DNA of 58,125 bases from IMG/VR virus record IMGVR_UViG_3300035703_000105, positions 1-58,125 of that record; one strand, given 5' to 3'. The position numbers were made by a program, and so were the translations under genes. Positions 1-58,125 of the stretch are shown piece by piece. The stretch is from a virus (lineage: Duplodnaviria; Caudoviricetes). Position 1 is the stretch's first letter. Every line of letters starts with the position of its first letter. A model generated the notes under the pieces. That model was given only the letters and a program-made list of their open reading frames with translations, did not search any database and was not told the origin of the DNA.

Positions 1-19
1 TTTTTTTTGCGCACACCCA

Positions 20-463
20 ATGACCTCCTTCAACTTTCAAGCCGTTCAGCTTCTTGAGATCAATGAGGGTGATGCACCCGTCATTGACATCCACGAAAAC
101 CGTCTGGTTCTCAGTGCCAAGCGGGGCAACGAACACATCCGGATCACTGCTCCTCTTGATGCGCTCTCGCCTTCAGCACGAGCTGTAAAGGTCAAGGCAG
201 GGAACAAGCCCACAACAATTACACGCCAGCCTCAGTACGCCAAGGGGGCAGCTGATGGCCGTGTAGGAGTCAACAACTACATGGCCAAGCTGACCGATGA
301 GAAGGTTAGAGAGATCAGGCAGCTCGTGGCTGACAAGAGTTTTGTTGAGAGCTACAGGAGCTTTCAGGCGATGGTTCTTGCCATTGCTGAAAGCTATGGA
401 GTTCACCCTGCAACAATCCATAACGTGATCAAAGGCATCAGCTGGCGGCACGTTAAGATCTGA
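20..463 (+). CDS. Putative DNA-binding protein with C-terminal HTH of the type found on HNH endonucleases
   Basis: C-terminus AKLTDEKVREIR...IAESYGVHPATIHNVIKGISWRHV matches that HTH pattern; no HNH catalytic motif visible. Confidence 0.55.
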   Translation: MTSFNFQAVQLLEINEGDAPVIDIHENRLVLSAKRGNEHIRITAPLDALSPSARAVKVKAGNKPTTITRQPQYAKGAADGRVGVNNYMAKLTDEKVREIRQLVADKSFVESYRSFQAMVLAIAESYGVHPATIHNVIKGISWRHVKI

Positions 464-482
464 TACAGACCACAGAACCACG

Positions 483-507
483 GCCCCCACATGGGGGCTT
501 TTCTTTT
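483..507 (+). terminator. Rho-independent terminator
   Basis: GCCCCC-ACAT-GGGGGC stem followed by TTTTCTTTT. Confidence 0.8.
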
Positions 508-527
508 GCACATTCATCAAACCAATC

Positions 528-2147
528 ATGGAATTCAATCTGCCTGAAACAGTTGCTAAGCAGCTACGTCCTTACGATCAAACATTCAAACAAATAGAAC
601 GGGAGCAGCGTCGTGCACAAGCTGACAGTAATAGCAACTTAGTTTATATGAAACGCAAAACAAAGCTTGCGTTTCCCTGTCCAGAAATTTTCTTTGATCT
701 TGATTTTAAACAGATCCATGAGATCTACGAAGACATGTGTTTGCGTGCTGCACCTTTTCGCTACAAAATATTAGAGCTACCTGATGGCAGGCTTTATTTT
801 ATTTCCTGGAGCAAACATACTTATGAGCACAAAGATCCTGTTGAATTCTGGTTTTGTTGGAAAGTTATTGATAAATCTTGTCCATTAGTTCTGCGCCAGT
901 GGATCAATGATACGCATGATGATGATACTTATACTGAGCAGCGTATGGATGTAACTTACTCGGAAGCTATGCGTGTGATTGATAATCCATTTACTCCTCG
1001 TTATACAAAAGAAAGATGGCGTTACGATGCTTTATCTAATTTCATTAGTGACGCTATTATTTTGTTGAATCTTCCTTTATATACTTACAATAACGGACAA
1101 ACTAAATATAACTACACACGGTACTTTGATGAGAAGTTTTTCCATGAACGTTACTACAACGGAGTAAGCAATCAGATTAATCCTGTATTGTTTCTAAATC
1201 AATCTGATTTAGAAAACTATACAGACACTAAAGTTGACATTAAAATTTTTAGTCAGATTGTAAACAGTAAGTTCTTTCAATCTGCTGTTGTTAGAGATGC
1301 AAAGAATCAACTTGAACTTCTTGTACAAGAAAATAAACAACCAAAGATTGATTCTTTGATTGCTCGTTTACGTTTTACTTATCTATTCCTTTGGTTCTAT
1401 CCAGAGGAATATGATCGTGCTGTTTATCTCTATCAAGAACTAGAAAAAACAGTTGTTCATCGCCTAAGTTACTGCTGGGAGTTTAGTTATATTGCAAAGC
1501 ATCCTAAGCGTGCTGAGTTGATGGATTGGATCCGCAGCTCAATTACACCCCAGATGTTTGTTCATTGGATTCTTGATCAAGTTGAACTCCAGCAAGGCAG
1601 GAATCCAGATGATTACAGACATGACTCTACTTTGCCAGATACAATGGCAATGATGCGCCGCATCTTTGAGTACCGTACTGGCGGGCGTCTTAATAAAGAT
1701 AACAAGATCTTTGAAGATCCAAAGCGTTGGCGGTTAGAAGAAACTCATAATCATTTTTCAAAACTAATCCTCCTAATTGATAACAAACTAACTGCACTAC
1801 CTCAAGACCTTATCCCACAACCCCGTGTGTTTCAAACTGAAAAAGGAATGATTCGTATGTTCCAGCCTGCTACCAATCACGAGGTTATCCAGTGGGGCAA
1901 AGCTGTTCGCAACTGCGTTGGCTCTTCTGGTTACGACGAACGGGTGCTTAAAAAGCAAGCCTTCCTTGTGTTTGCTGAGCTGGATGGGAAGCCCTGGCTG
2001 ACCTCCTTACTCACGCTGAACATGGGTAAGATCCAGGTGGGTCAGACCGTATCTTTACGGAATGGACTGCTGGCACCAGAAGAGACGGCTCTTTACTACA
2101 GTTGTTTAGGTGAATCCTTAAAGCAACTGGAATCAAGAGTAAACTAA
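528..2147 (+). CDS. PcfJ-domain protein
   Basis: C-terminal QPATNHEVIQWGKAVRNCVGSSGY resembles the PcfJ (E-G-x-x-x-H/N-CV-x-x-Y) motif. Confidence 0.65.
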   Translation: MEFNLPETVAKQLRPYDQTFKQIEREQRRAQADSNSNLVYMKRKTKLAFPCPEIFFDLDFKQIHEIYEDMCLRAAPFRYKILELPDGRLYFISWSKHTYEHKDPVEFWFCWKVIDKSCPLVLRQWINDTHDDDTYTEQRMDVTYSEAMRVIDNPFTPRYTKERWRYDALSNFISDAIILLNLPLYTYNNGQTKYNYTRYFDEKFFHERYYNGVSNQINPVLFLNQSDLENYTDTKVDIKIFSQIVNSKFFQSAVVRDAKNQLELLVQENKQPKIDSLIARLRFTYLFLWFYPEEYDRAVYLYQELEKTVVHRLSYCWEFSYIAKHPKRAELMDWIRSSITPQMFVHWILDQVELQQGRNPDDYRHDSTLPDTMAMMRRIFEYRTGGRLNKDNKIFEDPKRWRLEETHNHFSKLILLIDNKLTALPQDLIPQPRVFQTEKGMIRMFQPATNHEVIQWGKAVRNCVGSSGYDERVLKKQAFLVFAELDGKPWLTSLLTLNMGKIQVGQTVSLRNGLLAPEETALYYSCLGESLKQLESRVN

Positions 2148-2168
2148 TAAGCAGTTGCTTTTGATTCC

Positions 2169-2396
2169 ATGGAATCTCTGACTGATGCTGGCCTTACCGT
2201 TACCTATGACGAAGAGGCTGGCATCATTACTTTTGACTGGGATCCCGAAACCCATCCTCAATACAACAGTTTAGAACATCTTACGAGCGAACAATTCTCC
2301 GCCATGATGCTGGGGTGGATTGATTGCTACGAAGAAGACCACTCTGATCAACCTTCTGACACCAAGATTGATGGCGAAGATCACACTAACCTGTGA
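2169..2396 (+). CDS. Hypothetical acidic protein
   Basis: ORF in operon context. Confidence 0.55.
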   Translation: MESLTDAGLTVTYDEEAGIITFDWDPETHPQYNSLEHLTSEQFSAMMLGWIDCYEEDHSDQPSDTKIDGEDHTNL

Positions 2397-2844
2397 AAAA
2401 TGTCAACAAACTTTTGAACGTGATCTATGTCAACACCGCGCCAACACAAGGCGCGGTCGTATAAAAACATTCTGCTCCAGGGAGTGTGCTAACAAAGTAC
2501 ACAGCAAACCAATTAAATACAATGTTCCATCTGAACGGATTGAAGCGTGCCGCAATGCACGTTTTCGGGAAGAGTGCACTCACTGCGGTGCTAAAGCTCT
2601 TCGCGTTATTGAATCAAAGTTAGATCGTTACAGCAACAGGCGACGCGTTAAGGAATGCGAAGTTTGTAACCATCGCGCTGTAACTTATGAGATCACAATG
2701 GAACAGTATCTGAAGCTGGATAAGTCCAGGAAAGAGAAACCTTGTGTTTGTTTGAGCTGTGTTTACAACAGCAAGAACCGTTGTGATTTTGACTTCCCTG
2801 AGTACATGTCCCCTGATGCTGAGGACTGCATCCATGCTGCTTGA
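2371..2844 (+). CDS. Multi-zinc-finger protein with NrdR-like zinc ribbon
   Basis: CEKC...FCSREC; CTHCG...RVIES...RRRVKECEVCNHRAVTYE (NrdR N-terminal pattern); C-terminal CLSC...C...C. Confidence 0.6.
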   Translation: MAKITLTCEKCQQTFERDLCQHRANTRRGRIKTFCSRECANKVHSKPIKYNVPSERIEACRNARFREECTHCGAKALRVIESKLDRYSNRRRVKECEVCNHRAVTYEITMEQYLKLDKSRKEKPCVCLSCVYNSKNRCDFDFPEYMSPDAEDCIHAA

Positions 2845-2939
2845 TCTCAGTATGAGTTCCATTTGAGTACAACAAAATCCATCACGGGGTAGACACCAAC
2901 AAGGATGTCTTTACACTGTGATGGATTCTTACTTCACTC

Positions 2940-3242
2940 ATGACTACCAAACTAGCTCTCATCTATCAGGTCGGTGACCGCGTAGCTGAACGTCCCAAAG
3001 CTTGCAACTGGGTCTCAGTTCGTGCTGAAGTAAGAGAGCGCATTGCTCCCTTCCGTTCTCAGCGTTATGGGACTGTTGTTGGCACAACAACTAAGCGGAA
3101 CTCTCGTGGTGCAAACCAGAAGTTTCTTGTTATCCAATGGGATCACCTTGCTTCTCCAACTGAACATGCACAGATGAGGATCTGTCCTATCGAACAACTC
3201 TCTCAACTCCAGGCGCAAGGTTATGGCATGGAGGTTGAATGA
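2940..3242 (+). CDS. Hypothetical protein (SH3/KOW-like)
   Basis: YQVGDRV...YGTVVG...VIQWD pattern. Confidence 0.55.
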   Translation: MTTKLALIYQVGDRVAERPKACNWVSVRAEVRERIAPFRSQRYGTVVGTTTKRNSRGANQKFLVIQWDHLASPTEHAQMRICPIEQLSQLQAQGYGMEVE

Positions 3243-3445
3243 CTGATGAAGCGATTAAACCTGAACAATCGCTTCAGGCTACCGGTTCTTTTGATCCTTT
3301 AGCTGATGAATACTCTTTGAGTTTAATCAGCGGTTCTCTAGTTGTTACATTTGATTTCTTAACTAGAGAACAAATCGAGCACATTAAATCGTGCCTTGAC
3401 TGTATGCTTATGACTCTTGAACCTGAATCCAATGAGCAGCGTTAA
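3239..3445 (+). CDS. Hypothetical protein
   Basis: ATGA overlap with upstream gene. Confidence 0.5.
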   Translation: MTDEAIKPEQSLQATGSFDPLADEYSLSLISGSLVVTFDFLTREQIEHIKSCLDCMLMTLEPESNEQR

Positions 3446-4085
3446 GTTAGTCTGGGTCACACCAGATGCAGAAGCCATGATCGTAGACATGGCACGGGTT
3501 AGTGCACCGCAGAACCAAGGTAATACTGAGACTGCACCTAAACTTCTACGCTATTTACTGAAAAATAAACACATCAGTCCATTTGAAATGGCTGACATGT
3601 GCATGGAGATTAACACAACACGTGCAATCTCTCCACAGATCCTCCGGCATAGATCCTTTTCATTCCAGGAGTTTAGTCAACGCTATGCAGAAAGCAGTAA
3701 GCTTGGTCAAAGTGAAGTGCCGCATCTGCGTCGCCAGGATTTAAAGAACCGTCAGAATAGTGTTGACGATCTTGATGCAGATACGGTCAGTAAGTATTAC
3801 CGCCGTATCATTCAACTCTTTGAAGATACAGAACATCTGTATCAAGAGATGACAAGCAATGGTGTAGCTAAAGAATGTGCACGTGCCATCCTTCCATTAG
3901 CAACACCAACCCGTCTTTATATGAAGGGTTCATTGCGTTCTTGGATTACTTACATCGCTTTGCGTGAGAAGAATGGGACTCAACTTGAGCACATGAAGAT
4001 TGCTAAAGACATTAAGACCATCTTCTGTGGTCAATTCCCCATCATCGCAGAGGCCCTAGGTGGCACCGATCCTTGGGAGATTTAA
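3432..4085 (+). CDS. thyX: Flavin-dependent thymidylate synthase
   Basis: HISPFE, QILRHRSFSFQEFSQRY, GVAKECARAILP, TQLEH motifs. Confidence 0.97.
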   Translation: MSSVKLVWVTPDAEAMIVDMARVSAPQNQGNTETAPKLLRYLLKNKHISPFEMADMCMEINTTRAISPQILRHRSFSFQEFSQRYAESSKLGQSEVPHLRRQDLKNRQNSVDDLDADTVSKYYRRIIQLFEDTEHLYQEMTSNGVAKECARAILPLATPTRLYMKGSLRSWITYIALREKNGTQLEHMKIAKDIKTIFCGQFPIIAEALGGTDPWEI

Positions 4086-4112
4086 GATGAGGTCTGCCTC
4101 CAGGGTTCGTCC

Positions 4113-4274
4113 ATGGACATGGATGACAACAGCCTCAAGACCGCTGCACTAGCAGCCTGGTTAGATCTGGTGTACGGCGGACAGGACGCACGAGAGTACA
4201 CATGTTCTCTACGTTTGATCCGTCGTGCATTAGAGAAAGTACCAGAACACATTAAGATCACAGACTGTGATTAA
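4113..4274 (+). CDS. 53-aa protein, distant relative of the 'IRRALE' paralog family (not in ORF track)
   Basis: Manual translation MDMDDNSLKTAALAAWLDLVYGGQDAREYTCSLRLIRRALEKVPEHIKITDCD. Confidence 0.5.
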   Translation: MDMDDNSLKTAALAAWLDLVYGGQDAREYTCSLRLIRRALEKVPEHIKITDCD

Positions 4275-4331
4275 ACGCCTGGGCATCCTTTGGAGTAAGT
4301 CCCAGGCTTTGTTGTATTTGCACCTACCACA

Positions 4332-5285
4332 ATGACCACCAACACTAACAACCAAAACAAACTACCAAAGGTTCCTGACAAAGCGCTTGAAGCTTTGAAA
4401 ACTGGTATCCAATCTGTTCTTGACTCTAAAGATTGGACTGGTTTTCTTTCTGCTATCAGGCAGATCCATGACTACAGCTTCAACAACAAGCTGTTGATTA
4501 TGCTTGCGCAACAACAACGTGGCTGGGCGTTCAGCCCATTTGTTGCAGGCAGGACTAAGTGGAACGAGAAGTTTAATCGGCAACTTAAGGAAGGAGAATT
4601 TACCAAACCGATTTGGATTATTGCGCCAGTGTTGATTGACAAGCGCGACGAGAACGGCAATGTCATTCGGAAGCCTGACGGTACGTCCGACAAGATTGCT
4701 ATCCGGTTCCGTGGCGTCAAAGTTTACGATCACCATCAAACCCACGGGGATCCGATCCCCGAACCAGACACGTCAACTATGATGGCACAGCTTGATGGAG
4801 ACATCTCTGGAGCTGTCATGGATGGAATGATTGCTTTGGCAAAGCAGCGTCAGGTCGAGACGCAGCTTGTTGATCAAAATGAGCTAGGACATGCGCTTGG
4901 CCGTTGTTGGTTTGCCAACCAAGGTCGCGCCAGCAAGATTGAGATTTCTAAAGATCTCAATCAAGCAACACAAATTAGTGTGATGAGCCATGAACTTGGT
5001 CACGCTATCTTGCACAACCGTGATGAGTATCAAGAGCATGATTCGTCCTCGATCAAAGAACTAGAAGCCGAGTCAGTTGCGTATCTTGTTTGTTCTTATT
5101 ACGGTTTGGATCTTGGTGGTCGTAGCTTCCAGTACATTGTTCATCACAACACTGCATCTGATGATGTTGTAGCTGATCTACTTAAGTCTGGTGATCGAAT
5201 TTTCCGTGCTTACCAGGAGATCATTACAACTACTGATCAGTTTATGCGCCAGGGGCAAGCTCAGAAGGAGTTGGTTGTAGCATGA
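4332..5285 (+). CDS. ArdC-like antirestriction protein (ssDNA-binding N-terminus plus zincin/ImmA-like metallopeptidase)
   Basis: YSFNNKLLIMLAQ N-terminal motif; HELGH...ELEAESVAYLVC metallopeptidase motif. Confidence 0.8.
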   Translation: MTTNTNNQNKLPKVPDKALEALKTGIQSVLDSKDWTGFLSAIRQIHDYSFNNKLLIMLAQQQRGWAFSPFVAGRTKWNEKFNRQLKEGEFTKPIWIIAPVLIDKRDENGNVIRKPDGTSDKIAIRFRGVKVYDHHQTHGDPIPEPDTSTMMAQLDGDISGAVMDGMIALAKQRQVETQLVDQNELGHALGRCWFANQGRASKIEISKDLNQATQISVMSHELGHAILHNRDEYQEHDSSSIKELEAESVAYLVCSYYGLDLGGRSFQYIVHHNTASDDVVADLLKSGDRIFRAYQEIITTTDQFMRQGQAQKELVVA

Positions 5286-5596
5286 CACACCAACACCCCA
5301 TCACCCCACCGGCGGAGCTGGTGCAGCAGTGGGTTGATTTACTGACGCAAGGCTCTATCACGGCTTTTACCACTGCCGCCCAATGGGGCACCGACCAAGA
5401 GCTGGAGGCGTGCTGTGAGTGGCTGGAGCAAAAAGGATTTGCTTTTGTCGATGAACTCCGCGCCCACCGCCGTCCCAAGCCGCCAAGTTTGAAGGAACAG
5501 GCGCTTGACGAGCTGCACATCAGTTTCGACAGGGGCTACCTCAAGGAAGGAGCTGCCGACACCATCCGCCGCGCACTGGAGCAACTCAATGATTAA
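5282..5596 (+). CDS. GC-rich paralog family member 1
   Basis: HPITPP, AAQWGTDQELEAC, RRPKPPSLKEQAL and DTIRRALE blocks shared with 6252 and 26610. Confidence 0.75.
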   Translation: MTHQHPITPPAELVQQWVDLLTQGSITAFTTAAQWGTDQELEACCEWLEQKGFAFVDELRAHRRPKPPSLKEQALDELHISFDRGYLKEGAADTIRRALEQLND

Positions 5597-5930
5597 ACGC
5601 ATTCTGTTCATCGCTGCAATGTTTATGCACGGACCAGCATTCGCACACCACGGTGCAGGACACGGAAGACCAGTTACCGCAACTGTTTATGATGGTTGGT
5701 ACCACGGACGCGTTACATACTGTGGTGATACATACCAACATTGGGGCTTGTCAGCAGCGCATCCCTGGTTGGAATGTGGAACCAAAGTACGGGTCAGTTA
5801 CAAAGGTCGGTCATTGGTTGTACCAGTAACGGATCGTTGTGATTGCAACTCACTAGATCTATCTGCAGGTGCGGCTTATAAATTAGGTGTACCTCTAGAT
5901 GGTATTGCAACTGTACGCATTGCTTATTAA
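5589..5930 (+). CDS. RlpA-like double-psi beta-barrel protein with signal peptide
   Basis: SAAHPWLECGTKVRV...VPVTDRC...LDLSAGA. Confidence 0.85.
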   Translation: MIKRILFIAAMFMHGPAFAHHGAGHGRPVTATVYDGWYHGRVTYCGDTYQHWGLSAAHPWLECGTKVRVSYKGRSLVVPVTDRCDCNSLDLSAGAAYKLGVPLDGIATVRIAY

Positions 5931-5958
5931 TTCATGACAAACCAAGACCCCAATTACC

Positions 5959-6222
5959 ATGAACTTAATTGCTATCTTCGAAGTGCCAGTTCAACTAATG
6001 TTAAGCACTGAACAAATTAAGGAGGCCCGCGCTGCCTTGAATACATTCCATTTGGGTGATGCAGATGCAAATCAATTAAATCCAGAAACTATGGTTTACG
6101 AACCTAAGTATCCACAAAAAGAAACTGAAGAGTTCAGAGGAGCATCTACTAGCATCCTTGGGACGCATACATGTTATGTAACCGTTGGGATTGATTCTTG
6201 CGGGCAGTTCTATATTGTTTGA
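5959..6222 (+). CDS. Hypothetical protein
   Basis: ORF in operon context. Confidence 0.5.
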   Translation: MNLIAIFEVPVQLMLSTEQIKEARAALNTFHLGDADANQLNPETMVYEPKYPQKETEEFRGASTSILGTHTCYVTVGIDSCGQFYIV

Positions 6223-6251
6223 TTCTTTGTAGTCGCTACCACTAATCACCC

Positions 6252-6626
6252 ATGACACAACAACATCCCATCACCCCGTCAGATGAGCTGATTGGCGAGT
6301 GGATTGATACTGACGAAGGCGGCCCAAATGTGATCAGCCGCATCGCCACCTGCGCCGCCCAATGGGGCGCCGACCAGGAGCTGGAGGCGTGCTGTGAAGA
6401 AATGAAAAGCATCCCCAGCCCGCTTGGTATTCCATTCGGAGAGATGGCATCCAACGCCCTCCGCACCGCCCGCCGCCCCAAGCCGCCAAGCTTGAAGGAA
6501 CAGGCGCTGTCGCTCGTTGAGCAGCACGAAGACGGCTGGCGGCCGTCACCCAAGGACTGGGACACCATCCGCCGCGCATTGGAGGCACTGCCCGACAGCA
6601 TTGTCGTATTTCCTTCTCAGTGTTAA
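6252..6626 (+). CDS. GC-rich paralog family member 2
   Basis: Same constant blocks as 5282; preceded by TAGT-N7-ACTA site. Confidence 0.75.
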   Translation: MTQQHPITPSDELIGEWIDTDEGGPNVISRIATCAAQWGADQELEACCEEMKSIPSPLGIPFGEMASNALRTARRPKPPSLKEQALSLVEQHEDGWRPSPKDWDTIRRALEALPDSIVVFPSQC

Positions 6627-6633
6627 AAGCATT

Positions 6634-6710
6634 AAAAAGCGGCAGGATGTCACCCCCACCGCTCTTGCAACTGGATCTCACTCCAGTCGCTTTGCTGCTT
6701 TCTGATCAGC
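6634..6710 (-). ncRNA. Candidate small RNA
   Basis: Extended -10 (TGC-TACAGT, 6717-6725 on -), internal CTGGA/TCCAG hairpin, GCGG/CCGC terminator with T5 on -. Confidence 0.35.
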
Positions 6711-6803
6711 CCCAGCACTGTAGCACACGGCAGGTATCAGCATGTATTACCTGAAAACAGGAATCAGCTAATACTTGCCCGCTTACGACCCGTCTCAATT
6801 TCC

Positions 6804-6992
6804 ATGTCTGAACTTTCCTCCGCCGCGCAGGCGGTGATTACTGCCAGCAACTGTGCTGGGTCTCGAATCGTGCAGTTGCACATTGCCGCCGCCCTGCGAG
6901 CCGCTGCGGATGAGGTATGCCTCCGTTGGGCTGAGCTGAAACATCCTGCAGATGTTTTGAACACCATCGCGGACGAGCTTGAAGCCCAGTAG
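6804..6992 (+). CDS. GC-rich hypothetical protein
   Basis: MSELSSAAQAV...IAAALRAAAD...IADELEAQ; its stop is part of a TAGT-N7-ACTA site. Confidence 0.65.
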   Translation: MSELSSAAQAVITASNCAGSRIVQLHIAAALRAAADEVCLRWAELKHPADVLNTIADELEAQ

Positions 6993-7137
6993 TCACCTTC
7001 ACTAAAAGCTAAGCCGTGTGTGGAACCACGGCTCTATGCTTCCAGCTCAGACCAAGCTTCACGAGGCAAGGCCCTGACCGTTGCTGGTTACGGGTAACGC
7101 CCCATGAAAAATCATAGGAATCAACACTCTATCACTG

Positions 7138-7434
7138 ATGAAAGGGTTTACCGCCAGTAAGCAAAAGGAAAAGCAAGCGACTTACTGGATCTCTTGCTAT
7201 ACCAAAGACAATGAAGATGAACCTTTTGGTGTCACCAAAAAACAACTGACTTACAAATCTGGTCAAGATAAGAACAAGTTGATCCTGACTTACTGCACTG
7301 AGCTGATGAAGATCAACCACTCAATCTGGGAGATCCTTGTTCATCAAGGACCATCGGAAACTCCAGAGCACGGAGATCAGGTCACGCATCGGTTGAGCCG
7401 TGAGAAGTTTCGGGGCTCGACAACCATCATTTAG
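7138..7434 (+). CDS. Hypothetical protein
   Basis: ORF track. Confidence 0.55.
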   Translation: MKGFTASKQKEKQATYWISCYTKDNEDEPFGVTKKQLTYKSGQDKNKLILTYCTELMKINHSIWEILVHQGPSETPEHGDQVTHRLSREKFRGSTTII

Positions 7435-7449
7435 TCCTTTATAATTTCT

Positions 7450-7960
7450 TTGGTTCTGCAGACCACCAGTGGCCACTGGTTCGTCATCTTCAGGGATGAC
7501 ACTCGATATCACAGAGTGGAAGCTGTGAGATCGCACCGATGAAGCAACGAGAGGAGTAAGGGCCGACCCTTGCTTAAACCCCGTGAACGGGATCCTCTCT
7601 AGCTTCAAAGTAATCCGCCAGTCTGGATAGGACGGTACTTCTGACCGCGATACCGAAGCCATAGTCCAGGTCGGTGTGCTAAGTTCCACCAGTTACGGTT
7701 TGCTAAAGCTTCTTGTTCCTTGCTATAAGGAACACCACGATAAGTTAATTGTGTCATGGCAGTTGCCACATACAATTAACTATAGGAATTTGTAGTAATT
7801 ACTACAGTTTGTGGTGCAACACTAAGTATTAAATTAGTGTTAAGTTATGGGGCGCAACCGCACCTTCAGCTACAAGGCACGGCTGTTCACTTACCAGCAG
7901 AAGGAAACCACAAAAACTTCTGCTCCCCAGGGCCTGGCGTGGTTCTTCTTCGACCCGTTG
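7450..7960 (+). ncRNA. Candidate large structured ncRNA (~500 nt)
   Basis: TATAAT at 7440-7445; more than 10 hairpins with nested long-range helices; G-U wobbles favour the + strand; no credible ORF. Confidence 0.65.
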
Positions 7961-7997
7961 TTATAATAAGATCTATGTGCTTTCCAAGAACGCCCCA

Positions 7998-8225
7998 ATG
8001 GCTGTATTATCTAAACCAAAGATTATAGGAACAGTCTCCTGTGATTCCGGTACAATCGCTATTACTGATCCAGCTTATCTCCAAGTATCAAAAGAAGATA
8101 CTGTTCGGATGCCTGAGTGGAATCTGTTTACTTCTTTTAACACTGAAGTTGGTGATGGCGAATTTGTTGTCTACGCACAGCGCGATAGCTTAGGCCATTT
8201 GCGTCGTGTCATCATTGAAATCTAA
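7998..8225 (+). CDS. Hypothetical protein
   Basis: IGTVSCDSGTIAITDPAY...GDGEFVVY; TATAAT upstream at 7962. Confidence 0.6.
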   Translation: MAVLSKPKIIGTVSCDSGTIAITDPAYLQVSKEDTVRMPEWNLFTSFNTEVGDGEFVVYAQRDSLGHLRRVIIEI

Positions 8226-8371
8226 TGCTTTACACAACTGTCTTCCTTGTTTGGCTGGCTGTTAATATTATTTTCTTGTTTAACTTTCATCTTGCTGCTG
8301 GCTACTTAGTCATTGTTAATCTCATCTACGCAGTAGCTGCTATGCTGATTGACGATCCAGCTGAAGACTGA
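8225..8371 (+). CDS. Small two-TM membrane protein (not in ORF track)
   Basis: MLYTTVFLVWLAVNIIFLFNFHLAAGYLVIVNLIYAVAAMLIDDPAED; TAATG overlap. Confidence 0.45.
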   Translation: MLYTTVFLVWLAVNIIFLFNFHLAAGYLVIVNLIYAVAAMLIDDPAED

Positions 8372-8654
8372 ATCAGTGACTGACCTCCTCGACCCCAGGC
8401 GGGAACCTAACCGCTGGCTTGCTGCAATGTTTGATCACCTGCTTGATGTGGGTGATCCAGATTCGATTGAATCTCTTCGGTCTGGTTACTATCAACTATG
8501 TAATGTGATTGAACCGGGTCTGATTGATTCGATTTTTGAACCATGGATTGAAGCATATCTTCAAGGACTCCAGGATGAAAGTCAACCCGGAAACACGCAA
8601 AGTATTGCTCGTCCACCAAAGGAGCTAGCGGATCTTCCGGAACCACTGGAATGA
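8349..8654 (+). CDS. Hypothetical protein
   Basis: ORF; overlaps the 3' end of an opposite-strand gene. Confidence 0.5.
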   Translation: MTIQLKTESVTDLLDPRREPNRWLAAMFDHLLDVGDPDSIESLRSGYYQLCNVIEPGLIDSIFEPWIEAYLQGLQDESQPGNTQSIARPPKELADLPEPLE

Positions 8655-9108
8655 TCCGTCCCATCTCATAGATCGGATCTCCTCCATAGGGAGGACGGTG
8701 CCACCAGAAGGCTTTATCAATGACATCAACGTTCCAATCTGGGTGGTAGCGCAACCAACGGGACCAAGCACGAAACTGTGCATCAGGTTTCTTGGATGTG
8801 CAATCTAAAAACAATGCGTCGCCAGGTTCTAAGTTCCATCTCATTAACAGGACCTGGCGAAATCCTTCTGTAATTGTTTTGATTCCGCTGCGACCACTAA
8901 TTTGATTGTGAAGATTGACGCTGCGTTTATTCTTCTTCCTTTTGTCCCAATCGTTTAGTTGACGCTTTGATTTACTGATTGCAAACCCAACCTTCCACAC
9001 CCAACGACCAGCATTAAATTCTTTAATTGGTGTTAAGAACACTTTGCAATACTGGTCGTTGATTTTAAACGTAGTAGTGCTACGCTTGCGGCATACTCGA
9101 TATGTCAT
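8407..9108 (-). CDS. Hypothetical protein
   Basis: Long ORF with globular composition. Confidence 0.55.
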   Translation of the reverse strand: MTYRVCRKRSTTTFKINDQYCKVFLTPIKEFNAGRWVWKVGFAISKSKRQLNDWDKRKKNKRSVNLHNQISGRSGIKTITEGFRQVLLMRWNLEPGDALFLDCTSKKPDAQFRAWSRWLRYHPDWNVDVIDKAFWWHRPPYGGDPIYEMGRIIPVVPEDPLAPLVDEQYFACFRVDFHPGVLEDMLQSMVQKSNQSDPVQSHYIVDSNQTEEIQSNLDHPHQAGDQTLQQASG

Positions 9109-9111
9109 GGT

Positions 9112-9393
9112 TTGGACGACCTTATTGATACCATTCAACGTGACCCAGATCTATGGGAGATCGTTGAAAAGTTAAAGAACCCAGATGAGGATCTGGAAGA
9201 TTTCCTGTTCAGCTTAGCTCATATGCTGTCCATTGAGTTCCAAGAACTTCATAAGACAGATCTTTCTGACAAGCTTGCATCTTTGTTTGGAGGTCTTCCA
9301 GATAAGGCCGTGATTATGGCACCGTCGTTGCTGCACATTGCTTTGGATATTTTCCTAATGCGTGCTATCCCACAGATTGAGGAGGTGTCTTGA
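9112..9393 (+). CDS. Hypothetical protein
   Basis: ORF track. Confidence 0.55.
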   Translation: MDDLIDTIQRDPDLWEIVEKLKNPDEDLEDFLFSLAHMLSIEFQELHKTDLSDKLASLFGGLPDKAVIMAPSLLHIALDIFLMRAIPQIEEVS

Positions 9394-9629
9394 CAATGCA
9401 GCGCGGTTATGTTCTTTGTAATACTGATCTATCGAAAGTTCTTTGCCTCAGTGGTGACCGATCTGGTATCCAGTTGAAAGAAGTGGATAGTACAAAGGTA
9501 CTGAACAAAGCTATTTGTTTGTCGGACTTGACAGAGATCAAGAACATCTTAAGGATGTTTAAGGATCAGGAGCTGACTGGCGACCTTGAGATTGTTAACG
9601 TGGCTCGTCTCTACAAAAAGTTCTTCTAA
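9390..9629 (+). CDS. Hypothetical protein
   Basis: GGAGG RBS upstream; precedes DNA polymerase. Confidence 0.55.
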   Translation: MTMQRGYVLCNTDLSKVLCLSGDRSGIQLKEVDSTKVLNKAICLSDLTEIKNILRMFKDQELTGDLEIVNVARLYKKFF

Positions 9630-9641
9630 AGTAATCTCATT

Positions 9642-11489
9642 ATGAGACTGGTTGTAGACCTTGAGAGCAATGGGTTGCTGCCCAAGATGGACACGATCCA
9701 TTGCATTGTTTTGCGTGACCTGGACACAGATAACGTTATCAGTTGTGCTGATCAGCCTGGCTACCACAGTCTTGAGACTGCTTTGGATTTCATTCGGGAA
9801 GCAAAGTTACTTGTTGGCCACAACATAATCAAGTTTGATTTACCTGCCATACGAAAGATTTATCCAGGGTTTCAATTACGTCCTGATGTTTCTTTCTATG
9901 ACACGTTGGTGGTTAGCCGCGTTATGTGGCCTGAGTTAGAACCTATTGACTCCAGTAAGTTCTCTCATATTGAAAAGAAATACTTTGGTCGGCATAGTTT
10001 AGCAGCTTGGGGTGAACGTCTTAACGTTTCCAAGATTAAATTTAAAGAAGAAAGTAAAAAAGATAATGATGAGATAGAAGATGTATGGGCTCAATGGACA
10101 GAGACCATGCAAACATATTGTGAAGGTGATGTACTTGTCAGTACTAAACTATATGAATACCTTTCTTGTCAAGAGATTGATGATCGTTGCCTTGAACTAG
10201 AGCATGAATTTGCTTTGGTCATGGCACAGCAAGAAGGATTTGGGTTTCCCTTCAATGAAAAGGCAGCCTATGCGTTGGTCAACACGCTCAAAGCTCGACG
10301 CTCTGAGCTTGAGGATCGACTCCAAGAAACTTTCCCGCCAATCCAGGAGGAACGCTGGTCGAAAAAAACTGGCAGGCAACTTAAAACAAAGGTTACGGTA
10401 TTCAACCCTGGTTCCAGACCACAGACTGCTGAACGTCTTAAGGCCAGGTATCCAGAGATTGAGTTTGAATCAACTCCTAAAGGTGGCCCCAAGGTTGATG
10501 ACGATGCTCTTGAAACTCTGGGTAAAAAATATCCAGAGGCTAAGCTCTTGGCTGAATACCAACTGTTTAACAAGATACTTGGTCAAGTTGCTGAAGGTAA
10601 AGAAGCATGGTTAAAGCACTGCCGCCTTTATAACGATGGCCGTATTCATGGCGAAGTTATTACTAACGCTTGCATTAGTGGCAGATGCAGCCACAAACGT
10701 CCCAATATGGCCCAAGTCCCCAGTGTTGGTCACGCTTTTGGAGCTGAGTGCAGGGCTCTGTTTTACGCTCCTGATGGTTGGGTGCTGGTTGGTGCTGATG
10801 CTTCTGGACTAGAGCTGAGAGCCCTTGGAGCATGGCTTGCCTACTTTGATGACGGTGAGTACGCCAGGCTGGTCAGCACGGAAGGTTTTGACATTCACAC
10901 GCACAACGCCAGCCTCTTTGGGATCTATGATGGCCAGGGAGAAATCACTAAAGCAACACGTGATCTTTCGAAGCGGCTTATTTATTGCGTCCTCTATGGT
11001 GGCGGCGCAAAGAAAACTGGATCAATCATTGCACCGGATCTCAGTGAAGACGGACAGTATCGACAGGGTAAAAAAACTATTGATACTTTCTATCAGAACC
11101 TTCCTGCTATTAAAGAGCTTAAAGATCTCATCGAGAAACGCATTACGGAGCGTGGTTACCTTACTGGCATTGACGGCAGACGGTTACAGATTCGCTCTAA
11201 ACATTCAGCACTCAACCAACTTCTCCAGTCAACAGGGGCCGTATCAGTAAAGAAAGCTACAACAATTCTGTATGATGATTTAACAAATGAAGGTTTAGTG
11301 TTTGCAAAAGATTGGGGATTTGTTGCACATGTGCACGATGAATACCAAGCTTTAGTTAAGCCTGAGTACGTTGATCTTTATACCAAGTTAGCTATTGATT
11401 CTTTCCGTAAATCAGGAGAGTACTTTCAACTTAAATGTCCTTTAACTGGTGAAGCAAGGACAGGTAAAAATTGGATGGAGACTCACTAA
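9642..11489 (+). CDS. polA: Family A DNA polymerase (T7 gp5-like) with 3'-5' exonuclease
   Basis: DLESNGLL, GHNIIKFD, DASGLELR (motif A), RDLSKRLIYCVLYG (motif B), HVHDEYQ (motif C). Confidence 0.97.
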   Translation: MRLVVDLESNGLLPKMDTIHCIVLRDLDTDNVISCADQPGYHSLETALDFIREAKLLVGHNIIKFDLPAIRKIYPGFQLRPDVSFYDTLVVSRVMWPELEPIDSSKFSHIEKKYFGRHSLAAWGERLNVSKIKFKEESKKDNDEIEDVWAQWTETMQTYCEGDVLVSTKLYEYLSCQEIDDRCLELEHEFALVMAQQEGFGFPFNEKAAYALVNTLKARRSELEDRLQETFPPIQEERWSKKTGRQLKTKVTVFNPGSRPQTAERLKARYPEIEFESTPKGGPKVDDDALETLGKKYPEAKLLAEYQLFNKILGQVAEGKEAWLKHCRLYNDGRIHGEVITNACISGRCSHKRPNMAQVPSVGHAFGAECRALFYAPDGWVLVGADASGLELRALGAWLAYFDDGEYARLVSTEGFDIHTHNASLFGIYDGQGEITKATRDLSKRLIYCVLYGGGAKKTGSIIAPDLSEDGQYRQGKKTIDTFYQNLPAIKELKDLIEKRITERGYLTGIDGRRLQIRSKHSALNQLLQSTGAVSVKKATTILYDDLTNEGLVFAKDWGFVAHVHDEYQALVKPEYVDLYTKLAIDSFRKSGEYFQLKCPLTGEARTGKNWMETH

Positions 11490-11600
11490 TTACTTTTTCT
11501 TTCCGCCGTTCTTTGCTTTACGGGCATTAGCATTACCGCTATTTTGTTTAGCGTTTTGCTTTGCAGTAGCAACAGACTTTTTGTTCTTTGCTTTTGCCAT
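11490..11600 (-). CDS. 36-aa lysine-rich basic peptide (not in ORF track)
   Basis: MAKAKNKKSVATAKQNAKQNSGNANARKAKNGGKKK, GGAG RBS and TAAAATA upstream. Confidence 0.55.
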   Translation of the reverse strand: MAKAKNKKSVATAKQNAKQNSGNANARKAKNGGKKK

Positions 11601-11644
11601 GTGAATGCTCCGTGTGATTTTTATTTTAGTATGCGTAACTACGT

Positions 11645-12964
11645 TTACCTGCTGATTTCTTCCCAGTCCATTGATGCGTAGATGTCAGCGCCAGCTGCAT
11701 CAGATGCCACAGCTAGGGTTATTTCATAAGAAGATCCAGTTAAACCGTTGCGTTCTAATTGAAACGAAAACAAAGCTTCTTTTAAAATGTCAACAGCTTG
11801 ACTACCTTGGTTTGATCCATTGGTAAAACCAGAAGCAAGAATGCGACCACCTGCAAAGCTTGATCCTGTTCGGTTGTATTCCACAGCTGAGTTAGTTCCT
11901 GCACTAACCCAGGTGCCGCCAGTGGTTGTACCGCTTGCAATAACCTGCCAGTTGTAGTTGGCGTTATTGGTAATCCCCATTATGGATAGCGCAGTAAGAA
12001 TTACAATTGCATCTAGAAAATTAGGAGATGCTTTTAAGCGTAAAGAAATTATTGGATAGTAGGTATTGACAGTTGTTAAATCTCTTGGGGATCCAATTGG
12101 AGTTTCAATAGATTGTTGTAAGCCACGTAATTCATAACCGCCTTCTGAGATTGCAGTAGAACAAACTTGTTTTAATGTGCTGGACGTAGCAGTTGTTCCT
12201 GTGTTTTCAATCTCGTAACGAAGAGGTAAAGATGCAGTAGTAATATAAGTGCTTGCAATTAAGTTGGCATGGTTAAATGAATGGCAATGTATGAACTGCC
12301 CGTTAATTATAAAGCCAACGCGAACAGTTCCTAAACCTAACCACTCAATATCCATCCAAAGGATTTGAGATTTAGAAGGATCTAATGTTAACTTAGAAGG
12401 ACCTGTTCCATCTAACTTATCAACATTCCAGTTGGCTTGAGTGATTACTGATTCGGTAACAACGCCAGTGACTAAACTTCTTTCAACAAAAGCAACACTG
12501 TTCGCACCTGTCCCATCAACCTGAAAATAGATTCCATTATCAGCACCATAGTAACCACAACGTTGCCTGAGGTTAGCCTTGGCTGCATTGAATGCAAACG
12601 TATTCAGAACAAGTAAAGATTTACCAGGCTGATAAGAAAATACTTTTGTTGTTTCACGAATAACTTTAGAGCCAGAAGTAGTGGTTACGTTTAAGTTGAC
12701 CAATCCTTCATTAGCACTGAAGACCGCAGCACCGCCTGATGCTGTTTGTGTTTCCCACAGACCGTTATCTTTATAACGATGGCTGGAGTCAAATAAGGTT
12801 AAAGGATTAGAAACACGTTGCCTACCAAAAGCATCTACTGCTGTAGATGTTGTGCCACTTGCTGTAGTTTGCGAAAGGCTTACGTTAAGTGGGCGTGTTC
12901 CCCAGTTTCTTACTTCAACTACTTCATATCTATTTAGATCGTCAGCTTCAATTACGGTTGCCAT
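11645..12964 (-). CDS. Putative virion structural protein (beta-rich)
   Basis: DAFGRQRVSNPLTLFDS...YQPGKS...DIEWLGLGTVRVGF pattern typical of cyanophage structural proteins. Confidence 0.6.
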   Translation of the reverse strand: MATVIEADDLNRYEVVEVRNWGTRPLNVSLSQTTASGTTSTAVDAFGRQRVSNPLTLFDSSHRYKDNGLWETQTASGGAAVFSANEGLVNLNVTTTSGSKVIRETTKVFSYQPGKSLLVLNTFAFNAAKANLRQRCGYYGADNGIYFQVDGTGANSVAFVERSLVTGVVTESVITQANWNVDKLDGTGPSKLTLDPSKSQILWMDIEWLGLGTVRVGFIINGQFIHCHSFNHANLIASTYITTASLPLRYEIENTGTTATSSTLKQVCSTAISEGGYELRGLQQSIETPIGSPRDLTTVNTYYPIISLRLKASPNFLDAIVILTALSIMGITNNANYNWQVIASGTTTGGTWVSAGTNSAVEYNRTGSSFAGGRILASGFTNGSNQGSQAVDILKEALFSFQLERNGLTGSSYEITLAVASDAAGADIYASMDWEEISR

Positions 12965-12967
12965 TTC

Positions 12968-13306
12968 TCAACGTGCCGAGTAGCTTAATGTCACAACAGC
13001 AGCAGTGCCGCCAGACTCGCTCAGGAAGTTGCCACGAATAAACTTCATTGGGCAACCACTAATATTGTAAACGTAAGTTCCGTTAGCTGTGATCGTATTA
13101 GAAATTAATGGACCATAGTTAGTTCCATCAATGCTTCCATCTAACCGCACAACCACATTGGTATTAATGTTTGTAACAGTTGCCACCAGGGCATAGTCAC
13201 ATGTTGAAAAGTAATTGTTTTCGTACACGCCGACAGCCGTGGTTGTACCAGGTGCTGTCAGGGCTGGTGCATTAAAAAACAGAGTGTCTTGGAAGTACGT
13301 GACCAC
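12968..13306 (-). CDS. Putative small structural protein
   Basis: T/G/V-rich, VRLDGSIDGTNY. Confidence 0.55.
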   Translation of the reverse strand: MVTYFQDTLFFNAPALTAPGTTTAVGVYENNYFSTCDYALVATVTNINTNVVVRLDGSIDGTNYGPLISNTITANGTYVYNISGCPMKFIRGNFLSESGGTAAVVTLSYSAR

Positions 13307-13545
13307 GTTTTTTTAATCTTATTTTCCTATTGCAATTCTAGGGGAACTGAGTACAGTGCCCCTGGTGCTTGCCTTTCCATGGAACCCCAGCGCATCCGCG
13401 ACATCAAAGCTTCCCTCAATGACATGACAATGGAGGAACTCCAGGTCATGAGCAATGATCTTGGCAATCTCATTTCAGTCTTAATGACACGCCAGGTGGC
13501 CATTGAAGATGAGATCTGTGATCGTCTTGAAACTATCTTTGCAAA

Positions 13546-14016
13546 ATGACTTCCCAGGAATTGAAATGGCATTGCCGGTTTATGAGACTGGCATTGCAAG
13601 TTTCAAAATGGAGCAAAGATCCCAGCACAAAAGTTGGTTGTGTTCTTGTCCGAGACAAGAAAGTTCTAAGCACTGGTTACAACGGTTTTCCTCGGAGAGT
13701 TGGTGATGACCTCAATCGACTTTGTGATCGAGACATCAAGTACGAGATCACAGTCCACGCTGAAGTTAATGCTGTTACAACAGCTGCACTTCACGGCATC
13801 AGTACTGAAGGGGCTACTGCTTACGTCACTTTCAATCCATGCTCTCGCTGTGCTGCTGTACTGCTTAACGCTGGCATTGATGCCGTCTATAGCTACGCAG
13901 GTGCCGACATCCCTAACCGTTGGTTAGAAAACTTCATACTTGCCAGCCGGCTCTTTGCTGAAGCTGAGGTAAAGTACGACACTATTGATCCCAACTCCTA
14001 CCCGGAAGAATCATGA
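13546..14016 (+). CDS. dCMP deaminase
   Basis: SKDPSTKVG, GYNGFP, HAEVNA, PCSRC. Confidence 0.95.
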   Translation: MTSQELKWHCRFMRLALQVSKWSKDPSTKVGCVLVRDKKVLSTGYNGFPRRVGDDLNRLCDRDIKYEITVHAEVNAVTTAALHGISTEGATAYVTFNPCSRCAAVLLNAGIDAVYSYAGADIPNRWLENFILASRLFAEAEVKYDTIDPNSYPEES

Positions 14017-14762
14017 ACACTTTGCTTGCCACCGGATCTTACGTTGGTGAAAAATACTTTGACAACGGTTTACGTTTTATTCAGATTAACTTGCCAAAGG
14101 TAGGTAACGCTGGCAGTCCTGTTCCTCTCTTTGTTGTTCCAAACAAAGCAGCAGGTGAAACCTTTGATGCGTTTCAACCAGGTGCCAATCTTTTAATTGG
14201 CGGTCGTCTTTATCCAAACCGTCAGGATTACAAGATGTACATGGTTCCTAACCAGTTGATTCAACTTATTCCAGGTGGAGTCAATATCAACCAGGTTAAT
14301 CTTGCGGGCGGTGTTGGTTTTATTCCAGAACAGAATCGTGAGGATTTGTTTACTTTCTCACTGATGTGTTCGGCGCCGGCACAGCAGATCCTTGGTCACA
14401 CCTGGGATGACAGTCTTGCTTTCCGTATGGAAGCTTGGGGTGATGATGCAAAGCGTATGATCAATAATCTGCATGTGGGACGGCAGATTGCTGTAGAAGG
14501 TAAGCTCCGTTACAACACCTGGACCACACAAGATGGTCAACAGCGTGGTATGTATCAGGTGCGTGTGCGCTCAAGCATGTACGCCTTCTTTGGTAAGAAC
14601 AAAAAGAAAGAAGAACAAAGTGAATTAAGGACAGTAACAACAGGAGATCGGTTTGGAGCGCCACAAGCTGTTGTGGTTGAACCGTATCAATCATCTGTTG
14701 TTTTGCCTCCTGTCAACAATGAGACGACCGCACCGGTCAACCCTGACGAAGTGCCCTTCTGA
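14013..14762 (+). CDS. ssb: Single-stranded DNA-binding protein (tandem OB folds)
   Basis: GRQIAVEGKLRYNTW; acidic C-terminal DEVPF tail. Confidence 0.85.
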   Translation: MNTLLATGSYVGEKYFDNGLRFIQINLPKVGNAGSPVPLFVVPNKAAGETFDAFQPGANLLIGGRLYPNRQDYKMYMVPNQLIQLIPGGVNINQVNLAGGVGFIPEQNREDLFTFSLMCSAPAQQILGHTWDDSLAFRMEAWGDDAKRMINNLHVGRQIAVEGKLRYNTWTTQDGQQRGMYQVRVRSSMYAFFGKNKKKEEQSELRTVTTGDRFGAPQAVVVEPYQSSVVLPPVNNETTAPVNPDEVPF

Positions 14763-14940
14763 TTAGTTTTACTAATGAGTAAGGTTTCAGTTGAGCGTTC
14801 TGTTCTCGACTAGTCTAAGTCTGGTGGAGAACCGTGGACTGTGTTTCCTGGCGCAGTCCTTTCATCCCCAGGTGAGCACCAGCATTTGCTGTTCAGGTGC
14901 AACTCCTGCTCTGGGGACCCGTCCAAACGCATTGACTGTA

Positions 14941-15861
14941 ATGTCTGTTCTTGATCGTTACAAAAACACTGAAAAGTATCAAGGAGTCCTGAGGGAATTC
15001 TGCAACTGTCAGATTCTTAATGACAAGACCAAGTGTGGTCTGTTCTTGAAAGATACTGTTCTCACCAGGATTGGTTGGAGCGGTACTTCTGACATGTTCC
15101 CTGATGCAGAAGAGTATGAGCACACCTACAACAATGGTGACTCAAACAAAGGGATCTTCTTTAAAGCTCCCCGTATGGTTATTCTTCATTGCGGTTTCCG
15201 CAAAGATGTAACCTTCATTGAAAATTCTGATAAGGGTGGCATCGAGGGTATCTATCCTCGTGACTCTTATCTGTACGATGACTGGCAGGAGAAGCACCCC
15301 AACAAGCCTTCCCCTTACAAGCGTCGCCGTCTTGTCTTGACCTTCCTGGTCGATGAGAATGGCTCGCCAGTCCATAAGAAGCCGCTGCTCCTGTCCATCC
15401 ATGGCGGTGCATCGAACCTGTTTACCGATGCTTATGGCACCTTCATTGAGCAGCTGGAGTCAGCTTTCGCTGAGTACGCTGGTCTGAAGGGTGGTGCAGG
15501 CTTTGACCCCAAGCAAGCTGCTGCTGCAATCTTTACGCCTACGTTTGGTTCCCAGCTTTATGGTGAAGCCAACAAGAGCTGGATTGCTTTCCCTAAACAG
15601 TGGGTGGTTCCGACTGCTAAAACTGTTGAGAATTTCTTCCCCAAAGGAGAAGAGGACATTGATTTCATTGAAGAGGTGTGGGAAACCTGCCCTCCGGAAG
15701 TGTATGCCAAGTCTTTCTTTGATCAGACAGCAAAGGAAATTGGCTACCATGCTATTAAGCCTGGTCTAGATTTCACTCTGCCGCCTGTTGAATCGACTGG
15801 CTCCAGTGCTCGTGTCCTGTCTTCGGCTCGTGACCCGGAGACCGGTGAGATCGAGCTTTGA
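14941..15861 (+). CDS. DUF5895-like protein
   Basis: YKRRRLVLTFLVDENGSPVHKKPLLLSIHGGA resembles the cyanobacterial DUF5895 family. Confidence 0.6.
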   Translation: MSVLDRYKNTEKYQGVLREFCNCQILNDKTKCGLFLKDTVLTRIGWSGTSDMFPDAEEYEHTYNNGDSNKGIFFKAPRMVILHCGFRKDVTFIENSDKGGIEGIYPRDSYLYDDWQEKHPNKPSPYKRRRLVLTFLVDENGSPVHKKPLLLSIHGGASNLFTDAYGTFIEQLESAFAEYAGLKGGAGFDPKQAAAAIFTPTFGSQLYGEANKSWIAFPKQWVVPTAKTVENFFPKGEEDIDFIEEVWETCPPEVYAKSFFDQTAKEIGYHAIKPGLDFTLPPVESTGSSARVLSSARDPETGEIEL

Positions 15862-15885
15862 GCTAAGCTCTTAACGGAATGTTCG

Positions 15886-15910
15886 ACCGCTCCTTCGGGG
15901 GCGGTTTTTT
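15886..15910 (+). terminator. Rho-independent terminator
   Basis: ACCGCTCC-TTCG-GGGGCGGT followed by T run. Confidence 0.9.
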
Positions 15911-16154
15911 ATTCCTCGTAATAGGTTTTGATTACATCAGCCTCCAGGTTGGCAAGTCGTGCAATCAAACTCCTAATGATAGCTTGGCGATGCACAGCTA
16001 GCTGAAGAAGTTTTAATGCACCTGCTCTTAAAACATCTGGATCTTTTACCGCTTCCAATTCTTTTGTAAGCTTTGCCATGAGGAATTCATCTTCCAAAGA
16101 AAGATCAAAATCATCAGGACTGAATTTAAATTCAATTAGTTCAAAGCCAGACAT
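15909..16154 (-). CDS. NblA-like helical protein
   Basis: LSLEDEF...LLQLAVHRQAIIRSL resembles the NblA LSLEQxF helix-loop-helix. Confidence 0.45.
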   Translation of the reverse strand: MSGFELIEFKFSPDDFDLSLEDEFLMAKLTKELEAVKDPDVLRAGALKLLQLAVHRQAIIRSLIARLANLEADVIKTYYEE

Positions 16155-16277
16155 CTTGGCATGGCATAATGTTCAGTCTAAACATTGAACACTCAGCGTC
16201 AAGTAACTATTGTTACTGTGCTTGACACCACAGGCTAAGAACCTAGACTGGCACTGCCTTTCCAGCCTTGACCTACA

Positions 16278-16409
16278 ATGGCTAAGAAATCCTTAAGCGG
16301 AACCATCCACAAAGAAGCTGTTCCCAAGCGCACCTCTATTGGGCATGGGCGGCGCAAGCGTGGATCATTTAAGAAACAGAAACAGTACAGGGGTCAAGGA
16401 AAAGGATGA
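16278..16409 (+). CDS. 43-aa basic protein ending YRGQG (not in ORF track)
   Basis: MAKKSLSGTIHKEAVPKRTSIGHGRRKRGSFKKQKQYRGQGKG. Confidence 0.6.
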   Translation: MAKKSLSGTIHKEAVPKRTSIGHGRRKRGSFKKQKQYRGQGKG

Positions 16410-16420
16410 GGCGTCGAACA

Positions 16421-16615
16421 ATGTCTAGCTCTTCTTCTAACTCTGGTGGCCTTGGTTTTGTGGGGATGCTTCAAATCCTTTTTATTGGATTGAAGCTTAC
16501 TAACTTTATTGCTTGGCCTTGGTGGCAAGTTATGTTGCCAACTATCATTAGTTTTTCTATTTTCATTGTTTGTTTAATTCTTGCTGCTATTTTGCTTTTG
16601 TTTATAGATAAATAG
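16421..16615 (+). CDS. Small membrane protein
   Basis: GLGFVGMLQILFIGLKLTNFIAWPWWQV, two hydrophobic helices. Confidence 0.7.
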   Translation: MSSSSSNSGGLGFVGMLQILFIGLKLTNFIAWPWWQVMLPTIISFSIFIVCLILAAILLLFIDK

Positions 16616-16678
16616 TAAGCAGTTAACCGACCTGGAGGATGTCGTTAAAAGCCTCACCTGCACACACCACTGACCGTA

Positions 16679-17545
16679 ATGAACGTAACTGAAGCGCTTC
16701 TTTCTGATGCGCAGCGTCTTGTCTATGGCAGGCGCCGTATCATTGACACCCTTTACGAACAGGACCCAGACAAGTTCAAGGTTCTGCAAGCCACTGACAT
16801 TCAATCCGTTTCACTCCAGGATGATCTGGTTTGTTTGGATCTAGCAGACACTCAACTCTATATAGAGAGGGAAAAAGTCCTCAAAAATTTTTGGGAGCAT
16901 CGTACACGTACTCCTTCCTACTTTGATTACAAGATCTGGAGCCAAGCTTTAACGTCACGTCCTTGGCAAGGAACCCCAGTTGCAGCTTTGGATTACGGTC
17001 CGTCTCCAGCATTAGATGCTTTGCAGCCAGTTCTTGGTCGTCCTCCTCGTATCCAAACAGACAAAGATGGGGTGCAGAAATTATATTTTGTGATGGAGAA
17101 AGAGGAGATGTGTAGCTGTGGATCATGGGATCAATTGCACACACATCGACAAGAATTGAAAGAAGAGTTTGAACGTTATACAACTATTCAATTCAAACCT
17201 ATTTGCAAACATTTGCAGTGGTCTTCTGCAAACATGATGCTTCATGCTTTACGCTTTGAAGCTAGAGAAAAAGATCGTGAATATAATCCTCGCATTTGTG
17301 TTTACTATTTTGATCATCGTCGTGGTTTGTTACTGTATCGCGTTACTTATGACGGTTTAAAAGATAAAGGTCAGTGGCTACCTGTCAGTGGTTGGAAAGA
17401 GAAAGCTGTTTATGACAGCAATCACATGCCAACAGGTGCTTGCTGGGAAATGTTCTCCAATGCTTTGACCCAGGATCCACCTTTCAAATTGTCTCCGTAC
17501 TCACAGACCCTTGGAGCCCTTATGAGTTCTACGCGTGCCCGGTAA
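16679..17545 (+). CDS. SWIM-type zinc finger protein
   Basis: CSCGSW...ICKH. Confidence 0.6.
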   Translation: MNVTEALLSDAQRLVYGRRRIIDTLYEQDPDKFKVLQATDIQSVSLQDDLVCLDLADTQLYIEREKVLKNFWEHRTRTPSYFDYKIWSQALTSRPWQGTPVAALDYGPSPALDALQPVLGRPPRIQTDKDGVQKLYFVMEKEEMCSCGSWDQLHTHRQELKEEFERYTTIQFKPICKHLQWSSANMMLHALRFEAREKDREYNPRICVYYFDHRRGLLLYRVTYDGLKDKGQWLPVSGWKEKAVYDSNHMPTGACWEMFSNALTQDPPFKLSPYSQTLGALMSSTRAR

Positions 17546-17614
17546 ATAAAACACGTTTTTGAGCAGCAAAACAAATTTTTAATCACAACCAGCAAACCAA
17601 ACACGTTTCTGATC

Positions 17615-18208
17615 ATGGCTGACAAACTGAGTCTCATTCAAATTGCTGAGTCCATTCAGCACATTGGTTTCCTTAAGGACATGCCGGACATCCCTGAGGA
17701 TGAACGGGCCATGCTGGAGCAGCACCTTGCTGATCTTGCTTCTCGCCAGGAATCCAAGTTTGATGCCATCATTGGCATGATTAAAAAGTGTGATGCTTAC
17801 ATCGAAGCATTGCAGAACGAGTTGAATGAGATCAAAGATAATCTTGATGCTTGGAAAAAGAATCGAGAGAAGATGGTTTCTATCATTAAGTTTGCTTACC
17901 AGCAGAACCTGATTGATAACAAACCAACTGGCGTCAAATACCAGGCGACTATCCGAAAGGTTAAGGCCAGGCTGGTGGATAATTTTGAGCACTGGGAAGA
18001 AGATGATCGCAATGAGTTTGGTTTGAGAAAAACCACAACCATTACGCGTATCAAAGACAACACAGTGCTTGACGTTAAGCAAGAGGATCTTCCTGATAAA
18101 GATCGAGTGCGCCAGGAATTGGAACATGATTCAGGTTCAGCACCAGGTCCTGCTCAACTGGTACCTGGATTCTCGTTTGCTTATGAGCGTCGTAAGCGTT
18201 TAAGCTGA
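17615..18208 (+). CDS. Siphovirus Gp157-like coiled-coil protein
   Basis: KLSLIQIAE...[12 protein letters not shown]...coiled coil. Confidence 0.6.
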
Positions 18209-18249
18209 GGGAGATACCAAAGAAGGTTTAAACCTGTTATAGTTATGAA

Positions 18250-18680
18250 GTTCCCCCTCTCTTTTGATGGGGCTCAGTTGGCCGCTGATGCGCCGGGGAC
18301 CCATTTGGCAAGCGCGAAGGCTGGGTGACTCGCTAGGCAGATAGCCTAGAAGGAGAGCCCAAGATAGAGGTGCAGTCACTGTCTGGATACGCCTGGTTAA
18401 CTCACAGCCCGATTGTCGGTACGCCAGTTACACTGCATCCGTCTATATGGCGGGTAGCCCAAGTAGAGGCAGCCAGGACAACTGGAACTTAGTCTGGGTG
18501 CAAGTCCCAGTCCGCCCCCCTTAGGGTGTAACAAGGAACGTTGCATTAAACAAAAGATCCCCTCGGCCGCATCGTAGATTCACCGTTAAGTTTGTGGTAA
18601 CACAGCCCTAGCGATGGTCGGTGAACGTAGGCGGACATCCTTGCCCTCGGTTCAGGCGGCGTCCGATAACGTCGCCCCAC
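18250..18680 (+). ncRNA. Cluster of structured non-coding elements including a tRNA-like element at 18449-18517
   Basis: TGTTATAGT extended -10 at ~18235; helices CCTCT/AGAGG, GGGCTC/GAGCCC, CTAGGC/GCCTAG, TGCAGT/ACTGCA, TTCACCG/CGGTGAA. Confidence 0.55.
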
Positions 18681-18756
18681 CACCCAGTCCGAGCCAATTG
18701 GATAGGACGGCACCTGCTGCTGCAGGGCGATGCGGGTTCGAATCCCGTCTGGGTGC
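18681..18756 (+). ncRNA. tRNA-like element with non-canonical anticodon arm
   Basis: Acceptor CACCCAG/CTGGGTG, T-arm GCGGG-TTCGAAT-CCCGT; anticodon arm CCTGC-TGCT-GCAGG has only a 4-nt loop. Confidence 0.6.
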
Positions 18757-18757
18757 T

Positions 18758-18937
18758 ATGAAACCTTCACGGATCAAACGTTGGTGGCACATTTGGGCTA
18801 AAGCCCTAGGTGAAAAGGCCAGCCCGTCCAAGAAGGAAGCTGATCAAATTGCATTGATTCGTTCTGTTATCTTTCTTACTTATTTCTTAACGAATTGTTT
18901 CATTGTGGCTGGTGTCCTACGACACTGGAATTCTTAA
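18758..18937 (+). CDS. Small membrane protein
   Basis: WWHIWAKALGEKA...ADQIALIRSVIFLTYFLTNCFIVAGVLRHW; true start probably the ATG at 18758. Confidence 0.7.
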   Translation: MKPSRIKRWWHIWAKALGEKASPSKKEADQIALIRSVIFLTYFLTNCFIVAGVLRHWNS

Positions 18938-18990
18938 GTCAATACGCAAACCCCCACACCCCCTAGCCATTTCCGCTTGGGGGATTTATT

Positions 18991-19344
18991 TTGGGATGTC
19001 CCTGCTCACACCCTGTGATTGAGTATTACTTTGAGAACTTTGAGTCTTATTCTGGAATCTTTTCAGAACATGCTCTTTACATCTCGGAGCTAATGAAACT
19101 CCTTGATGATCAAATTATCTCCATGGGTTTACCTCCAGTGGGGCGCACTAAAGATTTGTTCCGGATGGTTCTTGATTTGAGCTATCACGTAGATCAGACT
19201 TACAAAAAGCGCTACGATTTGGAAGAGCCTACGTTCAAACTAACCACTTACATGAGTAAGGATGATGTCATTAGTGAGATGCGCAATCTCCTCAAAGAAG
19301 AACTTACTCGTTACATGGGACATGTCCGTGATGCAGAACAATGA
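18991..19344 (+). CDS. Hypothetical protein
   Basis: ORF track. Confidence 0.5.
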   Translation: MGCPCSHPVIEYYFENFESYSGIFSEHALYISELMKLLDDQIISMGLPPVGRTKDLFRMVLDLSYHVDQTYKKRYDLEEPTFKLTTYMSKDDVISEMRNLLKEELTRYMGHVRDAEQ

Positions 19345-19537
19345 AAGTAAGTCCTGGGAATGTCATGTTGATGAGGACGGTGTTCTTACCTTTCCCGAAG
19401 AACTCTCAGAACTTCTGGGATGGGGTGAGGGAGATAATCTTGAATTCATTGATCAAAATGACGGGACGTTTTTGATTGTAAAAGTCAATGAAGATCTCAA
19501 TCCTGAAGGACAAACTGATTCGTCGGCTGTCTGTTAA
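19331..19537 (+). CDS. AbrB/MazE-like DNA-binding protein
   Basis: VDEDGVLTFPEELSELLGWGEGDNLEF. Confidence 0.75.
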   Translation: MQNNESKSWECHVDEDGVLTFPEELSELLGWGEGDNLEFIDQNDGTFLIVKVNEDLNPEGQTDSSAVC

Positions 19538-19667
19538 TCTTGTTTCCCATATTGGTGCGCCAGAAAGTATCAATGAATGGACAACTGGTTATGAACAAGC
19601 CATTCATGATGCTCAACAATTTTTAGAGCAGCTTGAAATTTATGAACCTTACAACCATCTTGAATGA
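19488..19667 (+). CDS. Hypothetical 59-aa protein (not in ORF track)
   Basis: MKISILKDKLIRRLSVNL...; ATGA overlap with next gene. Confidence 0.45.
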   Translation: MKISILKDKLIRRLSVNLVSHIGAPESINEWTTGYEQAIHDAQQFLEQLEIYEPYNHLE

Positions 19668-20032
19668 AACTCTCGGAACTGATTAACCAACTGCAACGCC
19701 TGCATGATCTTTACCCCCAGGTTGATCCTGATGTTTTAGTTACTGAGACAGCTTATTCTTCGTGGGATACTAAGAAAACACAGCCGGAATTTTTCTGTCG
19801 AGAGTTTAATCCAACTTGTTTTGAAATTAGAACAGTTGTACATCTTCCTTCAGAAAGTTTGTTTTCTGAGCGTGGCCCTTATTTAAACATCTTTTATGAA
19901 GGAGGTGTTATTAATAGCCCAGAAGATTTTTGGAAAAACAATTACTTTGAACAACATGCAAACAAACAATCTGGATGCACTGATACAAACAGCTGCACAA
20001 CAACAGACACAGGAACTAAGATGGATACATAA
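19664..20032 (+). CDS. Hypothetical protein
   Basis: MKLSELINQLQ N-terminus common in phage ORFs. Confidence 0.55.
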   Translation: MKLSELINQLQRLHDLYPQVDPDVLVTETAYSSWDTKKTQPEFFCREFNPTCFEIRTVVHLPSESLFSERGPYLNIFYEGGVINSPEDFWKNNYFEQHANKQSGCTDTNSCTTTDTGTKMDT

Positions 20033-20103
20033 TGTTTACCAGCAACGCCTCAAAGATCTAATGGAGATCAAGGAGCGTTACAACGAATATCTTTTGAATA
20101 AAG

Positions 20104-20331
20104 ATGCCGATTTGCGCAATAGTTGATCCCCAGCAACCTGACTGGGTGTGCCGTGACTGTGGTCACAAGTGGGGTTTGTGGTGGTCTGATGGCCAGTACA
20201 AAGGTCCTGCTCGACATTGCGCTACCTTCCATCAAGGTAAGTGTAATGTTTGTGGTGAAACTAAAGGTGTAACAGAAGCTAGAGATTACGGTTACTTATC
20301 TCCTGGATGGAATAAAGATTTGTTAGAGTAA
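20104..20331 (+). CDS. Small zinc-finger protein
   Basis: CRDCG...CNVCG. Confidence 0.6.
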   Translation: MPICAIVDPQQPDWVCRDCGHKWGLWWSDGQYKGPARHCATFHQGKCNVCGETKGVTEARDYGYLSPGWNKDLLE

Positions 20332-20530
20332 GTAAAGATCATAGTTTTGTTATGGACGATCGTTCTGTTGATCGGGAAACAGTAGAGCGTACTAAAGGCA
20401 AGTTAATGCAGAAAGCTGCAGACAAACGCGCCGAAAGTGAGCGCTCTACTGGTGGTGGCGGTGACAGTGGTGTTGCACGCGCTCGTAAACGTTTCGAAGA
20501 GAACCGTCGTCTCCAGGGAGCTGAGTAACC

Positions 20531-21220
20531 ATGGGTACCCCTTCTAATATGAATTCCGGTCTTAAAGCAACCAGGGACGCATTCCTTAAACAAACCCGTG
20601 AAAAGATGGGGATTAGCGAAGAGAAGCGTACTGATTTCCAAAATCGCATGAAGGAGAAGCGGGAACGGCAAGCTCAAGCAAAAGAGAATCGGACTGATCG
20701 CCGTGTAAAAGAAGTTGCGGCTGTTCAGAACATCACTCCTGAAGCTGCCCGCACACTTGTTACTGACCGTCAAAATGCACGTACTGCACAAATGCGGGTA
20801 GTGCGAGCTGACTTGGTTGACAAACGGATGGAGCAACGTGCAAATCAAATTGCTACCAACCGGGGCATTACAACTGAGCAAGCTGGCAACGTCATGCAAG
20901 GCCGAATTGCTCAGCGGGCTGGCCAAATTGCAGCTAACCGTGGCATCACCATGGAAGATGCGACCCGTCGCGCCGAGAATCAGATGTTTGGTCAGCGTGG
21001 TTTGAGGGGTGCTGTTGAGCGGGCACGGATGGGTGATCGCCGTGAAGCCATGACCTCTCAGATGGCCACGCAACAAGGTCTTACGCCAGAGGCAGCAGCC
21101 CAGGCAATGACTGCTCAAGTTGCCCAGCGTGCTGAGAACATTTCAAATCGTCGTGGCATTGCTATTGGCGAAGCTCAAAAGCGTGCACAACGTCAAATGT
21201 TTGGTCGCCCTCAACGTTGA
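20531..21220 (+). CDS. Basic helical-repeat protein
   Basis: About five repeats of (I/V/M)Axx(R/Q)GITxExA. Confidence 0.65.
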   Translation: MGTPSNMNSGLKATRDAFLKQTREKMGISEEKRTDFQNRMKEKRERQAQAKENRTDRRVKEVAAVQNITPEAARTLVTDRQNARTAQMRVVRADLVDKRMEQRANQIATNRGITTEQAGNVMQGRIAQRAGQIAANRGITMEDATRRAENQMFGQRGLRGAVERARMGDRREAMTSQMATQQGLTPEAAAQAMTAQVAQRAENISNRRGIAIGEAQKRAQRQMFGRPQR

Positions 21221-21257
21221 TTTAAACGTTGCGTTTTAAATAAAACTTGCTAGCTTA

Positions 21258-21515
21258 GTGCTGTCGGACCCAACACTTATGTCCCGCAGTACTAAACAAA
21301 TTAAATTTAGGGGTAAACCTTCTGAACTCCTTGACTCCATTGAGTTTGAAGGTTACACAATCAACTCGTTACGCCACGGTGTAACGGGTCATGTTCTTTA
21401 CCGTTATCCCAGTGAAGAGTATGAGTGGGAGCCATGCTGGGGCATGGATCTAGAAACAGCTAAGAAATCTGTCTTGCGCTACAAAGAAGCACAAGAACTA
21501 CAATCAAAGACGTGA
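21258..21515 (+). CDS. Hypothetical protein
   Basis: ORF track. Confidence 0.55.
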   Translation: MLSDPTLMSRSTKQIKFRGKPSELLDSIEFEGYTINSLRHGVTGHVLYRYPSEEYEWEPCWGMDLETAKKSVLRYKEAQELQSKT

Positions 21516-21527
21516 TTTAAATTTGGT

Positions 21528-21788
21528 ATGGGACCGGTCAAGAATGCACTCATGGATGATCTTGCATGGTCCATCTATGAGTACTTGCTTGGGGAATCAA
21601 CTCAATACCAGGGTTCTTGCCTGGTCCTCATGCCAATTACAAAAATTGCAAAAGAGTTTGAGCGTAATCACAGGACCGTTACAAGGCGGTTGTCTGCATT
21701 AAAGCAGGAAGGATTGATTACGCCTATTATCAAGAAGGATTACGTTACTTTGTATTGCGTTCAAGATACGGAGATACCTGATGAGTAA
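21528..21788 (+). CDS. Winged-HTH DNA-binding protein
   Basis: ITKIAKEFERNHRTVTRRLSALKQEGLI. Confidence 0.75.
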   Translation: MGPVKNALMDDLAWSIYEYLLGESTQYQGSCLVLMPITKIAKEFERNHRTVTRRLSALKQEGLITPIIKKDYVTLYCVQDTEIPDE

Positions 21789-22074
21789 ACAGGAAAACAA
21801 TCCGTTGTCTGACCTTGCGTTTCTGCTTGGTAGCTTTACGGATAACGGCCGTTCGATGCGTTCCTTTGTGAGCAACCCTCAAGAACTTGCTATTACCATC
21901 TTGGTAACTGGCTTACTGTCTAACTCCAGGTGGGCAATGGATCCTGAGGATGCCATTAAAACTGCTTTTGTGATCCATGAAAAGATTCAGAAGGAGGTTC
22001 AGAACTACCAGTCCATGAAGTTTGTCAACAATGTTGAGAACTGCTTCAGACACCCTGAATTAACAGAGGAATGA
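21781..22074 (+). CDS. Hypothetical protein
   Basis: ORF in operon context. Confidence 0.55.
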   Translation: MSKQENNPLSDLAFLLGSFTDNGRSMRSFVSNPQELAITILVTGLLSNSRWAMDPEDAIKTAFVIHEKIQKEVQNYQSMKFVNNVENCFRHPELTEE

Positions 22075-22301
22075 ACTTAAGCGCAGACATCGAGTGGGGG
22101 CATCTCAGGATTGGACCCATGCTTCTTACGTGGTTCAATTCGGATACGGCCTACGACTGCTGGGGTAGCACCACCATCTGTTGGGATTTTAAGGTTTCTT
22201 TCCTTTTTTGTTTTCACGAGATTTGCAAACGTCCTTGGTTCCAGGTCAGGGAGGTTGATCCTGATATTCGGCGGGTCATGAAGGGGAATAAGTACCTGTG
22301 A
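22071..22301 (+). CDS. Hypothetical protein
   Basis: ATGA overlap. Confidence 0.45.
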   Translation: MNLSADIEWGHLRIGPMLLTWFNSDTAYDCWGSTTICWDFKVSFLFCFHEICKRPWFQVREVDPDIRRVMKGNKYL

Positions 22302-22354
22302 TCCGTTGCAGGGACCGGGTTTTCCGCTAAGTTGGTTGGACTTGTTTCCCGCTG

Positions 22355-23275
22355 ATGCCTGCTGTATTGGATGAAATTCGTGCAGACGTTCGGCTTATAG
22401 AAGAACTAGAGCGCAAAATTTATACGCCGTATTCTAAAACTGCATCGTATGAGCAGTTCTTGGATTATCGCTCTGAAGGAGATACCCGTGTAGAAATCAA
22501 CGGGAGCCGCCATTACAAGACTCCTTACGGTGCACTTCCATCAGTAACCACCATTCTGTCTGCTACCGGTGGGAACAAGGCAGCATTAGAACGGTGGGCT
22601 AAGAAGAATCCGGGTGGGCGAGAAGCTGCTGCAGCTCGTGGTACCCGTGTTCACTCCTTAATGGAGGAGTATTTGCTGGGCATCAACAAGGATCCGCAGA
22701 TTGATGACGAAGAGATCGCATCGTTCTGGTCTGGTCTTCCTGAAAAACTAGACAAGCTTGAGCGTGTGATGTGGGCAGAAAACCCTGCCAATCCTGATGA
22801 TTTCAGTTGGACCATGGGTGGTGATGGGATTAGCCGAGTTTGGCATCCAGGAACACACGAAACTGAAACCTGGGGATGGGCTGGTGCACCGGACATTGTT
22901 GCTGAGTACAAGGGCAAGGTTGTCCTTGGTGACCTCAAAACCAGCAACGGTTTGTATTACAGTCGCTGGCCAGGTCCTGAAACGTTGAAATCTGAGTACG
23001 GAATGAAGCGTGCTGGCTTTATGAAGTACCAGAAGTGCATGATGCAGATGGGTGCCTACGCCATGGCACTAGAACACACCATTGGTGTTATCCCTGAGAT
23101 CTTGATGATTTTTGTTGCTACGCGGGAGCGTTCACAGGTGTTTGCAGTTCAAGGTGGCACCATTGAAAAGTACAAAAACAAGTGGCTGGACGCTGTAAAC
23201 AAGTATTATTCTGAGATTCTGCCGTCTCTGAATAAGACCGAGATTGATATGGAGGTCGTAAACGGAGACGCATAA
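22355..23275 (+). CDS. PD-(D/E)XK exonuclease
   Basis: LPSVTTIL, RGTRVH, AGAPD...DLKTS, QMGAYAMA. Confidence 0.9.
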   Translation: MPAVLDEIRADVRLIEELERKIYTPYSKTASYEQFLDYRSEGDTRVEINGSRHYKTPYGALPSVTTILSATGGNKAALERWAKKNPGGREAAAARGTRVHSLMEEYLLGINKDPQIDDEEIASFWSGLPEKLDKLERVMWAENPANPDDFSWTMGGDGISRVWHPGTHETETWGWAGAPDIVAEYKGKVVLGDLKTSNGLYYSRWPGPETLKSEYGMKRAGFMKYQKCMMQMGAYAMALEHTIGVIPEILMIFVATRERSQVFAVQGGTIEKYKNKWLDAVNKYYSEILPSLNKTEIDMEVVNGDA

Positions 23276-23393
23276 GTACAAGTGTCTGCCTTTTACATTA
23301 GAGGTACGAAGAAAAACGGTGGACTGCGCCACAGGTTTAAAACCCTAGCTACGTTGGTTCTGCCGTTCCTTTCCCGACAGCCATAAAACCACC

Positions 23394-26006
23394 GTGACGA
23401 CCGCAACTCCAGAGCCCAAGCCCCCTCACAAGCATCTTGCGCCAGGGCAGATCAACCTGGATCTCATCCCCGTTGATTTTCCCCTCACTCCCCTACAGGG
23501 CAAGAAAGCGTACCTCCCCGGTTGGACGCAAGATCCCAAAACAATTGGTGAAATTAAACGTGAGTTAGAAGAAGGACGGGCTACTGGTGTTGGTCTTTTG
23601 TGTGGCCAATGGAGCAATGATCTTGCTCTGATCTTTGTTGATATTGATGGTGAAGATGCCATCCCAGTTATTGAAGAGCTGGGTGGTGGTCCTCTTTCTG
23701 AAATCTTCCCGCCAACCTTAACCATTACCAGTGGTAAGCCTGGGAAGCTGCGGATGCTTTTCCAGGTTCCACCTAATCGGGTTAATCAACTACCAGATAA
23801 AGCAACCATTAAGGTTGATAAAGCACCATGGGAAATTCTTTGGAGGTCCCGTCAAGGTGCATTGATGGGTGCTCACCCTGATACGCCAGGTTATTTCACG
23901 CTTCCGCATGGTGGATTTGAGTATGCCAAGCGGTTACCTGAGATGCCAGAGTGGTTGTATGACGCCATTGGACGGGCTTATCCCAGTAGCCGGTACCGCA
24001 AACACACCTCTCCCATTGGTGCTGTCATTACGCAGAACATTGTTCTGAACTATGACAAGGATTCCAAGTACCACCTGGAAGAAATTATTGACGAAGCACT
24101 GCAGTATCTGAATGCACTCAGTGTTGATCGTGCTGATGATTACGAAGAGTGGCTTGCTGTTGGCATGTCACTCCACCAGATTGATGAGAGTTTGTTAGAA
24201 GCATGGGTGGAGTGGTCTGCTCAGTCGGATCACTTTGAAGATGGTGCTTGTGAGCAGAAATGGAACACTTTTGAACGGCTTCCTGGTGGTCCTAATCCTG
24301 AAGGCGCCAGGGGTTTGAAGACCCTCCGGGCTAAAGCAAAGGAGGATGGTTACATTGATATGGGTGGCTTCCTTGTGCCCAACATTGAGACCATCAACAA
24401 GCGCATTAAGGAAGCACAGGATGAAGATTATCCTGCTATTGGCCATGAGGCCATGTTCTTTGAGCTGATGGGCGAAGGGGACGAGGAAGATGAGGAACTT
24501 GATCTGGATGATTTACTAACTGAGATCAGGGGCTCCAGGTCTGCTCGTGCTCCTGTGCTAGGTGGTAAGCAAAAAGGATTGAAGAATCCCCCTGCTTCTG
24601 TGATTGCAGAAGATCTCAGTGGATTCCTTCTCATCAATTGGCGCTATGATCCAAGGTCAGATAGTTTCCTGAAATATAACAAGAGCAATGGGATCTGGGG
24701 TAAAGAGGACTATCCAAGGGATTTTTGGCAGACTGTTCAATCCAAAATTGCCCACCTTCAATTGCCTTCTGGGCATAGTGCTCATCTCATTAATGATGTC
24801 GTTACCCTCCTTCAGCATCATCTCACGGAATGTCGTTGGGATGAGAATTCCGAAAACCTTGCATTCCGTAACGGTGTCTTCAATCTCGATACGGGAGAAT
24901 TCATAGAGCACAGCCCAGAACATTGGATTACATGGGGGCTTGATATTGATTACGATCCGTCTACTGATCCTGGTCCTATTACTGAATGGCTTTACCGTAC
25001 TCAATACGGTGATGAAGCCCGTGTCAATGTCCTCAGAGCCTGGCTTCGTGCCTGTTTGGTGGGACGCGGAAATGAAATCCAACGCTTCCTTGAAATCATC
25101 GGACCTGGTGGACGCGGTAAATCCACCTTTGCCAACCTCTGCTGTGCTCTCGTTGGTTATGGTAATTACGCCAGTACTAACCTCAACCAACTGGAGCAAA
25201 GCCGCTTTGAATTGGCTTCCATTAAAGGAAAACGACTGACGCTCATCAATGATTCAGAGCGTTACGGTGGATCTGCACAGAATTTCAAGGCACTGACAGG
25301 TGGTGACTCTCTTCGTTACGAGGAGAAACTCAAGCCCATTGGCGAACCTTTTGTGTACACCGGCATGGTTATGGTGGTTGCTAACGAGCCCATCCAAACA
25401 ACGGATAACACCAGTGGTTTGAGCCGTAGGCGGTTGACTGTTGAGTTTAACCGGAAGCTGTATGACCGCAGCAGCGAAGCTAAGGACATGATCAAGTTAG
25501 AAGGCGGTTATGTATCTGGTATATGGAAGGATTATTTATCCGGTTTAGTGAACTGGGTGCTGGAAATGGATGATCAATCCATGCGTCAGTACCTGTTGGA
25601 TACCAATGAAATGGTTCCTGCACTACGCCGTGTGCGTAATAACATCCTTCTGAACAGTAATAACCTTATTGAATGGTTGCAATCAGAGGTGGTTTCAGCT
25701 GAACACACCAGTGCTGTTGGTAAGAAAATTCCAAATGGAAACAAAGAAGATAATGAACGGTATGTTAATAGCAGCTACCATCTGTATCCCAGCTACTGTG
25801 AATATTGTGACGCCACGGGATCCAAACCTGTTGGTCAGAAGCGGTTTATCAACTTGCTTTTGGATTGTTGCAAGAACCAGTTGGAGTTAACGGATGTACG
25901 GACCTTTACAAAAGGGGGTAAACCTTTCATTAAAGGGCTTGCTATTCGTAATTCTGATCAGAAGTTTAAGGATTATCCAACCATTCTCCCTGAAAACAAC
26001 CATTAA
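23394..26006 (+). CDS. Primase-helicase (PrimPol + PriCT-2 + D5/SF3 helicase)
   Basis: FVDIDG; DDYEEWLAVGMSLH; Walker A GPGGRGKST; FKALTGGD. Confidence 0.93.
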   Translation: MTTATPEPKPPHKHLAPGQINLDLIPVDFPLTPLQGKKAYLPGWTQDPKTIGEIKRELEEGRATGVGLLCGQWSNDLALIFVDIDGEDAIPVIEELGGGPLSEIFPPTLTITSGKPGKLRMLFQVPPNRVNQLPDKATIKVDKAPWEILWRSRQGALMGAHPDTPGYFTLPHGGFEYAKRLPEMPEWLYDAIGRAYPSSRYRKHTSPIGAVITQNIVLNYDKDSKYHLEEIIDEALQYLNALSVDRADDYEEWLAVGMSLHQIDESLLEAWVEWSAQSDHFEDGACEQKWNTFERLPGGPNPEGARGLKTLRAKAKEDGYIDMGGFLVPNIETINKRIKEAQDEDYPAIGHEAMFFELMGEGDEEDEELDLDDLLTEIRGSRSARAPVLGGKQKGLKNPPASVIAEDLSGFLLINWRYDPRSDSFLKYNKSNGIWGKEDYPRDFWQTVQSKIAHLQLPSGHSAHLINDVVTLLQHHLTECRWDENSENLAFRNGVFNLDTGEFIEHSPEHWITWGLDIDYDPSTDPGPITEWLYRTQYGDEARVNVLRAWLRACLVGRGNEIQRFLEIIGPGGRGKSTFANLCCALVGYGNYASTNLNQLEQSRFELASIKGKRLTLINDSERYGGSAQNFKALTGGDSLRYEEKLKPIGEPFVYTGMVMVVANEPIQTTDNTSGLSRRRLTVEFNRKLYDRSSEAKDMIKLEGGYVSGIWKDYLSGLVNWVLEMDDQSMRQYLLDTNEMVPALRRVRNNILLNSNNLIEWLQSEVVSAEHTSAVGKKIPNGNKEDNERYVNSSYHLYPSYCEYCDATGSKPVGQKRFINLLLDCCKNQLELTDVRTFTKGGKPFIKGLAIRNSDQKFKDYPTILPENNH

Positions 26007-26029
26007 AAAGGCGGGTGGTTAACCCGCCC
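26004..26029 (-). terminator. Terminator between convergent transcription units
   Basis: GGCGGG/CCCGCC stem with an adjacent A run on the + strand. Confidence 0.7.
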
Positions 26030-26035
26030 CTTAAC

Positions 26036-26203
26036 TCATTCAGCTTCCGCTTCTGGTTCTTCAGTTTCTGGTTCAAACTCCAGGGTTTCAATGTATTGGC
26101 CGACCATGTTGCCAGCAAAAGCAATCAGATTAGGATCACCAGAAGCACGGGCAGCGCCAAAAGAATTGACCGCAGCAATTAACTCAGACTTTTTGCAAGC
26201 CAT
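26036..26203 (-). CDS. 55-aa hypothetical protein (not in ORF track)
   Basis: MACKKSELIAAVNSFGAARASGDPNLIAFAG... Confidence 0.55.
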   Translation of the reverse strand: MACKKSELIAAVNSFGAARASGDPNLIAFAGNMVGQYIETLEFEPETEEPEAEAE

Positions 26204-26237
26204 AACGAAGCAAGAATTTCAAATAGTATAACAAGGA

Positions 26238-26567
26238 TCACCAGGGAACGCCAGATTCAGAAGTGGGGTGCAGTTTGGTTTGGATCTGGTTGTGCAGTGC
26301 TTCTTCAATTGAAACAACTTGATCAACACCAAGTGCTGTTAGGGTCCAGTTCACGACTTCTTCTTTGGTGAGTTTACTGAAAGGAGTGAAGTTATCAGGG
26401 TTGGGTTCACCAAGACCAACGCTGCCGTAACAACCGGCAGTTTCACCGTCTTCTTCCAAGGATGCAGTCCAATGAACGGTGTATACAGCGCCATCAGGAC
26501 AGGTGTCACCATCAGGAAGATGACGTTCAAGGTTAGCAATATCCCAAACAGTGTTAGCCACAATCAA
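26238..26567 (-). CDS. Tail-fibre-associated small protein
   Basis: WDIANLER...VYTVHW...YGSVGL...FTPFSKLT...SGVPW, typical downstream of cyanophage fibres. Confidence 0.65.
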   Translation of the reverse strand: MIVANTVWDIANLERHLPDGDTCPDGAVYTVHWTASLEEDGETAGCYGSVGLGEPNPDNFTPFSKLTKEEVVNWTLTALGVDQVVSIEEALHNQIQTKLHPTSESGVPW

Positions 26568-26609
26568 TAATGTTTTTTTTATTTTACCAGAGGTGATCAG
26601 TGAAGGTGA

Positions 26610-26972
26610 CTACTCGTTGTCGGGTAGTTGTTCCAGTGCGCGGCGAATGTAATCAGCGGGCTCCGTTGTGTCCATTGAATGAGCTGCACCATCGAGCAGA
26701 TGCGAGAGCGCCAAGAGTGCCTGCTCCTTCAAGCTCGGGGGTTTAGGGCGGCGGGCGGCGCGGAGCTTGGAGATGGCGCAGCCGTCTTCGCCCCAGTAGC
26801 CCATGGTCCTCATCCAGCTGATGCACGCCTCCAACTCTTGATCTGCGCCCCATTGGGCGGCACGGGTGGCTAGGTAGGTGTGAGCCAAAGGCTGTGATTT
26901 AAGGAGTTTGCGATTTTCCAACCACTCCTGCACCAGCTCGGGCGGTGGGTTGATGGGGTGTTCTTGTGTCAT
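26610..26972 (-). CDS. GC-rich paralog family member 3
   Basis: Same constant blocks as 5282/6252; bounded on both sides by TAGT-N7-ACT sites. Confidence 0.75.
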   Translation of the reverse strand: MTQEHPINPPPELVQEWLENRKLLKSQPLAHTYLATRAAQWGADQELEACISWMRTMGYWGEDGCAISKLRAARRPKPPSLKEQALLALSHLLDGAAHSMDTTEPADYIRRALEQLPDNE

Positions 26973-26991
26973 GGGTGATTAGTGGTAATGA

Positions 26992-27168
26992 CTACTCAAT
27001 TACAGGCAGAGGTTTGCCAAGCGACTCAAGCCAGCACAACTGGCACCAGTGGCCTTCGTGACCTGGGATAGTGCTCTCGATTGTGTGGCTATGAATTCCG
27101 TGCTTTGGGCAATCAATCTTTGGCAACTGTCGCCCGATTGCCAACGTGGGGTAAGGTTCTTGGGTCAT
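26992..27168 (-). CDS. Small zinc-binding hypothetical protein
   Basis: CPKHG...CQLC. Confidence 0.55.
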   Translation of the reverse strand: MTQEPYPTLAIGRQLPKIDCPKHGIHSHTIESTIPGHEGHWCQLCWLESLGKPLPVIE

Positions 27169-27245
27169 GGTCTCTAGGGGATCGTGGCCAGGGGCAGGGT
27201 GTTGACGCACGCCTGCCTACCCACACTACCACGCAAGTCAAGCCC

Positions 27246-27296
27246 AACTATCCGGAAATTCCAGATAGTTCAACTTGTAAGGGCTGGTTACAAGTT
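27246..27296. repeat. Two tandem 25-bp palindromes (9-7-9 architecture)
   Basis: AACTATCCG-GAAATTC-CAGATAGTT and AACTTGTAA-GGGCTGG-TTACAAGTT. Confidence 0.85.
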
Positions 27297-27329
27297 CGCC
27301 AGCCCTCGCAGTGAGTAGGTTTACTTGCT

Positions 27330-29201
27330 CTAGGCGATACCAGCATCCGTAAGACGCTGTTCTAAAACTTCGATGCGCTCCATCGCTTCTTGCAGTGCCT
27401 TGACGGCTTTCATGTAGAGCACCGAGTAGTTGACGCTCTTGGTGACGGTGCCAAGGTCGTTGCCTTCTTCGTCGCGGTCAAGGGATTCAGTGACGAGACC
27501 GGGGGAAACAAGTTCAACCTCTTGGGCGATCAGACCGATTTGGGTGTGGGTCTGACCTTCTTTGAAGTTGTAATTGCGGACCTGTAGTGCTTTTAGGTCA
27601 TTCCATTGGGAGTTAGCGTCAACAATGTTTTCCTTCAGTTTGATGTCGGAAATAGCACCGTAGGAGTTGTTACTGTTCTGGATGTTGCCGTTGCTATAGA
27701 CAATAAAAGTATTAACAGCATTTGCGTAGCCAAGTAGATAGTAATTAGAGGTTCCCGCAGCTCGTGCGTTAGAAAATAGAATGTTAGCATTAATACTTGA
27801 GCCATTTGTATCAGCAACTGCAATACCGTCCCTGCCAGAATGTGTGACATTTAGCTGTTGGCCACTGCTTGTAGCATTGATAGAGACTGTTCCATTGTTT
27901 GAAATCCTCATCCGCTCCGTCGGGCTACTCGCTCCGTCGGCGGTAGTGGAGAACACTAAACGGCCACTTGTGTTAGTGCCTGTCTGGATAAGATCAGCAG
28001 CACACTGAATGCTGGCCATCTCTTGAGCAGCGCCAGACGTTGGCTGGCTGCCATAAAAACGAATGTTTCCAACTTCTGTGTCAGCAGCTCTTGCTGTTCC
28101 ACTGGGGCCGAAGTTATAGAAGTGAAGCTGTTGGCCCGCTTGATCTGCTGTGCCTGAGTTGCGTTTTACAAGAGCAACGTTTGCAGAATTTGCTGCTGTG
28201 CTAGATGACTCAAAAAGTGTATTGCTACCAGAAGCACTAGACGTGCCAACTAACAACCTGCCAGAGCTGTCGATACGGGCTTTTTCTGATCCGTTAATAT
28301 CAAAAGCTAACGGAGCTGCGGCGCCATATGTAAGTGTATCAATTACCGCTCGATCAGATGTACCAGTTACATAGATCCCGGTTCCACTAGATGCAGATCC
28401 TTGAAACCTGCCAATCCCAACAACATGAAGAGCTTGGCCAGGACTTGTAGTGCCAATCCCTACGTTGCCGCCTGCCGTTATTGCCACCCGACTGGTCGAA
28501 TTAGTTCTAAATCCAAGCCCTCCAGTACCAGTAACATTGGATCCTGCAAAGCTAACAGTCCAAGCAGAATCAACTGTTAACTGCGTATCAGATACAACAG
28601 AGGTTACTGTTCGAGTTTGCGAGAAAGGAAAGGCAATAATGTCACCAACTTGAACTGGAATTGACGTAAAACCAGAACCATTAACTGTTGTTGGGTTAGA
28701 TGAAGAAACGTTGGATAATGTATAAGTTCTTCCTGTAATTACGGAACCAGCTATTGATCCATTTGCTACTTCTAATTTTTCGGCGGGGCTACTGGTCCCC
28801 AGACCTAGGCGGCCACTGGAGTCCAGGCGCATCCGCTCTGTAGAGCCACCACTTCTAAATGTCAGGTTAGTTCCACAAGCAATATACGGGGCTACGCCAC
28901 TTTCGATTCCAAGCTCTAGTGCATCTTGGCCGGGTTTTTCCAAATAAACTTTTGGGTTGGTCGAATTAGAAATGTGGAGAGGAGAAATTGGTCCATTAGT
29001 ACCAATTCCAACATTCCCGCTCGCATCAACAAACAACCGCCCCGTGCCATTAGTCGAGATGGCTACTTGGTCTGCGCCGGGGGAGTAGATGCCAGTGTTG
29101 GTGTCGCCAGTAAAAGAAATAGTGGGGCTACTTGCGCTTCCTGTGCTGAATTGAATGGAGGAAGCCTTACCGTCAAGGAGCTGGGCTTTTGTTTGCGACA
29201 T
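27330..29201 (-). CDS. Tail fibre with C-terminal peptidase S74 intramolecular chaperone
   Basis: GNVGIGT/ERMRIDSSG repeats; SDIKLKENI...IGLIAQEVE. Confidence 0.9.
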   Translation of the reverse strand: MSQTKAQLLDGKASSIQFSTGSASSPTISFTGDTNTGIYSPGADQVAISTNGTGRLFVDASGNVGIGTNGPISPLHISNSTNPKVYLEKPGQDALELGIESGVAPYIACGTNLTFRSGGSTERMRLDSSGRLGLGTSSPAEKLEVANGSIAGSVITGRTYTLSNVSSSNPTTVNGSGFTSIPVQVGDIIAFPFSQTRTVTSVVSDTQLTVDSAWTVSFAGSNVTGTGGLGFRTNSTSRVAITAGGNVGIGTTSPGQALHVVGIGRFQGSASSGTGIYVTGTSDRAVIDTLTYGAAAPLAFDINGSEKARIDSSGRLLVGTSSASGSNTLFESSSTAANSANVALVKRNSGTADQAGQQLHFYNFGPSGTARAADTEVGNIRFYGSQPTSGAAQEMASIQCAADLIQTGTNTSGRLVFSTTADGASSPTERMRISNNGTVSINATSSGQQLNVTHSGRDGIAVADTNGSSINANILFSNARAAGTSNYYLLGYANAVNTFIVYSNGNIQNSNNSYGAISDIKLKENIVDANSQWNDLKALQVRNYNFKEGQTHTQIGLIAQEVELVSPGLVTESLDRDEEGNDLGTVTKSVNYSVLYMKAVKALQEAMERIEVLEQRLTDAGIA

Positions 29202-29375
29202 CTAACTGGCTAATCGTTGTCCTTACATATCATTTTACAGTCTTTACATTTCTTGCACCAGGTTTTATCGCCAGGGATTACCTCAGTGCCGTATTCAAAG
29301 TCATCGTAATCTTGTTGGTTACGGAGCCAACGAGCAAATTCTTGGATGTACTTGTTGATTAGGTGGGTCGGCATG

Positions 29376-29699
29376 TCAAACGCCTTTGAAACGTCCTCGT
29401 AAAGCACGTGCACGTTTGAGTGCGTCCTCCATTGTATCCGTGTAACGTCGTGGATTGTTTTCGTTGTACTCTTTAATCCAACGATCTACAATCGGAGAGT
29501 CAATGTCAGGTGGAATATCAAAAGAAGGAGAACCTGAAATTAAGGTTTCTTGTAATAACGGGCCGCCGAATTCCTGGGCATACTTATTTTGTAAACGTAA
29601 ATCAGGAATTGCATCTCCAGATTGCTGGTAATCCTCCATGCCTTTAGCATAGCTTTGAAGAAAACCAATAGCAGAAGGGAAATCGTTGTCTGCCATCAT
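29376..29699 (-). CDS. Hypothetical protein
   Basis: ORF in operon context. Confidence 0.55.
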   Translation of the reverse strand: MMADNDFPSAIGFLQSYAKGMEDYQQSGDAIPDLRLQNKYAQEFGGPLLQETLISGSPSFDIPPDIDSPIVDRWIKEYNENNPRRYTDTMEDALKRARALRGRFKGV

Positions 29700-29701
29700 G
29701 A

Positions 29702-30553
29702 TTACATTCCTCCTTGCAGGAAAGCCTGAACACGGTTACGGATAGGAAGGCGAACAGTGGTTGCCATGTCAGCTTGGTCTGCAGTAGCAGCTTGTTGTGC
29801 AGCTTGTTGTGCCAGGGGGTTCAGGCTTTCCATCGTAGGTCCGAGTTCACCTTGGGCACGCTTTCCTAAATCACCTTCTGCAAGCTCCTCTGCAGGAACA
29901 AACGCAGGATAACCTTGTGTTTCAGGGAAGGTAGCAGCTAACAGAGGGTTTTTGGCACCGACAAAACCACCGGCTTGTGCCATTGGTGTTTGACCGTACT
30001 TCTGCATCCAGATCTTCATGCCAAGATCTTCTGCTTCTGCTTGTTGTTCTTTGGCAATCAGATTTCGGTATTGCGCTAGTTGAGATTTGTACTCATCACT
30101 TTGAGAACGATCTACTTCTCCAGTGGGAGTTAAACCAGTAACAATAGTAGCGCCAGGGGTAACGGTGCCTGCAGGTACGGAAATAGGGGCAAACACTGTT
30201 GCACTTGCAGGAGCAACAGGTTTAGGTGCAGGTCGTTGAGCTGGGGCGTTTTGTTTTGCTTTTGTTGGAAACCTAAATAGTGGAGAAGCTTGCGAAGCTT
30301 GAGTTGCTGTATCTACATATGATGGCATCTGCGTTGTTGCCGCAGGAACAAAAATAGTAGATGCTTGTTGAGGTGTTTCGCCTGCAATTTCTAAATAGGA
30401 TTTAGGTTTAGCTGCAGGAACAAAAATGGTTGAAGCTTTTTGAGGAGCCCTATTAACCATTTCAAAATAAGAAGGTTGTTGTTTCTGCGGAACAAATACC
30501 GTAGAAGCTTGACCTTTGCGAGCAGCTAAATTAAAAAGGTCTGATAAACTCAC
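29702..30553 (-). CDS. Low-complexity P/A/Q-rich protein with ASTIFVP repeats (possible internal virion protein)
   Basis: QASTVFVP, KASTIFVP, QASTIFVP repeats. Confidence 0.55.
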   Translation of the reverse strand: MSLSDLFNLAARKGQASTVFVPQKQQPSYFEMVNRAPQKASTIFVPAAKPKSYLEIAGETPQQASTIFVPAATTQMPSYVDTATQASQASPLFRFPTKAKQNAPAQRPAPKPVAPASATVFAPISVPAGTVTPGATIVTGLTPTGEVDRSQSDEYKSQLAQYRNLIAKEQQAEAEDLGMKIWMQKYGQTPMAQAGGFVGAKNPLLAATFPETQGYPAFVPAEELAEGDLGKRAQGELGPTMESLNPLAQQAAQQAATADQADMATTVRLPIRNRVQAFLQGGM

Positions 30554-30608
30554 GATTCAGCTATAAATCCTTTCATACAATAGTAACACCGGGTAATGGA
30601 AATTTCTT

Positions 30609-30791
30609 ATGACACTGATTCAAACCCTGCCACACGGTACCACTATCGAATTGCTGGACGATATGCACGGTAACCAAGTACATCGTGTTTGTACTCCAGG
30701 GGGTTCGATGTGTCGATACGTGGAACCTTATCATTGCGCACTTGTTTACGCAAATCAATACGAAGAGTTTTACGCTATTCCTCCGGTTTAA
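30609..30791 (+). CDS. Hypothetical protein
   Basis: TACAAT upstream at 30576. Confidence 0.45.
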   Translation: MTLIQTLPHGTTIELLDDMHGNQVHRVCTPGGSMCRYVEPYHCALVYANQYEEFYAIPPV

Positions 30792-31317
30792 TAATATTGA
30801 GAACTGCAAACTCTCCCCAAAACTCTGTTGCCGCTAGATTATAAGCTTTTGCAGCTTCTAATTCACTTGCAAAAGCGCCTAGCTCAGTTTTCTTTTTATT
30901 GAAGATTATTTGAGCTATCCATTTCTTTTTTGTTTTATGCCAAGTAACACCTTTAAATTTGCTATGAGTAGGCTTGTTTTTGTATAAACTTTTAACCCTG
31001 TTGGCAGCATTCTGACTTCTTGTTGCCAATCTTAATTCAAAGTTGTCTGAGGGGTTTCTTGAAACATGATCAATAAAGTTATTGCCAGGATCTTTTCCGG
31101 TTTGCATATAGAATATAATTCGATGAACTTTATATCTGGCAGAAATTACATAGACGTTCCAATAACCAGAATCTGATTTGGTCCCTGCAACATCCCCAGG
31201 TTTTATCCGAGTGCATGAAGAGTTTTTCCAACGTAATCCGGAAGGAGAGCTTTTATCAACAGTAAACATTTCATGAAGCTTTTCATAAGGCGGTAATAAA
31301 AGAATTTTCATGAGCAC
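30775..31317 (-). CDS. HNH-AP2 homing endonuclease
   Basis: KVHRII...IDHVSRNPSDN..LRLATRSQN; AP2 domain SKFKGVTWHK...WIAQI...EAAKAYN. Confidence 0.9.
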   Translation of the reverse strand: MLMKILLLPPYEKLHEMFTVDKSSPSGLRWKNSSCTRIKPGDVAGTKSDSGYWNVYVISARYKVHRIIFYMQTGKDPGNNFIDHVSRNPSDNFELRLATRSQNAANRVKSLYKNKPTHSKFKGVTWHKTKKKWIAQIIFNKKKTELGAFASELEAAKAYNLAATEFWGEFAVLNIIKPEE

Positions 31318-31751
31318 TTAAAAATGCAAACGCACTGTACCACAAAGGTATGCGCGCAACAATATGAGGACTATTATTCAGTTAAGCCTGAGATGTGAGG
31401 TTTTTGGCTGTGTTTGAAGTTAGGGGAGTACAGGTGTATTGATTTGTGATCCTTGAGATCCCTTGTGCTGCAAGGGATTTGGGGGAATGGGCAGCGAACG
31501 GACGTTTTTTCCGTTTTGAACCGGTATTTCACTTATACGTGACAAAACATGTGCTCACAAGTGTCAGTTCGAAGCGTGTGTCCCTAGCCTGGGGTACAGG
31601 TGGCGGGAACCAACCCAACTGACACACCCAGATGACGGACACAGCTGAGCACACGTTCTCTTTCTCTAAAGAGAAATAGGGGTTATTTTGTGCAAAGCGT
31701 CAGTCCGCTCAAACCCCTTGACAGCACTGGCTTCTCCACCTACCCTAAACC

Positions 31752-32279
31752 TTGAACCCATCCACCCCTAACTTGGATTACATTCAATTCTTCAAAAATG
31801 AGTACCTAAGTACATCAGATCTCATTGCTTTCGCCTCTGTTATTAAGAAATGCCAGGACGAACTGGGTTTTGCTACCTGCTGGTGCTTGAAACGACTGGA
31901 CAATCCAGACCTCAAGTACTTCTCCACCTCCCACAAGTACCGCCCCGTCTTCAAGGGAAGGGACGCCAGACCCCTCCTCCTGGCCCTGGTGAACCAGTTC
32001 GCGCCAGAGGAGGCCCCAGCTATCGTGCGGAAGGCTGCCTGCACCTCAGCGCACTGCCTCAACCCTGCTCACTACTTCTTTGGCGACCTCAAGGACGTAA
32101 AGCGAGAGCAGGCCAAACGGAAGGGCAAGAACATTACGATTGAGATTGTTAACGAAATACAACAAAAACGATCAGCTAACCCAGAAACTTGGACCTATGA
32201 GAAACTGGGTAAACATTTCAAACTTCCTTACCATGTCATCCGACGAATCTGCACGCACAACACCTACGGCAATGGCTGA
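31752..32279 (+). CDS. Degenerate HNH-like protein with C-terminal HTH
   Basis: CWC...CTSAHCLNPAHY; TYEKLGKHFKLPYHVIRRIC. Confidence 0.55.
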   Translation: MNPSTPNLDYIQFFKNEYLSTSDLIAFASVIKKCQDELGFATCWCLKRLDNPDLKYFSTSHKYRPVFKGRDARPLLLALVNQFAPEEAPAIVRKAACTSAHCLNPAHYFFGDLKDVKREQAKRKGKNITIEIVNEIQQKRSANPETWTYEKLGKHFKLPYHVIRRICTHNTYGNG

Positions 32280-32868
32280 CATTAAAGCCGTACTATCAGA
32301 AAACCTGGAGGCAATCCTTTCAGAAGAAAACAGAAACAATGTCAAAGTAGAACCTGCTAAACAAATCAATCCAGGACAACACTGTTTATGGCATCGAAAA
32401 GGTAGGTTTGGACACAAAAATAATTTTGGTTTAATGGGTGAATGTAAAGATTGTTTAAGGGAAATCAAAGATGGACGATGCGTTGTCGATGTTTGTAATT
32501 TTGATCTTGACGTTTATTGGACTGTCCGTACTTTCTGGCAAAAAGTAGACATCCGTGGAGAGAACGACTGCTGGCCATGGATGGGTGCAACCCGTCGAGA
32601 TGGGATGGAAACCATTGCTTACATGCCAAGCCCTTTCCATTCCGCCAAAACACAGTCGGCACCAAGGGTTGCATTCTGGTTAAGCCGTGGCTATACGGGG
32701 CGTTACCGCATCTTCCACCAGGAGGGGTGCAGCCAAACCTGTTGCAACCCCTTGCACCTGCGCATAAAGGACTTAGGATTGGTTACCAATCCAACCAAGA
32801 TCGAGCGAGTTAACCTGAGCTATGGCAACATCTTCGAACGCGCAAAAAATGACATTCAAGAGGAGTGA
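32272..32868 (+). CDS. HNH-like (zinc-binding) nuclease-fold protein
   Basis: FWQKVD..DCWPWMG...PRVAFWL...HQEGCSQTCCNPLHL. Confidence 0.65.
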   Translation: MADIKAVLSENLEAILSEENRNNVKVEPAKQINPGQHCLWHRKGRFGHKNNFGLMGECKDCLREIKDGRCVVDVCNFDLDVYWTVRTFWQKVDIRGENDCWPWMGATRRDGMETIAYMPSPFHSAKTQSAPRVAFWLSRGYTGRYRIFHQEGCSQTCCNPLHLRIKDLGLVTNPTKIERVNLSYGNIFERAKNDIQEE

Positions 32869-33163
32869 AGTTGTTCCTAGCAACTATCACCTTTCCGAGC
32901 GTCAATACGCAGGCTTTGTAATTATTAATGGAGAAGTTACGCAAACTCCTTGGTTTGACGATAAAGAAGAAGCACTGTTAGAGCTACGTTGTTTAGAGAA
33001 ACAATTGAGCTACGAACTAATTGAAACGATGGAAATGGAAGGGTTCTATCCAGAACGCGCTAGAATCGTAGAAGAAAAGTATCAAGCCAGTGGCCGTACA
33101 AACGGTTTGTACACAGGTTTAAATTGTTCTGATGGCGCGGTTTCTTGCAACACTGCCGGTTAA
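32822..33163 (+). CDS. Hypothetical protein
   Basis: ORF track. Confidence 0.5.
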   Translation: MATSSNAQKMTFKRSEVVPSNYHLSERQYAGFVIINGEVTQTPWFDDKEEALLELRCLEKQLSYELIETMEMEGFYPERARIVEEKYQASGRTNGLYTGLNCSDGAVSCNTAG

Positions 33164-33809
33164 CTTAGGTTTTACAAATCTTGGCACCATTGAATCTTAT
33201 CCAACCGGAGGTACAGGGCCTACTGCTTACGGCCCAACTTCCTATTACGGTAGTGATCCTTTGCCTCCGCGCTTGGGAGATTCTGTTAATAACCCTATTA
33301 ATCTTGGCAGTCTCACGGCTGTATACAAAACAATAAAAATTACAAACACTCATGGCGGATTATCGCGCCAGCAGAGTACCTTTTATAAGTTCAAGATTAT
33401 TACGCCACGGGCTATTAAGTTAAATCAAAACTTTAGTCAACAAGCAACTACCCGTGAAAGCAACAGAAATACTCTTGTTTCCTTCTACAAAATAGAAGAT
33501 GGAACTTTACGTCGTGAACTTCAAATCAATAATCAAGGATATGTAATCAATGAACCTTCCATTGAGAATGGGGATACTGATAATCCTTTATCTCTTATTG
33601 ATTATCCCAACACACAGCTTGTTCCTGGAGACTACATCTTTTTAATTACGAATGACATTCGTTACCTAGAAACAACCTACTCCATCACGTTAGAAGCATT
33701 CCTTAGTGACTGGCGCTTTGTTGCTGAGAACGTAGAGGAATCATTGGACTTTGGTCTTTTAACAGAACCTGTCACAGGAAGCCTTGACTTTGGTTTGATT
33801 ACTACCTAA
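33132..33809 (+). CDS. Putative structural protein
   Basis: T/G/N-rich, LDFGL C-terminal repeats. Confidence 0.5.
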   Translation: MARFLATLPVNLGFTNLGTIESYPTGGTGPTAYGPTSYYGSDPLPPRLGDSVNNPINLGSLTAVYKTIKITNTHGGLSRQQSTFYKFKIITPRAIKLNQNFSQQATTRESNRNTLVSFYKIEDGTLRRELQINNQGYVINEPSIENGDTDNPLSLIDYPNTQLVPGDYIFLITNDIRYLETTYSITLEAFLSDWRFVAENVEESLDFGLLTEPVTGSLDFGLITT

Positions 33810-33832
33810 GGTAGTACAAAACTCTGGTCATC

Positions 33833-34057
33833 ATGAAAACAATCACTGCTGCCCAATTTGAGCAAGACTTTGAAGCCATCATTGATGACGTAGCACAGAA
33901 CAAAACAACTTATAAAATCCTACTGAGCACAGACTCAGACCAGGAACAAGCCGTCATGGTTATTCCTTATGAAGAGTATGAATATTTACAAGATGTCTAC
34001 ACTGATTCGTTAAATTTAGAAGAACAATCTAAACCAAATCAAGACACCATTTTATAA
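33833..34057 (+). CDS. Phd/YefM-family antitoxin-like protein (orphan)
   Basis: MKTITAAQFEQDFEAIIDDV...AVMVIPYEEYEYL. Confidence 0.7.
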   Translation: MKTITAAQFEQDFEAIIDDVAQNKTTYKILLSTDSDQEQAVMVIPYEEYEYLQDVYTDSLNLEEQSKPNQDTIL

Positions 34058-34058
34058 A

Positions 34059-34472
34059 TTAATTATTGGTGTAATACGGAAGAGTAGGACGAGAAGGTAC
34101 AACAGCAGCAACAGCGTCCCCATATGTTTCACGTGGTGTCTTATCTTTCTTTTCTTTTGTACGTTCCGGTAACTTATAAAATGATTCACCTGGCACAAGT
34201 TGTGAAGCGTCAAACGGTTCAGATACAACGTTAGGTGTAAAAGTACGTCCTTCAGTTGTCGTAAGTGGTGAATAAACTGGACCTTGGCCGTACTGAGCAA
34301 GGTATTGGTTGACCGTGTTCTGACGGCCTGCGCGGGCCTGCAGAGCACGCTCTTGCCAATAGTTAGCAGCTTCTGCTAAACCTAGGTCTTGTGAACGAGG
34401 ACGCCAATCCTGGACCAAAAGCGGCTTGCCTGGCTTAATCGAAGTTTCACTTTTAGGTGCAGAAGAGCCCAT
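34059..34472 (-). CDS. Hypothetical protein
   Basis: ORF track. Confidence 0.5.
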   Translation of the reverse strand: MGSSAPKSETSIKPGKPLLVQDWRPRSQDLGLAEAANYWQERALQARAGRQNTVNQYLAQYGQGPVYSPLTTTEGRTFTPNVVSEPFDASQLVPGESFYKLPERTKEKKDKTPRETYGDAVAAVVPSRPTLPYYTNN

Positions 34473-34525
34473 AGATACTACTATTTAAACTTAACTTCTA
34501 TACTTACTCTATCGGAAATAAACTT

Positions 34526-34870
34526 GTGAACATGGGGCGCCAACTGAACTCCAGTGATGATCATCAAAACGATCAAGAGCAGTTCGGCGTAAGTAAGTTG
34601 CCTGCGCATGGTTGTAGTCCGTTCACTAAGGATTTTAACGACTTGCTCAAAGCAATGTCCACTAAGACGATGTTATCACTAATGACAACCCAACAGAAGA
34701 ACCTGGCCAAAGCTATGTGGGAAGCTTCCAACTGGGGCGGCAAGCCACTGCCCAAGGACTACAAGCTGGTTGAGGACAAGCGGGATTACTACGAGCTGGT
34801 GTTAATGATGGAGCACCAGAGGCAGTGGCAAGATCGTCAGTTCTATTGCAAGCAGGCAAAAAATTGTTAA
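34526..34870 (+). CDS. Hypothetical protein
   Basis: ORF track. Confidence 0.5.
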   Translation: MNMGRQLNSSDDHQNDQEQFGVSKLPAHGCSPFTKDFNDLLKAMSTKTMLSLMTTQQKNLAKAMWEASNWGGKPLPKDYKLVEDKRDYYELVLMMEHQRQWQDRQFYCKQAKNC

Positions 34871-34893
34871 GCTGGATCAAAAGTATTCAGTAA

Positions 34894-35451
34894 ATGAGTT
34901 ACCGCTTTGCAGATCTTAACATTGAAGAGGTAACTGTTGAGAATTACGACAGCGTTCTCACACCCACTCTGGCGTACCAAGTTGCTCCATTTATTCCTCC
35001 AGAAGGCAGCTTTGAAACGCTAGATCTTAGGCGCTATCTAGAGCTGATCAAAAGCTACGAGGTCAGTACAACAGATCTAATCCATGGCTTGTCGCTTGCT
35101 GATCAAATTCGAATCACGTTTAGCGATATGAAACCTGCAACAATTTGTGAAAAGTTTCCGGACATTGACCTAGCCACCAAACGCCGCTACCGTTGCGTAG
35201 CTGAGTACCTGATTCGTCAAGAAGAACTAACAAAACTAAAAGACGAGAGAGGTAAACTCATTAAGAAACTTGGTAACATGGGGAAGATGGTTGTCATCTA
35301 CCAGCCGTTACCCAAAATCTGTCGAACTCTCCAACAAACAGGTCTCGGACAATTTATCAAAGATGAGCAACAGGCGGCAAAGATTAATCAACGGTCTCCT
35401 TTCCACAACAAAAACCGGTGGGGAGAAGAAGATGGCGCAACTAGTGATTGA
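34894..35451 (+). CDS. Hypothetical protein (possible wHTH)
   Basis: ORF track. Confidence 0.6.
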   Translation: MSYRFADLNIEEVTVENYDSVLTPTLAYQVAPFIPPEGSFETLDLRRYLELIKSYEVSTTDLIHGLSLADQIRITFSDMKPATICEKFPDIDLATKRRYRCVAEYLIRQEELTKLKDERGKLIKKLGNMGKMVVIYQPLPKICRTLQQTGLGQFIKDEQQAAKINQRSPFHNKNRWGEEDGATSD

Positions 35452-35779
35452 ACGTGTTTGCGCAGACATGTGCGAGTTCTATGAAAAGTTCTACGCCAAC
35501 GAAGGACCTGGTGTCATTATTTATGTGCCAGGAGAAGAAGACCCTGAGCGGTCAATGTTCTACCTAACTGTTTCAGCTTTGATCCAGGCTCAGGCTGATT
35601 TCCGTAGTAGGGAAATGGATGGCCCAGCAGAGATTATGCAAAAAGCTATTGCCAGAGCAGAAGCAGTAGATCCAAAGAAACATGGAATCTTTATCCTGCA
35701 GGACACTAAAGAGATGTCCTTGATTATTTATGACCGCGAGAAACCGTTAGAGATTCCTGGTGCACAAGCAGATGAGTAG
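35363..35779 (+). CDS. Hypothetical protein
   Basis: ORF in operon context. Confidence 0.55.
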   Translation: MSNRRQRLINGLLSTTKTGGEKKMAQLVIERVCADMCEFYEKFYANEGPGVIIYVPGEEDPERSMFYLTVSALIQAQADFRSREMDGPAEIMQKAIARAEAVDPKKHGIFILQDTKEMSLIIYDREKPLEIPGAQADE

Positions 35780-36398
35780 TGGAAAGTCCGGCGGTTATAA
35801 CGATTACAACAGATTCTTCCGGATCTACAGACTGGAAGAAGACTGGTGTACACCGCCTGAATATATTCCTCTGATTTACCATACGCTGGGTTCTATTGAT
35901 TTAGACCCAGCTTCAACAGCTCATGCCAACGCAGAGTTCCTTAAAGCAGAAAACTTCTACACCAAAGAAGATGACGCCATCAATGTAGAAGAACCTTGGC
36001 GTGGAAACGTGTATTGCTTCCCACCAACCTATGGACGGTGTTCATTTAACCGCCAGCGTGGGACGTGGAGATGGTCATCCCGTGGGGGTTTCACATCCCA
36101 AAACGTTTCGAAAGTGTGGTTCAATCGCTTGGAACGGGAATGGAAGTTGGGTTTTATCAACTCAGCTTTGTTTTATAGCATCTCACCTGAGATGATGCGC
36201 ATAGCCCCTACGATGTGGGACTATCCAATTTGCATTCCAAGAGATCGCCCACGCCTTGTTCACGGCAAAACCTTTAAGCAATTTGATAAGTTTCCCAAGT
36301 GGGGATTCTTTATTTACTTGCCACCACGTGGTTTAGGTTTACGCCAGACGGAACAGTTTGAAGAAGCCTTCTCAACGATTGGTAAGATCGTGCTTTGA
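35772..36398 (+). CDS. Phage Dam-like N6-adenine methyltransferase homolog with altered motif IV
   Basis: WCTPPE...IDLDPAS...FYTKEDDA...WRGNVYCFPPTY. Confidence 0.7.
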   Translation: MSSGKSGGYNDYNRFFRIYRLEEDWCTPPEYIPLIYHTLGSIDLDPASTAHANAEFLKAENFYTKEDDAINVEEPWRGNVYCFPPTYGRCSFNRQRGTWRWSSRGGFTSQNVSKVWFNRLEREWKLGFINSALFYSISPEMMRIAPTMWDYPICIPRDRPRLVHGKTFKQFDKFPKWGFFIYLPPRGLGLRQTEQFEEAFSTIGKIVL

Positions 36399-36399
36399 A

Positions 36400-36696
36400 C
36401 TAAGAAGGTGTAGGCCTAAAGGAATTCCTGAAACCAGCAGAGCTGTCAGTGTTACCGATACTAGCAGCACCACGCGGCTCATAGGGGAGTGCACCGATTG
36501 GAATGGTTCCTCCTTGAGCAGGGAAAACAAAACGATCATCGCCAAGACGTTCAGAAGTAACTGGGAATTTACTAGCACTTTTACGTGCATCCAAGTAATT
36601 CCTTAAAAAATTTAAGCTTTCTGTGTTGTCAGAAACGCCCTGTGCTTGCTGGAATCGGTTGTCAACCTTATAGGATTGACTCTTTGCAACTGCCAT
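36400..36696 (-). CDS. Hypothetical protein
   Basis: ORF track. Confidence 0.5.
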   Translation of the reverse strand: MAVAKSQSYKVDNRFQQAQGVSDNTESLNFLRNYLDARKSASKFPVTSERLGDDRFVFPAQGGTIPIGALPYEPRGAASIGNTDSSAGFRNSFRPTPS

Positions 36697-36725
36697 ATTA
36701 CTATTCTGCCAGCTCTAATCACAAA

Positions 36726-37019
36726 ATGGATTTTGATCAGCCTTGCTGGATTGATACGCAAACACACATTGGTATTATCTGCGATGAAGTTAAACAACTT
36801 CTAATCGAAAAGAATGAAAAGTATGGTGATTCTGCTCTGCAACCAAGCCGAATCTTTAGCAAAGCAGATGCTACTGAACAGATTTTAGTCCGCATTGATG
36901 ACAAACTAAATCGTATTCAGAAAGGTGCAGGTTTACTTGCTAATGATGAAGATGTCATCATGGATCTTATTGGCTACCTAGTTCTTTTAAAGATCTCTCT
37001 TTCACGGGAAGTAATTTAA
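36726..37019 (+). CDS. DUF1599 / nucleotide-modification-associated domain protein
   Basis: LLIEKNEKYGDS...VRIDDKLNRI...DLIGYLVL. Confidence 0.8.
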   Translation: MDFDQPCWIDTQTHIGIICDEVKQLLIEKNEKYGDSALQPSRIFSKADATEQILVRIDDKLNRIQKGAGLLANDEDVIMDLIGYLVLLKISLSREVI

Positions 37020-37807
37020 CTCCATGGAAACTCATTCGGATCCCGATATTGATCTGACTCCTCAGGAATTAGACTGCTTGCGTACCTTAGAAGTTCTGGA
37101 TCTCTTAGATCAACTTCAGGATAGGCAGAACGTGAGCCTGTCGCAGTTGGCTTCTGATTCCATAGCTCAAAAAAGTGATCAATTACATCACCCGATGGAT
37201 CCCAATCGGATACTTTTTTCTCTAAATAAGCTATTGCCTTGACTTGTTGCGGAGAGCCATTAAAGTTCTCCGCAATATTCAACAAGCACTGGGGCAGAAT
37301 ACATTTATGTTCCACCAACAATGGAACATCTTTATCGCTCTCCAGGAACAAAGCAAGTTCTTGCCTGCGTCGATCAACCAAACCCATGTTCTGTTGATAG
37401 TTTTTACGCAGATAAGGAGACCATTCTTTAATGATCTTGGTCTTATGTGCCCTTTCGTTAATTAGTTTTAACAGGTTACTCTCTTTAAAACGTAAGTAAC
37501 CAATACTGTGAGCATAACTAAGCACTGCTCCCCTCTTCTTGGAAGTCAGTGGCATATAAACTACGCCAGCAATTAACTTTGCAAACTGTTCAAGATCAGT
37601 TTCTAACTGTTCTTCAATCTGAACTTTGTTTGCTTTGGTAAAACGATTAACGTAACTACGTCCAACCTTCTTACTGCCGTATCCAATTAACCAAAGGTTG
37701 TCATTTCCAGTAGCTTTGTACGAAACAAACTCATCAAAACCGACATGAATCCGGCAGGGGGTATGCCGCCGGATCAGTTTCAACGCGTACTCTGTAACAA
37801 AAGACAA
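37016..37807 (-). CDS. GH24 lysozyme-like protein (divergent active site)
   Basis: WLIGYG...GAVLSYAHSIG...GLVDRRRQELALF; lacks the usual FEG glutamate. Confidence 0.7.
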   Translation of the reverse strand: MSFVTEYALKLIRRHTPCRIHVGFDEFVSYKATGNDNLWLIGYGSKKVGRSYVNRFTKANKVQIEEQLETDLEQFAKLIAGVVYMPLTSKKRGAVLSYAHSIGYLRFKESNLLKLINERAHKTKIIKEWSPYLRKNYQQNMGLVDRRRQELALFLESDKDVPLLVEHKCILPQCLLNIAENFNGSPQQVKAIAYLEKKVSDWDPSGDVIDHFFELWNQKPTATGSRSAYPEVDLRDPELLRYASSLIPEESDQYRDPNEFPWS

Positions 37808-37830
37808 CAGGCCAGGAGCCCTGCCAGGGC

Positions 37831-38217
37831 TTAGGGAACGTCAATGCTCCCGTTATAGCTCACTTCGCTGTAAGCGTCAGGCATGGTCAGAATAACCAAG
37901 TAGTTCTTAGCTGCATTGGTTACGGTCACACCAACAACACCTTTGCCACGACCAGCCTTGCCAACATTAAAGAACTTCTGATAACCGGTAGGAGCATTGC
38001 CTGCCGTGTAATCGTCGTCCTGGAAGATCTGAATGGTTTCAATGCCAGTGCTGCGTTCCAGATTGACAATGATGTTTCCAGTAGTAGCTGGATTAATCAG
38101 AAAAGCACGCTGGCTGAGGTCACCCGTAGAGCCAGGCAGAGCATCGCCCTTGTAAGTAATTTCAGCACCACTGCTGATGAAGGTGTCTTGGGTACCTTGG
38201 AATGTACGAGTAGCCAT
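37831..38217 (-). CDS. Putative structural protein
   Basis: T/G-rich beta composition. Confidence 0.5.
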   Translation of the reverse strand: MATRTFQGTQDTFISSGAEITYKGDALPGSTGDLSQRAFLINPATTGNIIVNLERSTGIETIQIFQDDDYTAGNAPTGYQKFFNVGKAGRGKGVVGVTVTNAAKNYLVILTMPDAYSEVSYNGSIDVP

Positions 38218-38219
38218 TA

Positions 38220-38441
38220 TCAGCTGATTTGGTTATGAGTTTGAAATTGGAAGTTAATGTCAGCATCAATGCCGTGTTCTTTCAGAATGCTTAAGAACAT
38301 TTGACGGTCCATCATTTTCATGTGGAGCATGTCAACAAAAGCTTCCTCTAGTTCATCACGGTCTAGATCTTTGATTGCCAGAGCTGCTGCATGGATAGCA
38401 AACTCGCTATCAATTGGCAGATCCAGCGCATTGGCATCCAT
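38220..38441 (-). CDS. nblA: NblA-like phycobilisome degradation protein
   Basis: LDLPIDSEFAIHAAALAIKDLDRDELEEAFVDMLHMKMMDRQMFLSILK follows the NblA hydrophobic pattern. Confidence 0.6.
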   Translation of the reverse strand: MDANALDLPIDSEFAIHAAALAIKDLDRDELEEAFVDMLHMKMMDRQMFLSILKEHGIDADINFQFQTHNQIS

Positions 38442-38733
38442 TGAAAAATTTACCAATCCTTGAGTACATCCTAACAGCTCTCCAATTTTTGGCTACTAAG
38501 TGCTTGTAGTCCTGATGCCAAGGGGCATGTAACGCTGGTCCACTGCAAAATGTGGCTCGTCTGGAGCGCCGTCAAAAATCCCTGGGCGCAGCTCAGGCAG
38601 CCTAGTGGTGACGTAGGTATTTAGAAATGATTTTGGATCCACTGATCTGTTTAGTTTTGTTTAAGAAACAACTGCTGAGCGCAATTGTTCCGACGTAAGT
38701 CAAACCAAAAATAATCACCAGGGATTCCATGGA

Positions 38734-39192
38734 TCAACCTAAGTTGGATTTGAGTAGCCATTGGAATTTTTTATGTGCTCGGCCACGTTCTATAGCCAAA
38801 TCTAAAGTGAGCTGATCCTGCATTGCTTCTGCTTCTTCTGCTAACAAATTAAACGATTCCGCCAGGGAATTGTTATTCATAGCCAGAGCACGGATCATTC
38901 CATCCTGGTCAAAACAACTTTCTGGAATGGGTTGCATAACTGCATTATTGAGATCTTCTACTGTCATTGGAGTAGAAATATCTAAAGAACGCAAGTGTTC
39001 AGCAATGGTATCAAGACCGTCTTGCATCTCTTCATAAATTTCTTGGGTAAGTTTATGAATGGAATAAAACTTACCGCCCATTAAATTCCAATGGACAATG
39101 TAAGTTTGGTTCAAAAGATACGATGTGTCACGCAGTAACTGCACCAAGTGACAGTAACAAGTTGACTTGGAATCCATTTTTACTTTGGCCAT
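38734..39192 (-). CDS. dps: Dps-family ferritin-like protein
   Basis: HWNLMGGKFYSIHKL..EIYEE...DTIAEHLRSL...HKKFQWLL. Confidence 0.9.
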   Translation of the reverse strand: MAKVKMDSKSTCYCHLVQLLRDTSYLLNQTYIVHWNLMGGKFYSIHKLTQEIYEEMQDGLDTIAEHLRSLDISTPMTVEDLNNAVMQPIPESCFDQDGMIRALAMNNNSLAESFNLLAEEAEAMQDQLTLDLAIERGRAHKKFQWLLKSNLG

Positions 39193-39197
39193 CTTAA

Positions 39198-39485
39198 TCA
39201 CCATTTAACTTTATGACTCCAGTAACGAGCCGACATTTTATCTGGACTGGGATCTTGTGCGTTATGTCTAGCATAGTATGACCGTTTTCTTGCTTTATCT
39301 TTTTCTGTCTTTGGATTTTTTCCTGCACCCTTTACACCTTGTTGGCCAAAGCGAATAATTTTTTCTTTCCCATCAGAACAAGCTTTAACCACGTGGGATT
39401 TGGTTGGATGCCCTGGGGTGCGTTGCGGTTTGTTGCACGCCATGTGCTCCTTAGCTAACCGTTTGGCTTTTGCGTGATCAGCCAT
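39198..39485 (-). CDS. Small basic conserved phage protein
   Basis: KIIRFGQQG...RKRSYYARH...SARYWSHKVKW. Confidence 0.7.
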   Translation of the reverse strand: MADHAKAKRLAKEHMACNKPQRTPGHPTKSHVVKACSDGKEKIIRFGQQGVKGAGKNPKTEKDKARKRSYYARHNAQDPSPDKMSARYWSHKVKW

Positions 39486-39691
39486 CAGGACCCCATGTAG
39501 TTAGCACGACGTTCTTCGCTGGTTACTTCCATGCTGGGAACGCCTAGAACGCGGTTCTCCCAGGTCGTAGGCCACCGTTCATAGCGGGTCTTGTTAAGGG
39601 CCTCTTCTGGGCTTAGACGCTCACGATTCTTTTCGATAAAGTCACGCGTGAACTGAAGAGCACTAGGTTCAGCAGTACTGCCAGGCATCAT
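39485..39691 (-). CDS. Hypothetical protein
   Basis: Overlapping start/stop with neighbours. Confidence 0.5.
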   Translation of the reverse strand: MMPGSTAEPSALQFTRDFIEKNRERLSPEEALNKTRYERWPTTWENRVLGVPSMEVTSEERRANYMGS

Positions 39692-40068
39692 GGTGAGCTA
39701 ACGGCTAGATCAAGTTGTTTAAACCAGTGCAGTGTCTGCGGTTTCTGCTCTAGCCACTTTTTAATTTTACTTACCTTCTCCTCAGAATACAAAGGGTGTC
39801 CTTCTTTTAACCAATCAAAAGGTAAAGTACTGGCCTTACATGTGTTACATGCTGCACAACAACAGGCCAGGTTATTTCTGGTACTTTGCCCACCTTTATG
39901 TTTTGGAACAATGTGATCAATTGTGGCAGTGCGTTGACAAAGTTCTTTGTCGCAGTAAGCACATTTCCATTCCCAGGCTTCAAATATCGACTCTCTAAAT
40001 TTCTTGCGAGCACTTTTAGGGCTAAGAACAATGAGATTTGCTAAAAGATCGTTCTCACAATGAAACAT
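39688..40068 (-). CDS. HNH endonuclease (McrA-type)
   Basis: CAYC...TIDHIVPKHKGG...NLACCCAACNTCK. Confidence 0.9.
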   Translation of the reverse strand: MFHCENDLLANLIVLSPKSARKKFRESIFEAWEWKCAYCDKELCQRTATIDHIVPKHKGGQSTRNNLACCCAACNTCKASTLPFDWLKEGHPLYSEEKVSKIKKWLEQKPQTLHWFKQLDLAVSSP

Positions 40069-40138
40069 GATTATTCATGATTCCTAACACAAGCCTATGG
40101 TGCACAAACCTGTACCGTGCGGTAGACTGTGCTTGCCC

Positions 40139-40224
40139 GGGAGCGTGGCGGAATTGGTATGCGCTGCGGACTTAAAATCCGCTGGTCTTCGACCTTGTGG
40201 GTTCGAGTCCCACCGCTCCTACCA
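40139..40224 (+). tRNA. trnL: tRNA-Leu(TAA) with encoded CCA
   Basis: GGGAGCG/CGCTCCT acceptor, GCGGA-CTTAAAA-TCCGC anticodon arm, long variable arm, TTCGAG T-loop. Confidence 0.95.
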
Positions 40225-40225
40225 T

Positions 40226-40299
40226 CGGGATATAGCGCAGCTTGGTAGCGCAACTGCTTTGGGAGCAGTGGGTCGCAGGTTCGAATCCTGCTATCCCGA
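40226..40299 (+). tRNA. trnP: tRNA-Pro(TGG)
   Basis: CGGGATA/TATCCCG acceptor, ACTGC-TTTGGGA-GCAGT anticodon arm, TTCGAAT T-loop. Confidence 0.95.
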
Positions 40300-40307
40300 T
40301 TGTCAAA

Positions 40308-40547
40308 TCACTCAACAAATCCAATAGAACGGAGAAATTCTTCTTCGTCATCCTCTGCTGGGTCATAGTTTGCATCTTCTAAAAGCTTTAACAAGAAGTG
40401 ATGCACACGCTCCGTAACCCAGCGCAAATCTTCATCTTTAATATCGCAAACAATAGCGTCCAAACGAAGCTCACGGGACGGCTCACGAATGTGATCCGCA
40501 ATCAGCTCTAGAGCCTTGTACCGCCCCTTGGTGAACTCATTAAGCAT
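40308..40547 (-). CDS. Hypothetical protein
   Basis: ORF track. Confidence 0.55.
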   Translation of the reverse strand: MLNEFTKGRYKALELIADHIREPSRELRLDAIVCDIKDEDLRWVTERVHHFLLKLLEDANYDPAEDDEEEFLRSIGFVE

Positions 40548-40816
40548 CAGTCTGCACCAATGCCAACGATAGCGTCTTTAATGTCATCTTGTTCTTGTTC
40601 AGCAATGCGCTTGCTGGCAATCTCAAGGATTTCTAAAGCGCCTTGAATTTTTAAGTAGCCTTCTTTGCTACGCAACAAACCTTCTTCTGTAGCTCGAATT
40701 TCACTGGTCAGATTAGAAAGCTGGATAGTCAGACCTTTCTCCAGGTCAATAAGGATCTCTTGCATGGTGAGTTTAACTCTTGCCAAATAATAACTTACTT
40801 GAGATCTAACCACCAA
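40547..40816 (-). CDS. Coiled-coil hypothetical protein
   Basis: ORF track. Confidence 0.5.
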   Translation of the reverse strand: MVVRSQVSYYLARVKLTMQEILIDLEKGLTIQLSNLTSEIRATEEGLLRSKEGYLKIQGALEILEIASKRIAEQEQDDIKDAIVGIGAD

Positions 40817-42036
40817 CCAGTGCCGTTACCTTCGACAGTCCAGCGAGAACGCAAAAGGTTGTAGCTGTAGTACAAGCGTTCTCCATTGGTACTGATGTAG
40901 GTTCCAGTGGCATGATCAATTTCACCCCAGGGGTCATGAACAATGAAGCGCTTTAGCTCATCCTCATACCCAATCACACAGATCCAATGCCCACCGCCAC
41001 TGGGTTTTTCTTTTGGCCCTTTGTGTAAGATTCCAATTGGGCAGGGGATGTTTCGATTTAATCGAACAATTAAATCGTCAATCTTTCCATCCTGACGGAA
41101 TGTAGCAACAACACCAAGGCTATTTAATACCTTGACTTGAGTAGCAGCTTGTGTTGTATCGCCAATAGCAAAGACCTTCTTAATGTACTCATTGTCATTA
41201 GCAACGCAGCCAGGACGCAGGTACATGGCAGCCATAGCACAACTAGAAGAAAAACAAGTTCTGTTTGCATCTCTATAGTTATCCCGTTGTGATTGATAAG
41301 GGACAGCAAGCAAAACACCGTCATACTTAACATCTTGTTTGTTTTCTGGTCGGTGTAATACTCCCCCTAAACCATACCAATGCTCATCAAATAGCCACCA
41401 AGTACCTAAGCCATAAGGCAACACGACCTGTGTGTGATCATCTTTCTTTTGCAGTACACGTACACCTTTATAAGTTCGATCTTTTTTAATCCAAGCTTTC
41501 TCATTAGAAGGTAAGTCTTGGCTTTGAATTGGTTCTTTTTTGATGTATGTATTGGTAACAGAACAAATATCAACCAACTTAACAACAACTGGTTGACCAG
41601 AACAAAACAACTTGACTTCAGCTTCCCGTCTACGCACAAGCCCTGGCAATGGCCCATTATCCCCATTAACCCACTTAGGTAACTCTTGTTGAGCCACCTT
41701 ATTAGGATCCTCTTTGTTATTAAGTCGTTTCCTTAATGTGGATTGCGCCAATGCAGTAGTTCCACAATTAAAAGCAAAGGAAACAAGAGCATCAAATTGT
41801 TGTTGATTTAACGGTACGGTTATATTCTTTTCAACTGATTCTTCAAAACGAATTAAATCTTCACGCAACAAATCTTCTGCTTGCTTCTCTGTAACAACTT
41901 GTCCAGGTTTAACATCAAGGGTATGTCCATATCCAATTGTTAGTACCCCAGCTGGACAAACATAGGCTTTAAGTTGCAGCCCTTCAAAAGATTTAATGAG
42001 GTTAATCCCTTCTTGAGAAGTTCTCATTTTATTCAC
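40795..42036 (-). CDS. Endolysin: GH24 lysozyme plus C39-like peptidase domain
   Basis: LIKSFEG...YVCPAGVLTIGYGHT...GLVRRR; VPYQSQRDN...CFSSSCAM...GHW...HDPWG. Confidence 0.93.
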   Translation of the reverse strand: MNKMRTSQEGINLIKSFEGLQLKAYVCPAGVLTIGYGHTLDVKPGQVVTEKQAEDLLREDLIRFEESVEKNITVPLNQQQFDALVSFAFNCGTTALAQSTLRKRLNNKEDPNKVAQQELPKWVNGDNGPLPGLVRRREAEVKLFCSGQPVVVKLVDICSVTNTYIKKEPIQSQDLPSNEKAWIKKDRTYKGVRVLQKKDDHTQVVLPYGLGTWWLFDEHWYGLGGVLHRPENKQDVKYDGVLLAVPYQSQRDNYRDANRTCFSSSCAMAAMYLRPGCVANDNEYIKKVFAIGDTTQAATQVKVLNSLGVVATFRQDGKIDDLIVRLNRNIPCPIGILHKGPKEKPSGGGHWICVIGYEDELKRFIVHDPWGEIDHATGTYISTNGERLYYSYNLLRSRWTVEGNGTGWWLDLK

Positions 42037-42287
42037 TCAACGTTACGAGAAAGGCTGATCAATGTTGTCAGCACACTCATCATAACTGTGATGGTTCTGG
42101 CATCCACATCGGTACACCCCATAGGCTGTGGATCAATCTTGTCACCTTGTGGCGTGCCGACATATCTGGCATACCAAGGCCATACCTGAGGAAGTACGTA
42201 GAACCTGCAGGCTCCCCACTGAACAACTGATACTAACAAGATAGCTGCAGCTGTACCAACAATGGATCGCCACAACCAGTTTGTCAT
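42033..42287 (-). CDS. Holin-like membrane protein
   Basis: Two hydrophobic segments; overlaps the endolysin start. Confidence 0.5.
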   Translation of the reverse strand: MTNWLWRSIVGTAAAILLVSVVQWGACRFYVLPQVWPWYARYVGTPQGDKIDPQPMGCTDVDARTITVMMSVLTTLISLSRNVE

Positions 42288-42291
42288 GGCA

Positions 42292-42729
42292 TCAAGTTAC
42301 ACGTACTTGAACAACAGATCCATTGCGGTAAATACTACCAACAGCGACACCACCAGCTGCCGCTGCAGTGTCATCGGCATAGTTACCTAAACCAGAGAAA
42401 TTAACTTTTGAAGGAACAACAGTTCCATCAGAAGGTGTGCCAATGTTAATTGCGTCACCTCCAATTACACCAAAGAAAGTTAAACCACTGGCCGGAGCTG
42501 TTGTAAAGGTAATAGTGTTAGTGCTAACCGTATAGTCAACTCCTGGTTCTTGGATAACACCGCCAAGAGAAACAATCAACTGATTAGCACTAGCAGCCGT
42601 TACATAGTATGCACTAGTACCAGGTGGAACTGAAGTAATGAAGCTTGTAGTTACTCCATTAAAGCTAGGCGAAATGTCCGTAAGCTTTCGCCACTGTCCA
42701 ACTGTAGGTGCGTTCCCGATGTAACTCAC
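42292..42729 (-). CDS. Tail/baseplate-associated protein
   Basis: YIGNAP...SFNGVTT...SLGGVIQEPG, paralogous to the fibre N-terminus. Confidence 0.7.
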   Translation of the reverse strand: MSYIGNAPTVGQWRKLTDISPSFNGVTTSFITSVPPGTSAYYVTAASANQLIVSLGGVIQEPGVDYTVSTNTITFTTAPASGLTFFGVIGGDAINIGTPSDGTVVPSKVNFSGLGNYADDTAAAAGGVAVGSIYRNGSVVQVRVT

Positions 42730-42781
42730 AGCAATACCTTATCAATCCTGTTATTCTAAATCAAGTTAGTAGAGAGTAGGT

Positions 42782-45034
42782 CTACGCGGTTTCCAAAGCT
42801 GCAACTTTGGCCTCAAGAGTTTCGATCTTGGTAAGCGCCTCTTGAAGTGCCTTGGTTATTGGCGCAATGAACTGGTCGTAGCGCAGGGCTTGCTGGCTAT
42901 CGGGGTCATCTTTGTTGGTGAGAACCCAGCCACCAAAGTCAACGCCAGCAGCGTCAACAGCTTCTTTTACCTCTTGAGCGATGAAGCCCCAGTGGGTGCG
43001 GGTGCCGGGGAGTGTTTCGTAAATGCAATCGCCGTTTTTATCGTATTCCCCTGTATGGTGCTGACCACCTTCAACCCATTTGTAAGAAACGGGGCGAAGA
43101 GTTTTTATAAACTCAGAGCCAAGTTGCGAGTCATTGATAGCAGTTTTTGCGCGTTGGTCAGAAGTTTGAATTGTTCCGTTTGCGGCCCATACAGCAGACC
43201 ACCGATAACCACTTTTGCCGAGAAGGCAAGAATTATCAGTAAATGGAAAAAGCTCTGTAACGTTTCTCCATTGCACCTCTGTATTACTCTTAATATGTAT
43301 CCGCTCCGTCGGGATGCTCGCTCCGTCGGCGGTGGTAGAAAATACCAAACGGCCCGGCATGTCGTTAGCGCCGGGGGTGCCGTCTACTCTGGCTTCAATA
43401 GATGCTGCTCGTACAAACTGTGCTCCATCATTACCTTCAAAAAAAATATAACCAAGATTGTCGTTATCTTGGACAATAGTATTTGATCCAATAGTTGAGC
43501 CTCGGCTCCTATTAAGAACGATATGTGGGCCTTGGTCAGACGCATTAGTGTTTGAAGTAAAGGATGCACCACTTGTCAAGTAATCTGTGCCTTCCACTTG
43601 AAAGCGCATGTCTTGATTTGTAGCGCTAAAATTATTTCCACGGCTCGTAGACGTACCAACTAGCAACCTGCCGGAGCTGTCAATGCGGACGCGTTCGGTG
43701 CCAGATGTGAACCACCTGTGAATCCCGTTTGATGCACCTCCAGCCCAATACTGAGTATCGCCGGCATCACCAACCGTAAGGCCATAGCTTTCATTAGCGT
43801 CTTTATAAAGATAAAACTTTAACTTATCCTTTGAGGCGGGGGATCCACTGTATGTATTATCTAGCCTGATCGCTGTAGGGGTTGAGCTAACGCCAGACCC
43901 TCCCCCAACTGTCAATAAATAATCAGGACTCGTAGTGCCAATCCCTACGCGGCCTGAGGAATCTATAGTCAACCTTTCGGCGGTACTTCCACCGTCTGGT
44001 TTTGTATAAAAACTAAGTTGAGCACCGTTTGTGCCAATTTTACTATTTAAGATGAATGATTGATCTGTGGCGCCATCATTTGTTTTAAAGTAGATCCCGC
44101 CGTATGAGTTATCTGATGCCCTGTTCCAAATGCCGATAGCTTGTGCAGTACTGGGTGCAACAACACTAAAGGCTTGTCCAGGGCTACTAGTCCCCAGACC
44201 TAAGCGGCCAGAGCTGTCGATAACGGCTCGTTCAGTATTTGCAGTAAAAAACTTAATACTGCCAGACTCTGTGTTAGCAAAGTTAAAGTTCAACCCATCT
44301 TGAACTAATTGCGTGCCGTCTCCCGTTCCGTCTCCTGTCGTACTATTTCTAAAAGTGAGCCTTGGAAAACTTGCATCATAGATAGCAAGTCCTAAGCCGT
44401 TTGCAGAAGGAGCTGTGCTAGTACCAATGCCAACGTTGCCTGCACTATTGACAAACAACCGTCCAGTGCCATTAGTCGAGATGGCTAGTTGATCTGCACC
44501 AGGGCTATAAATACCTGTATTTGGATCAGAGTTAAAAGTGTAAACAGGATTGCCTGCTGTACCTAAACCACCAGTCCGAACTTGTCCGTTTGCATCAATA
44601 ATTAAACGAGCTGTCCCGCCAGTAGTAAATCCAATTTCATTTGCATTTGGATTATAGATACCGGTATCCAGATCGTTATCAAACGTAATACTGGGAACAG
44701 TTACACTACCGCTAGGAAAATTAGCGCCAACATTAACGTAGTCAGCACCAGCAAGAATTACACCAAAGAAATCTGCACCACTAGATGGCGCAGAACTAAA
44801 AATAATATTGGTCCCACTAATACGGAAACCTTCTGTGCCTGAATCATCAGGACGTTGAACAACGCCCCCAACAGAAATCAAACACTGGTTTGAACTGATA
44901 GGGAAAGGTACAGGTGCAGCACCACTAACTCTCAGTGCAAACGTTGTGGTAACACCGTTAAAGCTACCAGAGATGTCATCAATGTTCCGGTAGGAAGGAA
45001 AAGCAACCTGAAGAGTGTTACCTAAATAAGCCAC
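42782..45034 (-). CDS. Tail fibre with C-terminal peptidase S74 chaperone
   Basis: GNVGIGT/RIDSSG repeats; TSDQRAK...HWGFIAQEV. Confidence 0.9.
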   Translation of the reverse strand: MAYLGNTLQVAFPSYRNIDDISGSFNGVTTTFALRVSGAAPVPFPISSNQCLISVGGVVQRPDDSGTEGFRISGTNIIFSSAPSSGADFFGVILAGADYVNVGANFPSGSVTVPSITFDNDLDTGIYNPNANEIGFTTGGTARLIIDANGQVRTGGLGTAGNPVYTFNSDPNTGIYSPGADQLAISTNGTGRLFVNSAGNVGIGTSTAPSANGLGLAIYDASFPRLTFRNSTTGDGTGDGTQLVQDGLNFNFANTESGSIKFFTANTERAVIDSSGRLGLGTSSPGQAFSVVAPSTAQAIGIWNRASDNSYGGIYFKTNDGATDQSFILNSKIGTNGAQLSFYTKPDGGSTAERLTIDSSGRVGIGTTSPDYLLTVGGGSGVSSTPTAIRLDNTYSGSPASKDKLKFYLYKDANESYGLTVGDAGDTQYWAGGASNGIHRWFTSGTERVRIDSSGRLLVGTSTSRGNNFSATNQDMRFQVEGTDYLTSGASFTSNTNASDQGPHIVLNRSRGSTIGSNTIVQDNDNLGYIFFEGNDGAQFVRAASIEARVDGTPGANDMPGRLVFSTTADGASIPTERIHIKSNTEVQWRNVTELFPFTDNSCLLGKSGYRWSAVWAANGTIQTSDQRAKTAINDSQLGSEFIKTLRPVSYKWVEGGQHHTGEYDKNGDCIYETLPGTRTHWGFIAQEVKEAVDAAGVDFGGWVLTNKDDPDSQQALRYDQFIAPITKALQEALTKIETLEAKVAALETA

Positions 45035-45063
45035 AATCTTGTACTCTTTACTATTTTGTTATT

Positions 45064-45396
45064 CTACTTGACTGTATTAGGACCAGCAAAGCTTGGTTTG
45101 ATTGGCCAAACAACAACAGTGGAAGGTTCTTTCTTGAAGGTTTGTGGAATGTCTCGTAATGTTTGACGATAACTGGCCCAAGCACCCTGATCAACAGTTG
45201 CACCTGGCGTCATAACCCAATCAGTTAACTGCAAAAGACAGTCTCTTTTCTTGCGAACATTCTCCCACGTGCTATCGTCTAGCAACAAAATATCTGAATC
45301 CTCAAAAACCTTGTTGATTAATAGCTCAACATGGGTTTTTAAAATTGCAATCTCATTTTCTAGCTCGTCAATATCGTGATTACGTGTTAAGCCCAT
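45064..45396 (-). CDS. Tail fibre assembly chaperone-like protein
   Basis: VRKKRDCLLQLTDW...WASYRQTLRDIPQ...WPIKP. Confidence 0.8.
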   Translation of the reverse strand: MGLTRNHDIDELENEIAILKTHVELLINKVFEDSDILLLDDSTWENVRKKRDCLLQLTDWVMTPGATVDQGAWASYRQTLRDIPQTFKKEPSTVVVWPIKPSFAGPNTVK

Positions 45397-45398
45397 AG

Positions 45399-45743
45399 TT
45401 ACGGAGTTTGTTCAAGATAACTGACAGTAATGTCAAGAGCTGTTGCCGTATCAGCTCGTGCTTGTAACTTATCGCTTGATTGAAGAATAACTTTATTGCC
45501 CAAGATTAATTCTAGTGTGGAGCCTGCAGGAACAGGTGCATTTCGAATCAAGTAAACATCGTCTCCAGTACTGCGATCCAAATAAACATCCACATTTGCA
45601 CTTGTTGATGTTTTATTTGCAGCCATGATGCTGAGAATAATCAGGGTGGCTGTACTACCTGCTGTTACAACAGTTGCAGTTGGGTCAGTAATTGTTGCTG
45701 TAACCAAGCTGGATTTGGTATTGTTCTTAAAAGTGTTTGCCAT
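45399..45743 (-). CDS. Structural protein
   Basis: MANTFKN...NKVILQSSD pattern. Confidence 0.65.
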   Translation of the reverse strand: MANTFKNNTKSSLVTATITDPTATVVTAGSTATLIILSIMAANKTSTSANVDVYLDRSTGDDVYLIRNAPVPAGSTLELILGNKVILQSSDKLQARADTATALDITVSYLEQTP

Positions 45744-45744
45744 A

Positions 45745-46149
45745 TCAGCTTAAAGCAACAATAAGAGCGAGGTTGTCAGAAGATGTAAACGAGCCCGAAA
45801 CTGTAAGATTGCCAACAATAGAAACGTTGTTGGTAAAAGTTGCGGTACCTGATGAATCTATTGTAATTCTAGCAACTCCCCCAGTTACCAACGCAAGTTG
45901 GTCTGAGCCAGGACTAATAATGCCGGTATTAGGATCACTTGCAAACTTTAACGCACAGCTAGATAAACTTCCTGGTGACAGCCCCATATTGGTTCCATCT
46001 TGCCGAAGCAAAGGAAAACCACCTGATGTGCTGCCGTCATGAACAACACAAACATTTTTACTGGTATCAACTGTAACTTCTGCAACAGCTCCTGTAAATA
46101 AAGCTGTTTCGCCAGTTGAACCGCGCCTAAATTGTACTTGCGTTGCCAT
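45745..46149 (-). CDS. Tail protein with Mtd-like N-terminal domain
   Basis: QVQFRRGST...FTGAVAEVTVDT...VHDGSTSGG. Confidence 0.75.
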   Translation of the reverse strand: MATQVQFRRGSTGETALFTGAVAEVTVDTSKNVCVVHDGSTSGGFPLLRQDGTNMGLSPGSLSSCALKFASDPNTGIISPGSDQLALVTGGVARITIDSSGTATFTNNVSIVGNLTVSGSFTSSDNLALIVALS

Positions 46150-46153
46150 AAGT

Positions 46154-58125: not shown

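Follow-up and report, generated by a model that had tools for sequence, protein, structure and literature searches.

A promoter-led conserved RNA, a minus-strand DUF4278 gene and a separate conserved fold in a densely folded stretch of an uncultured phage contig

Does a densely folded and apparently gene-free stretch of a phage genome encode one large non-coding RNA? For positions 7440-7960 of a 58,125-bp viral contig (the window, i.e. the whole stretch of DNA analysed; estimated completeness 68%), the original prediction was a single + strand molecule of ~500 nt, made almost entirely of helices. The stretch is instead a mosaic of a promoter-led RNA (B), a minus-strand DUF4278 gene and a separate conserved fold (C), arranged as follows.

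7417-7445, + strand: promoter P1, TCGACA, 17-nt spacer, TATAAT, 11/12 consensus matches
7452-7610, + strand: core RNA B, 159 nt, covariance model R1 with 20 distinct members
7605-7757, minus strand: DUF4278 gene, 50 aa, IF17-like, ATG at 7757-7755, stop codon the complement of 7605-7607
7743-7842, minus strand: 5' region of the DUF4278 mRNA, with hairpins at 7817-7842, 7791-7806 and 7743-7781
7846-7965, either strand: element C, 29 distinct sequences
7959-7967, + strand: promoter P2, extended -10 box TGtTATAAT, ahead of a 75-aa ORF at 7998-8225

Composition of the stretch and its phage

The stretch 7440-7960 is indeed better folded than its shuffles, with z -5.16 on the + strand and -5.91 on the minus strand. 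Taken separately, 7452-7610 (+) gave z -4.06 (0/200 shuffles), 7611-7757 (+) z -0.91, no better than chance, and 7846-7965 (+) z +0.12; on the minus strand, 7740-7850 reached -28.6 kcal/mol and z -4.89 (0/200 shuffles). The stretch is not gene-free, as 7605-7757 holds a conserved 50-aa DUF4278 gene on the minus strand, so that ~150 nt of the proposed non-coding RNA are coding DNA. None of the predicted pairs in this coding middle part is altered on both sides. The helix proposed at 7714-7734 falls within the DUF4278 coding sequence, and the proposed AGTTAATTGT/ACAATTAACT hairpin spans its start codon. The supposed closure GCACCGA/TCGGTGT, the pseudoknot CTGGA/TCCAG and the domain CACCAC/GTGGTG likewise fail, their partners being altered without compensation among 7 homologues. 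The 3' domain at 7846-7965 is independent of the rest and occurs in 42/115 sequences, one copy per locus and mostly without B, and whole genes sit between the parts in L002, L099, L005 and L116. What is left of a molecule that was to be nearly all helix is a well-supported RNA of only 159 nt (7452-7610), beside a middle part of 150 nt that is opposite-strand coding DNA. A transcript from promoter P1 may physically cross all parts, because no terminator-like site was found on the + strand of 7452-8100. A densely folded "gene-free" stretch may conceal a 50-codon gene on the opposite strand.

Homologues were collected by several routes. The 98-aa ORF upstream of B (7138-7434) as query led to 8 related loci, a 25-letter motif to 8 viral stretches, and a 22-letter motif to 16 metagenome stretches, 16/16 of which match covariance model R1; a 5'-end motif added 4 more divergent B members. 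The 115 sequences in which C and the DUF4278 gene were counted comprise 114 loci and the window. Two B motifs, scanned as exact patterns, had 0 matches each in 185,579 species genomes, i.e. no cellular or prophage copy at that stringency, and blastn of 7000-8000 against isolate phages gave no match.

By resemblance of its DNA polymerase, virion protein and GP88-like gene, the window appears to belong near Synechococcus phage S-EIVl, a freshwater cyanophage. Identity of the family-A DNA polymerase (9642-11489, +) to those of isolate phages does not exceed 44%, S-EIVl being among the matches at 41%; related contigs carry a GP88-like gene with 66% identity to the S-EIVl gene that adjoins the S-EIVl DNA polymerase. 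The virion structural protein (phrog_1645; 11645-12964, minus strand) shares ~70% identity with proteins from T4-like cyanomyoviruses and from Puniceispirillum phage HMO-2011; it is far nearer to isolates than the remaining genome, which suggests a shared or exchanged module. Elsewhere in the window, two adjacent tRNA genes, Leu(TAA) and Pro(TGG), lie at 40139-40300 (+; Rfam gathering score), and a 317-aa ORF at 4332-5285 (+) has weak matches to the anti-restriction family phrog_7245 (E 2.4e-7) and to a metalloprotease family. Across the window, the cumulative GC skew is lowest at 9021, within a broad trough (7000-9500) just upstream of the DNA polymerase gene; this minimum, present despite the + strand genes there, could mark a replication origin.

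Promoter P1 and the conserved RNA B

The TATAAT at 7440-7445, just after which the predicted RNA was to begin, is the -10 box of the 11/12 sigma-70-type promoter P1, whose -35 box lies within the 3' end of the 98-aa ORF. The assignment is by sequence, from hexamers at 16-18 nt spacing in a conserved position. Promoter P1 precedes B in every locus, and no other + strand promoter was found ahead of C. In 18/19 homologues, exactly 6 nt separate the end of a TAnnnT hexamer from the invariant GGTTC, which places the probable start of transcription at G7452; in the 19th the hexamer is CAGAAT, combined with a perfect TTGACA at a spacing of 17 nt. Downstream of this start, B consists of the following parts, all on the + strand.

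7452-7463: invariant single-stranded 5' end GGUUCUGCAGAC, 6 nt after the -10 box
7465-7480: hairpin P1, GGCC loop
7483-7500: optional hairpin P2, UUCAGG loop, in the MFE fold and outside the 38 counted pairs
7504-7533: hairpin P3, loop AGUGGAAG (RGUGGAAG across members)
7540-7545 with 7602-7607: helix P4, in the MFE fold, read by eye and outside the 38 counted pairs
7549-7554 with 7594-7599: helix P5
7555-7574: hairpin P6
7580-7591: hairpin P7

The three hairpins are thus followed by a P4/P5 stem that opens into a three-way junction of P5, P6 and P7. The hairpins foreseen at 7465-7480, 7483-7500 and 7509-7528 are present in the MFE fold of 7452-7610, as is the multibranch TGAAGC..GAGAGGA/TCCTCTC..GCTTCA, which covaries; among these elements, covariation was counted, and found, for all but the optional hairpin 7483-7500. 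Helix P4 was left out of the pair count because the model alignment sets its 3' strand in differing registers.

Comparative evidence for B is strong on every measure used. Pairs were counted on 16 sequences at first and then on 20; in the model alignment of the 20 distinct sequences, 97.9% of 713 cells are paired and 24/38 pairs are altered on both sides. By comparison, 0/500 shuffles reach any of the five measures, and slid controls are 40-50% paired. There are 41 G-U against 1 A-C, and the consensus-fold energy is -44.8 on the + strand versus -35.2 on the minus strand, with the + strand favoured in 16/16 sequences. Compensatory changes above both the shuffled and the slid controls, together with this G-U strand asymmetry, mark B as a conserved structured RNA. 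The expectation of a structured, promoter-driven + strand RNA outside the Rfam families therefore holds for B, where the covariation looked for is found. The G-U sign of the + strand, read over the whole stretch in the prediction, stands within 7452-7610; in C, G-U and A-C counts are near balance (36 vs 28).

B varies in length from 138 to 198 nt across homologues (including 138, 140, 143, 145, 146, 159, 160, 162, 166, 167 and 177 nt) and yet contains ~60 invariant nucleotides, many of them unpaired. This exceeds the needs of a plain stabiliser and suggests a specific partner. A pseudoknot between the 5' UUCUGC of B and GUGGAA in the loop of P3 is possible: both sides are invariant, and the sole change in the P3 loop, G to A in the L005 type, preserves the UUCUGC/GUGGAA pairing. 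Within the window, GUGGAA in GGAA-type loops occurs only in the hairpins at 7012-7033 and 7509-7528. No expression platform or alternative fold was found for B. Two ORFs that overlap B, 7450-7542 on the + strand and 7321-7689 on the minus strand, were rejected as genes on the variable length of B and its compensatory substitutions. A role of B as terminator of the DUF4278 gene was also rejected, since B is not adjacent to DUF4278 in type II loci and its minus-strand fold is weaker. With a fixed predicted start site, a length of ~140-200 nt and a portable context, B is a clean test object.

The DUF4278 gene and the folds C and A

The minus-strand ORF at 7605-7757 is judged coding from variation at third codon positions without stops rather than from the narrow Pfam margin. 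Among 36 distinct DUF4278 sequences compared pairwise, differences at the three codon positions number 7022/4842/13363 with no in-frame stop, and the gene is gap-free across 7 aligned homologues. The match to Pfam PF14105, at 25.9 bits (E 1.3e-5), exceeds the cut-off of 25.3 by a narrow margin; the L099 homologue, at 24.5 bits, falls just under the cut-off, and 4/13 database relatives carry a precomputed PF14105 match. The peptide, with the motif LTYRG..Y...WWNLAHRP..L.YRG..Y.P..TGG, was first noticed on the opposite strand, upstream of the GP88-like gene in relatives. It has tblastn matches in 64/115 sequences and none among 50,697 isolate phage records. The gene lies tail to tail with B, its stop codon inside the 3' strand of helix P4.

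DUF4278 is described as a domain of the glutamine-synthetase inactivating factor IF17 by Klaehn et al. 2018, whose account also has cyanobacterial DUF4278 genes usually behind glutamine riboswitches and mentions short Prochlorococcus IF17-like proteins without the C-terminal part needed for GS binding (PMC6212724). The phage protein, which has only 50 aa and whose likeness to IF17 (gifB) is known from the domain match, is possibly the product of an auxiliary gene acting on host glutamine synthetase. None of the few papers matched on this subject concerns, by title or abstract opening, a phage-encoded glutamine synthetase inactivating factor. If the phage protein inhibits host GS, it would be a new kind of auxiliary metabolic gene, and the convergent promoter-leader cassette would be a compact RNA-level control of host takeover.

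The 5' region of the DUF4278 mRNA (7743-7842) may also be structured on the minus strand (z -4.89). Its hairpin at 7743-7781, which is the AGTTAATTGT/ACAATTAACT hairpin, buries the DUF4278 AUG in an inner stem; 7743-7842 shows a few compensatory changes, and a minus-strand role is putative. Both types of glutamine riboswitch, type 1 (glnA RNA, RF01739) and type 2 (Downstream-peptide, RF01704), are tied to cyanobacterial DUF4278 genes in the account of Klaehn et al. (PMC6212724), and in the window the DUF4278 gene is flanked by two conserved RNA folds. However, RF01739 and RF01704 match neither strand in the window, 7743-7842 and C included, nor in six related loci. Unlike the glutamine riboswitches, B is on the strand opposite the DUF4278 gene, at its 3' end; C lies upstream of the gene, yet often occurs in loci without an adjoining DUF4278 gene.

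Element C accounts for the predicted TGGGG/CCCCA domain at 7848-7929, which is real and covarying. A closing stem surrounds hairpins 1 and 2 to form a three-way junction, hairpin 3 follows, and the loops of hairpins 2 and 3 pair with each other.

7848-7852 with 7925-7929: closing stem of C
7854-7886: hairpin 1
7896-7924: hairpin 2
7930-7934 with 7952-7956: hairpin 3
7906-7911 (AACCAC) with 7939-7944 (GUGGUU): kissing loop

Across the 29 distinct sequences, 96.7% of cells in C are paired and 25/34 pairs are altered on both sides. Pairing reaches 100% in the kissing helix, where 4/6 pairs covary; the variants counted are AGCAGC/GCUGCU, AGCUAC/GUAGCU, AACCAC/GUGGUU and AACGAUG/CAUCGUU, and L117 has a fifth, AGCGAU/AUCGCU. 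The strand of C may be either one, with energies of -33.1 (+) versus -34.3 (-) and with 29 of the 36 G-U (vs 28 A-C) coming from a single invariant pair. C abuts promoter P2, whose TATAAT is kept in all aligned window-type relatives. Lacking a -35 match, promoter P2 was missed by the consensus scan; many relatives have a TTGACG -35 box within hairpin 3 of C, 18 nt ahead of the TATAAT, and there C finishes at the -10 box, which in the window is TGtTATAAT. A + strand ORF over C (7847-7966, 39 aa) was rejected, as relatives show indels of 7, 6 and 2 nt.

A further structured element, A, lies upstream of promoter P1.

6993-7137, + strand: element A, structured 5' UTR of the 98-aa ORF, 12 distinct homologous sequences, 26 loci
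7012-7033, + strand: hairpin of A, loop UGUGGAAC
7138-7434, + strand: 98-aa ORF of no known family, 8 relatives with 58-96% amino-acid identity

The loop UGUGGAAC has GUGGAA in common with the P3 loop of B. Both sides of the last hairpin of A change among the 12 distinct relatives, as read directly from the sequences, and the 3' end of A is GUAACGCCC, immediately before the AUG. The 98-aa ORF has no match in Pfam or PHROG, and in type II loci only its ~10 first codons are left between A and promoter P1.

B, C and A are conserved folds without an Rfam model. The whole window gave two tRNAs only against Rfam 15 at the gathering score, and 6950-8100 at E<=10 gave one chance sR55 snoRNA match, with E 4.8 and 13.3 bits where the gathering score is 35. 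At E<=1 there was no match in six related loci, and no Rfam 15 family was found for 7440-7960, including GOLLD, ROOL, manA, wcaG, group I intron, RNase P and tmRNA. The GOLLD, ROOL, manA, wcaG and PhotoRC motifs reportedly came from Weinberg's 2010 comparative genomics of phage and marine DNA, the same discovery route as that of B and C, and their Rfam 15 models do not match B or C. A later viral screen, by Fremin and colleagues, is said to have drawn on the IMG/VR collection, which is also the source of the homologues used here. It is described as covering >5 million viral sequences and predicting 10,006 structured RNA candidates (Fremin et al. 2023, PMC10690425); like B and C, these are folds that are conserved and covary in intergenic DNA of phages or metagenomes, and B or C could be among them. 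The locus thus brings together B and C, with very strong comparative support, and the structured leader A within 1 kb in an uncultured freshwater cyanophage group.

Genomic context and possible roles of B

The DNA polymerase gene lies 1.1-2.6 kb downstream of B on the same strand in the window and in 17/17 related loci that reach far enough. The conserved block ends at helix P4, and beyond it different loci carry unrelated sequence, the first feature after B being:

GP88-like ORF at 48-300 nt: L006, L009, L018, L019, L102, L110, L111
C, then a GP88-like ORF: L032, L105
+ strand Asp/Asn hydroxylase-like ORF at 32 nt: L116
convergent DUF4278 gene: the window, L002/L103, L004, L005/L108, L099, L113, L115, L118

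Directly 3' of B, L117 has a U-rich tract, UUCUGUUUUU; elsewhere none was noticed by eye. The promoter-plus-leader cassette is optional: B is carried by only 4/80 loci collected via the GP88-like gene, and the S-EIVl genome has no match to model R1, B being absent there. The interval from B to promoter P2 is a hot spot of gene insertion, with these cases:

L099:4613-5149, opposite to B: Asp/Asn beta-hydroxylase, PF05118, E 8.9e-44
L116, ~2097-2624, same strand as B: Asp/Asn beta-hydroxylase
L005:2707-3255: 182-aa ORF, weak, sub-threshold PCO_ADO match
L002:3704-3976: 90-aa ORF, no known family

In our preferred reading, to which we give about an even chance, B serves as a cis-acting 5' leader, and the portable promoter cassette to which it belongs heads the replication operon. 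The cassette would head a + strand transcription unit running to the family-A DNA polymerase gene, and B would condition either the transcript it leads or the transcribing polymerase, whether by shielding the 5' end or by rendering elongation resistant to stops. Acting on transcript or polymerase, B would be independent of which gene adjoins it. Transcription from promoter P1 would thereby pass the structured stretch after B; in the window, its transcripts would run antisense over the DUF4278 gene and through C, lowering DUF4278 expression. Several observations count against such a leader, among them the number of invariant nucleotides and the failure to find an expression platform or alternative fold. 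The transcript from promoter P1 need not reach the window's downstream genes, because promoter P2 already serves them, and the U-rich tract after B in L117 would suit a discrete small RNA.

The closest analogue may be the put RNA of phage HK022, a structured phage RNA in an early transcript of the host polymerase that acts on the same complex whatever genes follow. B is likewise promoter-proximal and indifferent to the downstream gene; an effect on the polymerase is conceivable by analogy. The put RNA has ~70 nt and two hairpins. Set against put by description, B, with 138-198 nt, three hairpins and a three-way junction, is unlike it in size and fold. A published list of RNA structures that suppress pausing includes HK022 put (PMC9974457).

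Alternatively, B could be a discrete ~160-nt trans-acting small RNA, made early from a strong host-type promoter, whose invariant loops (GGCC, RGUGGAAG, CCGA) and 5' end would bind some other RNA or a factor of host or phage origin. The near-consensus promoter P1, the many invariant unpaired nucleotides, the lack of a co-directional gene directly after B in eight distinct window-type sequences and the U-rich tract of L117 all speak for such an RNA. It nevertheless seems unlikely, as B in the window has no terminator-like site after it, which speaks against an independent small-RNA gene, and as ORFs start 32-300 nt downstream with no recognisable promoter between in at least 8 distinct sequences.

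The neighbourhood of B raises the question of metabolite sensing, since its neighbours include genes tied to nitrogen or 2-oxoglutarate (DUF4278/IF17-like and Asp/Asn hydroxylase genes) and cyanobacterial DUF4278 genes are normally behind glutamine riboswitches in the account cited above (PMC6212724). A riboswitch gating elongation from promoter P1, with glutamine or 2-oxoglutarate as a conceivable ligand, would also fit the multi-helix junction and the ~60 invariant nucleotides. We consider it quite improbable: RF01739, RF01704 and other Rfam riboswitch models do not match, a terminator or start-site-masking platform was not found, B is tail to tail with DUF4278 and not upstream of it, and the commonest co-directional gene, the GP88-like one, has no known metabolic link. 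A joint reading of the locus, which we hold to be very doubtful, makes B a new class of sensing leader on a mobile freshwater-cyanophage promoter cassette, with C as a second switch. B would read nitrogen status (glutamine or 2-oxoglutarate) or act on host RNA polymerase, and would decide whether transcription runs on from promoter P1, so that the IF17-like inhibitor gene would be silenced by antisense and the DNA-replication operon fed; C, its kissing loop overlapping the -35 box of promoter P2, would add a second RNA switch to this node.

There is also little probability left for one stable large non-coding RNA of ~500 nt spanning 7452-7960, which as a single folded unit is largely refuted. 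Promoter P1 is the sole + strand promoter upstream of C with no terminator between, B and C adjoin also in L032/L105 and L117, and the stretch as a whole folds better than its shuffles (z -5.16). Against this stand the codon periodicity of the central 150 nt on the minus strand, central helices without both-side changes (z -0.91), and modules that occur independently, with genes inserted between them in L002, L005, L099 and L116. A role of the folds at the DNA level, for instance in a replication origin or a palindromic operator, is hardly credible: the GC-skew minimum at 9021, the equal overall folding of both strands, the palindromic hairpin P1 of B and TCTGCAGA, and the balanced G-U and A-C counts of C would fit, but B has 41 G-U against 1 A-C and a more stable + strand in 16/16 sequences, its stems vary freely with pairing kept as a protein operator would not permit, and the kissing-loop covariation of C is hard to explain in duplex DNA.

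The GP88-like gene that often follows B has a small structured leader of its own. In L018:1430-1500, L050:1450-1500 and most of L020-L097, its 5' UTR contains a short hairpin whose stem comes in two compensated forms, GGAC...GUCC and CGUC...GACG; an invariant UUAAACU comes next, then CAACUCAA repeats and then the AUG.
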